Assembly (NCBI RefSeq): GCF_009834535.1
Contig: NC_045696.1
Location: 39,310,001 to 39,374,000, forward strand
Length of the DNA stretch: 64,000 bases
Source: Camelus ferus
Lineage: Eukaryota
Direction: 5' to 3'
Of the stretch, positions 1-64,000 are shown in pieces. How positions within the stretch are numbered: position 1 is the first letter of the stretch; each line of letters starts with the position of its first letter. The notes beneath the pieces were generated by a model, which was not told the DNA's origin, did no database searches, and worked only from the letters and a program-made list of their open reading frames with translations. The position numbers and the translations under genes were made by a program.

Positions 1-292
1 TCTATATGACTATATACTGCTCAGTTTTGTCTGAAATGGTATATTAACTTTAAGCAAATTTTTAAAAGAGCTAAGAATGTATACTGTAATCCTAAGAGCA
101 GTCATACACATATACACACACACACATAAACAAGCAGAGAGGTATAGAAAAAACAGACATTACAAACATAAGACAAATAGTAAAATATAAGACATAAGTC
201 CAATCCTATTAATAACTAATTAAAGATAAGTGGACACCAAGTACTCACATAAAATGACAGAGATTCTTTCAACAGATTATCAAAAAGCAAGA

Positions 293-2160
293 GAGGATTC
301 TGGAAAGATGGTAGGAGCACCAGAAATCTTTCTCCCTACCTAAACAAAAATTGCACTGGCAGAATCTAATAAAAATACTATGGAACTATTAAATCCATTA
401 AAGGCTTGTAACTTCCAAGGAAGGTTTGGACAGTAAATTGTGGTTAATTTTGGTCAGTTTCAGCTCTTAGCTCAGTCACCTATCCCCTACTCCATGGCAG
501 GTAGCTGTGTGTGTGTTCCTGGAGCAGCTGGCAAACATGAAGGAGCAAGGGCAGGCAAAATGGATCCTGTTATCCAAATATTGGGGATTTGTGCAGTGAT
601 TGCTGATCATGAATTCTGATCACAGAGATAGAGACAAAGAAGAAATGGTCATTTTTGTTCATCTCTAATCATTGTTATAAGCCCATCCCCATTTGACTGA
701 AGTGACATCCAGGGAATTTAAAAGGCTGGCACCCTTTCCCTTCCCTTAATTTTTCTATTTTTCCCCTTTTGGATCCAAAGACTAGTATATCCAAAAGCAA
801 CCACATGTATGGGAAAAATTAGAAAGTTACTATGCATGCCCAGGGAAAGGTGCAGGCTCAGAAAGAAACCTGAAAAGAACTTAAATTCATACTTCAGACT
901 GATCCTCAGTAAAGAGACAGCCTATAACAATGAAAAAACAAGAAACAAAACAAAACCCAAAACTGCAAAGAGCAAACCCTGGAGAAGGTGAGAATTTAAT
1001 TTCCAGAGTTAACACATTATTAGGTCCAAATGCTCAATTTTTAACAAAAAATTATGAAACATACAAGGAAACAGGAAACTATGACCCATTCAAAGAAAAA
1101 AAAATCAACAGAAATTGTCTCTGAAAAAGATCTGATGTCTGATCTACCAGCTAAAGACTTTAAAATGATTGTCTTAAAGATACTTAAAGAACTACAGGAA
1201 GATGTGGAAAAAGTCAAGAAAATGATCTATAAAGTGGAAATATTAATAAAAAGAAACCTAAACAGAAATTTTAAAATTATGGAGCTGAAAAACACAGTAA
1301 CTAAAATAAAAATTCACTAGAGGGATTCAAAGACAGATTTGAATAGTTAGAAGAAATAATCAGTGAACTTGAAAATGGGACAACAGTAATTATCAAGTCT
1401 GAAGAACAGAAAGAAAAAGGTTGAAGAAATGTGAAGAGAGGCTAAGAAATCAATGATAAACCATCAATAAGACCAATATATAATCCTAGAAGAGAAAGAG
1501 AAAGGGGCAGAGAGAATATGTGAAGAAAAAAAAAAAACTGACTCAAAACTTCTGATAATTGATGAAAGACATGAATATAAGCATCCAAGAAGCTCAACAA
1601 ACTCCAAGTAAGATTCGCTCAAAGAGTTTAAGTTAAGACACAAAATCAAACTTCCAACAGCTGAAGACAAAGAGAGAATTTTGAAAGCAGCAAAAGAAAA
1701 GTGACTCATAACATAAAAGGGGTCCCCAGTAAGATTATCAGAATATTTTTCATTAGGAACTTTGGAGGCCAGGAGGCAATGGGCCAATGTAGTCAAAGTG
1801 CAAAAATGAAGAAAACTGTCAACGAATAATTTTACATCTGACCAAATGTCTTCAAAAATGAGGGAGAAATTAAGACATTCCTAGATAAACAAAAACTTAG
1901 GGAATTCATTACCACTAGACCCATGACACAAGAAAGGCTAAAGGGAGTCAGTACTGCAGGTAGAGTAAAAGAACAGTAAATGGGAACTCAAAACTGTTGG
2001 AAGAAATACAGATCTCAGTAAAGATAAATGTATAGACAATTATAAAAGCTATTATTATTGTAACAATGATGCATAACTCTACCTTCTGTTTTCTACATGA
2101 TATAGAGACTAACATTTTTAACTGTTATTTACTAAAAAGTTAGTGTTATTATAACTGGTG
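293..2160 (+). mobile_element. Old L1 5'UTR plus ORF1 fragment
   Basis: Begins ...GGAAAGATGG like an L1 5' end. ORF1p-like peptides (DLPAKDFKMIVLKILKEL, ERILKAAKEK). Embedded in a still older L1 (1-290 and 2160-2880, ORF2 endonuclease remnants). Confidence 0.75.
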
Positions 2161-2440
2161 GCAACCCTCAGAAGAACACAAAAAAAGACAAAGTATATTA
2201 CCAGAAATTAAAAAAAAAACATTTACACTAATAAATGGATCAATTTCTCAAAAAGACATAATAGCCCTCAATGTGTATGACCCTAATAATAAAGAATAAT
2301 GGAGGAAACTGATGGAATCAAAGAGAGAACTAGATAAACCTATTATCTTTATTGAAGATTTTAACATTTCTCTCTCAACAAGTAATAAAACAACTCAACT
2401 AAGTGATAAACAAAATTATAGTTAGAAGAAACAAGATCTG

Positions 2441-2558
2441 GGGTGGGGAGGGTGTAGCTTAAGTGGTAGAGCATATGCTTAGCATGCACAAGGTCCTGGG
2501 TTCAATCCCCCACACCTCCATTAAAAGCATAATTAAATAAATAATTTTTTTTTAAAAA
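2441..2558 (+). mobile_element. tRNA-derived SINE (camelid Vic-1-like)
   Basis: A box TAGCTTAAGTGG, B box GGTTCAATCCC, AT-rich tail, and TSD AGAAGAAACAAGA(T/C)CTG at 2424-2440 and 2559-2575. Confidence 0.88.
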
Positions 2559-2882
2559 AGAAGAAACAAGACCTGAAGAACACTATCAACTTTCTTAACA
2601 TAATTAACAATTTGCAGAACAAGACAACCAATATCATCAGGAAATAGATTCCTTTCAAGATAATCACATGCTGGATTCACATGTCTCCACAAATTTAAGA
2701 GAAATAAAATTATACAGGGTATGTTCTTTATCCATAATGGAATTAAACTAGAAAACAGTAATAAGGTATCTAGAGAAATTGCAAATATTTGTAAATTGAA
2801 AAAGGTACTTCTATATAATCCATGCATCAAAGAATTCACAAGGGAATCTAGAAGAAAATCGAAATTAAATGATAATAAAAGT

Positions 2883-5465
2883 AGGGAGAGGAGCCAAGAT
2901 GGTGGAGTAGAGAGACTCAAAGCTCACCCTCTCCCACAAATACACCAAGAATTATGCCTACAAACCCACAGAATCCAATAGCACACAAAGAACATCATAC
3001 ATCATGATCAAGTTGGGTTCATCCCAGGGACAAAAGGATGGTTCCACATATGCAAATCAACATGATATACCACATCAACAAGAGAAAGAATAAAAATTAC
3101 ACGATAATCTCAATAGATGCAGAAAAAGCATTTAATTAAGTTCAACACCCATTTATGACAAAAACACTTACCAAAGTGGGTATAGAGGGAACATATCTCA
3201 ACATAATAAAAGATATTTATGACAAACCTACAGTCAGCATAATACTCAATGGTGAAAAGCTGAAAGTCTTCCCCCTAAAATCTGGAACATGACAAGGATG
3301 TCCACTCTTACCACTTTTATTCAACATAGTATTGGAAGTCCTAGCCATAGCAATTAGACAACAAAAAGAAATAAAAAGGATCCAAACTGGAAGAGAAAAG
3401 GTAAAACTGTCATTATATGCAGAAGACATGACACTATACATAGAAAACCCTACAGGCTCTACACAAAAACTACTAGAGCTAAAAAAAAAGAATTCAGCAA
3501 GGTAGCAGGATACAAGATTAACACACAGAAATCAGCTGCATTTCTTCACACTAACAATGAAATATAAGAAAAGGAAAGTAAAGAAATCCCTTTTAAAATT
3601 ACGTACAAAAATTAAAATACTTAGGAATAAATCTGATCAAGGAAGTGAAAGACTTATATATGGAGAACTACAAAACACTAAGGAAATTAAAGATGACTTA
3701 AAGAAATGGAAAGATATCCCACTTTCTTGGACTGGAAGAATTAATATTGTTAAAACATTCATACTACCCAAAGCAATCTACAGATTTAATGCAATTTCTA
3801 TCAAATTACCCAGGACATTTTTCACAGAACTAGAACAAATAATCCTAAAATGTATATGGAATCACAAAAGACCCAGAATTGCCAAAGCAATATTGGGAAG
3901 AAAAAGAATGAAGCTGGAGGAATAACCCTCTGAGACTCAGACAATACTACAGAGCTACAGTAATCAAAACAGCATGGTAACGGTACAAAAACAGACATAT
4001 GGATCAATGAACAGAATAGAAAGCCCAGAAATAAACCCACAAATCTTTGGTCAATTAATCTTTGACAAAGAAGGCAAGAACATACAATGGAGTAAAGACA
4101 GTCTCCTCAGCAAATGGTGCTAGGAAAACTGGACAGCTACACGTAAATCAATGAAGTTAGAACACTCCCTCACACCATACACAAAAATAAACTCAAAATG
4201 GCTTAAAGACTTAAACATAAGACAAAACAATATAAACCTTTAAAGAAAACAGTCAAAACATTGTATGACAGAAATCTCAGCAATGTTCTCCTAGGGCAAT
4301 CTACCCAAACAATAGAAATAAGAGCAAAAATAAACAAATGGGGCCTAATTAAACTTATAAGTTTTGCACACCAAAGGAAATCATAAGCAAAACAAAAAGA
4401 CAACATATGGAATGGGAGAATATATTTGCAAGATGAGACTGACAAGGGATTGATTTCCAGAATATATAAACAGCTCATACAACTCAGTAAGAAAAAAACA
4501 AAAAGCCCAATCCAAAAGTGCAGAAGACCTAAACAAGCAATTCTCCAATGAAGACATACAAACGGCCAATAGGCACATGAAAAAATGCTCAATATTGCTA
4601 ATTATCAGAGAAATGCAAATCAAAACTACAATGAGGTATCACTTCACACCAGTCAGAATGGCCATCATTCAAAAGTCCACAAATGATAAATGCTGGAAAG
4701 GGTGTGGAGAAAAGGGAACCTTTCTACACTGTTGGTGGGAATGTAGTTTGGTGCCGTTGTGTAAAACAGCACAAAGATTCCTCAGAAGACTATAAATAGA
4801 CTTACCATATGATCCAGCAATCCCACTCCTGGGCATATATCCAGAGGGAACCTTAATTCAAAAAGATACATGCACCCCAATGTTCGCAGCAGCACTGTTT
4901 ACAATAGCCAAGACATGGAAACAACCTAAGTGTCCACTGACAGATGACCGGATAAAGAAGTTGTGTTGTATTTATATAACGGAATACTACTCAGCCATAA
5001 AAAATAATAAAATAATGTCATTTGCAGCAACAAGGATGGTCCTGGAGAATGTCATTCTAAGTGAAGTAATTCAGAAAGAGAAAGAAAAATACCATATGAT
5101 ATCACTTATACATGGAATTAAAAAAAAAGACAAATGAACTTATTTACAAAACAGAAACAGACTTACAGATATAGGAAACAAACTTATGGTTACTGGGCGG
5201 GGGGAAGGGAGGAGGAAGGGATAACTTGGGAGTTCAAGATTTGCAGATACTAGCTACTATATATAAAATAGATAAACAACAAATTTATACTGCATAGCAC
5301 AGGGAACTATATTCAATATCTTGTAGTAACTTATGGTGAAAAAAGAATATGAAAATGAATATATGTATGTTCATGTATGACTGAAGCATTGTGCTGTACA
5401 CCAGAAATTGACACAACATTGTAAAATGGCTATTTTTCAATAAAAAAATATATAAGGAAAAATAA
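2883..5465 (+). mobile_element. Young L1: short 5' terminus joined to the RT and 3' half of ORF2, 3'UTR and A-rich tail
   Basis: GGAGCCAAGATGG 5' end, then HDQVGFIPG and YAEDM (the F/YADD equivalent), [19 protein letters not shown], and a 3'UTR shared with other young copies in the window. Confidence 0.92.
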
Positions 5466-6945
5466 AAGAAAATAGAAAGACAGACCCCAAATCTGAAAAG
5501 AAGTAGTTAAAATGCTGTTGTTTGCAGACAACATGATCTTACATATAGAAATCACCAAAGACCTGACATAAAATCTTTTAGAAATAATAAGCAAATTCAG
5601 TATCACTGCAAGATACAAAATCAATATACAAAAATCAGTTGTATTTCTACACACTATTAACATATAAAAGAAAGAAAGAATAAGAAAAATATCTCATTTA
5701 CAACTGCATTACAAAACACCTAGAATAAAAGATAAAGGAATCAATTAAAGCAAGGAGGTAAAAGACCTATAAAATGTAAGCTATAAGAAACTGGGGGAAA
5801 ATTAAAGTTGACACAAATAAATGGAAAAAATGCTCAAGGAACACAGATTGGAAAAATTAATGTTGAAATGTCCCATACTACCCAAAGCAACCTACAGATT
5901 CAAAGCAATCCCTATTAAAAATTCCAATGGAATTTTTCAAGAAACAAACAATCCTAAAATGCATATGACATCATAAAGGACTTCAAGTGTCCAAAGCAAT
6001 CCTGAGAATGAATGAAGGTGGACATACCATGCTTCCTTATTAGAAAATATACAGTACAATGCTATAGTAATCAAAAAAGCATATTAATGGCATAAAAGCA
6101 GACACAAGTCAAAACAGAGAGTCCAGAAACAAACCCATTCATGTACAATCAATTAATTTAAAACAAAGGGACCAAAAGTATAAGATGAGGAAAGCTCAGT
6201 CATTTCAATAAATGGTGCTGGGAAAACTGGACAGCAACATGGGAAAGAATGAAGGTGGACCACTATCTTATACCATACAAAAAATTTACTTGAAATAGTT
6301 TAAAGAACTGAACATAAAACCTGAAACCATAGAACTCCTAGAAGAAAGTATAAGCAGTAAGCTCCTGACATTGATCTTCATAGTGATTTTTTGGATTTGA
6401 CACTAAAAGCAAAGTACAACAAAAGCAAAACTAAACAAGTGCGACTAAATTGAACTATAAAACACCTGCATAGCAAAGAAAGCCATCAACAAAATGGAAA
6501 GTCAACCTACTAAATGGGAGAAAATATTTGCAAATCATGTATCTGGTGCAGGGTTAATATTCAAAATATATAAAGAACTCTTACAACTCAGTAGTGAAAA
6601 ACCAAACAATCATTAAAAAAATGGGCAGAGGAGTTTAACAGATGTTTTTCCAATGAAGACATAACAGTTGGCTAAACAAGACAAAATATGAAATGGTGCT
6701 CAATATCACTAATCATCAGGGAGATGCCACAATCAAACCACAATGTGTTATAACCCCTTACTTGTTAGAATGGCTATTATCAAAAACCCAAGAATTACAA
6801 GTATCGGTGAGACATAGAGAAGAGGAAACACTTGTATCATGTTGGTGGGAATGTAAATTGGAACAGTCACTATCAAGAAGTATGGAAATTTATTTAAAAA
6901 TTAAGAACAATTACTTTATGATCCAGCAATTCCACTTTTAGGTCA
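5466..6945 (+). mobile_element. Older L1 ORF2 3' half
   Basis: Decayed LFADNMILYIE ... CWWECKL homology. Confidence 0.85.
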
Positions 6946-7499
6946 ATTAGTTAATTAGTTACTGCTTCCATTTGTGTTAAAATTCATGAGACTCCCCCCA
7001 GTTTCAGAGATATTTTATAAACATAATTTGTATTTTTTTCTTTTTCCATAGCTTAATTTTTTTTTACATAGCACTTATACTCAACTGGAATTGTTTTTAG
7101 AATGCAATAAACTGAGAATCAGTTTGATTTTTTATAGCTAACTAGTCATTCCAAAAGCATTTATTAACTAACTCTTCTCTTATTCATTGATTTATTATGC
7201 CTCCATTTTGCTCATGCACAATCATACACTCATATGCACACGCATAAACAGAAAGGCCTACTTCAAGCCTATGTAATCTGCACAACAAAACCATGACAGT
7301 CCCAACCCATAAACTTACATTCTAGTAGGGAAAAGAGAAATTTTTAAATGCTGTTAAACTAAACAGTAGTAAGTATTATAATTGGGGAAGACTCTTCATC
7401 CTCTACGCAGTCTAAATATTAGGATTCTATGAGATTCAGCTGTAAGAGTCTCTATTCTATTCTTCCTATTCTTTTAAATGACTCCACCTATTTTTAGAC

Positions 7500-7950
7500 T
7501 TTTAAAACCATCAATACGAAGATGATTCAGAATGTATATTTCCAACTCTGACAACTCCTCTAATCTCCAGACTTATGCACTGAACTGCCAAGCAGGACAG
7601 TGTTATCTGAACACCTCAAAAACATCTCAAATTTATCATGATCAAACAGCAACTCTCAAACTGTCCAACAAAAATGGTTTTCCCAAGTCTTGTCACTCTT
7701 GATTTCTGCCACTCCCACCAGCTGAGTAAGAAATTAGAGGTCATCCGCCATCTCCTGCTATCCCATCCGAACTTTCACAAGAACTGTTAACTGTCTCTGA
7801 ACTATCTGAAATGTGCCCAAATTTCTCCATTTACATGAATTCACATAATTCCATGTTGCCATCATCTCTCACCCAAACAGTATTAATAGCTAAGACTGGT
7901 CTCCCTTACTGCTGTCCTTGTCTTCTTAATCATCATTCAGAAAATAATTT
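7500..7950 (+). mobile_element. Probable L2 fragment (paralogous copy at ~58570-58990)
   Basis: Resembles the L2 3' region (CATCTCAAATTTATCATG...; GCCATCATCTCTCACC...AATAGC). Confidence 0.5.
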
Positions 7951-8719
7951 TTAAATATTACTAACAGTTAAATTCTAAAATGAGTAATATCCTGCCCTTC
8001 AAGAATATGCATTTTCAGATAAACAACTGCCTAAATTTTAGCTATTTCCATGAAAATTTATCTTTATAGTTCCTAATGTCAATTGTAGACATTAATCTAT
8101 TATGGTTGATGAATACCTATTTTTTAAACACCTCCATATTTCTCTCACCTTTGACAGTATATGAATATTTTCGATAATTTGATATTCAGTTTTTATTAGG
8201 GATGTGCAAATACTTTTCATAGCTATGCTTATATTTTCTTTCCTGTATGACTGTGGCATTATTTCTAAGTTAATAAAAACTCCTTTTGCTCAGTTAGATC
8301 CATCATGTGTCTATCAGATATGTTCCTTAAAAACTCAACTTTATTATGTAATCTTTTGTTCTTTTTTTATCCTAGAGACTTTCTCCTGGTGCCCTCCATC
8401 CTCCTGCTCCTGCCTGGAGAGGCTGCCCGCTGGGCCTGGCACTCAGCTGTCCTGCTGAGACCTTCCTTTGCTGACTCCCTGTGCTGGATACTCTTGTTTC
8501 CAAACTCTCTATATTGCTCTTCATGGTTTATTCTCTAACTTTGCTAACAAATCTTGATTGTCTCTTTGGCAGACAAATTTTGTAGTCTAGATGTGCTACA
8601 AATGATCTTTGTTCTTTCCTCATTCATGATTAATAGTTTGATTTCCATAGAATCCTAGATTTGAAGTATTTTTCATTTTGAATGTTGAAGGCATTTTCCC
8701 TTCATACTCATACTTCATA

Positions 8720-8945
8720 CATATTTTCTTTTTCCTACCTTTTCCATCTCTTCCCTTTTCCACCCCTTCACTTTTCCATCCTTTTTCTTACCCATTCCTC
8801 TCCATTTCTTTTCCATCTCTTCCCATCCTTTTTTCATGCTTCTCTCCTCTCTCCTTGACTCCCCTTCCACCCATCTCCTTTTCTCTTATCTCTCCTCTCC
8901 CTACGTAACTCCCTTCTTCCTTTGTTCTTTTCCTCTTTCTTTCAC
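8720..8945. repeat. Polypyrimidine low-complexity tract (paralogous tract ~60880-61095)
   Basis: Almost pure C/T sequence at the equivalent position in both duplicate copies. Confidence 0.85.
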
Positions 8946-9714
8946 TCTGAAGATTCAAATCTTTACTTCCTCAACAAAGTCAAACCTGAGGGTACATAAC
9001 AGATATAATTCACATAAGAAAAGCAGAATAAAACCTAATTACCAGTTTTTAGAATAATAAGTTCTTTTCCTAATATCCTATGAAGATTGACATATTAAAA
9101 TTATCATTATGAACTCATTGATTTTAATATATTGTATCTTAAATACTTATCCTTACTATTCATTTTAATGCCAAAATTGTCTTATCTTTGGCGAGTAGGA
9201 CTTCAACTCAAAAACCTTAGCATGGTTCCTAAATCCTTCTGATATGACCATAGAAGTCTGTGATACATTTCCTGTTCTCTGGTGTAAGATGTTTATCTTA
9301 ATTTTGCACATTTCCTGCCTCAGAATGGGAATTAGTTTTCCACAGGGGTCCTAGGAGCCTAGTTTCCGGTCTTTGTATGTGAGTATACAAAGACACACAT
9401 ATACTTTGTGCTTTGATTACCTTCCTTTGGAAGTGAGATTGCCTTTCTACATAGGTATGGATCGTGTTTATCTAACTTGAAGACTAATACTTTTACTTTT
9501 ACTAAGACATATCTTAGGGTTACTTTTTCTAGGTCAAGTATGAGTATGTTTCAAAATGTACATTAAAGTCTTCTGTCAATCCCCAAATTTCCTTGAATTA
9601 CAGTTTTAAATATAAATTTGTTACATTATTATTTTCCTTTAGGGGCTCCAATTTTTGTGGGGTATATCCCCCTTGCTAATTTGCCATACTATCATATGCT
9701 CTGTCTCTTATTCC

Positions 9715-10137
9715 TTTTTATTCCTTCTTAAATATTGTATTAGTTTCAGGTGTACAACATAGTGATTCAGTATTTTACAGATTATAATGCATATGTTATA
9801 AGATATTGGCTATATTCTCTGTGCTGTACAATATATCTTGTAGATTATTCATTTTATACATAATGGTCCATACCTCTTAATCACCTATCCCTGTCTTGCC
9901 CCTTTTTCCTCCCCTTTCCTCAACAGTACAAACAAATATGCTATCTATATCAGTGAATCTGTTTTTGTTTTGTTATACACATTAATTTGTTTTATTTTTT
10001 AGAGTCCACATATAAATGACAACATACAGTATTTTCCTCTTCTCTGATTTGTCTCACTATGAATAATACCATCCAGGTCCATCTATATTGTTGCAAACAG
10101 CAAAATGTCACTCTTTTTTATGGCTGAATAATATTCC

Positions 10138-10175
<38 letters not shown>

Positions 10176-10545
10176 GTGTGTGTGTGTGTGTATACATCAT
10201 ATGCTTTATCCTTTCAGCTGCTGATGGACAATTAGGTTGCTTCCATATCTTGACTACTATAAGTAGCCATGTTGCTATTAAAATTGGTATGCATGTACAT
10301 TTTTGAATTAGTGTTTTTGTATTCATCAGATATATACCCAGCAGTGGAATGGCTGGACCATATGGTACTTCTATTTTTAGTATTGTGAAGAATCTCTATA
10401 CTGTTTTCAGAGTGGCTGCACCAATTTACATTCCCACCAATAGTGTACAAGGGTTCCCTTTTCTCCACATCCTTCCTAACGTGTTATTTGTGGTCTTTTT
10501 GATGGTAGACATTCTGACACAAGTGTAAGGGGATATCTCACTCTT
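9715..10545 (-). mobile_element. L1 3' end containing a (TG)n microsatellite (10140-10192)
   Basis: Reverse-strand ORF2 C-terminus (KIWKQPNCPS) and 3'UTR. Confidence 0.85.
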
Positions 10546-10654
10546 TTTTTTAAATGTGTCAATTAAAAAAATCTTTTAATCTGCAAATTTCATATTCAAA
10601 ATCCAGATTTTCACTTTTTCTTGAATACTAGGAAGGCCGGCACTGTTGGATCTT

Positions 10655-11315
10655 TTTTCTTTTTCTTTTTTTTCTTTTTTATATTTTTATAGAAGTACAG
10701 TCAGTTTACAATGTTGTGTCAATTTCTGGTGTACAGCATAATACTTCAGTCTTATAGGAACATACATATATTCGTTTTCATATTCTTTGTCACCATAAGT
10801 TAGAAGATACTGAATATAGTTCCCTGTGCTATACAGTATAAACTTGCTGTTCATCTATTTTATATATATTAGTATCTGCAAATCTCGAACTCCCAATTTA
10901 TCCCTTTCCATGCCCTTCCCTCCCTGGTAATCATAAGTTTCTTTTCTATGTCTGTGAGTCTGTTTCTGTTTTGTAAGTTGAGGGGTTTTTGTTTTTGCTG
11001 TTTTTCTATTTTTTTAAATTTCATTAAAGTACAGCTGAAAACAAACTTATGGATACCAAAGGGGAAGGGAGTAAGATAAACTGGGAGGTTTGGAATTAGC
11101 AGATACAAACTACTATATACAGAATAGATAAACAACAAGGTCACAGTGCATACCACATGGAAGTATATTCAATAACTTGTAATAACCTATAATGAGAAAG
11201 AATATATATATATATGTATATGTATATAATATATATATGTATAGTCACTATGCTATACACCAGAAACTAACACAACACTGTAAATCAACTATACTTAAAT
11301 TAAAGAAAAAAAGAT
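10655..11315. mobile_element. Two short L1 3' ends back to back (minus ~10655-10985, plus ~11035-11315)
   Basis: Both match the young L1 3'UTR (AAACAAACTTATGG...GATAAA(C/T)TGGGAG...), each with its own A-tail pointing outward. Confidence 0.75.
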
Positions 11316-11479
11316 GTCTAGGCTAATTTTGTGTATTTCCTGCCTCATAATGAGAATCAGACACTTTTTCAGGCAGGCCCTGTAAGCCTAGTTCACTAGG
11401 TTCTGGTCTATATTTCCTCTGAATCTTTTCAAATATTAAGAAAATATTTCCTACTTCAGTGGTAACATACACACAAAAC

Positions 11480-11514
<35 letters not shown>

Positions 11515-13089
11515 ACACACACTTTTTGTCTTGATTTCATTTCTTTGGAAGTGAAACTGCCTTTCCACATGGAGGTGCAGGTCATTTTTCTTTAACCTGA
11601 AGATTAATACTTTCACTTTTACTAGGACATATCTTAGACTTCCTAATTCTGAACCAAGTATCACAAGAGTGTTTCAAAATATATAGTAAAGTCTTCTGTT
11701 GTTCTCCAAATTTCCATAGATTATAATTTTAAATATTATTTTTGTTTCATTGTTATTTTCCTTCAGTGCATCCAATGATTTGTGTGATGTATCATCCTTG
11801 CTAATTTTCCATACTATTCAATTCTCTTTAATTCCTTTTTTTATGGAAGTTTGTTTGATGTACAGTATTATGTTAATTTCATGTGTACAACATTGTGAGT
11901 CATTATTTTTATAGATTATAGTCCATTTAAAGTTGTTATAAAATATTGCCTATATTTCCTGTGTAGTACAATATATCACTATAGCTTATTTATACATAGT
12001 TAATCCTTTAACCCTATCTTAATCATGCCATTTCCTCTACCACTAGTAACTACTAGTGTTCTCTACATCAGTGAGTCTGTTTCTGTTTAGTATATTCATT
12101 AATTTGTTTTATTTTTTTATATTCTACTTATAATTTGCTTTAACCTCACTGTCTCACAGGGCATCTTTATATATGCTGGTGATGAATCTCCCTACAGAAA
12201 TACATTGATGTCGGTGCCAGGAAACCCCTTAGGATTTAATAGAAAATTTTAAATTAGTACAGTAAGGAACATAATTATTGTCTCTGACCTATTTGTAGTC
12301 ACCCACATTTTCATTCTTTTAATCCCAAATGTTTTAAAAACGAAGGTTTATATTCTGAAATTCTATGAGACCTAACACCATAAATGAAACAAGAGGTGTT
12401 ACAAAACTCTTTTCAGTGAAATCTAACTAAGGCAAGTACTCTAATTTATTTTTCACTTCTAATATTAGTATTCATGAATATTTATTTATCAAAGGAATTA
12501 AGCATTTTTAATTGTTGTTAGATTTCAACTACTCCATTATTTTTCCAGCTTTTCCCCAAACTGAAGGCTCTGGAAAAAGTAGGATGAGATTGACACTTCA
12601 ATTCACTCTGAACTTTTCTGATTAAGGAGAACTTCAAAATACAAAGGTAGGGACACAAGTAATTCTGTTAAATAATTCAGGCACTTATATGGAACGTTTT
12701 TTCTAGCTAGGCTGAATAAACAGTTATATGTCCTATTTTTAAACAAATAAATAAAATTTTCAACAAAGGGCCTTTATTTTGATATGAAAAAATAAATTCA
12801 TTTTGACCACAGAATTAGTATGACTAAACACATCAGTCTTTATTCCTACTGGATCACTAAATAACAGTAAAAGATAGCCATTTAAAGGAAGACAAAATGT
12901 GTTTTCAAAAGCTGGATTAATATTTAAATGGTATTTCCTTTTTGAAAGTGTTGGAAAACTAAAGTATAAAGGCAAGCTTACTTTTATTAGCTTTGAATCT
13001 ACTGTAACATACTTCAGAAAATCTTACATAATTTTCTTAGAAACAGAAAAATAATAGATGAGTCAATTCATATAAAAGATACCACATTT

Positions 13090-14105
13090 TTTATTTAAAA
13101 AATACATCATTGAAATATATCTGATATTGAAATATATTTGACATATAACACTGTGTAAGTTTAAGGTATTAAACATGTTCAGTTGATACATTGGTATATG
13201 GCAATATGACTGCCATAGTAGCATGAGTTAGCACATTATCATGCAATATATTGTCATTTCTTTTTTGTAGCGGGAGTAATTAGGATCTTGTCTGTTAGGA
13301 ATTTTGATGATTATAATAAAATATTGTTGTCTATATTGAGTATAATTCGCGTTAGATCTACAGACAGATCTATTAGGTGCAAGTTAATGTCCTCAAACAT
13401 CATTCCAATTCCTCCACCCCTGGCATTTTACTCTGTTTTTATGAGCTTGGCTTTTTCAGATCCACATGTAAGTTACATCATACAGTATTTGTTTTTCTCT
13501 GTCTGACCTCTCTCATTTAGCATAACATCCTTGAGGTCTACCCATGTTGTCACAAATGGAAGGATATCCTTCTTTCTCATGGCTGAATGTGTACTTTCAT
13601 CCATTCTTCCTATGATAGGCACTTAGGTGCTTCTCTTTCTTGGCTACTGTGACTAATGCTGCAGTAAACACAGGAGTGCAGCTATCGCTTTGATAATCTG
13701 TTTTCAATTCCTTTGAGTACATACCCAAAAGTGGAAATGTGAGAACATATACTAGTTCTATTTTTAATTACTTGAGGAACCTCCATATTGCTACCCATAC
13801 TGACTAAATCAATTTAAATTCCCACCAACGGTGTTTTTCCTCCATATTCTCAGCAACACTTGTAATATTTTGTCTTTTTGATGCTAGGTATTCTTACAAA
13901 TGTGAGGTGATATATCATGGTTTTAATTTGCGTTTCCCCAATGATTACTAACGTGAACATCTTTTCATGTGTCTGTTGGACATTTGGATGTTTTCTGGGG
14001 AAAAGTTCTTTTTATTCCTCAGCCCATTTTGAAATTCATTGTTTATACATCTAGCATTGAGTTGTCTGAGTTTCTTAAATATTTTGGATATTAATCCTTA
14101 ATTTT
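13090..14105 (-). mobile_element. Old L1 (L1MA-like) 3' end
   Basis: Reverse-strand L1 3'UTR and ORF2 C-terminal homology. Confidence 0.75.
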
Positions 14106-15183
14106 TTTAATGATGAATTATGAATAGATTTTTGATATTTCTGTCAAAATTAACAGACTCAATTTGCAGAAGAGGTCAATAAGGATCACTGTGAGGACCA
14201 CCAAAAAAGTCACTAAGGTTTCTTGGTAGGATACTGAAAACAAGTTCACACATCCCAGGTCACTGGGGTGGAGGCAGGACTGGAATCAGTACTGCTTTTT
14301 CCCCAGAGCAGAGTATAGCTGTTACAAGAAGCATGAAGTCACAGCTAACCTCAAAATCCCTATAGTATAAAAAGGAAATTGTGTGTGCACATATAAAAAA
14401 AAGCACTGTGGATTGTACAACAGCCATTGCAAACTGTGCTGGGTACATAAGGAATGATTTAGAGTAGAGAAATTGTAAAGCAGAGTGATCTCGGGCATTT
14501 GGTTAAAACTTTATTAAGTACCATTATACATATACACTAAGCTTTACATAAAGGAAGAAAGGATCCAAATATATGGTAAAAATCAATAGGAATAATGGCA
14601 TGCACAAAGTTAGTCTTTAAAGAAACGGGTACGACACTGAGAAAAGGGATGAAAGAGGTAATAATCAATCAATTTAATTCTTTAGCTCTCTGAGTTTACT
14701 TTCTTTAAAACTGACTAGTCCTCTCATTAATCCTTAGTCAACTTCATGAAATTCCTAAGGTATAAATTTAACATATTTGTAGTATAATATTTTCAAACAT
14801 TCACACCACTGGGAGAGTATATGAACTTTATGCTCAATGAAAAACTGAATGTAGGAAAATTGATATAAAATTTATTTTAAGGATCTTTAATATAAAAACT
14901 AAAATTGGCATTATTTAGGAACAGTAAAGCAAATATGAGTATCCTAGATTTATTCACTATACTTGTATAAATTCATAAAGGCAATGGAAGAATCCTTCTT
15001 ATGAATCTCAAAATAGTCTTGTGAATTCTGAGTTAACAGAGTTGAGGTCATAGAATCTGACATGTTAGGAGAACAAATGTACCCTAGAGTTTTTTTACTG
15101 TATCACAGGAGACAAGAAGAGAAGCGTGGAGGAGAAACTATTCTTGTTGTAAAAAGAAAAATTTAAAGGGAAAATTATATATA

Positions 15184-15230
15184 TTCTAATTTAGATCTTA
15201 CATGTCCATAATTTCTATCTCAACAGACAG
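15184..15230 (+). promoter_or_regulatory. Probable 3' splice site preceding the OR coding exon
   Basis: Branch-like TTCTAAT (15184-15190), pyrimidine-rich ATTTCTATCTCAACAG, and candidate AGs at 15225-15226 and 15229-15230, shortly before the ATG at 15238. This is typical OR 5'UTR intron architecture. Confidence 0.6.
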
Positions 15231-15237
15231 CATAAAG

Positions 15238-16170
15238 ATGATGGAGAATAACCACTCCTTGACAACTGAATTTATCCTTGTAGGATTTACAGATCACCCA
15301 GAGCTGAGAACTCTTCTATTTCTGGTGTTCCTCACCATCTATCTTATCACTATGGTGGGGAATCTTGGCCTGGTGGCATTGATATTTATGGAGCATCGTC
15401 TTCACACACCAATGTACATCTTTCTCGGTAACCTTGCTCTGATGGATTCCTGCTGTTCCTGTGCCATTACTCCCAAGATGTTACAGAATTTCTTTTCTAA
15501 GGACAGAATGATTTCCCTCTATGAATGCATGGCACAATTTTATCTTCTCTGTCTTGCTGAAACTGCAGATTGCTTTCTCCTGGCATCAATGGCCTATGAT
15601 CGTTTTGTGGCCATATGTAACCCACTGCAGTACCACACCATGATGTCAAAGAAACTCTGCATTCAGATGACAACAGGGATCTACATAGCTGGAAACCTGC
15701 ATTCCATAATTCACATAGGCCTTCTATTTAGGTTAAGGTTCTGTGGGTCTCATCAAATCAATCACTTTTTTTGTGATGTTCTTCCATTATACAGACTCTC
15801 CTGTGTTAACCCTTATATCAATGAATTGATGATATGTATCCTTGCAGGGTCAGTTCAGACTTTCACTATTACCATAGTTATAGTCTCTTACCTTTTCATC
15901 CTTTTCACAATTTTCAAAATGAAATCCAAAGAGGGAAAAGGCAAAGCCTTATCTACTTGTGCATCCCACTTTCTCTCTGTCTCAATATTCTATGGTTCTC
16001 TTGTCTTCATGTACATTCGACCAAATTCAAATTCAGTTAATGAAGAAGATAAAGATATACCCGTTGCTATTTTTTATACTCTAGTGATTCCTTTATTGAA
16101 CCCTTTTATTTACAGTCTAAGAAACAAGGAAGTAATAAATGTTATGAAAAAAATTAGGAAGATAACATAA
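15238..16170 (+). CDS. OR5K3: Olfactory receptor, family 5 subfamily K (OR5K3-like), intact 7TM GPCR, 310 aa from the Met at 15238
   Basis: Uninterrupted ORF with the OR motifs GN (TM1), [38 protein letters not shown] and [15 protein letters not shown], plus an N-terminal NHS sequon. The C-terminal half resembles human OR5K3 as remembered; orthology needs a tree. The ORF-track Met at 15202 lies upstream of a likely splice acceptor. Confidence 0.93.
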
Positions 16171-16429
16171 TATTCTAAAACAAGTATCACTTCCTATGGA
16201 TAAATGATTTTAATAAAGATCCTTTTTCAAACTCAAGAAATACTGGGAAAGTGGGAGATGGCCACTTTGCATATAAAGTATTAAATTTCTAAAACATGAT
16301 GGTGTATGAGTCAAATAAATAAGTTCAGAAAGGAGAGATTCTGCTAAAATGTAAATGTATTACAAAATCTAAGTTACTAGGTTCCACCATGGGTGAACTA
16401 AATAATTACTAGATTACTAAATAATTAAT

Positions 16430-17055
16430 AGAGGTAATACATGATTCAGCAATCCTACCTGGGCATATATCCAAGAAGATGAAAATTCTAATTCCAAAAG
16501 ATACATGCAACCCAATGTTCACAGTAGCACTACTTAAAATAGCCAAGTCATGGAAGCAACCCAAGTTCGTAGCAACAGACAATTTGTCCAAGAAGAATTG
16601 TTATATGTGTATACACACACACACACACACATACACACAACAGAATATTACTCAGCCATAAACAAGAATGAAATAATGCCATTTATAGTGAAATGCCACT
16701 GACACTTGCACTAACATGGATGGACCTAAAAAATATTATTTTAAGTGAAGTTAGTCAGAGAAAGACAAGTATTGTATGATATTACTTACATGTGGAGTCT
16801 AAAAAAAATGACAACTGAATCTATATACAAAGCAGAAACAGACTCACAGAAATAGAAAACAAATTTATAGTTACCAAAAGGGAAAGGGGGGGATAAATTG
16901 GGAGTATGGGATTAAAAAATACAAACTACTATACATAAATAAGATAAGCAACAGGATTTACTGTACAGCATAGGTAAATATATTCAATATTTTGTAGTAA
17001 CCTACAATGGAAAATAATCTTAAAAAATATATATATATATATATATAAACTGAAA
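16430..17055 (+). mobile_element. L1 3' end just downstream of the OR
   Basis: KDTCNPMFTVAL...KSWKQPK and 3'UTR ending in (TA)n. Confidence 0.85.
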
Positions 17056-17299
17056 AAGTCTCTGTACATTGGTGATTTATCATTCTGTAGTTTGAAGATA
17101 ATTCTATTTATATGGACATCCCTAGAATTAGAAATACCATTAACCTGATTTCAATGAAAAGTACTAACATATGCTGAGCACTAGCAAAAAGTTGCAAGTA
17201 CTATTCAAGAATAAATCAGGCAGAATATAGTAAAAATTTAAATATCTAAACAAAAAATGTTTATTGATCCTTATATGTGCAAGTATGAAAGAAAAAATT

Positions 17300-17480
17300 C
17301 ACTCAGAACCTACCATCTGTTAGGCACTAATCTAGACTTTTCATATATATTACCTACCAATTTAATACACATAATTTTTCACCCTTTTCAACAAAGACTC
17401 ATACTTGGAAATATTGAGGAACTTGCCCAAGTTCATCCAGGTCATCCAGACTGAGCTAGAATTTGAATCAATACTGCTTT
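17300..17480 (+). mobile_element. MIR-like fragment (a second piece at ~19250-19315)
   Basis: AACTTGCCCAAG...GAGCTAGAATTTGAA and AACCCAGGCTATCTGGCTCCAGA...TCTTAACCACT resemble the MIR core and 3' end. Confidence 0.6.
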
Positions 17481-18479
17481 TTCCTCACATGCTTGGGAGT
17501 TCAGAAAATGGAGGTCCTTGTAGCCTGGAGTATTTAGGTCTTAAGTAGCCTCAGAAGTAAACTGTGCCTTTAAAAATAAAATTGGTATTTGGAGAACAAT
17601 AGGAATGGGTATGACCAGAGTCTATGTTTATGGCAATGAGTGTGGCACTGGGAGTTGGGGATGAGGGACAGGAACAATGGCACAAAGTCAGAAAGTGGAC
17701 AAACCTAACAGTGAGAGCTGTTGGTGAATGTGGGGGGAAAAAGTTAAAAGCAGATCAGGTTACTGAGTCTCTTAAATGCCACCTTAAGAAATCTAAATTT
17801 ATCTTAGAAGCATCAAAAACTAAAGTCTTCCTGGAACAAAGAAATACATATCTTTCAGAAGCCTGATCTAGTAATTGATTGGAAAGCCCTGAAGCAAGGA
17901 AACTAAATTCAATTCTTCATGTATTAGATAAGGAGAACTGAAACTGAAGAATACTCTAAAAGGAGAGGAGTGCACAGATATAAGCAACATTCAAAGAAAA
18001 AAGTAAGAAATTGTAACTGTTGGATAATAAAATGAAGATCTATCTCTTCCTGTGAGTATGAAACATGTCATAACTGATTTCATATCACCAATACTTAATA
18101 AGGAACCTGACATAGTTGGCCATTCAATAAATGTTCCCTTCAATAAGTGTTAATATAATTAAGTAATTATGTAATAGGCTTATTATTTTTATTTTTAATG
18201 AATTCATAAATACATATATTTTAATTTCTTGGTTTTAATCATTAACATTATAAATACCGATAGATTTAATCCACATAAACAAAACTCTTTATGGTCCTAA
18301 GACATTTTATGAGCAAAAGGGAATTTAGATACCAAAAATTTGGAGGAGCTCTGAATTACATAAATGTTGCACATTCTGTATCCACCCTCTATTTTACTGG
18401 ATATTTTTAGTTTTCAGACTTGCATGCATAGATTTTGTTTCCCTTTTCTAAGGGTATCACAATTTTTGTTAAGTATTTC

Positions 18480-18900
18480 TGCACCACCCACCCCAATCCT
18501 GGCAACACTGAATCCCAGAGGTCTGTTAAGGGAAGAATGTGTGATTTATTTGGGTCCAATGAGACAAAAGAAATGATTTTCTGAAAGTTTCTGGGAAATA
18601 TGTATCCTTTATTTGAAAAGATCCACAAAATAGGTAGCAGTTTCTCCCTCTGAATTTCATGGTGTGTGGATATGAAATCTGGCACAGTCTATGTCAATCT
18701 TGCCATTTAGAGGGGAAGCAGCCTGGAGATGAAGTCAATACATGAAGAAGGGCATAACTGAGGGAATCATGGAGAAACAGACCCAGAGTCACTGGAATAA
18801 ACTATTCCTGTGGTTTATAATCCAACAGATCTTCTTACTGCTTAAGCTTGTTTGAAAAAGATGCTTTATTTGCAAATGAATAAATATTAACTGAAATATA
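18480..18900 (+). mobile_element. Old MaLR (MLT1-like) LTR fragment
   Basis: GCCTGGAGATGAAGTCAA...GCTTAAGC...TTATTTGCAA...TAACTGAAATA resembles MLT1 3' ends. Confidence 0.45.
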
Positions 18901-21153
18901 CATATCTCCTGCTTTATCTCTCATTTTTTAATTGAAGCATCATCAAGTATAATTTCTGGTGTACAGCATAATGTTTCATCATACATATGCATACATATAT
19001 TCATTTTCATATTCTTTTTCATTACAGGTTACTACAAGATATTGAATATAGTTCCCTGTGCTATATACAAGAAATTTGTTTTTTATCTATTTTAAATTAA
19101 TCCTCACTCTTTAACTTTTCATCTGCATCCATTCAACTATTCAGCACATTTATTTGGTTTTACTTTTGCTGCATTATTTTAATTTCCCATAATTGCACTC
19201 TAAAAATATGAGGGGCAGAGATGTTCCATAATTTACCCACAGAAATACTAAGGTAAAGTTCAGGAACCAAACCCAGGCTATCTGGCTCCAGATTCCATGT
19301 TCTTAACCACTAATTTGTACTATATATATAACATAGCATAAAGAAGAACAAGTGGCATGAGAGGATAAGTTTCAAGAATTTAAGCTGTTAAGTGGGCAGA
19401 GGAATGGAGCAGAGATTCAAGAAAGATGTGGATTAATGACACTTTCCTCCAAATGTATTTTGAAAAGTTTCAAACCTAAAGAAAAACCGAGAAAATATCC
19501 ATGTATTTTTTAAACTAAGATTTAAAAATTGTTATACATTTAGTACAATTAATCCATTTAATTTGTATACATGTGTATGCGTGTACATGATGAATAGCAG
19601 TTTCCCTATAAACACTTCAACATACATCTCAAAAGAACGAAGACATTTCTTACATTATCAGAATATCATTATCACCAAGAAATTTAACATCACCTAATAA
19701 TAAAAAGTTCACAATCAATTTTTTCCAATTTTGCCAAAATTAGCCTCTATAGTGATTTATTTTCTTAATCAAGAATTCAATTAAAAGCCACTATGTACAT
19801 TCAGTTTTTATTATTATTTAGTCTCTTTTAATCAAGAAGGATCTTCTGCATTTTTTTTCCTTTCATGACATTTAAATTCTCAAATAGTCAGGTCACATGT
19901 CATGTAAAATATCCCACAATCTGCTATTTTATAACGTTCCCTCATGATTAATTCCAATTAAATATTTCAGCAATAATAGGTGTAATATGTTTTCCTTCTT
20001 GCTTCATGAGATCTGTTAACATCAATTTGTCTTGTTACTGGGGATGCTGACTTCGATAACTTGGTTAAGGCAATGTCTATCAGATATTTCCACGGTAAAG
20101 ATAACTTGCTTCCTTGCTAATTAAAATCTCATGTGTAGTGTGATACATTGAACCATGTGAATTTCCTGTTCATTAATAACTTTGCATAAATGTTTTGAGC
20201 ATCTAATCACAATCTTTGCTTGAAACAATTACTATATTTGAAGGTGGAAAACTGATGGTTATTTTCCCTCCAGTGTATCACCTGGCTTCATTCTGAAAAG
20301 AAGAGCTTTAACTCAAAGCCTTTTTCTTTAAATACATTTTTTAAATTTTATAACAGTTTTAGATTTGTAGACAATAACAAAGATAGAGAGTTCCCATATA
20401 TCACACACCCATTTTCCCATATCATTAATATCTTACATTAGTGTGGTACCTTAGTTATACTTAAAGAACCAGTAAGGATACATTATGATGAACTCTGTAC
20501 TCTATGCAGATTTCCATTTTTTTTTAACCTCATAGCCTCCTGCTCCAGAATCCCATTCAGGATAGCACATTGTATTCAGTCATCATTACTCCTTAGGTCT
20601 CTCTGAGCTGACAGTTTCTCAAACATTCTTTGTTTTCATATCCTTGTAAGTTTTGAGGAATACTAATTGCACATTTTGTAGACTGTCTCTCAGCTGAGAT
20701 TTCCCTGATGTTTTACATACGATTAGACGGAGGTGAGGTTTTGGAAGGAAGAGCACAGGGATAAATTGTCATTTTCACCATATTATTTCAGCGGTAAATA
20801 CTACCTTTATGACTTGTAACTCTTGATGACTTTGACCACAAGGCTGAGGGACTGTTTGCCAGGTTTCTCCACTCTTTCTTCAAAAGTTACTTCTAAACGT
20901 CTCTAAAGTTACTCTTTCTTCTCTTTCCTGTGTCTTATATTTCAGGAAGTCAGTATGCACAGCCCACACGTAGAGAGGAGCTATGTATGCACCACGTACT
21001 TGGGGCAAAATATCTACTTAAATTAGTTGGAATTCTTCTGCACAGATTTTTCTATTCACCTAATGTATTATATGTTCAATCATTTATTTACATTACTACA
21101 GATGCATGGATATTTATTTTTTTATTTGAGATATAATCAAGTACTACCTTTTT

Positions 21154-21155
<2 letters not shown>

Positions 21156-21194
<39 letters not shown>

Positions 21195-21326
21195 CAAATC
21201 ATTCTAGCTTTGACCATTGGGAGCTGTTTCCTTTGGCTCCAGTATCCCTTTGACATACTCCTATCCACAGTGTATATGCGGTAGTTTTTGTTTAGCTTTT
21301 TGTTGTTGTTGTTGTTGTTGTTGTTT
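21156..21326. repeat. Poly(T) run (21156-21191) and (TTG)n (~21300-21326)
   Basis: Seen directly in the sequence. Confidence 0.9.
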
Positions 21327-24300
21327 TTAACTCTCTGGCATTACAAGATGCTCCAGGGTCATCTTATATAATTCCTGCTCTAGTCCTAGAATCAGACATT
21401 TCTCCAAAAACCTCTAGTCCCTATTATTGGATAACGGTATTAGATGGGATTTCAAAATTGTAGAATAGACTACACTGTATAGCACAGAGAAATATACACA
21501 AAATGTTATGATAACTCACAGAGAAAAAAATGTGACAATGAGTGTGTATATGTCCATGAATAACTGAAAAATTGTGCTGAACACTGGAATTTGACACAAC
21601 ATTGTAAAATGATTATAAATCAATAAAAAATGTTAAAAAAAAAAAAAAACATGATACAGGCAATAGGTATGCTACCTGCTTGTGCATTGTCTTTGCTTCA
21701 AGGCCCACACAACTGGCAGAGTGATATGTGTGTATTTTTTGCTGTTTTACATTCCTGTCAGTGGTTGATATTTCTTTCTATTTTAATCATTCTTTTAGGT
21801 ATCACATTAATGCTTTTATTTAAAATTCTCTAATGACAAATAATTGTTGAATACCTTTTCACATGCTTGTTTTTCATCTGTACTTCATATTTGGTAAGAT
21901 GCCTCTTCAGATCTTTGGCCCATTTTTTTAAATTGGAGAGTTGCTTGTTGATTTTTCAGCATTTGTATATTTTTATGAAAGTCCCTTATCAGAATGTTTT
22001 GCAAATATTTTCTCACAGTCCTTGGTTTGTCTGTTAATACTTTAAAAGTATCTTTCATAGAGTTGAAGTCATTAATTTTATTATAACTTAAACTTAGTTT
22101 TTTCTTTCATAGACTGTTTTTTGTTTTGTACCTAAATTTCATCATCATCCAGAAGACTACATAAATTTTCCATGTTTTCCTGTCGAAGTTTTATAGCATT
22201 TCATTTTACATTTAGATCTATGGTCTATTTGGGGTTAAATTTAATAAAATGTGTAGAGTTGGCACCTAGGTTATTGCAGATGGAGGTCCAATTGTTCCAG
22301 GACCATTTATGAAAAGACCATCCTTTATTCATTGAATTGTCCTTTGCTCCTTTGTCAAAGATCAGATGTGTTTGTCTGGATCATTTCTGGGCTATTTTGT
22401 TCCCTTGTGTGTCTAGTCGTTCTAAAACTCCCTGATGTATTTATTACTGTAGTTCTAGAGTCAGGCTTGCATTCAAGAGTCCTTCAGTTGTATTCTTCTT
22501 CCTCTTCAGTATTTTATTGGATATTTCTGTCTTATGCCTTTCAATACAAACATTAGAACCAGTTTTTCAATTATGAATAATGCTGCTCTGAAGATTCATA
22601 TGTTTGTGTATGGACATATGTTTTCATTTCTCTTGTGTATATACCTTGGGGTGGAAATGCAGGGTCACAGATATAGTAAATTTTTTGTACCATTTTCAGA
22701 AACTCCTATACTGTTTTCCAAAGTAGCTCCACCATTTTACATTCCCAACATGAGTGCGTGAGGCTTTCAATTATGCCACATCAGCAACAGTACTTGTGAC
22801 TACTGTTGGCCTTTTTTATGACAGCTTTATATTTCATGTAAAGTGGTATCCTACTGTGGGTTTCACTGATTTCCTAGGCTAATAATGTTGAGCATCTTGT
22901 CATGAACTATTGACCTGCATCTTCTTTGGAGAAATGACTATTCAGAATCCTTTGCCATTTTTGTCATGGGGTAATTTGTGATTTTATTACTGAGTTGTAA
23001 GAGTCCTTTCTATTTTCTACATACAAGTTCATTTTCAATTTTATGATTTCCATATATTTTCTCTCACTCTGTTAGTTGTCTTTCTTGATGGCAGCCTCTG
23101 AAGCAAAAAAGGGCTCAATTCTGAAGAAGTCTAGTTTGTTTAACATATTGCCTGTGCTCCTGGTGTCATATTCAAGCAACAATTGCACAATACAATGTCA
23201 TAAATATTTACACCTATGTTTTTCTTCAGAGTTTTATAGATTTAGCTTTCACTCTTTAGAAATTTAATACAATATATGTTAACTTTTGTTTAGGTTTGGA
23301 AGCAGGGGTTCAACATCACTCTTTTGCATGTGGATATCTCATTGCCCCAGGACAATTTGCTGAAGAGACTATTCTTTCCCCCATTTAAATTATCTGGCTT
23401 TCTTGTCAAAAAATCAACTGCCCATAATTAGAGGGTACATTTCAGGAACCTCATCTGTTTTCCATTGATCTATAATGTTGAGCTTTGTGCCAGTACCAAA
23501 CTGTTTTGATTATTGTATGTTTCAAACAGGTTTTGAAATCAGAAGTATGAGTTCCACTGCTTTATTCTTCTTATTCAAGACTGTATTGGCTGTCTGGAGT
23601 CCCTATGAGTTATAGGATTAACTTAACAGTTTCTATAAAGAAGCAAGCTGGGATTTTCAGTTATTACCTTGCATCTGTAGATCAATTTGAGGTGCACTGT
23701 CATTTTAACAGTATCAAGTCTTCTGATCCATGAACACAAGATGTCTTTCCATTTATTTCTACATCCTTGAATTTCTTTCAACAATGTATTATAGCTTTCA
23801 GTATAAGTTTTGTACTTCTTTTCTTAGATGTGTTCCTAAGTATTTCCTCTTTGATGCTACCAAAAAGGGGATTCTTTTCAAAATTTTCTTTTGGTTGCTC
23901 ATGGCAAAGAGACAAAACACAATCAATACACATATATTAATCTGGTTTCCTGCAAGCTTGCCAACTTGTTTATTAGTTCTAACAGTTTTTTAAGTTGCCT
24001 CGTTAGGATTTTTTATGTACAAGATTATGTTATCTGCAGAAACAGGTACATTTTTCACTTCTTCCTTTCCATACTGAATGCCTTTCACCCCATATCTTGC
24101 CCAGCTGATCTGCACAGAAATTTCAACAATGTTGACTAGTAATGGCAAGAGCAGATATCCTCATCTTTATCTCAAGTTGGTAGGAAACTTTTCTGTCTTT
24201 TATCACTGAGTATGTTAGCTGTGAGTTTTTTAATAAGCGTCTTTTGTCAGGATTCATGAGTTCTATTCTATTTCTACTTTTTTTCTTTTTTTTAATAATG

Positions 24301-26731
24301 GAAGGGTGTTAAAATTTTGTGAAGCATTTTTCTTTCTCTTTGGAGATGCTGACATAGTTGTCCTTTTGTCTCTTGATATGATTTTATTTGATTCCTTTTT
24401 TTGAAGGTTAAATCACCTTGCATTCATGAAATAAAATTCACTTGGTTGTTATGTATAATCATTTTTTATATGTTGCTGGATTTAATAGTATTTTTAGAAT
24501 TTTGCATGTATATTCATAACACATATTGGTTTAGAGTTTCCTCATGATTTATTTGTCAGGCTTTGGTAAGAGAATAAATTTGTATTTATTTCTGTGGTAT
24601 CAGTTGTTACTTCTCCTCTTTAATTTCTTATTTCATTTATTTGGGTCCTGCATCTTCTCAGTGAACCTGGTGAATACAATTGTTTGTTAATTTTGTTTTC
24701 TTTTCAGAAAACAGCTCTTAGTTTTACTGACCTTTTCTATTCTTTTTCCTGTTCTATTTTATTTATTTCATTTCTGATTTTATCATTACCTTCCTTCTGC
24801 TCACTTTCAGGTTTATTCTTTCTTTCTAATTCTTTAAGGTGGTAGGTTAGGTTGTTTATTTGAGATTTCCTTGATTCTGGAAGGCCTGTATTGCTATGAA
24901 CTTCCCTCTTACTTGGTTTTACTGCACTCCACAGATTTTTTAAAGCTGTGTTTTCATTTTCATTTGTTTTGAATTATTTTCTGATTTCTCTTTTAATTTC
25001 ATCATTAAACGTTTGGCTTTTGAGTAGCATGTCATTTAGTCTCCATTTGTTTCTTCTTTTCCTGTTTTTTCTTTCTGTGGGTGATTTCTCATTTCAAAAC
25101 ATTTTGGCCAGAAAACATGCTTGAAATAATTTTTATCTTCTTAAACTTGTTGAGACTTGTTTTGTGACCTAGTATTTGGCCTATCTTAGAGGATGGTACA
25201 TGCACAATTGAAATGAATGTGTTTTCAGCTTTTCTACATGTAGTGTCCTATAGATATGATTTAGGTCCAATGTGTCTATTGTGTCATTTAGGACCTCTGT
25301 TGCATTATTTATTTTCTGTCTAGATAATCTGTCCATTGATGTCAATGGGGTGTTAAAAGCCTCCTACTACTATGATATTGTGAATTTCTCCCTTTATATC
25401 TGTTAGTATTTGTCTTATATATTTAGAATCCATTACTGGGTGCATTTATGCTAACAAGTGTAATATCCTCTTCTTGTATTGATCCATTTATCATTATATA
25501 ATGCTCTTCATTGTCTTTCATTATGGCCTTTGTTTTAAAGGACTGTTCGCTTTTAAGCTATTGAGTTATATGTATATTTGGATATTTTGGATCTTAGCCC
25601 CTTATCAGTAATATTATTTTCAATTATCTTCTCCCATTCAGTAGGTTGCCTTTTCATTTTGTTCATGGTTTCCTTTGCTATGCAGAAGCTTTTCAATTTG
25701 ATATAGTCCCACTTGCTTATTTTTACTTTTGTTGCTTTTGCTTTTGGTGTCAGATTAAAAAATCTTTGCCATGACTTATGTCATGAAGCTGATGACCTAT
25801 GTTTTCATCTAGGAGTTTTGTGTTGTCAGGTCCTATGTTCAAGTCTTTAATTCACTTAGAGTTAATTTTTCTATATGATACAAAATAGTGCTCCAATTTT
25901 ATTCTCTTCTATGTGGCTGTCCAGGTTTCTCAGTGACAGTAATTAAAAAAAAACTGTCCTTTCCCCATTCTATATTCTTGGCTCCTTCATCATAAATTAA
26001 TTATAACATATATGCATAGGTTTATTTCTGGGCTCTCTATTCAGTTCCATTGATTTATGTGTCTCTTTTATGCCAATATGCTGTTTTAATTACCGTAGCT
26101 TTGTAATACAGTTTGAAATTAGGGAGAGCGATGCCCCTGGCTTTGTTATTTTTTCTCAATATTGCTTTGAGAAATACTGCTTTTTTCCTTATTGTTTTCT
26201 GTATATCTCATGTATTTTTGTTCATCTAATTTTCTAATGCTTCATTAAGTGAGTATTTCCTAATGTAACATTTTAATTTCTTTAATAATTCACTCTTTCT
26301 AAATATCATATTATATCTTATCACATTTATATTGTATAGTTTTCTGTGATTGCTCTAGGGTTTAAACATACATCCTACCAGAATCAGCATCCAATTTATA
26401 CTAGCTTAACTCTAGCAATATATAAAAATGTTACACCTATATAACTCTTTTTACTTTCTTCCATTTTGTGGTATTAGTGTTATAACATATTATAGGTATT
26501 AATGTTTGAGACATATACAATATTATAATTTTCACTTTACAAATCTGTTGACATTTCCTTAGACCAATACATTTTGTTACAACTAACCTTCTTTGTGAGT
26601 TATTAGTAAATATATTGCACACATATTACATTTCTGTATGATACAAGTCTGAGATTTTATTATATACATATTATTTTTTGCAAATTGGTTTTTAAATGAA
26701 TCATGTGAAAAAAATTAAAACAGGCATTTAA

Positions 26732-26861
26732 GGTGAGAAGGGTATAGCTCAAGTGGTAGAGTACATGCTTAGCATGCATGAAATCCCAGGTTCAATCCTC
26801 AGTACCTCTTCTAAAAATAAATAAACCAAATTACTTCTCCTGCCCTGCCCACCCCCACCAA
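26732..26861 (+). mobile_element. tRNA-derived SINE (Vic-1-like)
   Basis: TAGCTCAAGTGGTAGAG ... GGTTCAATCCTC, with TSD AAAA(C/T)AGGCATTTAA at 26717-26731 and 26862-26876. Confidence 0.88.
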
Positions 26862-27609
26862 AAAATAGGCATTTAAACCATTATAATTGCTTAGTTATTT
26901 TACTAATGCTCTTTGGCTTTTTGCATGGATTTGAATTACTTCCTGTGCTACTTGCTTTCAGCTTGTAAATTTTCTTTAAATGTTCTTTAAATGTTCCCAT
27001 AAGGTACATCTGCTAGCAACAGATTCTCTGTCCGTGTTTATCTGAGTAAATTTTCAATTTGTACTTATTTTTGAAATATAGATTTACTGGACATGAGATT
27101 CTTGTTTGACAACATTATTTTCTCCCTGAGCACTACAAATATGTTATCCAACTGCTTTTAGCCTAAATTGTTTCTACTGAGAAGTCAGCGTTAAACTACT
27201 TGGGGTTCCCCAATAATTGATGGGTGATTTTCCCCTTGCTGTTTTCAAGGTTTTCTGTCTTTGAGTTTCAGCAGTATTACTATTATGTATTTCTTTATTA
27301 ATATGCTTGCATTTTATATTTTGAATATCTTAAACACCCTGGATATGTAAGTTACTGGTTTTGCAATAAATTTGGTAAGCTTTATCCCATTATTTCTTCA
27401 AAGTATTTGTTCTGCTTCTTTCTCACTTTCTTCTCTTCCTGGTACTCCTATATGCATATGCTGATGCATTTAGTGGCGTCCCTCATTTTTCTGATACTCT
27501 GTTGATTTTTCTTCATTCTTCTCTCTCTGTATCTTTTGAATTGCATAATCCCTATTAATATAGCTTCAAGTTAACTCATTCTACCTTTTGTCAGTTCAAA
27601 TCTACACAT

Positions 27610-30600
27610 GAGAAGTTGGTTGCCAAGATGGTGGAATAGGAAGACTCTAAAACCCACCTCATCCCATGGGCACACCAAAATTACAACCATATAAATATAA
27701 AGTGTTCATGAAAATGGCCAGAAGCCTAGCAAAAAAGATATTCTAAAGCTAAAGATATGAAGAAGGAAGCACACTGAAGTGGATATAAGAGGAGGAAATG
27801 CAGTAGAGTCAAGACCCATACCTTAGGTGGGTGACCCTTACATGGGAGGATATTTGCAATCGCATAGGTTGTCTCTAAGAGGGAGGAGTCTCAGTTCCAC
27901 ATTGGGCTCCTGGAAAGTCCTGCACCAGGAAGATGAGTAGATCTAAAGACACACACAAAATTAAAGTGAGGGGATAGGAAAAAGGTACTCTATACCAATT
28001 GAAATGAAAAGGAAGCAAAGCTTGCACCAGACAAAACAGACTTTAAAACAGACTGCAACAAGAGAGAAAGAAGAACATTTCACAATGACCAAGGCATTAA
28101 TCATATAACAAGATATAACAATTGTACATATTTATACATACAACATAGGAACACCTAAATATATGAAGCATATCTTAACAAACATAAAGGGATAAATTGA
28201 CAATGACATAATAATAAGGGACTTCAACACTCCAATTACATCAATGTAGAGATCATCCAGACAAATAATCAATAAGGAAAGACTGCTCTTAAACAACATA
28301 TTAGACCAAATGGATCTAACATATTTATATAAAACAACTCATCCAAAAGTAGTAGAGGACACAATCTTCTCAAGTGCACATGAAACATTTCCTGGATAGA
28401 TCACATGCTAGGCAGTAAAAATAGCCTTGGTATATTTAAGAAAATTAGAATCATATCAAGCATCTTTTCCTCACACAAGGCAATGAGATGACAAAGCAAC
28501 TACATGAAAAAACTGCAGAAAACACAAATAAAAAAGGCTAAACAATATGCTACTAAAAACCCAAAGGGTCACTGAAAAAAATTAAAGAACAAATGAAAAA
28601 CATCTAGATATAAACGAAATTTAAAACACAATGATCCAAAAATCTATGGTATGCAGCAAAAGCAGCTTAGAGGAACATTTATATTCATACACACCTACCT
28701 CAGGAAGCAAGAAAAATCTCAAATAAACAACCTAACCCTACACCTAGAGAAATTAGAAAAAGAACGAACAAGTCCAAAGTGAGTAGAAGGAAATAAATTA
28801 TAAAGATCAGAGCAGAAAGAAATGAAATAGAGACTAAAATACAATGGAGATGACCGGTGAGATTAAGACCTGGTTCACTGAAAAAAATACACAAAAATGA
28901 TGAAGCTTAGTCAGAGTCATAAAGAAAAAAAAGCAAAAATCAATAAAATCAGAAATGAAAAGGGAAAAGTTAAAATTAACACAACAGAAATAGAAATCAT
29001 AAGAAATCACTATGAACAATCATATACCAATCAAATGGACAACCAAGAATAAATGTACAAAGCTAGAAATGTACAATCTACCAGGACTGAACTATGAAAA
29101 ATATGAATAGAGCAATAACTAGTAATGAAATTGAATCAGTAATTTAAAAATTCCCAGCAACAGGAGTCCAGATCAGAAGGTTTCTTGGGTGAATTCTACC
29201 CAACATTTAGAGAAGACTTAACATCTATTCTTCTCAAACTATTTCAAAAAAATTGCAGGGGAAGAAATGCTTCCAAACTCATTCCGTAGGCCAGAATTAC
29301 CCCAATACTGAAACCAGACAAAGATACCATATAAAATGAAGAATTACAGGTCAATAACACTGATGAACTAAATGCAAAAAATCCTCAATAAAACAGCACA
29401 TCCGTTTGAGTTTATATGATTTGAGACTATCTATATAGTTTGACTCTATATGATTACCAGTCTAAAGCAAAGAGATATATAAATGGGTAAACATATTTGA
29501 AAAAACAAGGTAACCACAAATCAAAAGCATAAAATAGAATCACAAAGCCCAAAAAGAAAAGAAATAAAGCTAATACAAAAGAAAATTATCAAATCACACA
29601 CACAAAGAAAGGAACAAAGAAGAAATACAAAATCAGCTGGAAAACAAAGTATAAAATCGCAATAAACACACATTTATCAATAGTAACCATAAATGTCAAT
29701 GCACTAAATTCTCCAAACAAACAACACAGAGTGGCAGACTGGATAATAAAACAAGACCCTACAATATGCTGCATACAAGACACCCACTTTAGGGAAAGGA
29801 CACATAGATTGAAAGTGAGAGAACAGAAAAAGATATAGCATGCAAATGGAAATGACAAGAAAGCAGGGGTATCAATACTCATATAAGACAAAATAGACTT
29901 TAAAACAAAGGCCATACAGAAAGATAAAGAAGGACACAATATAATGATAAAAGCAACAATAAAAGAAGAGGCTACTACACTTGCTAACATATATTCACCC
30001 AATATAGAAGTACCCAAATAGAGAAAACAAATACTAACAAATATAAAGAGAGAAATTAGTGGGAATACAATAATAGTAAGAGACTTTGACACCCCACTAA
30101 CATCACTGGACAGGACTTCCAGACAGAAAAGTAGTAAGGCAATGGAGACACTACATGGCACAATGGAACAGTTAGACTTAATTTATATTTTTAGGACACT
30201 ACATCTCCAAAAAACAGAATATACATTCCTTTCAATTTCACATGAAACATTCTCTAGGATATACCATATACTAAGACACAAAAGAATTCTCAACAAACTT
30301 AAGAGGACAGAAATTATTTCAAACATCTTTTCTGACCACAATGGCATGAAACTAAAAATAAAACACAGAAAGAAAAATAAGAAGAAAATGACTGCATGGA
30401 GACTAAACAACATGCTACTAAAAAACCAATGGATCTATGATGAAATCAAAGACGAAAATTTAAAAATACCATGAGACCAATGACAATGAAAACACAACCA
30501 CACACAATCTATGGGATGCAGTAAAAGAGTACTACAAGGGAAGTTCATAGTGATAAAAGCCTTCCTCAAAAAATAACAATCTCAAATAAACAACCAAGCC

Positions 30601-32986
30601 TACCATCTAAAAAAAAATAGAAAAAGAAGAACAAACAAAATCCAAAGTCACCAGAAGGAAAGAAATAATAAAGATCAGAGAGGAAATAAATGAAACAGAA
30701 ATTTTGAGAACAATGGGAAAAAAATCAATCAAAACAAGAACTGGTTTTTTGAAAGAGTAAACAAAATCAACAAACCTCTGGCCAGGCTCACCCAAGAAGA
30801 AAAGAGAGAGGACACAAACAAAATAAAAAAAGAAAATGGAGAAATTACAAACACCACCACAAAAATACAAAGAAATCATAAGAGAATACTATGAACAACT
30901 ATATGGAAACAAGCCGGACAATTATAGGCCAATATTGCTGATGAACATAGATTCAACAATTCTCAACAAAATATTAGCAAACAGAATTCAACAACACATA
31001 AAAAAGATCACACACTATGATGAAGTTGGATTCATACCAGGGACACAAGAATGGTTCAACATATGTATCAATCAATATGATACACCACATCAACAAAAGA
31101 AAGGACAAAAATCACATGATCATCTCAATAGACGTAGAAAAAGCATTTGATAAACTTCACCACCCACTTATAATAAAAACTCTTACCAAAGTGGGTATAG
31201 AGGGAACATATCTCAACATAATAAAAGCTATTTATGACAAACCCACTGTCAACATAATACTCAACAGTGAAAAGCTGAAAGCCTTCTTGCTAAAATCTGG
31301 AACAAGACAACGATGTCCACTATCAGCACTTCTATTCAACATAGTATTGGAAATCCTAATCTTAGTAATCATACAATAAAAATAAGATGGATCCAAATCG
31401 GAAGAGAAGAGGTACAATTGTCACTATATGCAGATGACATGATACTATGCATAGAAAACCCAAAAGCTCCACACAAAACCTACTAGAACTGATAAAATAA
31501 TTCAGCAAGCTAGCAGGATACAAGAGTAACAAACAGAAGTCAGTTGCATTTATTTACACTAACAATGAAATATCAGTAAAGGAAAGCACAGAAACAATCC
31601 TTTCTAAAATTGCATCAAAAAACAAAATGCAATACTTAGGAAGGAACCTAAACAAGGAGGTGAAAGACTTATACATGGAAAAACTACAAAACACTGATTA
31701 AGGAAATTAAAGAAGAATTTTTTTTTAATGGAGAGATATCCCATGTTCCTGGATTGGAAGAATCAATATTGTTAAAATGGTCATACAGCCCAAGGCAATC
31801 TACAGATTTAATGCAATCCCTATCAAATTACCCAGGACATTTTTCACAGAACTAGAACAAATAATCCTAAAATTTATATGGAATCACAAAAGATCCAGAA
31901 TTGCCAAAGCAATACCTGAAGAAAAAAGACAAAGCTGGAGCCAAAATCTTCCTGGACTTCAGACTATATTAAAGAGCTACAGTAGTCAAAAAGCATGGTA
32001 CTGGCACAAAGAGAGACATGTGGATCAATGGAACAGAACAGAGAGCTTAGAAATAAATCCAGACACGTTTAGTCAATTAATCTTCAACAAACGAGGCCAG
32101 AATATACAATGGAGAAAAGACAGTCTCTTCAGCAAGTCGTGTTGGGAAAGCTGGATGGATGCATATAAATCAATGAAGTCAGAACATTCCCTCACAACAT
32201 ACAATAAACTCAAAATGCTTTAAAGACCTCAACATAAGACACTACAAATCTCCTGGAAGAAAACATAGACAAAACACTCTCTAACACAAATCTCAGCAAT
32301 GTTCTCCTGGGGCAGTCTATCCATGCAATAGAAATAAAAGCAAAAATAAACTAATGGGACCTAATGAAACTTATAAGCTTTGGCACAGCAAAGGAGACTA
32401 TAAACAAAACAAAAGGCCTATGGAATGGAAAAAATATCTACAAATGATGCAACTGATAAGAGCTTAATCTCCAGAATATACGAAAAGTTTATACAACTTA
32501 ATAACAAAAAACTGTCCAAAAATGGGCAGGAAACCCAAACAAGTAATTTTCCAATGAAGCCATACAAATGGCCAATAGGCACATGAAAAGATGCTCAACA
32601 TCACTAATTATCAGAGAAATGCAAATCAAAACTACAATGAGGTATCACCTCACACCAGGCAGAATGGTCATAATTAAAAAGTCCACAATGAATTCTAGAG
32701 AGGATGTGGAGAAAACAGGAACCCACCTACACTGTTGGTGGGAATGTAATTTGGTACAGCCATTATGGAAAACACTATGGAGATTTCTTAAAAACTAAAA
32801 ATAGCTTTACCCTTTGATTCAGTAATCCCACTCCTGGGTATACATCTGGAGAAAACCCAATTTGAAAAGATACACTGCCCCCAGTATTCATAGCAGCACT
32901 ATTTACAATAACAAGGACATAGAATCAACCTAAATGTCCATTGACAGATGACTGAATAAGGAAGTCATGGTGTGTATCTGTGCATG

Positions 32987-33034
<48 letters not shown>

Positions 33035-36000
33035 AATACTACTCAGCCATTAAAAATAATGAAAGAATGCCATTTGCTGCAATATGGATGGAACTGGACA
33101 TTGTCATTCTAAATGAAGTAAGCCAGAAAGAGAAAGAAAAATACCACATAATATCACTTACATGTGGAATCTAAAAACAAAAGACATAAGTGAACTTACT
33201 TACAAAATGGAAAAAAGACTCAGACATAGAAAACAAACTTAGGGTTCCCAAGGTGGGAAGGGGTAGGAAGGGATAAATTGGAAGTTCGAGGTTTGCAGAT
33301 AGTAACTACAATATATAAAATAGAAACAACAAGTTTATACTGTATAGCACAGGGAACTATATTCAATATCTTACAACAACCTATGATGAAAAATATGAAA
33401 ATAAATATATGTATGTATATATACAACTGCAACATTTTGCTGTACACCAGAAATTGATACATTGTAAACTAATTACAATACAAAAAAAAGAATAAAAAAA
33501 GAAATTTTTTAAAAAACTTTAACATATCAAATTCAACAGTACATTAAAAAAAAATCATATACCATGATCAAGTGGGATTTATCCCAAGGATGAAAGGATG
33601 GTTTAATATCCACAAATCAATCAAAAACTACATTAATTAATTTAAAAAGAATCATATCATCTCAATAGATGCAGAAAAAACTTTTTAGAAAATTCAACAT
33701 TTATCATAAAACTCTTCAGAAAAATGGGTATAGAGGCAACTTACCTCAACATAATAAAGGCCATATATGACAAGACCACAGCTAACATCACACTCAATGG
33801 AGAAAAGCTGAAAGCATTTCCTTAAGATCAGGATAAAGACAAGGATACCCATTTTTGCCACTTTTATTCAACATAGTATTGGAAGTCCCAGTAATGACAA
33901 TTAGACAAGAAAAAGAAATAAAAGGAATCCAAATCGGAAAGGAAGAAGAAGAAAACTGTCACTGCTGGCAGATGAAATGAAAGCATACACAGGAAATCCT
34001 CAAGACATTACCAAAAAACTACTAGAACACATCAATGAGTTCAGCAAAATTGCAAGACACAAAATTAATATACAGAAATCTGTTGCATTTCTGCACACTA
34101 ACTACAAATTATTAGAAAGAGAAAGCAAGAAATAAATCCCATTTACAATCACATCAAAAAGAATAAAATACATAGGATTAAATATCAGCATGGGAAGTAA
34201 AAACCTTGTTCTCAGAAAATTTTGAGACACTGATGAAAGAAAATGAACATGACACAGATGGAAAGATACACTGTGTTTATCAACTAGAAGAACTTGTTAA
34301 AAAGATAATACTATCCAAGGCAAAATACAGATTCAATGAAATCTCTATCAAATAACCAAGGGCATTTCTCACAGAACTAGAAAAAAAAATTCTAAAATTT
34401 GATGGGAAACCCAAAAGACCCTGAATAACTAAAACAATCTTGAGAAAGAACAAAGCTGAAGGTTATCACACTTCCTGACTTCAGACTATTAGAAAGCTAC
34501 AGTCATCAATATAACATGGTCTTGGCACAAAAAAAGACACACAAATCAATGGAATAGAATAGAGAGACCAGAAATGAATTCACACTTACATGTACAATTA
34601 ATCTACAACAAAGGAGACAAGAATACATAATAGGAAAAAGACAGCCTCTTCAATAAACGGTGCTGGAAAATTGGACTGCAACATGCAAAAGAATCAAACT
34701 GGACTACTCTCTCACACTATGCACAAAAATTAATTCAAAATGAAACCATAAAACTTTTAGAAGGAAACATAGGCAGTATGTTCTTTTACATTGGTCTTAG
34801 TAATATCTCTTGGGTATATTATCTCAGGCAAGGGAAACATAAGCAAAAATAAACAAATGGGACTATATCAGACTAGAAAGCTTTTGCACAGTAAAGGAAA
34901 CTATCAATAAAATGAAATGGCAGCCTACAGAATGGGAGAATATATTCTCAAATAATACATCTGCTAAGGGGTTAATACCCAAAACATGCAAGAGCTCATA
35001 CAACACAACATCAAAAACAACAACAACAAAAACAAGCAACCTGATTTTAAAATAGGCAGAGAATATGAACAGACATTTTTCCAAGAAAGATATACAAATG
35101 ACCAACAGGCATGTGAAAAATGCTCAACATCACTAATTATCAGGAGAATGCATATCAAAACCACAGTAAGATATCATCTCACACTTGGCTATCATCCAAA
35201 AGAAAAAAAAATGAGCATTGGCGAGGATGTGGAGAAAAAGGAACCTTCCTAAACTGTTGGTAGCATATGAACCGGTGCAGCCACTATGGAAAACAGAGTG
35301 GAGACTCCTAAAAAAATTAAAGACAGAACTACCTACCATATGATCCAGAAATTCCACTCCTTGGCATTTATCCAAGGAAAACAAAAACATTAATTAGAAA
35401 AGATATATGCACTCCTATGTTGATTGCAGCATTATTTACAATAGTCAATATACAGAAGCAACTTAAGTGCCCATTAATAGATGAGTGATTGAAAAGATGT
35501 GGTACACATATTCAAGAGAAAAATACTTAGCCATTAAAAATGATTGAAATCTTGCCATTTGTGACAACATGGAAGGACCTATAGGGTATTATGCTTAATG
35601 AAACAAGTCAGAGAAAGGCAAATGCTGTATGATTTCACTTACATGTGGAATATAAAAAATACAACACATGAACAACCGTAACAAAATAGAAACAAAACAG
35701 AGAACAAACAGCTGGCTGCCAGAGGGGAAGAGCGTGCAGGGAGGAAAGAAATAGGTGAGGGAGATTAAGCAGTACAAAGTTACAGTTTCAAAATAACTGA
35801 GTCACAGGTATCCAAAGTACAGTGTGGGGAACATAGTCAGTATCTATGTAATATCTTCATATAGTGACATATATACTTCCAGTGGTGATTATTTTGAAAC
35901 ATACAGAAATATTAAATCACTGTGTCATGAACCAGGAACTACTATAGTGTCGTAGGTCAATTTCACTTCAAAAACAAACATGCAAACTCATAGAAAGATC

Positions 36001-36386
36001 ATATTTGTGGTCATCAGAGGCACACGGTGAGAAGGGGAGGAGGAATTGGATGATGGTAGTCGAAAGGTGCCAACTCCCAGTTATAATACAAATAAGTACT
36101 AAGGATGTAATGTACAACATGATAAATATAATTAACACATGATAAGTATAATTAATATCACTTTATATATATTTTATATGAAAGCTGTTAAGAGAGTAAA
36201 TCCTAAGAGTTCTCATCAAAGAAAAAAAATTTCCATTTCTTTAATTTTGTATTTGTATGAGATGATGTATGTTCACTCAACTTATTGTGATAATCATTTC
36301 ATAATGTATGTAAGTTAAATCATTATGTTGTATACCTGAAACATACAGTTCTGTATGTCAATACATCTCAATAAAACTGGAAAAAA
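27610..36386 (+). mobile_element. Older L1 (5'UTR joined to ORF2, through 3'UTR), interrupted by a younger L1 at ~29400-33515
   Basis: CCAAGATGG 5' end. ORF2 runs to KILNK at ~29390, resumes at IQQYIKK..YHDQVGF at ~33530, and ends TCTCAATAAAACTGGAAAAAA. Confidence 0.85.
29400..33515 (+). mobile_element. Younger 5'-truncated L1 (inter-ORF, ORF2, 3'UTR, A tail)
   Basis: Endonuclease (ICCIQDTH, FSDHNGMKL), RT (YADDM), C-terminal CWWEC, and (CA)n at 32990-33031. Confidence 0.92.
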
Positions 36387-37853
36387 TCACTATGATACTG
36401 GCATGAAAACAGACACATACATCAATGGAACAGAATGGAGAGTTCAGAAATAAATCCACACATACAAGGTCAACTAATCTTTAACAAGGGCACCAAGAAT
36501 ACACAACAGGAAAAAGACAGTCTCTCCATAAATGGTGGTGGGAAAATTGGATATTCACATGCAAGAGAATGAAATTGGACATTGATCTTACACCACTCAC
36601 AAAAATAATCTCAAAATGGACTGAATACTTAAATGTAAGTCCATAAAACTCACAGAAGAAAACATATGGGAAAAGCCTCTTGACATTGGTCTTGGCAATG
36701 ATTTTTTTTTGGATTTGACACCCGAGCAAAAGTTAAAAAAAAAAAAAAAGCGAAAATAAACAAGTGGGACTACATCAAACTAAAAATACTCTGCACAGCA
36801 GAGGAAACCATTACCAAAATGAAAACGCAACCTAAGGAATGAGAGAAAATATTGACAATACATGTATTTGAAAAGGGGTTAATATCCAAAATATATAAGA
36901 AACTCAATAGAATAATAATAATAATTCTATTTAAAGTGAGCAGAGAACATTAATAGACACTTTTCCAAAGAAGATATATATATAAGGTGGAAGAAAAAAG
37001 CTCAACATTACTAATCATCAAGGAAATACAAATCAAAACCGTACTGAAATATCATCTCACATCTGTTATAAGAGCTATCATCAAGGAGACAAGAGATGAG
37101 TGTTTGCAATGATCTGAAGAAAAAGGAACCCTCATGTACTATTGGTAGGAACGTAAATTGGTACAGTCACTAAAATACAGCATGAAGGTTTTCCAAAAGT
37201 TAAAACAGGACTACCATATAATCCAGCAATCTCATTTCTGGTTATACATCCTAAGAAAATGAAATTATTATCTTGAAGAGAAACCTGCACCCACAAGTTC
37301 ACTACAGCATTATTCACAATAGTCAAAACAAAAAACAACCTAACTGTCCGTGGTGGAATGAACAGATGTAGAGCATGTGATGCACGCACACACAATGGAA
37401 TCTTATTCAGCCATAAAAAGAACGAAATCCTGCCATTTGAAACAATATGGATGAACTTTGAGGACATGCTAAATCATAAAAAAAAAAACCAACTTATAGA
37501 CACAGAGTAGGATGCTGGTAGTCAAGGGCTGAGGACCGGGGAAATGGCGCGATGTTGGTCAAACGGTAAAAACTCCCAGTTATGACAATACAACTATAGT
37601 TATAGTTGACAATACTGTTTTATACACTTAAAATCTGCTGAAAGAGTAAATACTGAAAGTTCACACCACACACCCAAAAAAGGGTAATTATGGAAGGTAG
37701 GTAATTAAAGTCATGTCGCAATCACAATCACTTCACAATATATACCTGTATCAAATCATTACATTGTACCACTTAAACTGACACAGTGACGTATGTCAAT
37801 TATATCTCAAAAAGACAGCAAAAAAAAAAAAAAAAAAAAAGGAAGGAAAAAAA
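36387..37853 (+). mobile_element. L1 (L1MA-like) 3' part with poly(A)
   Basis: ORF2 C-terminal homology from YWHENRHI, then 3'UTR and an A-run at 37820-37853. Confidence 0.85.
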
Positions 37854-37899
37854 GGTACTTACCACTATGCATCTACCTGAGGCTGTTCCTCAGGGGAAA

Positions 37900-38370
37900 G
37901 GCTCCAGGAACCGGCAGCGGCCGCCTCCTAAAATGAATTCCAGACACTTCCCTGATGCCAGGAGGAACTGGCCCTGAGAGTATGCACTGCAACAGGGTGC
38001 TTGGGTAGCTGTGGCCTGGGACCTTGGCCGACCTCGGTGCGGTGCCCCAGTGCCCACTCAGAAGCTGGCACAGCCGCCTGGGGCCTGCCGCCTCCGCCTC
38101 GGGAAGCAGACAGACCACGGGTCCCCTGCGCATGCGCACTTCACTCCCCCGTGCTGGCCTCGGGCGGTCGCGCGCCTGCTGTCTTTCTGCCAGGAGCGCA
38201 GTCGTCAGTGCCCCACACCTGGCGGGGCTCCTGGAGTGAGGTGCTTCTGCGTTGTGACTCTGACCTGGGCGCTGGGGGAGGCTTCCGTCAGGCTTCAGTC
38301 AAGATTAGGATTTGCTTCATAGGTTGCATTGGCCAGACTGCTCACAAACGGGTCCGAGAGGAGGAGCACC
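37900..38370. promoter_or_regulatory. CpG island with promoter-like motifs
   Basis: About 27 CpGs counted by eye in ~450 bp of GC-rich DNA within an otherwise CpG-depleted window. TGCGCATGCGCA at 38127-38138, GGCGGGGC at 38221-38228, and ETS-like CGGGAAG and CTTCCG. Confidence 0.8.
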
Positions 38371-41300
38371 CTGGTGTTTCTCATCCCAGGCATTTAATTT
38401 TGATGTATATTTTTGCTTATGGATAGGGAGATATTTCAGCTTAATATTTTTAAGTTAAAATGCTCTTTCCAATATGATCTCACTTTCTTAAAGGAATATG
38501 AGAAACATTCTGAAAGAATATATTTAAAATGACAGTAGTAACTTCACGTAGCCACCAAGGGTGTCTATTTCTTTAAATTTTAGCTTCCTTTTATACATTT
38601 CTGATTTTATGTCTTCGTTTCATTTTTTTCTATGAGTATGTATGAAAGTAATCATTTTATAGTAATAACTTTTCATTCTAATGAATGTAAATTTATAAAG
38701 AACTGGTGGACATTGGCATTCTTTTCTGCCGTAAAAGTTACCTTCACTTACTGTTTTTAATGCCTGTGTCAGATTGACATGTCCAAGTCAGGTTGGCTTG
38801 ATGCAGAATCTACTCCTCAGGTTGGAAAGCCACCTTAAGTCAGTGATGGAGTCAGTGTATTGCTCATTTACTAAAAGAGAAAAGCCAGCCTGTTTCTCCC
38901 AAACACTAGGGCTTGAAGGGACCAATCATAGTAATCTCACTTCACCCTCCCTGGAAGTGCTCTGATTATGGGCTGATTCAGAGCCCCAGCAGGAACCCAG
39001 AATAGAGAGTGATGAGGTTGAGCAACCAGCTATAATGAGCCCAGGAACCTGCACATACACTTACACAAGTGGAAGGGAGACCAGATAGGAGAACCAAGGG
39101 GAGAATGGAACCAGAGAGAGCTGCTCTAAGTAAACAGATCTGGAGAAGATGAGGAAGCAGACAGCAATAGGGATAGACACAGACTGGAGTAAGGAAAATG
39201 GAAAAGAGAGTGAGGTAGAAGAAAGGGAGCTACACAATGAAGGGAAATACTGTAGAGGCTACTCCAGAGTGTGTGTCACTCACTTAAGGAGAAATGAAAT
39301 GACACCGAGCTTGATCTAGTGGTGATTACATTAGATGAGTATATTAACAGGTAAAAATGCATTGGACTGCACACATAAGACAAATATATATATTACATGT
39401 GCATTATATCTTAATTTTTTAAAATACATCAAACTTCAATGGTGAACTCAGATTCTGATAGCTGAAAGGCCCCTGGTAATTGAGGAAGGAAGTCAAGAAG
39501 AATCCATTCACACTAACAGGGAGCAAAGTAAAAACAAAAACTTGAAGAAAAAAATTATGATTTTCCAAAAAAGTACCAAATGGCAATTCCTTTTCTTTCC
39601 TTCAACTCAAGCTGCACCGCTATCTTAATCGTCAAGATTATAAATATAAATAACTTGATATATATATATATATCAATATAAATTTATAATATCAATAACT
39701 GATATTTATGTTTAATATAAATAACTTGATATTTATATCAATTATACAAATATATCAAAATATTGATATGTATATAATATTAATATAAATGAGATTCTGA
39801 TATAGGGCACCAAAATGAAACAACTTAAAGATGCTTCTTTTTTTTCAGCTCCAGATTAGAAAATACTTAAGATTCTTTTGGATAAAGAAGTCATATTCGC
39901 TAAAAATCATTAATACCTCCTTGAAGATGAAACTTTTGTCTTTTGAGGTTTTGTTGTTGGTACTAAGTTATATTTGTATAAGGCTTCTGTTCTCAATCAA
40001 AGCAGCCATTGTTATTGTTACTAAGTGCTTTTGTAGTTGGCAGGCCTCACATTTTACAAGAGAAGGAGGGCAAGAAATATTTATTGACTAAATTACTGTG
40101 GTTTGATGGTGCTGGGAATTCAGGCCAATAGCAATTCAAGGTACCATTTTAAAGCTGAAGACAAGAGTGTAGAGGTCCTTTATGAAACAAACCTTTGATA
40201 CAGACTATCTAGGGACCAGGAACTAGAGTAATTTGCCTGAGATTGGATTGTTGTCATTTCCTTAATAATAAGAATTGGTTATCAGCTTGCTGGAGAGATT
40301 TTCTAGGGCTCTTTGTTTCACATAATGAAAGTGTGATTCTTGAAGGATAGTCTTAGCCCTCCTTGCTAAGGATGTCTCTGGCCCAAAGGGCTGCCTCAAT
40401 ACAAACTGTTTCTCATTCTGACACCCCTTTACCAGAAATCCCTATTGGTTTCCTAATAATGTCTATTGTGCATTGTTTGCAAATGAAACAAAACTTATTT
40501 GCAACTGTGTAACTTATTCAACTCCCAGTCTCTAAGGGCCAAACTTTTAATAAAGTCTCCAGTGAGGACAGTCAGGTTTACTACACATTTCACTGGATAT
40601 TATTAATTCACGCAAATCTCCCCCAGCTAACTAGTTACAGTTATAATTAACCAAATCATACACAGACATAAGTAATTTTAGTAGTATGCTCTAAAAAATG
40701 AAAAGACACAAGCATTAAACAAGACAGCAGTATTTATAATAAAGTTACTACTCTAGTATAATAAAGTTTCATAGTGTCTGCAAAAGTATCCACTATTAAT
40801 GAAAGCTTGTCTTGGCTCCCCTTCATACAGTGTTTCTGTGTTAAAAGAACTGTTCACTGGTTTGAACAAGCTCTCTTATGTATCCGTAAGACAAAATTTC
40901 CACATTTTCCTGTGGGACCAGCTCAGTGTTATGGTGTACTTCTGACCACCTGTTTACTGCAAGCAACACCCTGCTCTACACTTCTCAGGACCCACTCAAT
41001 GATTATGCCATTTGACAGACAGTACCATTTCAGTATATACTGTCAGTTACAGAAAAATAAAATTTTACCTATTAATCAAAATATGGGAAATAATTTGATC
41101 AAAATTGATCTAATTGATCTCGTTTGTGTCCCACTTGTGCAGAGCCTGAAACATAGGAGCTGAGAATCATGGGATCCAGTCCTGAACGAGCCTAGTAGAA
41201 GGAACTGACATGAGAGATGTTATAAAGGAAGAATCCATGGGACTTGATGACAGCTTGATAACAAAGTGGATATGGGCAGTGAGGATAATAGTGTCTTAGA

Positions 41301-43830
41301 TGATCCTGAATGTTTCGAGGGGATGCCTACTGTCTTCCTGTTGCTCTTTGGATACACTTGAGAATCTTGACCCTGGACCACAAGGCCCTGTGATATCTGA
41401 CCCCTCACTCCCGTTCTAGCTTCACTTACCACCACTATCCTCCAGGGTGGAGCCTGGATAGGGCAGTGGTGGCCATTGTTGGCTGCTACTCAAGTGGTGC
41501 CTCAGAAGACATCCAGATCTCTTATGGTGACTGTCCTGCTACAACTAATCTCTAAACATACCCTAGAGTCAATACTGGGCCTCCCTAGGAGGTCCAGAAA
41601 AAGAGTGGGAACAGGGTGAAGGCAGTGATCAGCTGTAAGAGGCAAAGGGGATTCGTATCTAAGGCTGTGTCTGAGCAGAGTCAAAGACTCCTATACAGGC
41701 AGTGCACTGAACTGTGTACAGAAACCACCTGCTTTAGTCCTCTGCTTCTCTAGAGCAAAGGACCTGGTGTGGGGAGAGGGAAAACACACACTTAAAAGGA
41801 ATGCAGCCAGCTCAAACACAATCCTCAGGGCTTCTGCTCCAGCAACTTGTAATTAGACCCTGCCCCTAACATAGTGGTGACAACCACCAACACCTCACAA
41901 CAAGCACCAGCTCTAGACTCTCCAGCTACAGCCTCACCCCCATCAAGGTGATAGCTGCCAGGACACCGTCAGGAAAGACGTCACTGGTATCCATGTCAAG
42001 CCCAGTTCTCCCACCTAATGCACTGGGCACACACAGTCTGTATACAGACACTCCTACACCTGAACCCCAATGTTCATAGCAGCACTATTTACAATAGCCG
42101 ACACATGGAAACAGCATAAATGTCCATCAATAGGTGACTGCATAAAGAAGATGTGGTATACTTATACAATGGAATACTATTCAGCCATAAAAACCGACAA
42201 CATAACGCCATTTGCAGCAACATGTATGTCCCTGGAGAATGTTATTCTAAGTGAAGTAAGCCAGAAAGGGAAAGGAAAATACCATATGAGATCGCTCATA
42301 TATGGAATCTAAAAACAAACAAACAAACAAACATAAATACAAAACAGAAATAGACTCATAGACATAGAATACACACTTGTGGTTGCCAAGGGGGTGGGGG
42401 ATGGGAAGGGACAGACTGGGATTTCAAACTTGTAGATACTGACAGGCATAAGCAGAATAGATAAATAAGATTATACTGTATAGAACTGGGAAATATATAC
42501 AAGATCTTGTTGTAGCTCACAGTGGGAAAAAAATGTGACAATGAATATATGTATGTTCATGCATAACTGAAAAATTGTGCTCTACACTGGAATTTGACAC
42601 AACATTGAAAAATGACTGTAACTCAATTCAAAAATGTTAAATAAATAAATAAATAAATTTACCAAATAAAAAATTCAAAAATATGTAATAAAATTACAAA
42701 TATAAACTGAATTAGGAAAAAGAATTGATCTAAAAACTGAACATTTTAACAAGGATCTGGAAAATATGTTTTAAAAAGATGCAATCAACAGTAATTCACT
42801 AGCGGATATTAAAAAACACACTAGAAGGAATGAATAGTAGACAAACTGATATAGAAGAACACATAAGTGATCTGGAAAACACAATAATAAAAATCAACCA
42901 ATCAGAACAGCAGAAAGAAAAACAAATTTAAAAATAAAAACAATTTAAGAGCTCTTTCAGGTAATATCAAGTGTTCCAATATTTGCATTATAGGGGTTAT
43001 AGGAGAAGAAAAAGAGAAGAGATCAAAAATATATTTGAAGGAATTATGTCTGAAAACTGTCCTAAGCTGAAGAAGCAAACAGATACCCACGTACAGGAAG
43101 CACAGAAACTTCAAAACAAGATGAACGCAAACAGACCTACACCAAGTCTTATCATAATTAAAATGGCGAAAGAGAAAGAGAAAATTCTAAAGGCACCAAG
43201 AGAAAAACAGTCATATAGTAGGGAATCCCCATAAGGTCATCAGCTGATTTCCCTGAAGAAACTTTGCAGGCCAGAAGTGAGTGGCATGATATATTCAAAG
43301 CACTAAAAGGGGAAAGCCTGCAGTGTAAGATACTCTACCCAGCAAGATTATCATTTAGAACGAGAGATAAAGAACTTCCCAAACAAAAACTAAAGAATTT
43401 ACCAATACTAAATCTACAGGGAAGAAATGTTGAAGCCTCTTCTCTAAATGGAAAAGAAGAAAGAACCTATAGGAAAGGGAAAAACCCCACAAGGAAAGGG
43501 AAATACATACTAAGGACAGTGGATCAACAAATTGAATACGCCACTATGTAGATTAAAACACCAAAAAAATTGTAAAATAAATTATAACTAAAATTAAGAG
43601 ATAAGCATGAAGATGTAAAATATAACATCAATACCACAAATTGTCACGGGGAGTAAAAAGTGTAGATCATTTAGAATGTGTATGAACTGAAATGATAAGT
43701 AGTTTAAAAGAGTAAGGTATAAGACAGGTCAACGTTTATGAACCCCAGGGTAGCCACTCATCAAAACCCCACAATAGATACGCAAAAACCGAAAAGAAAA
43801 AAAGCATACTGCTAAATGAAACAATAAAAC

Positions 43831-44240
43831 TGGTACGGAAACAACAGGCCAGCCAAGAAACAAGCACCACTTGGAGGGTTGGAGTACTCAGATTTATTAT
43901 GCCAGCAGGCTCAGAGGGGCTTCTACTCTGAAGCTCTGAGCACCTCCAAGACGTGTGCATAAAGCTTTATAGGGTTAATTACAAGCTTGGGGTATTCGGC
44001 CAATAGGCATGGAATAGCTTTAGCAGCATCATTATCACAAAAGTAGAGGCAGGGAGGCAGCAAACCAACATTTCAAGGCCAGATATGTCTCTTTGAAAAT
44101 CCAGCTGGTTAGCAAAAACAAACAAAACAAAACAAAACAAAACAAAACAAAAAACCATGAGCAGTGAATCAGCAAACCAACACTTGTTATACTTAGATTT
44201 ACGAGTTAGCTTCTTAGCTGAGCTTGTCTTTTCCTTCTCA
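43831..44240 (-). repeat. ERV 3' LTR (410 bp)
   Basis: Aligns end to end with 52420-52806. The length difference is almost all due to an internal (CAAAA)n expansion. Preceded by the PPT. Confidence 0.96.
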
Positions 44241-44252
44241 TTCCCTCCTCTT
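44241..44252 (-). promoter_or_regulatory. Polypurine tract
   Basis: AAGAGGAGGGAA on the minus strand, immediately before the 3' LTR. Confidence 0.9.
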
Positions 44253-44267
44253 GATGCTTTCACAACC

Positions 44268-45761
44268 CTAGTTGGAGTAAGCATCATCACTTATCTGTTG
44301 CAAGGGCTCATAATTGGAAGCTAACATCTGAAGTTTTATAGCCTCTACCCGCTCACGGACAAAGCGGGTCAGGAAGTTTAGGACACAGGGCCCAAATAGC
44401 AGAACTGCAAAAATCAGGAGCAAGGGACTTATGAACGGTGCCAGCCAGGAGGTCCATCTCTGGGGCCTGTCCATGGGCTCTTATCTAAAATATGTTTCTT
44501 CTTTTCCACTGAGTCTTGTAACTTTTGAACCATCCCTCTGACAATTCCTGATTGATTGGCATAAAAACAGCACTCTTCATTTAGGAAGAGGCATAGTCCC
44601 CTCTCTTTGGCCATGAGTAGGTCCAGACCCCTCCTGTTTTGTAAGACCACCTCTGCCAGAGTCAATCTGATTTTGCAGAGCTCCCAGGGTTTCTGCTATT
44701 CATTGGAGATCTTGGCTGAACTCACCTGTAAGCTGTTAACAGTAATAAGAGGATGAGGCTATGCCACCGATTCCTGTGCCCACCCCTGTTGCCACTCCAA
44801 GCCCCACTAGCAAGGGGTTCAGCTGTATGGTTCATTTTATTCTCCATGGATGCTGGTGAGTTACGACAGGGATGGGTGGACTTTGATTATTAGGCATAAC
44901 GTCCATTCGGGGAGTGAGATAAGCCAAAGCACATAACCCTGCCCACCCGGCAGGGAGGCATCGGTAGGCAAATTCACCACACACACAAAATAAGTCCCAT
45001 TATTAGGACACCATCCTTGTGTGGGCTGGCACCCTAAACCCATACAGTGTGAGGATTTAATACATTGTTTTATAGTTAGTTTGCCCTCTAAAGGATTAGT
45101 TCCATTATTGAAATAACATTCTGGTGCCTTGTAGGCGAGCTGTACCCAGTTTAGCCTGGAACTCCTAGTGGTAGAGGCAGCATCACTATTAGTCGTAGTA
45201 AAAGTTTTAGTGAGGTTTGTCAGAGGTAAGGCCAGGTGCTGGATGGGGCAGGGATGCAAGCATAGCCAGCAATCTTTAGCCAAGTCTGGATTGGAATGAT
45301 TGAGAATCCCATGGACTGTGGCTAACAGCCCATTTATTTGTGGATCTAGATCCCGAGGCTTGGCTAAAGTTGGAAGCTTTATTGGCTCCCGGGTAAGTAA
45401 TAATTTCTGGTGTTGCCTCTGGACTGCTTGTTGGACTGCTTGCCAGCGTGCCTGGTCCTGAATCCCTCCTCCATCACTCATCCCATGTGTTTGCTTGGTT
45501 CAGCACACCAGCTTGCCGGGTGTGCCATAGCACTTGATGCCAGATACATAATAAGCCTTAATTGTGCCGATCCAGTAGGATCTTCCCTGCTACGTGCACT
45601 CTGAAGTGGAGTCATAGCATTGACTCGGCTGATAAGTAAGCTGAAAATACAGGTCGGTACACGGACCACCTGTCACCCAGTTCAGTGTAGGTGCATTGTG
45701 CAGCCAAGGGGAGTGAGGGCATTAGTGTCAGTAACATCAGCCTTATGATTATCTTAGACAT
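44268..45761 (-). pseudogene. env: ERV env, gamma-type of the RD114/D-type/syncytin-1 (RDR) group, disrupted
   Basis: Signal-peptide-like MSKIIIRLMLLTLMPSLPLAA from ATG 45761, then SDGGGIQDQAR, CWLC, furin site RIK* (R codon mutated), fusion peptide [32 protein letters not shown]6CC (CLFLNEECC) and TM anchor [23 protein letters not shown]. Confidence 0.93.
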
Positions 45762-45925
45762 GATGCTGCAGTGACGGCACTAGTTATAACAAGGTATAAA
45801 ATAGCTATCAGGATCCTATGGCCTATATTCCAGTCAGGTGGGGTGGTGCTGGCCAGCCCCACCGCTAATACTCAGGCTAGTACAGCAAACAAGGAAAGAG
45901 GCAAGGGAGCACAAGAGGAATACAT
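45749..45925 (-). pseudogene. Candidate small hydrophobic ORF between pol and env (58 codons, one internal TGA)
   Basis: MYSSCAPLPLSLFAVLA*VLAVGLASTTPPDWNIGHRILIAILYLVITSAVTAASCLR*. It fills the pol-env gap and overlaps the env ATG by 13 nt. Confidence 0.45.
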
Positions 45926-45948
45926 TTAACAGTTTCGTTGCGCTTTCC

Positions 45949-48900
45949 TCAAGCTTCGGCCATGCGTTGACTAGCCAGCTTCCAGGTGTGGCTAGAGCAG
46001 GTCTCATCAATCCTTCTCTGGCCCCTCTTGATATTGATCTTGAGCAAGTCTCCTGGGACGCTCTCAATTTTCTAGGGACTCTCTGTCTGTGGTGAAGTCG
46101 CTCTCTTAACCCTGGAGTGGTGGATCCAAGGGATGATTCTTGCAACTTTAACAGCTGTAGGGGTAGTTAATACCACTAAATATGGTCCCTTCCATGTTGG
46201 TTTCAGAGGTTCCTTTTCCCAGTCCTTCACCCATATTTGGTCACCTGGTTTATGGGGATGGACTTGGACTCCTAATGAAATGGGGGTTCTCTCTATTACC
46301 CAATCCCAAATTTCCCATAGTACTTGTCCTAGTCCCAACAGTTGTTGGTGGAGCCCTAAATTTCCTATCTCCAGGGTGGGATTTCCCATCCTGACTAAAG
46401 GTGGTGGTGAAAACTAAAGGTGAAACCCATAGAGGATTTCAAAGGGAGAGTACCCAATATTAAATCTTGGGGTGCATCTAATTCACAACAGAGCCAGGGG
46501 TAAAATGTCCACCCAGGGGAGCTGGGTTTCCTGGCTGATTTTAGCTATCATTTATTTTTAGATTTCTGTTCATTCATTCTACCTTCCCTGAGCTTTGAGG
46601 CTGGTATGCTGTGTGTAGGTTCCAGTGGATGCTCAGTGTCTTTGCAACTTGCTGTACAATTTCTGCCACGAAGGCGGGTCCATTGTCGGACCCGCTGGAG
46701 GTAGGCATTCCAGACCGAAGGATGACATCCCTGAGGAGAGCCTTTGTCACCTCCCTTGCTTTCTCTGTCCTGGTGGGGTAGGCTTCTACCCACCCTGTGA
46801 AGGTGCAGACAAAAACCAGCAGGTACTTATATCCCTTACTGGGCCCAAGTTCAGTAAAGTCCACTTCTAAATCTTCAAAGGGAGCCAATCCACATCGTCG
46901 TATTCCCGTTGGCCCAGTGGGCCCTTGTTTTGGATTGTTTTGAGCACAGAGCAAGCAGCGTTGGGAGACTGATGCACACAGAGTAGGGAGACGAGAAATC
47001 AGGAAATACCGCTTCAGCAGGGCCTACAAAGCCGTTTTTCCCATATGTGTGGCTTCGTGTTGTTGTTGTACTATGCGATAAGCTAGTCGTTCTGGGATGA
47101 AAACCCTTCCATCCATTATGATCCACCATCCATCCTTTCCTTTCTTCCCTTGTTCGGCCTGTGCCCACTTGTTTTCATCGTGGCTATATTCTGGGGCAGT
47201 GGGTAGCTCTGTTGTTGCCATAATTTTCATTACTGGGTGTTTCTGGGTGGCTGCCTCTCTTGCCTTTTGATCAGCCAGCCTGTTCCCCTGGCTCACAGGG
47301 TCATTTCCTTTTTGGTGTCCCTTACAGTGAATAACAGCCACTTCCTTTGGATCCCATACTGCCTCCAGTAACTGTAAAATTTCTTCTTTGTTTTTGATTT
47401 CCTTTCCCCCAGCAGTCAAAAGTCCTCTCTCCTTATAGACGGCTCCATGTACATGCAAGGTTGCAAATGCTTATTTGGAATCAGTGTATATATTGACTCA
47501 TTTTCCTTTCCCTTCCCTTAGTGCCTGGACCAGTGCCCAGATCTCTGCTCGCTGAGCAGACCATCCTGGGGGAAGGGACTCTGCCTTTATTACCTCTTGG
47601 GTTGTTGTTACAGCATAACCTGCTTGCCATTGTTCATCCTGCACATAACTGCTGCTGTCTGTGAAAAGTTCCAGGTCTGGGTTTTGCAGGGGCTTGTCGG
47701 TTAGATCAGGCCTGCTCACGTACACTTCTTCGATGATTTCTTTGCAGTCGTGGTCAGGCCACCCTTCCCTCTCAGGCAAATATGTGGCTGGGTTTAAGGT
47801 TCACAGTCTCTAGACGGACTCTTGGATTTTCACATAGAAGCCCCTGGTAGTGGGTCATTCTTGTGTTAGTTATCCATTTGTAACCTGGGCTGTTCATCAG
47901 GGCCACCACAGAATGGGGCACTTTTACATTTAAAGTCTGTCCCAGGGTGAGTCTGTCTGCCTTGTTGACCAGGGAGTCTGTGGCAGCGAGGGCCCGTAGA
48001 CAGGGTGGCCATACTGATGCTACAGGGTCCAGTCTTTTAGACAAGTAGGCCACAGGGCGCTGCCACGGCCCCACATTCTGAGTCAGGACTCCGAGAGCGG
48101 TTTGGTCTCTTTCATGCACAAACAGGTTAAACTCTCGCGTTACATCTGGTAAGCCTAGTGCTGGGGCTTGGGTGAGCGGTTCCTTTAATTGCCTAAAGGC
48201 ATTTTCTTGTTCAGTTTCCCATTTGAGGGTTTCCTTTCCTGATCCAGCAGTTGCTTTGTAGAGGGGCTTGGCTATTCTTGAAAACCTGGGGATCCAGATC
48301 TGGCAAAACCCAGCTGCGCCCAGGAACTCTCGCAGTTTCCTTTTTGTTTCTGGTCTGGGTATGGCGCAAATAACTTGTTTTCACTCTGGTCCTAGGGCTC
48401 GGTGTCCCTCTGAGATAATAAATCCCAGGTATTTGACTGTCTTTTTGCAGATCTGGGCCTTTTTCCACGAGACCTTGTACCCAGTTGTTTAGAGTAACCC
48501 TAGGAGGGCTCAAGTTCCTCTCCAACAGTCCTCTTCACTGGGGCTGGCTAACAGCAAGTCATCCACATACTGGAGCAGAGTACAGTTCAATGTCTCCCCA
48601 GGGAATTTTACAAGGTCTGCAGCTAGTGCCTCTCCGAACAAGGTGGGCGAGTTTTTAAAGCCTTGGGGGAGACATGTCCATGTCAGTTGAGTTTTCTCTC
48701 CTGTATGGGGATTCTCCCATTCAAATGCGAATATGGGCTGGCTCACAGGTAAGAGTCAAAGACAGAAGAAAGCGTCTTTAAGGTCTAGGCATGTAAACCA
48801 TTTGGCGCCTGCTGGAATGAGGCCTAGAAGAGTGTATGGATTTGGCACTGCTGGATGTATTGTAGTGACTAGTTCACTTACTTTTCGTAAGTCCTGAACT

Positions 48901-49562
48901 GGCCTATAATCTATTCCTTCAGCTTTCTTCACCGGGAGCAACGATGTGTTTCAAAGAGATCTGCACTTGGTTAGGATTCCCTCTTGTCAGAGGCGCTGTA
49001 TGTGCTTCTCGATTCCTAGGTGAGCCTCTTGAGGCATGGGATATTGCTTCTGTCTGACCGGGCTGGCTCCAGGATTGAGGTCAATCACCAGTGGTGCCTG
49101 ATTATGTGCCAAGCCTGGCGGCCCATTCTCAGCCCAGACTAATGGAAACTCTTCCAGGAGTTTGTTAGGATTTTCCTGGAGTTCTCTACTCTCATATAGA
49201 TGCTATTCTTCTTCTCGGGGAACTGAGACGGCTAGAATCATAGCTTCTCCCCTTAGGGTCAGATGTGCCTGTTTCCCGGGGACGAAGGTAATTTGTGCTC
49301 CCAATTTAGATAGAAGGTCTCTTCCGAGCAATGGTATCAGGCATTCAGGCAAGTATAAAAATTCATGTGTCACTAGATGGCCCCCTACTTGACAGAATCG
49401 TAGCTGGCAGAAATGGCAGGCAGTCGAGTCCCCAGTAGCCCCTATAATAGTCGCCTTTTTCTTGGTCATGGGGTCTATACTCTGCTTCTGTGTCCATAAA
49501 AGTCATTGGTTGGCCCCCTATCAACATTTTGACCTTGGGCTTCTGGGGGAGCCTGGTCTCTC
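45949..49562 (-). pseudogene. pol: ERV pro-pol (protease, RT, RNase H, integrase), disrupted
   Basis: Protease [33 protein letters not shown] and LQYVDDLLL; RNase H LFTDSSS...SAQRAE; integrase HEATH, VDFTE, SDNGPAFV and WKGPY. The IN frame continues through a TAG (46072-46074) to ...CSSHTWKLASQRMAEA* at 45949. Confidence 0.95.
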
Positions 49563-51139
49563 CTATTCTGAATCAACCCTAGCCAATCTGATGCAATTAC
49601 TAGTGGCTCCAGCTGATAAGGAGGCCTTTTGCGGGGGGCTGTCTTCCCATCCTCTCTGTTTGGGCACCCATTCTTCCAGTGTCCTGTCTCCCGGCAATAT
49701 GCACATCGATCTCCACCCAGAGGCACCCATGGTCGGGGTCCCCTCTTCCGGTGGGGGGTGCAGGATTCTGGCTGAAGCCTGTTTTCCCCAGGGCTGCTGC
49801 AAGGAGTGTGGCTTTCTGCTTCACTTCGCTGGTCTGCTTCTCGTTGGGCTTCCCGTTCTCAGTTTACAAAAACTTTGTTTGCTACTTCCAGCAGCTGTGT
49901 AGCGTTCATCCCTGCTGAATCCATCCAGTTTCTAGAGTTTCCAGCATATATCTGGGCACAATTGGGCCACGAAGGCAGTGTTGGCCATCCGCTGGTTTTC
50001 TTGGGCCTCAGGGAGTGTAGACTCGGAATGCTTCACATAGTCTCTCATAGAACTCAGTGGGGGTTTCGTCTGGCCTCTGTCACCATGTTCGTTTTAGACA
50101 TGTTAGGTGTCTTCTTGGCTCCTGCTCTTAGCCCTTATAGTATGGCCTCCCAGTACTCATGCAGTGCTTCTCTTCCTTCTTGGGTGTTAAAGTCCCAATC
50201 TGGTCTAATGTCAGGGGCCCGTGACATGGCCAACCCCTCAACATCCACTGTGTCCCCGGGGGCTCGGCCCTGCAGCCATTTTCGTGCTTCAGTGAGAATG
50301 CGTCCTCTCCTCCTGTATTGAAAAGAGTCAGAAGCAGCTGGCAGACATCTTCCCAGGTGGGCCGGTGAGAATGGAAGATAGACTCTACGAGGTCAATCAT
50401 AGCCTGCGGCTTCTCAGAGTAGGAAGGAGTGTGATGGCTCCAATTGAGAAGGTCTGTGGTGCTAAAAGGTTGGTAGTAGAGTACAGGGTGCCCGGGCTGA
50501 ACAGTCCCGTCTTCCCCAACTTGCTGCGGCCCTTGTGTCTCCTGCAGCGGCATTTGGAGGGCCGGCGGTGCTGGTCTCCCGGCTTGTGCTGAGCGGAGTC
50601 TCCTTCCTACAGGCTCAGGCTGGGGGCTGGGCTCTGCCTCTGGGTCCTCAGGTTGGGGAGGTGGTGACCCAGAGGGTGGCGGTGTCTCCAGTGGGACCAG
50701 AGGTGTCGGTGCCCCAGGCGTACACTGGAGGGGGCAGGCACATCTTGTCCTCTGTGTCTCCCTGGAAAATAGGCTTTTCTCTATCTGTCTTTTTGGCCTG
50801 GACCGGCTTAGCTGCTAATAACTTGCATTGTCCAGGTCCATTTGAGCAGAACCAAATCCATGGGGGTAGAGTCTGGGCAGTATTCAGCCAGGAGTCAATG
50901 TAAGGGAATTGATCTGGGTGGCCTGGGGTTCCAGTGATTATTTGATAGACTGCTCGCACTGTTGCTAGGTCCAGAGTTCCTCCTGAGGGCCACCTGACTC
51001 CAAAGGTCAGCCATTCAAGCTCACAAAAAGTGCGAATCCTGCCAGGGGTCATTCAAACTCTATAGTCTCCTGAGAATCCCTTTTTGAAATCCTTAATCAT
51101 GCAGCCTAGGGTGGTGGGTTTTGACTTCGAGCCTCCCAT
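49563..51139 (-). pseudogene. gag: ERV gag (MA-CA-NC), disrupted
   Basis: Starts MGGSKSKPTTLGCMIKDFKKGFSGDYRV*MTPGRIRTFCELEW (myristoylation-type MG start). CA contains YYQPFSTTDLLNWSHHTPSYSEKPQ, and there is a single CCHC knuckle CAYCRETGHWKNGC. Ends at TAG 49563-49565 followed by G, a gamma-type readthrough junction. Confidence 0.93.
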
Positions 51140-51152
51140 TCTGTCTAGATGT

Positions 51153-51658
51153 TTAAGGATAATAGATCTGTTGCTTTGGGTGTTTGGGAAGGTAGCCTTT
51201 ATATCTTTTCCTTCTTCACTCTTCAAAACAGCAGAGTTCCCAGAAAGACCACTCTCTTGCTGGGTCTATTAGTTGTTTGAAGGTTAATTTCATCAGGGAG
51301 TCTGGGTTCCAGTCACAGCTGATGTCTCTGGAGCTCAAGGCCTCAAGCAGTTCCAGAGGCTTCCTCACTAAATCCCTCTCTACATCCTGAACTAATGTAC
51401 CAAGGGCGTGGGAGAAGTCCTGACAGCAAAACAAATGGACTAGAAAGGGGACCTCCAAGGCCGGGTGAGCCCAGTCCTGAAGAAATTCATCTTCTAAACT
51501 CAAATCCTGGGGGTCTGAGGCTAGGCAAAAGGGGCACTCCTTGGGTCAGTTCAGTAGGGGAACAATAAGTCTTGGGTGTTCTGTGACAGAGCCAAGTAGG
51601 AGGCTTTCTCAAAGAAATAGTATTCTAGCCTCTGAGGGCACAGGGGGCATTGACTCAT
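51153..51658 (-). pseudogene. Candidate decayed pre-gag ORF (Cys-rich, unknown function)
   Basis: Manual translation extends the 95-aa ORF-track frame (51216-51503) in both directions across TGA stops. It ends at TAA 51153-51155, 13 nt before the gag ATG. Confidence 0.6.
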
Positions 51659-52186
51659 TGGCTGTTTTACCTCCCTTTCCCTCCCAGTGTAGCCACCCTG
51701 TGCCGGTGTCAGCAGACAAGACAAGGGAGGGTTTTTGCTACATCTGCCTGGCTGCTCCCCTCATGGGGACGAAGGTGCCTCTTAGCTTTGGTGGGTCAGT
51801 ATAAGCCACTGACTCTGATCGGGACCCTGAGGGACCGATACCACCCTGAGCCGTATGAGGTCACCATGGAACCTGCAGGTTGGGACTCACTCGAACTCTG
51901 TAGCAGAATTCCATGGAGCTACAAACTCGAGCCTGATCTCATGCTTCACAGGCTGCACATTCATTCACACACACAAACACACACACACACACACACAGAG
52001 GTTAACAACAGTCCTCCCACCAATCCCAATATCCTGTTTCCTGTAGGAGGGGATCAGCCTCTTCTTTTGTCCACTGGGACAGGACCTGATTTCCCCATCT
52101 TGAATACCGTCAGACAGGAAGCCTGTGGGAGGGGATCAGCCTCCTCTTCTGTCCACTGGGACAGGACCTGATTTCTCCCCAGGGGT

Positions 52187-52195
52187 TCCTACCTT
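52187..52195 (-). promoter_or_regulatory. Candidate ERV major splice donor
   Basis: AAG|GTAGGA on the minus strand, ~200 nt after the PBS and upstream of all viral ORFs. Confidence 0.5.
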
Positions 52196-52397
52196 GTCCA
52201 GATGAACACCTGGTGAGTCTGTCCCTCCACCGAGTCTGGCTCTGGTTGTAGCCCAGCCACCCAAGGGGGGCCAAGTCGACGTCACAAAAGAGAACCCAGA
52301 ATACCGTCGGGCGGCACAACTTCGTTTGCTGCCGGAGTCCTGTCTCCCGGTTGGTCAGAGCCACGAGCCCAGCGGTTCAAGGGGCTGGCATGGTTGA

Positions 52398-52415
52398 CTC
52401 TTGCTGGGGCCTCCA
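52398..52415 (-). promoter_or_regulatory. Primer binding site, tRNA-Thr(TGT)-like
   Basis: Minus strand TGGAGGCCCCAGCAAGAG, 4 nt after the 5' LTR. It matches 16/18 to the complement of the mammalian tRNA-Thr(TGT) 3' end as recalled (TGGAGGCCCCAGCGAGAT). Confidence 0.85.
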
Positions 52416-52419
52416 GAAA

Positions 52420-52806
52420 TGTTATGGAAACGACAGGTCAGCCAAGAAACAAGCACCACTCAGAGGGTTGGAGTACTCAGATTTATTACGCCGGCAGGCT
52501 CAGAGGGGCTTCTGCTCCAATGCTCTAAGCACCTCCAAGACATGTGCATAAAGTTTTATAGGGTTAATTACAAGCTTGGGGTATTTGGCCAATAGGCATG
52601 GAATAGCTTTAGCAGCATCATTATCACAAAAATAGAGGCAGGGAGGCAGCAAACCAACATTTCAAGGCCAGATATGTCTCTTTGAAAATCCAGCTGGCTA
52701 GCAAAAATAAAATAAAATAAAACATGAGCAGGGAATCAGCAAACCAACACTTGTTACACTTAGATTTACAGTAAGCTTGCTAGTTGAGCCTGTCTTTTCC
52801 TTCTCA
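52420..52806 (-). repeat. ERV 5' LTR (387 bp)
   Basis: On the minus strand it starts TGAGAAGG and ends CCATAACA. TATA-like CCTATAAA at ~52555-52562, AATAAA at 52482-52487, CCAAT at ~52589-52593. Followed by the PBS. Confidence 0.96.
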
Positions 52807-55800
52807 AAACCACAAGAGAAGAAAGAAAAAGAACAAGTAGAGAACTACAAAAACAACTTGAAAAAAATTACAAAATAGCAAAAAGTGCATATCTATTAAT
52901 AATTACTTTAAACATCAATGCTCCAATCAAAGACATAGAATGGCTGATTGGATAAAAAACAAGACTGTTCACATGCAGCCTTTAAAAGACTCACTTCAGG
53001 GGTAAAGACACACCAGACTGAAAGTGGGAGGATGGAAAATGATAATTCATACAAGTGGAAATGACAAGAAAGCAGGAATAGCAATACTCATATCAGACAC
53101 ACTTTAATACAAAGCCTATAACAACACAAAGAAGAGCATTATATAATGACAAAAGAATCAATATAGGAAGAGAATAGTACATTCATTAACATATATGCAC
53201 CCACCAGAAAGAGAAAGAAAAATACTTATATGTGGAATCTAACAAAAAGACAATCGAACTTACTTACAAAACAGAAACAGACCCACAGACATAGAAAACA
53301 AACTTATGGTTACCAGGAGGGAAGGAGGTGGGAAGGGATAAATTGGAGGTTTGAGATTTGCATACACTAACTATATAAAATAGATAAATAAGTTCATACT
53401 GGATAGCTCAGGGAACTATATTCAATATCTTGTAATAACTTATGATAAAAAATATGAAAACAAATATATGTATGTTCATGTATGACTGAAACATTATGCT
53501 GTACACCTGAAATTGACACAACATTGTAAACTGACTATATTTCAATTAAAAAAAATATATAAACATATATGTACCCAATACAGGATCATGTAAATATATG
53601 AAGAATATTCTAACAGAAGAAGCTGATATTTACACAATAAGAGTAGGGGTTTTAACACCCTACTTACATCAATGGACAGATGATGCAAAGAGAGTCATTA
53701 AAGCAATTCTGCTCTTAAATGGCACAATAGCTCAATTAGACTTAATAGAAATCTACAGGGCATTACATCCAAAAAGAGCTGAATAAACATTCTTTGAGGT
53801 GTACTTTGAATGTTCTCCAGGATACATCACATGGTAGGCTACAAAACAAGTCTCAACAAATTTAAGAGGATAGAAATTGTATCAAGCATTTTTCCTGGCC
53901 ACAATGGTGTAAAACTAGAAATCAATTATAGAAAGAAAAACAATAAAAGAAAAAACATGGGACGACTAAACCACATGCTACTGAAAAAAAAAAAAAAGAG
54001 CCAATGAAGAAATCAATAAGGAAATTAGAAAAATACCTTGAGACAAATGAAAATGGAGGCACAACATGCCAAAACCTATGGGATGCAGCAAAAGCTGTTC
54101 TAAGAGGGAGGTTTATAGCAATAAAAGTCTACCTCAAGAAACAAACAAACAAACAAAAATTTAACTAAACAACCTAGCCTAACACTTAAAAGAATTAGAA
54201 AATAAGATCAATTGAAGCCTAAAGTCAGTAGAAGGAAGGAAATAATGAAGATTAGAGAGGAATTAAATAAAATAGACATCAAAATACAATAGAAAAGAGT
54301 AACAAAATCAAAAGGTAGTTTTTTGAACAGATAAAGTTGAAAAACCTTCAGCTACATTCACCTGTGAAGAAAAGAAAGAAGGCCCAAACAAACAAAATAA
54401 AAAAAGAAAAAGAAGTTACAACCAATACCACAGAGGATGTTTTTTTACAAAAAAAAGTCATAAGAAAACACTATGAACAGATTTATGCCCACAAGCAGGA
54501 CAACCTGGAATAAATGGACAAATTTCTAGAAATATAAACTGCTAAGACTGAATCAAAAAGAAACACAATTTGAACAGACTGATCACTCTTGGTAAAATAG
54601 AATTTGTAATTTAAAAAAAAAAAACCTCTCAGCAAACAAAAGTTCAAGACCACATGGCTTCACAGAGGAATAATGCGAAAAATAGAGGGAAAAATTAGTA
54701 TTTATCTTCCTCAAACTATTCCAAACAATTCAAATGGAAGGGATACTCCCAAATTCACTATACGAAGTGACCATTACCCTGATATCAAAACCAAAGACAT
54801 TACAAAAAAAAAAAAAGAAAATTATAGGCAAATATCTTTGATGAATATAGATATAAAAATAAAAAGTAAAGTAAAGTAAAATATTAGAAAACAAAATTCA
54901 ACAATATATAAAAAGGTTCATATGCCATTATCAATTTGGATTTTTTCTAGTGTCACAAGCATGTTTCAACATTGGCAAATCAGTCACTGTGATACACCAC
55001 ATTAACAAAAGGAAGGGTAAAAATCACATGACCATCTCAATAGATGCAGAAAAAGCATTTAACAAGATTCAACATATATTTATGGTAAAAACTCTCATCT
55101 AAGTGGGCAAAGAGGGGACATACTCAACAGAGTGAAGACCATTTATGTCAAACTCAGAGATAACATTGTACTCAATGGTGAAATGCTGAAAGTCTTTCTT
55201 CCAAATTCAGGAACAAGACAATGATGCACACTCTCACCAATTCTATTGAACATAATATTGAACATCCTAGCCACAGCAATGAGACAAGAAAAAGAAATAA
55301 AAAGGCATCCAAATGGAAAGAAAGAAGTAAAACTGTCACTATATATAGATGACATGATATTATATATAGAAAACTCAATGTCTCCACCAAAAAACGATTA
55401 GAACTAATAAATGAATTAAGCAATATTGGAGGATACAAAATTAATATATAGCAATAGGTTGCTTTTCTATGCACTAATACTTATATATCAAGAAAAAAGT
55501 TTTTTAAAATTCTGTTCAAAAGCCACAGCAAAAAGAATACCTAGGAATAAATTTAACCAAGGGAGGGAAATACCTACATTATGAAAAGTATAAAACACTG
55601 ATTCAAAGAAGTGGAAAGTTATCCGGTACTTTTGCATTGGAAGAATTAATACTGATAAAATGGCCATGTTACCCAATGCAAACTACATGTTTAATGAATT
55701 CCATATCAAAATAGCCACAACGTTTTTCACAGAACTAGAGCAAATAATCCTAAAATTTACATAGAACCACAAAGACTCCAAATTGTCAAGGAAATCCTGA

Positions 55801-57294
55801 GAAAAAAAGAACAAAGCTGGAACTTCCCAGGCTTCAGACAATACTACCAAGTTAAACAAAACAGTGTGATAGTGACACAAAAATAGACACACTGATCAAT
55901 GAAACAAAATAGAAAACCCAGAAATAAACTTGTGCAACTGTGGCTCACTAATGTACAACAAAGGAGGCAAGAATATAGAATGGAGAAAAGATAGTCTCTT
56001 CAACAAGTGATGCTGGGAAAACTGGATAGCCACTGGTAAAACTGAAATTAGAACTTTCCCTCATACCATATACAAAAATAAACTCAAAATAGTTTAAAGA
56101 CCTAAATATAAGACCTGAAATGTAAAATCCTTAGAGGAGAACACAGGTAAAACATTCTTTGATATAAATTAGAATGGTATTTTTTTGGATCTCTCTCCTA
56201 AGTCAAAAGAAATAAAAACAAAAATAAACAAATAGGACCTAGTTAAACTTAAAAGCTTTTTTGCTCAGCAAAGAGAACAGTTGATAAAATGAAAAGACAC
56301 CTATGAAATGAGAGAAAACATTAGCAAATATATGACCAACAAGGGGTTAATATCCAAACTATATAAACAACACATACAAATCAATATTAAAAAAAAAACC
56401 CAACCTATTCAAAACTTGTGCAGAAGACTGGATGGAATACATATTTTTTCAAAAGACATACTGCTGGCTAACAGGCAAATGAAAAAAAGCACAACGTCAC
56501 TAATTATTAGAAAAATTCAAATAAAAACAATGAGATATCACCTCATATTCAGCATAAGAGCTATCATCAAAAATTAGTCAAATATCAACTTTAAAATTTT
56601 CTAACTGCCACTATGGAAAACAGTATGGAAGTTCCTCAAAAAACTAAAAATAGAACTACCATGTGATCCAGAAATTCCAGTCTGGGTATAGATCCAAAGA
56701 AAACACAAACACTAATTCAAAAAGTTACACATACCCAGGTGTTCATAGGATCACTACTTACAACAGACAAAATATGGAAGAAACCCATGTGCCCATCAAT
56801 AGACTAACTGATGAAGAAGATTGGTATACATGTGTGTGTACGTACACACACACATACACATAGTGGAATATTACCCATAAAAAAGTATGAAATTCTGCAA
56901 CATGATGGACCTAGAGAATATTATGCTTTGTGAAATAAGTCAGACAGAGAAAGACAAATACTATGTGATATCACTTTTATGTGGAATCTAAAAAATAACA
57001 CAAACAAATGTATGTGCAAAACAGAAGCAAATTCAGAAAATAAACTAGTGGTTACCAAAGTAGAGTGGGAAGGTGTGAGGGGCAAATTAAGGGTGTGAGT
57101 TTAAGAGACACAAACTACTAAGTATAAAATAGATAAGCAACAAAGATGTACTGTATAACACAGGGACTTTCAGTCATATTGTAATACTTTTAATGAATTA
57201 TCTGTAAAAATACTGAACCACTATGTGTATGATTGATGCTAATATAATACCATAAATCAACTATATTTCAATAAAATATAAACATAATGTAATA

Positions 57295-58352
57295 AATAAT
57301 ACCAATACTTCTCAAACTCTTCCAAAAACAGAAGAGGAGGGAACATTTCCAAACTTATTTTACAAGGCCAACAATTCTCTCAACCAAAAATGAACAAAAA
57401 CTGCACAAGAAAAGATAGTAACAGGTTCATATTCCTGATGAACACAAATGAAAAATCCTCAAAATATATTAGCAAATTTAATTCAATAATACATTAAAAG
57501 GATCATACAAAATGAACAAGTGGGATACATTCAAGGGATGCAAAGGTGGTTCTAAATCCACAAACTGACCAGTGTGATAAACCACATTAAAATAACAAAG
57601 GATAATTACAAAATAATAACCTCAGTGGATGTAGAAAAAGCACTTAACAAAATTCAAAACCCATTTATGATTAAAAACTCTAAACAAGGTGGTATAGATG
57701 GAATGTGCCTCAATATAATGAAAGGTCATATATGATAAGCCCACAGCTAACGACATTAAACAGCAAAAATCCAAAGTTTTTCCTCTAACATTACTGCATT
57801 GATCACAGTAATAGAAATCCTAGCCAGAGCAATTAGAGAATAAAAAGAAATAAAAGGTTCCAAATCTGAAGAGAAGTATAAAATGGCATTATTTGCAGAT
57901 AAAATAGTATTACATCTAGAAAACCTAAAAGATTCCATCCCCAAACTGTTAGAATTAAAAGACAATTCAGTAAAGCTGACAATACAAAATCAATATACAA
58001 AAATCAATTACATTTCTATGCACTAATAACAGAGAAATTAAGAAATAAATCTCATTTGCAAATGCATCAAATAGAATAAAATACATAGGAATATATTAAA
58101 GCAAGAAAGTGAAAGAACTACAAACTATAAACTATAAGAAACTGATGAAAACAATTTTAAAAAGACACAAATAAATGGAAAGATGCCCTGGGCTCATGGA
58201 CTAGAAGAATTAATATTTTTAAAAGTCCTAGGCTTATTCAACAACTTGTAATAAACTATAATGGAAAAAAAATCTAAAAAGAGTACATGTATGTATATAT
58301 AACTGAATCACTTTGCTGTACACCTGAAACTAACACAACATTGTAAATCAAC
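57295..58352 (+). mobile_element. Older L1 ORF2 fragment followed by a short L1 3' tail (~58230-58352)
   Basis: ILLKLFQK..EEGTFPNLFYKA, EQVGYIQGMQRWF and LFADK homology. Confidence 0.8.
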
Positions 58353-59223
58353 CCAAACTATACACTTACATTCTAGTAGGGAAAAGAGAAATTTTAAAAG
58401 TCAGTAAACTAAATAGTAATAAGTATTATAATTGGGGAAGACTCTTCTGTCTTTATCCAGTCTATAAGTTAGGACACTATGAGAATCAGCTGTAAGAATC
58501 TCAATTCTGCTCTTCCTATTCTTTCTTTTTATGTGACTCAATCCATTTTTATGACTTTTATAAGCATCAATATGAAGATGATTCCAGCTCTGACATCTTC
58601 CCCAATCTCTATATTCACGTATCCAAGTGCCAAGCAGAACACAATTACTTGAATGCCTCAAAGACATCTCAAATTTAACATTATCAAAAAGCAACTTTAA
58701 AATTTTCTAACAAAAATGGTTTTCCTCAGTCTTCTCCATTTTGATGATAGCTTCTTCCAACCAGTTGTGCAAGGAGGAAATGAGAAGCAAATCCTTTTCT
58801 TCTAATGCTTTTCTATCCAAACTTTCACAGGACTGTCAACTGTCTCTGAAATATCTGAAATGTTCCCATATCTCTCCATTTACACTAATTCATACAATCC
58901 CATTCTGCCATCATCTCTCACCTGAATAATATCAATAGCTTTGACTGATCTCTCTCACTGTTGTCCTTATATATCTTTATAACTTTCCTTCAGAATCCAT
59001 CATTTAAAATAGTACTAAGATGTATATTCTAAAGTGGGTGGTTTTCTCATCATGACATTTGCATTTCAGGTAAACAACTTTTTCTTTTTTAGCTGTTTTT
59101 ATGAAAATTTAACGTTATATTTCTTAGTATCAGTTGTACACATATTAACCAACTCTAAGCTATAGTTAATGAACATTTATCTGTTTATTTAAATACCTCA
59201 TCATTTCTCTCATCCTTGTAGTA

Positions 59224-60232
59224 ATTTCCAGAATATACAAACAGTCATACAACTTAACAGCAAAAAAAAAAAAAAAAAAAAACCAACCCAATCCAAAAAT
59301 GGGCAGAGGACCTGAACAAGCAATTCTCCAATAAAGACATACAAGGGTCAATAGGCACGTGGAAAAATGTTCAGTATCACTAGTTATCAGAGAAATGCAA
59401 ATCAAAACTACAGTGAGGTATCACCTCACACCAGTCAGAATGGCCATCATTCAGAAGTCCACAAATGATAAATGCTAGAAAGGGTGTAGAAAAAAGGGTA
59501 CCCTCCTACACTGTTGGTGGGAATGCAGTTTGGTGTAGACATCATGTAAAACAGTATTAAGATTCTCAAAAAACTAGAAACAGACTTACCATATGATCCA
59601 GCAATCCCACTCCTGGGCATATACCTGGAGGGAATTCTAATTCAAAAAGATACATGCAGCCCAATGTTCATAGCAGCACCATTTACAATAGCCAAGACAT
59701 GAAAACAACCTAAATGTCCATCAACAAATGACTGGATAAAGAAGATGTGGTATGTTTATACAATGGGATACTACTCAGCCATAAAAAAAGAATAAAATAA
59801 TGCCATTTGCAGCAACATGGATGGACTTGGAGATCATCATTCTAAGTGAATTAAGTCAGAAAGAGAAAGAAAAATACCATATGATATCACTCATGTGTGG
59901 CATCTAAAAAAAAAATAAAAAAGACACTAATGAACTCATCTACAAAACAGAAAGAGACCCAGAGACATAGTAACCAATCTTATGGCTACCAGGGGAAAGG
60001 GGATTGGGAGGGATAAATTGGGAGTTCGAGATTTGCAAATACTGCTATATATAAAAATGGATAAAAAATAAATTTCTTCTGTATAGCACAGAGAAATATA
60101 CTCAATATCTTGTAGTAACCTATAATGAAAAAGAATGTGAAAATGAATATATTTGTGTATATGTGTGACTGAGACATTATGTTGATCACTAGAAATTGAC
60201 ACATTGTAACAGAATACTTCAATTAAAAGAAA
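59224..60232 (+). mobile_element. Young 5'-truncated L1
   Basis: Highly similar to 4455-5440; interrupts the duplicated unit. Confidence 0.9.
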
Positions 60233-61754
60233 GTTTAATGGACCAAATTTAAGAAAAATTATTAACCATTTCCTCAATTGGAATTCAACTCCATTAAATA
60301 AGCTTTTGCTTTTTTTTATCCTAAAGACCTTTTCCTGGTGCCTGATATCCTCCTGCGCTAGACTGGAGAGGTGGTTCTCTAACCCCAGTGTTCAGCTGTC
60401 CTGCTGACAATTCCCTTTACTTATTCCTGGTGTCTTATACTCTGCCTCCAAGCTCCCTATACTGCCCTTCGTGGTTCAGGCTCTCATTTTGCTTCTAAAT
60501 CTTGACTGTCTCATTGCGAGTCAAAATTTGAAATCAAGATGTGTTGGAAATAATCTTTGTTCTTTCCTCACACAAGATTAATTGTTTGGTTTCTGTAGAA
60601 TCCTATATTTGAAGTAAGTTTCCTTTGTAACACTAAAGGCATTCCTTTACATTCTGGTAAACAGTGTTGCTTTTGAGAAATTAAATGTAATTTTGGTTCC
60701 CATTTCTTTGTCGTCTCTCTGGAAACTTTTAGTTTTATTTATCACTGGCGTCATAAAATATCAGAAAAAGTATCTTTTCATGTTTTTTCTTTCACTTATT
60801 TTTTTACATAATAGTAGATTATTTTTTCTTTCCTACTTGCCTGCTTGGCTCTCTTTTATTTATCTCTTTTTAAAAATTTTTTATTTCTTATTCCTTCCCT
60901 CTTCCATCCCTTCCCATTTCCCTCCTTTACTTGTTCATTCCTTTCCCTCTCTTTTCCTCTCTTTCTTTTACTTCCATCCTTCCCTCCCCTTTCCATGACT
61001 CCTCTTCCTTTCCCCTATTCATGTACCTACCACCTCTCCCCTCCTCATTTCCGGACTCCCTCTCTCCTCTCTCTCTCTCCTCTTAATTTCTTTCAGACTT
61101 AAACATTCAAAGCTTTACTTCAACAAAGACAAACCTGAAAGAACAAAACAGACACAATTCACATAGAAAAAAACAGAATAAATAAACTTAATTACCATTT
61201 TTCAGATTAAGTTGTTCTCCTAGCATCCTATAAAAGTCATTAACATATTAGAAGAATCATCATGAACTCACAGATTTTAAAGTGTTTCATCAGCAGAAAT
61301 CCATTATACTTCCTATCCATTTTGATGCCAAAGTTGTCTCATCTTTAGCTAGTAGGAATTGAACTCAAAATTTTCAGTATGAGCCCTGAGTCCTTCTGAT
61401 ATGACCTGCAGCAGCCTCTGATACATTTCTCATTCTCTAGTATAAGATGTTTAGGGTAATCTTGTGCACTTCCTGCCTTAGAGTGGGAATCAGACATTTT
61501 TCCAGAGGGGCCCTCCCTGTAAGACTAGTTCACTAGATTCTAGTCTATATTTCCTTCAATTGTTTTCAAACATAAGAAAATATTTCTTACACAAATTGTA
61601 GCATACAAAAAAACTTATATACTCAGACACACACATACACTTTGTGCCCTGATTTCCTTTCTTTAGAATTGAGATTGTCTTTTTACAGACAATCTCTTTC
61701 CAACTTATGTGGAAGTACAGATCATTTTTCCTTAACTTGGAGACTATTACTTTT

Positions 61755-61857
61755 GCTTTAGGTTATTTGTAATTTTTTTTAATGGAGGTAGTGGGAATTG
61801 AATTCAGGACCTCTTCCATGTTAAGCATGTGCTCTAGCACTGAGCTACACCCACCCT
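61755..61857 (-). mobile_element. tRNA-derived SINE (Vic-1-like)
   Basis: Reverse complement reads GGGTGTAGCTCAGTGCTAGAGCACATGCTTAAC.... TSD AGACTAT(T/G)ACTTTT at 61741-61754 and 61860-61873. Absent from the paralogous copies at ~9480 and ~11600. Confidence 0.88.
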
Positions 61858-62094
61858 GAAGACTATGACTTTTACATTTACTAGGACATATCTTAGAGCT
61901 TCATTTCCTAGAACAATTATCACCAGTATGTTTTAAAATGTATATTAAAGTCAGTTATTCTCCAAATTTTTCTTGGATCATAATTTTAAACATTATTTCT
62001 AATGCATCATTTCTTTTAATTATTAGGTATATGCTTTATTATTTGTGTGAGATGTATCACCTTGCTAATTTTCCATACAATCATACTCTTTTTT

Positions 62095-62505
62095 ACTTTT
62101 TAATTATATTTAATTTACAATATTATATTAGTTTCATGATACAACATATTAAATATTTTTTAGATTATGCACCATTTAAAGTTGTTATAAAATATCCCTG
62201 TGTTGTACAATGTATCCTTGAAGCTTACCTCTTTTATACACAGTAGTTTGTATCTCTTAATCTTTATCCACTTACTTCTTCCCACTGGTAACCACAGTTT
62301 GATCTCTGCATCTGTGAATCTGTTTATATTTTGTTATATTCATGTGTTTATTTATTAGATTCCACATATAACTGGTAACATACAGTATCTCTCTTTCTCT
62401 GTCTGGCTTATTTCACTAAGTATAATATCCTCTAGGTCCATCCATGTTGCAAAAGGCAGAATTTCATTCCCCTTTGTAGCTGAGTAATACTCCATTGTAT
62501 GTATG

Positions 62506-62538
<33 letters not shown>

Positions 62539-64000
62539 CACACCCTTTTAACCATTCATATGTGGATGGGCACTTAAGAGGCTTCCGTATCTTGGCTACT
62601 GTAAATAATGCTGCTATGAACATTGGAGTACACAGAGCTTTTCTAATTAGTATTTGTGTTTTTCTCAGATACATACCCAGAAGTTGAATTGCTCGATCAT
62701 ATGGTAGTTCTATTTTTAGTTTTTTGAGGACTCTCCATACCATTTTCCATAGCAGCTACACCAATTTACATTCACACCAATAATGTACAAAGCTTCCCTT
62801 TTCTCCTCATCCTTACCAACATTTATTATTTGTAGACTTTTTGATGACAGCATTCTGACAGGTGTGAGGTGATATCTCATTGTGGTTTTGAACTGCATTT
62901 CCTGGTAATTAGTGATACTGAGCATATTTTCTAGTGCTTCCTGGCCATTTGTACACCATCTTTGAAAAATTGTCCATTCATATCTTTTGCCCATTTTTTT
63001 AACTGTGTTGTTTTGCTGTTGCTGTTGTTGTTGAGTTTTATGAGCTATTTATATATTCTGCATATCAAATTTTTACCAGCATATCACTTACAAATATATT
63101 CTTTCACTCAGTAAATTGTCTTTTGTTTTGTTGACTGCTTTGCTATGTAAAAGCTTTTAAGTTTAATTAGGTACCATGTGTTTATTTTTTCTTTTGTTTC
63201 CTTTGCCTGAGAAGACAGACCCAAAAATATATTGCTATGATCTATGTACAAGAGCATTCTTTCTGTGTTATCTTCCAGAAGTTTTATGGTTTCCAGTTTT
63301 ACATTTAGGCCTTTAATCCATTTTCAGTTATTTTTGTATATGGTGTGAAAAAATGTTCTAATTTCTTATACATGTAGCTTTCCAGTTTTCCCAGCACCAC
63401 TACCTGAAAAGACTATTTATATCCTGTGTATTCTTGCCTTGTTTTTCATAGATTATTTTACCATAAGTGTGTGGGTTTATTTTGGGCTCTAATTTATTTT
63501 GCTCATAGATCCATTGATCTATGTGTCTATTTTTGTGCCAGACCACACTATCTTGAGTACTGTAGCTTTATAGTGTAGTCTGAAGTCAGGGAGTTTGATA
63601 CTTCCAACTTTGTTCTCTTTTCTTAAGATTGCTTTGGCTATTCAGGGTCTTTTCAGTTCCAATACATTTTATGATTATATGTCCTATTACTGTGAGATAT
63701 CTCATCAGTATTTTAATAGAGATTAAATCTGTAGTTTGCTTTGGGTAGTATGGCCACTTTAACAATGTTAATTCTTCCTATCCATGAACACAGGATATCA
63801 TTCCACTTGTCTGAATCATCTACAATTTCTTTCAACAATGTTTAATAGTTTTTAGAGTATAGATCTTTGACATCCTTGATTATGTTTATTATTTTTGATG
63901 TGATTTTAAATAAGATTTTTTTTTTTACTTCCTCTGATAGTTTGTTATTAGTGTTAGAAAAGCATCCAGTTTCTATACATTAAACTTGTATCCTCCAACA
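62095..64000 (-). mobile_element. L1 3' portion, continuing beyond the window
   Basis: Reverse-strand [24 protein letters not shown] and further ORF2 homology. Confidence 0.9.

Follow-up and report, generated by a model that had tools for sequence, protein, structure and literature searches.

A candidate accessory gene for a two-helix membrane protein between pol and env of mammalian gamma-like endogenous retroviruses

In the gap between pol and env of a decayed mammalian provirus, we found a small open reading frame (ORF) that represents what is most likely, judging from sequence comparison, a conserved gene for a two-helix membrane protein of about 59 residues; at the locus analyzed here, this gene is dead. 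The explanation that we favor, with moderate confidence, is that a broad group of mammalian gamma-like retroviruses possessed a fourth, accessory gene in the pol-env gap and made two singly spliced mRNAs from one donor. In complex retroviruses, accessory genes are served by alternative acceptors. Under the arrangement proposed here, the small protein would be made up of a pair of membrane helices with a short P-x-D-W loop between them and would have a singly spliced mRNA of its own, formed by joining the leader donor to an acceptor at the end of pol, near position 45991; a second acceptor, at 45779, would give rise to the Env mRNA.

The host provirus and the small ORF at this locus

The window, that is, the entire 64,000-nucleotide stretch of DNA that was analyzed, contains a provirus with the following features:

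43831..52806, minus strand: decayed gamma-like (class I) provirus with a 4-bp target-site duplication, GTTT
52420..52806, minus strand: 5' LTR, aligned to the 3' LTR
52398..52415, minus strand: primer-binding-site-like stretch, read by eye, presumably tRNA-Gln-like
46072..46413, minus strand: integrase C-terminal part of pol, an open piece (MLVIN_C, E 2e-19)
45949..45963, minus strand: end of the pol frame, including the 4-codon uORF MAEA
44268..45761, minus strand: env with stops and frameshifts (TLV_coat; SU similar to syncytin-1)
43831..44240, minus strand: 3' LTR, aligned to the 5' LTR

The assignment to the gamma-like (class I) retroviruses is based on the MLV-type integrase C-terminus with the GPY motif, the type of env, and the paired LTRs with the duplication. 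The env gene matches TLV_coat with E 8e-28 and contains the gamma-type marks, namely the immunosuppressive domain and the CX6CC motif, and its SU piece matches syncytin-1 (E 4e-4). The two LTRs show 29 mismatches over 390 aligned positions, and gag, pol and env each carry stops and frameshifts; the pol tail terminates at the stop at 45951-45949, with an earlier in-frame TAG at 46074-46072. The host is a mammal rich in L1, presumably a camelid to judge from its L1 ends.

The gap between the end of pol (45949) and the env ATG (45761) measures 187 nt, close to the 190 nt given in the initial annotation, and the ORF described there reads as noted, with a single TGA and two hydrophobic segments:

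45749..45925, minus strand: small membrane-hairpin ORF, 58 codons with one TGA, from the ATG at 45925 to the TAA ending at 45749
45851..45907, minus strand: hydrophobic segment 1, approximately codons 7-25, ending with a conserved Gly-Leu
45818..45850, minus strand: loop, codons 26-36, with conserved Pro29, Asp31 and Trp32
45761..45817, minus strand: hydrophobic segment 2, approximately codons 37-55, with conserved Ala41, Tyr44 and Leu45, followed by Cys56

The initial annotation was likewise right on the contexts of the two start codons (TAAATGT for the small ORF and ATCATGT for env), on the AG at 45993-45992 and on the MAEA uORF. The small ORF is in the +2 frame relative to pol, with stops between the two, and overlaps the start of env, itself in the +2 frame, by four codons. 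The sole internal stop is the TGA at codon 18 (45874-45872), and the small ORF at this locus is a pseudogene broken by this codon. For the host family, 40 of 325 differences are listed; none of the 40 lies in the TGA codon, and other copies of the family may therefore have the stop too; five of these 40 differences are located inside the small ORF, one of them at a third codon position.

The Kyte-Doolittle maxima over 19 residues are 2.2 for segment 1 and 2.27 for segment 2. The same two-segment shape with no more than one stop is found in 14 of the 2578 ATG-started 58-codon frames in the window and in 2 of 257 frames, on both strands, within the provirus; by itself, the shape of the small ORF is weak evidence that does not rise above chance.

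Relatives of the small protein

A word-index search with the window peptide gave no match, a result that reflects the sensitivity limit of such a search because relatives at 40% identity exist. The open integrase end retrieved 20 proteins, 17 of which were read (three amphibian records were omitted). Two of these pol relatives, P0009 and P0015, continue into a clear homologue of the small peptide and, having been reached via the integrase search, are finds without bias; the other 15 either go no further than the pol end or pass into unrelated sequence, which makes them uninformative in this respect. The hairpin part of P0015, used as a query, yielded 10 short proteins, eight of them 59-61 residues long, and a profile (HMM) of the short proteins detected 20 representatives at E<=1e-3; further members were added by cluster look-ups. 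A comparison of 71 records gave 62 that can be aligned to the window frame, with z 11.7-25.5 against composition shuffles, a result that places the ORF singled out in the initial annotation well beyond chance. The remaining nine are a fragment ending at codon 21 and eight cluster members of 50-53 residues, two of which were inspected and proved to be integrase pieces. The neighboring frame that is hydrophobic too shows no such conservation: read in either of its two remaining frames, the window DNA reached z <=1.5 against seven records.

In many records, the pol-end motif is found upstream of the hairpin as well, so that the position of the hairpin is alike in the relatives. The relatives form about seven lineages, with representatives 30-56% identical; this count is based on pairwise identity. 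A tree built from 36 hairpins resolves the group poorly, with support for 5 of 31 branches. One relative group presumably comes from a ruminant host, as we read the repeat fused to P0040 and P0079. The viral, metagenome and genome contigs scanned contained no DNA of the relatives; L001 is a phage and was discarded as a false positive, and L002 and L003 are bacterial records with matches of 18-22 residues. Nothing usable came from atlas look-ups in which parts of P0015 and P0088 served as queries.

Conservation and coding tests

With near-duplicates dropped, 35 of the 62 records were placed on the window codons; P0033 and its members, which diverge after codon 40, were dropped from the placement. 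Gap-free alignment to the window frame was obtained for 30 of the 35. A Met is present at codon -2 to 3 in 21 of 34 records and absent in 13, and the frame ends at codon 56-60 in 26 of 35, later in eight and earlier in one. What had been described as a two-segment ORF at a single locus is thus conserved with its own start and its own stop, a property expected of retroviral accessory genes. The end is uncertain in the P0043-P0088 group because half of its six records read on, the other three stopping at codon 56-57. Conserved positions include Gly23 (33/35), Leu24 (35/35), Pro29 (32/35), Asp31 (28/35), Trp32 (33/35) and Tyr44 (33/35); Arg or Lys is found at codons 36-38 in 33 of 35 records, and Cys at codons 54-58 in 30 of 34 and at codons 3-6 in 23 of 34. 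The seven lineages, whose mean identity is 38%, have the same residue throughout in 5 of 42 columns, compared to 1.0-1.5 expected under equal rates (P 0.004-0.014).

The hairpins of P0009 and P0015 are 40% and 44% identical to that of the window, and the respective integrase ends are 58% and 50% identical; non-coding DNA at integrase-level depth should be far more eroded. In a substitution test against a neutral nucleotide model that reproduced the observed identity and took account of local base composition, the mismatches were significantly more conservative than neutral in three of six pairs (P0009, p 0.003; P0015, p 0.004-0.007; P0047, p 0.0004), marginally so for P0044 and P0050 (p 0.06-0.08) and without significance for P0042 (p 0.25-0.31), these values being derived from local alignments and a rough rate model.

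These results bear on the possibility that the stretch was kept as RNA, for its acceptors, pyrimidine tracts and splicing control, and that its hydrophobicity stems from T/C-rich codons (Leu, Phe, Ile, Val). Acceptor-like sites do lie within both hydrophobic segments, which overlap their pyrimidine tracts; the adjoining frame is hydrophobic as well; T-rich DNA yields frames of this kind by chance (14/2578, see above); and the protein relatives were chosen as open frames, being open by construction and mostly selected by similarity. Nevertheless, the conservative character of the substitutions holds with local base composition in the null, both the start and the end are retained, the invariant Gly, Pro and Trp sit in the purine-richer loop, and the identity of the hairpin is near that of the integrase end. 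We therefore consider conservation at the RNA level improbable, and it appears probable, on these comparisons, that the small ORF is a coding gene, irrespective of its mRNA.

Relationship to Pol and Env

Several relatives raise the question of whether, in at least some lineages, Pol carried the hairpin at its C-terminus as a membrane anchor on Gag-Pol or integrase. In P0009, P0015 and P0061, a single frame leads from the integrase into the hairpin, an arrangement that we leave unexplained; P0034 and P0079 are in frame from pol-end-like sequence; and P0035, P0054 and P0061 lack the Met. We regard such an anchor as unlikely given that the window hairpin is out of frame with pol and separated from it by stops, that P0048 enters the hairpin from a different frame, and that gene callers prefer long fused frames in decayed copies.

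An origin of the hairpin as an N-terminal Env leader, or as a signal peptide left behind when an earlier env was replaced, seems very improbable. The small ORF is not an in-frame extension of Env at this locus, an eventuality for which the initial annotation had allowed, because it lies in another frame and has its own stop; the env of the window also has an acceptor of its own, most of the relatives (26/35) stop at codon 56-60, and a leftover signal peptide would not retain a second conserved helix. The observations that fit such an origin are the small residues with -3/-1 spacing at the end of segment 1, present in 26 of 35 records, and the exceptional P0088 and P0047, which continue into env-like sequence. 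However, the sequence that follows the hairpin in P0088 is matched by that of its sibling P0043 over 22 residues, after which the two diverge, as they would if one decayed copy had undergone a frameshift. This tail of P0088 is unrelated to the SU piece of the window; we take it to have the look of an ERV3-type SU, an identity for which Pfam, atlas and PDB-type searches gave no support. These relationships suggest that the hairpin is independent of the env type.

Splicing of the env and small ORF mRNAs

The sites relevant for the expression of the favored fourth gene are as follows:

52191..52193, minus strand: splice donor, with the exon end at 52193 and the intron starting with GT, from an RNA contig
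45991..45993, minus strand: candidate upstream acceptor; the exon would start at 45991 (pyrimidine fraction 0.47)
45876..45896, minus strand: acceptor-like site within segment 1 (pyrimidine fraction 0.79)
45779..45782, minus strand: env splice acceptor within the small ORF, with the exon start at 45779, from one contig of RNA run X19

Of the 24 runs listed, 20 contain the stretch in full or in part; contigs of four runs, three of RNA and one probably of DNA, were compared with the window over 45300-46400. At 45773 the X19 contig ceases to follow the window and carries 69 loose letters, of which the 30 listed match the leader up to 52193; this 30-letter match occurs at one place in the window and in 0 of 100 shuffles. 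The junction from 52193 to 45779 has GT..AG ends, and its acceptor is located 18 nt upstream of the env ATG and downstream of the ATG of the small ORF. The RNA comes from a paralogous copy because three of the first six exon letters after the junction differ from the window. An env-only mRNA thus exists in the host family, as seen in one contig from one run and a paralogous copy, and since the acceptor at 45779 gives such an mRNA, Env can be made without the need of leaky scanning. In X15 and X17, the loose ends at 45773 are 8 letters long and equally compatible with spliced and with unspliced RNA; they were left out of the junction evidence.

The initial annotation had envisaged one bicistronic spliced mRNA that would yield both the hairpin and Env by leaky scanning, as in the vpu/env layout. 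The weak context of the small ATG, the stronger context of the env ATG and the four-codon overlap suit this mechanism, and an mRNA spliced at 45991 would contain both ORFs, with some leak-through possible. However, production of Env from a single bicistronic mRNA is contradicted by the X19 contig, in which the donor is joined to 45779 past the small ATG (one contig, one run), and the uORF is not conserved: its AUG is poorly kept, a Trp that matches it being present in 3 of the 16 copies of the motif. We accordingly hold this mechanism to be quite unlikely. The more specific expectation of a junction from 52192 to about 45991 was borne out with respect to the leader donor, which is used (at 52193), the acceptor observed being 45779; among the 24 of 91 loose ends listed, none is a junction at 45991, contigs being informative on presence, not absence. 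The 45991 site is poor in pyrimidines but is part of a motif common to other families, with loose ends at 45945 and 45999. No junction was observed at the acceptor-like site at 45876..45896. Under the two-mRNA arrangement, the small ORF would probably be expressed from an mRNA made via the upstream acceptor near 45991.

Predicted structure and comparison with known systems

The AlphaFold2 model of the natural relative P0023 has helices at 8-27 and 30-58 (pLDDT 71, pTM 0.40), and the protein falls within the size range of viroporins, which are small and have one or two membrane helices. In Pfam, no family scored above the cut-off for the hairpin in 13 relatives; the best result of the PDB sequence search was a single match with E 2.5; and PsbZ (E 0.14) was rejected as a look-alike hairpin. 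The model is compatible with a hairpin or signal-plus-anchor protein that has its P-x-D-W loop on the lumenal side and a cysteine next to the membrane. Both ends of the protein would be cytosolic and the loop lumenal, the terminal cysteines may be lipidated, and segment 1 could be a signal that is cleaved off or else an anchor that stays uncleaved. The opposite orientation would, however, be equally in keeping with the conserved Arg/Lys that precedes helix 2.

HIV-1 Vpu is similarly encoded by a gene for a small membrane protein located directly upstream of env and overlapping its start. The analogy of layout drawn in the initial annotation, without homology, stands: there is no sequence match to Vpu, the Pfam search with 13 relatives having given nothing above the cut-off. 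Unlike Vpu, which has a single transmembrane helix, the predicted protein has two and lacks the cytoplasmic DSGxxS tail, and env here has its own acceptor, whereas in the Vpu arrangement Env comes only from the shared bicistronic mRNA. HTLV-1 p12 is likewise small and hydrophobic, with two putative membrane segments and its own alternatively spliced mRNA, but it belongs to a deltaretrovirus, is encoded after env, has about 99 residues and produced no match in our searches. The two-helix viroporins of the HCV p7 type share with the candidate a length of about 60 residues, a helical hairpin and a basic residue by the loop; they differ in that there is no homology and that the fold search of BFVD, with 73 matches, gave none at E<=0.001. 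Glyco-Gag of MLV is also a membrane-bound extra gammaretroviral protein that counters a host factor (PMC5120145), but it is an N-terminal Gag extension made from unspliced RNA and not a pol-env gene. The KIT-ligand ORF of CrocERV29 likewise is an extra ORF between pol and env of an endogenous retrovirus, described in PMC4299795 as a captured host gene in a crocodilian element; in contrast, the small ORF has no cellular match and is found in many mammalian lineages.

The small protein would function as a membrane accessory protein. From its size and place, we would guess at a function within the secretory pathway, with either the membranes themselves or membrane proteins of host or virus as targets; the possible roles, for which Vpu, p12 and glyco-Gag are the models, might include release, Env traffic or countering a host factor.

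Implications

In the openly accessible full-text literature searched, PMC9631305 and PMC9604959 included, there is no description of a small pol-env membrane ORF. The passages on HERV-W covered in PMC5016936 report no pol-env ORF, and those on a HERV-E locus in PMC13754704 describe several acceptors served by one donor without mention of a small membrane ORF. The small membrane-protein ORF of gamma-like endogenous retroviruses is real and conserved and, apparently, undescribed, and is vpu-like in place only. The broader proposition, to which we assign an even chance, is that an entire branch of the 'simple' gamma-like retroviruses of mammals had an undescribed accessory gene for a two-helix membrane microprotein with its own spliced mRNA, kept through deep divergence and env exchange, and that intact copies are perhaps still translated in mammals alive today.

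To our knowledge, gammaretroviruses are regarded as gag-pol-env viruses, with glyco-Gag as the one known extra product. Many open-frame copies of the small gene persist in public data, so its expression and co-option are directly testable. If the proposed gene is real, a large fossil lineage of retroviruses would become 'complex', a new marker independent of the env type would become available, and attention would be drawn to a host pathway with which these viruses had to contend.

Across many of the sequencing-run contigs compared with 45300-46400, the only matching part is a motif of approximately 55 nt at the end of pol (45945-46005), with divergent sequence on both flanks; the motif is common to other ERV families. 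Among the protein records related to the hairpin, the small two-helix membrane ORF between pol and env (45749-45925, minus strand), four (P0009, P0036, P0061 and P0079) contain a tandem double copy of the motif. In P0009, P0015, P0034, P0061 and P0079, a single reading frame runs from the end of pol into the hairpin, reflecting either decay or a genuine extension of Pol in two lineages.

Elsewhere in the provirus, the leader contains a direct duplication of about 50 nt (52060-52180) immediately past the splice donor, and a (TG)n run is located near 52000. The 3' LTR carries a (TTTTG)n expansion (44190-44215) that is absent from the 5' LTR.

Outside the provirus, an island of higher GC (41200-42080) includes a frame (41870-42079) that resembles a keratin-8 tail and is perhaps a processed pseudogene. 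Another GC-rich island (37900-38400) lies amid AT-rich L1 DNA.

In one contig of each of the three RNA runs, position ~45731 is joined to 44899. The join lacks GT-AG ends, indicating an expressed copy that is missing most of SU, the surface part of env.

Follow-up and report, generated by a model that had tools for sequence, protein, structure and literature searches.

Layout of the window provirus and its pre-gag frame

The window, that is, the whole stretch of 64,000 nucleotides of Camelus ferus DNA analysed here, carries a decayed endogenous retrovirus (ERV) on its minus strand. A broken reading frame lies in its leader, directly upstream of gag. The features, in the order of transcription, are as follows.

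52416/52417‒52806, minus strand: 5′ LTR, direct repeat with 43828‒44240
52398‒52415, minus strand: PBS-like 18-mer, abutting the LTR end and starting with TGG
52186‒52200, minus strand: splice-donor-like site (..CAAG/GTAGGA..), about 200 nt past the PBS
52040‒52178, minus strand: leader tandem duplication (family D3), 57-nt copies 82 nt apart, 93% identity
51659‒52012, minus strand: upstream leader block U, used as the non-coding control; the best-kept part of the leader at depth
51551‒51658, minus strand: N-terminal part of pre-gag, ATG at 51658, 35 codons, then TGA
51420‒51545, minus strand: codons 1‒42 of a 109-aa frame, in the ancestral frame, carrying the conserved CPFC
51360‒51419, minus strand: codons 43‒62 of the 109-aa frame, open in the window and outside the ancestral frame
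51219‒51359, minus strand: codons 63‒109 of the 109-aa frame, in the ancestral frame; helical part
51153‒51218, minus strand: TGA (Trp-type codon), 20-codon basic tail and terminal TAA
51137‒51139, minus strand: gag start ATG in strong context, MGGSKSKP
44270‒51136, minus strand: decayed gammaretrovirus-like gag-pol-env, recognised by Pfam on open pieces
43828‒44240, minus strand: 3′ LTR, direct repeat with the 5′ LTR

The LTR pair shares 93% identity over 300 nt, plus 86‒87% across flanking pieces. Pfam matches on the open pieces of the provirus (Gag_MA, Gag_p30, RT_RNaseH_2, rve and TLV_coat) lie on the same strand as the pre-gag frame, and gag-pol-env carries numerous stops and frame changes. 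The PBS is putatively of the tRNA-Thr type. From the PBS-like 18-mer (52415‒52398) to the gag ATG (51139), the leader is ~1.26 kb long, as a sequence-only reading of this DNA had estimated. Its tandem pair also occurs in most family copies, as seen in secondary blastn matches.

The same reading had proposed that the end of the leader encodes an accessory protein, and its minus-strand translation from ATG 51658 was reproduced, including the gap to gag. The N-terminal part starts at ATG 51658‒51656, reads MSQCPLCPQ...LLFPY and is closed by TGA 51553‒51551, which follows a length change of one base found in the A family. The 109-codon open frame (51545‒51219, PKECPFCL...CCFEE) is closed by TGA 51218‒51216, and the tail behind this stop runs for 20 codons (RRKRYKGY...IYYP) to TAA 51155‒51153, leaving 13 nt before the gag ATG (51139‒51137). 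An alternative start at ATG 51650, followed by two in-frame TGAs, is also present as described.

A frame shift near 51545 had been suggested to join the two parts. The frame change is real, but a single shift leaves about 20 residues out of frame. Near codon 42 of the 109-aa frame, the window is one base shorter than 63 of 70 other copies; near codon 62, it has the same length as the main subfamily and one base more than 19 of the 25 other copies. Residues ~43‒62 are therefore read out of the conserved frame. The window copy is thus broken in four ways: by the frame change between the N-terminal part and the rest, by the two mutually cancelling one-base differences, and by the TGA before the tail. 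Since the opposite strand of the leader holds a longer stop-to-stop frame (51629‒52171, 180 aa), the 109-codon frame alone is weak evidence, and it is the comparison with other copies that raises the observation above chance.

Selection, decay and exchange of the pre-gag block

Own-genome searches found the block at no fewer than 150 places in the same genome. All 10 divergent loci that were examined have it immediately ahead of gag, and every own-genome match examined was an ERV copy adjoining gag. The alignment comprises 71 copies, the window and 70 loci, from six lineages of the ERV clade in one genome; seven of 78 loci (L009, L018, L052, L063, L065, L070 and L073) were left out because their anchor was not found. 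A reading path of ~160 codons was compared across the copies. Because every lineage was sampled from a single genome, and segmental duplication may account for several of the copies on contig C27, copy pairs are not independent. Despite block p-distances among the six lineages of up to 0.45, leader anchor and gag stay 568‒598 nt apart in most copies. The block diverges faster than gag at the nucleotide level, and block U stands at a p-distance of 0.20‒0.28 to the window in lineage C, where gag stands at 0.33‒0.41.

Codon-level conservation across divergent ERV lineages, on which the proposal of a lost gene depended, was found. Whole-path pN/pS between lineages is 0.37 (0.27‒0.51), 0.50, 0.40, 0.48 and 0.52 in frame, against 0.85‒1.07 in shifted frames and 0.47‒0.77 in gag, and the in-frame confidence intervals exclude both 1 and the shifted-frame values. 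Block U gives 0.67‒1.02 over all six frames, five single-copy pairs of the pre-gag path give 0.33‒0.60, and the antisense 180-aa frame shows no coding signal (ratios 0.73‒0.75). The segment-wise ratios agree with those of the whole path. The N-terminal part (51551‒51658) has pN/pS-type ratios of 0.25‒0.46 in most contrasts; dN/dS is 0.24‒0.44 in frame versus 0.8‒2.2 shifted for codons 1‒42, and 0.27‒0.47 versus 0.6‒1.8 for codons 63‒109. For codons 43‒62, the low values (0.25‒0.47) fall in phase +2, and the phase of the window gives 1.0‒1.5. The N-terminal part and the tail have a weaker or ambiguous phase signal in some contrasts. A simple codon-phase mismatch count gave a clear signal for codons 1‒42 only and was superseded once the frame path had been worked out. 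We conclude that the pre-gag frame was under purifying selection about as strong as that on gag MA/p12 while the viruses diversified into at least six lineages.

The distribution of stop codons follows the same path, which holds 2.28 stops per 100 codon columns compared with 7.54 and 4.48 in the shifted frames. Lineage by lineage, path and gag have equal stop densities within the same copies (1.25 versus 1.54 in A0 and 1.27 versus 2.30 in A′, for instance). The 253 in-path stops include 139 TGA; 82 fall at columns that read CGA in other copies and 75 at columns that read TGG, and the same columns show R/*/Q polymorphism. The suggestion that the TGA stops arose by decay of CGA and TGG codons is thus borne out, and decay after insertion proceeded mostly by CpG-type changes. 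At the level of the sampled lineage ancestors, the test for indels in multiples of three gave no coding support: multiples of three made up 3 of 13 lineage-fixed indels in the block, compared with 2 of 14 for the leader and 6 of 11 for gag.

Both ends of the frame are conserved. Of the 57 copies with a pre-gag ATG, 52 have it in a weak context, with C at −3 and A at +4. The gag ATG is kept in 66 of 71 copies, with a strong context (A at −3, G at +4) in 62 of 68, and opens a myristoylation-type MGxxxS N-terminus. Between the two starts, each copy holds 2.0‒5.7 ATG triplets, compared with 6.9‒7.9 in shuffles. Of the 61 copies that have the column of the terminal stop, 59 retain the stop (59 of 71 overall, 10 being deleted or partial). 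The spacer from this stop to gag is 13 nt in 39 copies, 16 in 7 and 19 in 7, and these 53 spacers place gag in the same shifted frame in all lineages. An ancestral open reading frame of roughly 165‒175 codons that had a separate ATG and stop, and was distinct from the glyco-Gag of MLV, agrees with what had been proposed. Two loci, L014 and L010, have a pre-gag frame that continues into gag.

None of the 71 aligned copies holds one frame across the whole path, and none of 150 matches to the read-through of L009 spans it free of stops. The main subfamily (45 copies) shares three stops (43/45, 40/45 and 44/44) together with one-base length changes, indicating that most family copies descend from a progenitor in which the gene had already been inactivated. 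The expectation that a family consensus would be open therefore failed for this subfamily, which retains stops and frameshift. The TGA before the tail is common to all A-family copies (4/4 and 44/44) and is a sense codon in lineage A′, and lineage D has one stop in 8 of 8 copies. Lesions of this kind run through the whole of the most prolific subfamily and through lineage D, which shows that the gene was lost more than once; the element spread well without it.

The block also moved between lineages. Eight loci combine an A-like leader and gag (81‒90% identity) with a divergent block between 51635‒51639 and 51140/51104 in window coordinates, and the five of them that were aligned have block distances (dP) of 0.43‒0.45 versus gag distances (dG) of 0.10‒0.15. 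The pre-gag block was thus exchanged between lineages as one unit.

The encoded protein and traces in RNA libraries

Two CPxC motifs had been read in the window copy. The alignment supports one conserved CxxC and one conserved Cys: the first Cys of the first CPxC occurs in 2 of 71 copies, and the Cys residues of the CPFC pair occur in 60 and 64 of 71, lineage D being the exception (first Cys in 1 of 8). A paired CxxC module, which had been put forward as a possible zinc site, is therefore not a feature of the family. The helical core and basic tail fared better. AlphaFold2 predicts a helical C-terminal half, followed by the basic tail, with a mean pLDDT of 61.8, values below 50 in the N-terminal half and about 80 for the helices in the part of L009 homologous to codons 63‒109. 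With moderate confidence, and for that half only, we consider that the C-terminal half folds as a helical hairpin.

Homology searches returned little. Pfam gave no family for the three window pieces (E ≤ 10) and four unrelated weak matches for 29 alignment rows (E ≤ 1), each to a single row and none shared, with a best E of 0.039; a profile search of PDB sequences had no match at E ≤ 10. A HMMER profile search of 1.84 billion representative proteins (E ≤ 0.001) found three matches, two of them ERV fragments, and no poxvirus, primate or cellular protein. P0002, an unrelated 48-aa protein from a public assembly (E = 1.5e-8), reads in one frame across the junction of two path segments, in support of a coding path. 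Word-based protein searches found nothing for the L009 read-through and, among longer proteins at E ≤ 10, nothing for the alignment. Searches of single pieces against viral contigs and metagenome contigs found no relative. Among structures, Foldseek against BFVD (predicted viral structures) or PDB gave no match at E ≤ 0.001, the wide VIA-align search returned generic helical-hairpin matches only (best Z 5.7, residues 77‒156), and a 99-aa natural piece matched unnamed clusters of the ESM Atlas with a best score of 0.87. For Elongin C, no intronless copy turned up in a search of the genome, which yielded a single Skp1_POZ exon.

At 88% likeness, the family, including 51075‒51620, is covered by contigs from three RNA-type libraries and by a few single-cell reads, which is not proof of transcription of the window locus; the shares of words in the RNA runs are small (0.10‒0.19). 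A contig of an RNA library (X3) joins the splice-donor-like site to ~45773, upstream of env, and its inserted letters match ..GGACAAG and then continue in new sequence. As a single contig at 88% likeness, it is a hint of a splice junction at the level of the family. With their non-canonical ends, the RNA joints at 51710‒51875, 51921‒52139 and 52239‒52377 look like variants between copies. No RNA joint in these libraries and reads enters or removes the pre-gag block.

Pre-gag genes of other retroviruses and the nature of the camel gene

Simple gammaretroviruses have only the textbook gag-pol-env, apart from glyco-Gag, which in MLV, FeLV and KoRV is started in the leader from a weak site and is an accessory protein dispensable for basic replication. 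Its leader start and accessory role are also stated in PMC6995185. Glyco-Gag is in frame with gag, has no intervening stop and starts at CUG, whereas camel pre-gag starts at ATG, has its own stop and is in another frame than gag in all lineages. The camel frame belongs to the pre-gag ORFs of gamma-like (class I) ERVs, a class defined by position and not by sequence: it lies on the sense strand, recurs across copies and lineages and, on evolutionary evidence, was selected in frame. Our literature search found pre-gag work on primate and human ERVs only; as subscription journals lay outside the search, this is not proof that other work is lacking.

HERV-T has a named 5′ pre-gag ORF whose copies show polymorphism and frame shifts (passages of Blanco-Melo et al. 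2017, PMC5388530). Like the camel frame, it sits between the leader and gag of a gamma-like class I ERV, and a putative tRNA-Thr-type PBS may be a further point in common; its host is a primate, those passages report no selection analysis, and the likeness is one of position. According to passages in PMC11905727, PMC12679747 and PMC9514029, pre-gagV1 of ERV-V (Boso et al. 2021) is a predicted ORF directly upstream of gag whose patterns suggest function, and it is an intact, co-opted, placenta-expressed host gene at one locus. In contrast, every camel copy is broken and the signal of selection dates from the viral phase; the two are likened by position. The HERV-W/HERV-H pre-gag region, as excerpts of Grandi et al. 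2020 (PMC6995185) describe it, is up to 2 kb long, derives partly from the pol of another ERV and is a proposed intron. Those excerpts point to a long leader with a putative ORF as a general feature of gamma-like ERVs; in the camel block, unlike the HERV-W/HERV-H region, no splice joint was seen and coding selection was measured. Finally, HERV30, HERV17(W) and HERV9 encode an MC132-like protein upstream of gag, with most copies disrupted, and at least one family, HERV17, proliferated after losing its pre-gag frame (Zhang, Ni and Frith 2023, PMC9927554). The main camel subfamily likewise multiplied after loss of the frame, and the translation of gag behind such a gene is the same puzzle in both cases.

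Very probably, the window holds a decayed copy of an ancestral protein-coding pre-gag gene of a gammaretrovirus-like ERV clade. A non-coding leader spacer whose open frames are chance products of composition would account for the 180-aa frame on the opposite strand, the non-triplet lineage-fixed indels, the faster divergence of the block than of gag and the lack of homologues. It is, however, highly improbable in view of the frame-specific pN/pS of 0.37‒0.52 versus 0.67‒1.02 in the leader control and antisense, and of in-frame stops that are two- to three-fold depleted compared with the other frames, equal to those of gag and found mainly at CGA/TGG-type codons. An N-terminal Gag extension, glyco-Gag-like or fused, in which the stop before gag is secondary, was also raised for the primate protein by the authors of PMC9927554; the two loci that run into gag and a gag frame open for ~40 codons upstream of the gag ATG in several copies point that way. 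Such an extension is largely refuted by the near-universal stop and the regular spacers, by the missing constraint on the gag-frame phase in the tail (ratios 0.56‒0.94) and by the strong context and MGxxxS start of gag. There is hardly more reason to suppose that a host-gene fragment or a duplicated gag MA was captured in the leader, since the examined matches in the genome all adjoin gag in ERV copies and no cellular protein appeared among the 1.84 billion representatives. The MA duplication in particular was rejected: profile-profile comparison (hhalign) with the family's own Gag MA gave a probability of 0.2%, and no Gag_MA was found on the 29 rows.

A further question concerns the identity of the protein and not its coding status. 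It may be a distant member of the MC132-like family of HERV30, HERV17(W) and HERV9, which occupies the same place upstream of gag in class I ERVs (PMC9927554), and whose primate pre-gag protein is significantly similar to poxvirus MC132 (PMC9927554). We regard this kinship as possible and rather unlikely. By eye, rows of the alignment share with the primate protein collinear R-x-D-F-F, C-x-x-C, V-[EQ]-A-L with P-x-R and S-L-x-x-L seven residues on, and F-N-x-W, with similar spacing in the C-terminal half, which is a lead and not a test. If the likeness were real, the conserved C-half helix S-L-x-x-L-A-x-x-x-[IL] might, judged by its motif, act as a BC-box-like handle for an Elongin B/C-cullin ligase, as in Vif or MC132. 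Against this kinship, the search of representative proteins found no poxvirus or primate protein at E ≤ 0.001, the word-based searches were empty, Foldseek against predicted viral structures gave no match at E ≤ 0.001, and a rough BLOSUM score of the best ungapped block was at chance for one pair. Furthermore, the primate protein has ~290 aa compared with ~170 here and was found only in primates, with no homologue in rat, pika or dolphin (PMC9927554). Poxvirus MC132 binds the Elongin B/C-Cullin-5 ligase and p65, as stated in the review PMC8399815. That the camel gene was a shortened MC132 relative, a host-factor antagonist that was swapped as a cassette and lost on the turn to germline copying, is likewise possible and rather unlikely.

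For the ancestral pre-gag gene itself, we envisage the following. The gene was part of the genomic RNA, placed after the conserved leader and ahead of gag, with its weak-context ATG and with its TAA 13‒19 nt before the strong gag ATG. Its product would be a small non-structural accessory protein with a Cys-bearing N-terminal half, a helical-hairpin C-terminal half and a basic tail. As glyco-Gag and the MC132-like protein suggest by analogy, it may have worked for the exogenous virus, with a host factor as its most likely target; we put this function forward tentatively. It would have been dispensable for copying within the germline. Ribosomes could have reached gag by leaky scanning, passing the weak ATG and then a stretch poor in ATGs, or by terminating at the nearby stop and reinitiating. 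As 9 leader ATGs precede the pre-gag ATG in the window, a simple cap-dependent scanning model is doubtful.

If the protein is MC132-like, the gene would be an immune antagonist, and a whole radiation of non-primate gamma-like retroviruses would have carried a host-factor antagonist before gag, in a family so far made up of primate ERVs and one human poxvirus. The small literature on extra ORFs before gag in primate class I ERVs consists mostly of consensus reconstructions or single co-opted loci. The present case adds frame-specific purifying selection in six lineages of a non-primate genome, measured on natural copies only and with gag and leader as internal controls. It raises the questions of which partner the protein bound, how gag was translated behind a 170-codon ORF ending 13 nt upstream, and why germline amplifiers shed the gene. 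Since selection was measured across six lineages, a pre-gag gene looks like a recurrent, real part of ancient gammaretrovirus genomes.

Layout of the provirus and its pre-gag block

The pre-gag block belongs to a gammaretrovirus-like provirus of about 9 kb on the minus strand. Open pieces on the same strand as the ORF match Gag_p30, RT_RNaseH_2, rve and TLV_coat in Pfam, and Gag_MA is matched by one family copy.

Features of the provirus (window positions)
52416-52806, minus strand: 5' LTR, a direct repeat with 93% identity over 300 nt to the 3' LTR
52415-52398, minus strand: PBS-like 18-mer, from sequence reading
51658, minus strand: ATG of the N part, 35 codons by translation, ending at TGA 51553-51551
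51545, minus strand: start of the second frame, open for 109 codons by translation, to TGA 51218-51216
51155-51153, minus strand: TAA ending a tail of 20 codons by translation, 13 nt ahead of the gag ATG
51139-51137, minus strand: gag start ATG, reading MGGSKSKP
43828-44240, minus strand: 3' LTR, direct repeat with the 5' LTR

We take the 18-mer (52398-52415) to resemble the tRNA-Thr 3' end, which would match the HERV-T primer. The leader is lengthened by a tandem duplication at 52040-52178 (two copies of a 57-nt unit at a distance of 82 nt, 93% identical), whose pair is visible in most family copies as secondary blastn hits, and by a (GT)n microsatellite at about 51960-52005.

The pre-gag translation given by the sequence-only reading was reproduced exactly. 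The 109-codon frame alone is weak evidence, because the opposite strand of the leader carries a 180-aa stop-to-stop frame (51629-52171, plus strand), which runs through the (GT)n tract and is longer. Comparison with related copies in the same genome is what sets it apart from chance.

Copies, lineages and the coding signal

A search of the genome with the 548-nt pre-gag stretch gave 96 candidates, 40 of which were scored, at 86-93% identity. The 109-aa translation gave 149 matches, many of them weaker at 35-45% amino acid identity; only two of these places, the window itself and a copy 93% identical to it, have the 109-codon frame open. In all 10 divergent loci retrieved, gag (47-78% protein identity to that of the window) is directly preceded by a homologue of the block. 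Of 77 loci retrieved, 70 were placed together with the window by two translated anchors (conserved leader and gag start), and L009, L018, L052, L063, L065, L070 and L073 were left out because an anchor is missing. Leader block U (354 nt), pre-gag block P (ATG to gag) and G (the first 600 nt of gag) were aligned separately, and lineages were grouped by distance to the window. The anchor-to-gag distance is 568-598 nt in most copies despite the sequence divergence.

Lineages by distance to the window (dP, block P; dG, gag)
A family: 49 copies, comprising A0 (4 close to the window) and the main subfamily (45)
A': 4 copies, dP 0.20-0.24, dG 0.10-0.13
B: 2 copies, dP 0.27-0.28, dG 0.17-0.18
C: 8 copies, dP 0.39-0.42, dG 0.33-0.41
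D: 8 copies, dP 0.43-0.45

Four lineage-C copies (L013, L016, L074 and L075) and further matches cluster within 250 kb of contig C27 (about 24.63-24.88 Mb) and have lesions in common. Segmental duplication of a single insertion, rather than several insertions, seems to account for them, and thus they are not independent samples.

Nei-Gojobori counts were taken from the aligned nucleotides, window position setting the codon phase. In the frame of the sequence-only reading, dN/dS is mostly low in the N part, 0.24-0.44 in codons 1-42 of the 109-aa frame and 0.27-0.47 in codons 63-109. Codons 43-62 have their low values (0.25-0.47) in a phase shifted by two, and 1.0-1.5 in the phase of the window. 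The single frame change proposed earlier therefore has to be supplemented by one-base differences near codons 42 and 62. Near codon 42, the window is one base shorter than 63 of 70 other copies; near codon 62, it agrees with 43/45 main-subfamily copies in having one base more than 19/25 copies outside that subfamily. Since the two differences cancel, the window retains an open 109-codon frame, of which about 20 residues are non-ancestral.

pN/pS over the 160-codon path and in controls
Path, A0 vs A': 0.37 (0.27-0.51)
Path, A0+A' vs B: 0.50
Path, A0+A'+B vs C: 0.40
Path, A0+A'+B vs D: 0.48
Path, C vs D: 0.52
Path, five single-copy pairs: 0.33-0.60
Two shifted paths (control): 0.85-1.07
Upstream leader, all six frames (control): 0.67-1.02
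Antisense 180-aa frame, in its own phase: 0.73-0.75
gag, same pairs: 0.47-0.77

The signal is thus specific to the pre-gag block, strand and frame; the antisense frame behaves like the other non-coding frames. Selection on the pre-gag frame is about equal in strength to that on gag MA/p12, and decay after insertion can only have lowered its signal.

Decay and exchange of the block

The path has 2.28 stops per 100 codon columns and the two shifted ones have 7.54 and 4.48, and path and gag densities in the same copies are similar (A0, 1.25 vs 1.54; A', 1.27 vs 2.30; B, 2.24 vs 1.81; C, 1.94 vs 1.40). The stops agree with the CGA/TGG decay suggested for TGA in the sequence-only reading: 139 of the 253 path stops are TGA, and 82 and 75 of the 253 stand at columns with CGA and TGG, respectively, in other copies. 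Arg, stop and Gln alternate at several columns among copies of one lineage, which is the mark of post-insertion CpG decay.

Other findings weigh against the coding reading. None of the 71 aligned copies keeps a single frame over the whole path, and none of the 150 matches listed for the L009 read-through (one TGA as X) is stop-free over its length. Lineage-fixed indels are multiples of three in 3/13 cases in P, 2/14 in U and 6/11 in G; the low share in P indicates that several sampled lineage ancestors were already broken. All of the A family has in common a frame change that sets the N part off from the remainder, and the TGA ahead of the tail. The main subfamily has three common stops (43/45, 40/45 and 44/44), lacks one base at codons 4-5 (43/45) and has the common frame change near codon 62. 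Stops and frame changes held in common at family level are an outcome that the sequence-only reading had counted against a gene, and in the main subfamily's progenitor the pre-gag gene was already dead. One stop is common to all 8 lineage-D copies, and 7/8 aligned C copies have a frame change, absent from L069 and from the unaligned L009. A' and B stay in frame with each other over the whole length and have polymorphic stops.

Eight main-subfamily copies (L029, L034, L037, L039, L040, L042, L043 and L050) have a gag-pol deletion that fuses gag, at about codon 116, with the reverse-transcriptase region, and a joint from 48436 to 50785 in RNA-library contigs matches it.

Five aligned D copies have A-like gag (dG 0.10-0.15) and leader. 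By blastn, eight mosaic loci (L017, L018, L064, L066, L068, L070, L071 and L073) carry a D-type block between the equivalents of 51635 and 51140, with leader and gag 81-90% identical to the window; the divergent stretch is bounded at 51635-51639 and 51140/51104, just after the pre-gag ATG and at the gag ATG. Synonymous divergence of the block is 2-3 times that of gag in the same copy pairs (A0 vs A', dS 0.54 vs 0.18). The block bounds coincide with the ORF ends; lineages have thus swapped the block as a whole.

Expression, protein and known pre-gag frames

The pre-gag ATG is found in all lineages, and 52 of 57 ATG-bearing copies have it in weak context (C at -3, A at +4); for the gag ATG, 62/68 copies have a strong one (A at -3, G at +4). 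The terminal stop is retained in 59/71 copies and deleted or partial in 10, and the stop-to-gag spacer measures 13 nt (39 copies), 16 nt (7 copies) or 19 nt (7 copies), which puts gag in one and the same other frame every time. An MLV-type glyco-Gag is thereby excluded, in agreement with the sequence-only reading. In L014 (3072-3560) and L010, no stop interrupts the pre-gag frame on its way into gag, owing to length changes that seem to be private. Between the pre-gag and gag starts, a copy has 2.0-5.7 ATG triplets versus 6.9-7.9 in shuffles, a scarcity that fits leaky scanning for gag; reinitiation after a stop 13 nt ahead of the gag ATG would equally fit. The window leader has nine ATGs upstream of the pre-gag start.

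Contigs of three RNA-type libraries partly cover the family, which is evidence of presence at the family level. One joins a site matching the donor-like CAAG/GT near 52193 to a point upstream of env at about 45773, the pattern expected if a related copy made a spliced env message; no joint entering or removing the pre-gag block was found in these contigs.

For the protein, 29 natural in-frame pieces were aligned (A1), with X for stops and nothing filled in at breaks. The sequence-only reading had proposed two CPxC motifs; only CPFC is conserved, and the first motif keeps just its second Cys (68/71 copies). No relatives were found in Pfam, PDB sequences, the ESM Atlas or two word-based protein searches. 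An exhaustive profile search of 1.84 billion representative proteins gave three hits: a fragment identical to an A' copy, a divergent 48-aa fragment spanning two path segments in one frame, and a 28-residue stretch within a 2913-aa protein. AlphaFold2 with A1 gave a mean pLDDT of 61.8, below 50 in the N half and near 80 at residues of about 75-142, predicted as a helix and a long helix; structure searches matched only generic helical hairpins. Comparison of A1 with the family's Gag MA ruled out a copy of that domain.

Earlier reports record pre-gag ORFs in HERV-T (PMC5388530), in ERV-V as pre-gagV1 (cited in PMC11905727, PMC12679747 and PMC9514029) and in HERV-H and HERV-W (PMC6995185). The pre-gag protein of HERV30/17/9 is described as a homologue of poxvirus MC132, and that study found none outside primates among ERVs; HERV17 proliferated after frame loss, and the question of gag translation behind the frame was raised there also (PMC9927554). 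MC132 binds the Cullin-5 ligase and p65 (PMC8399815). Several collinear short motifs of the HERV30/17/9 protein and the A1 rows look alike by eye, and no search here linked the two proteins; homology is conceivable but rather unlikely.

The core of the sequence-only reading, an ancestral accessory gene that ends at a stop of its own, proves right, its function being presumptive; the details of two CxxC motifs and a single frame change prove wrong. The frame is the same kind of thing as the primate pre-gag ORFs, now in a non-primate host and with selection measured. The picture is of a gene kept during viral diversification and lost repeatedly in lines still multiplying in the germline.
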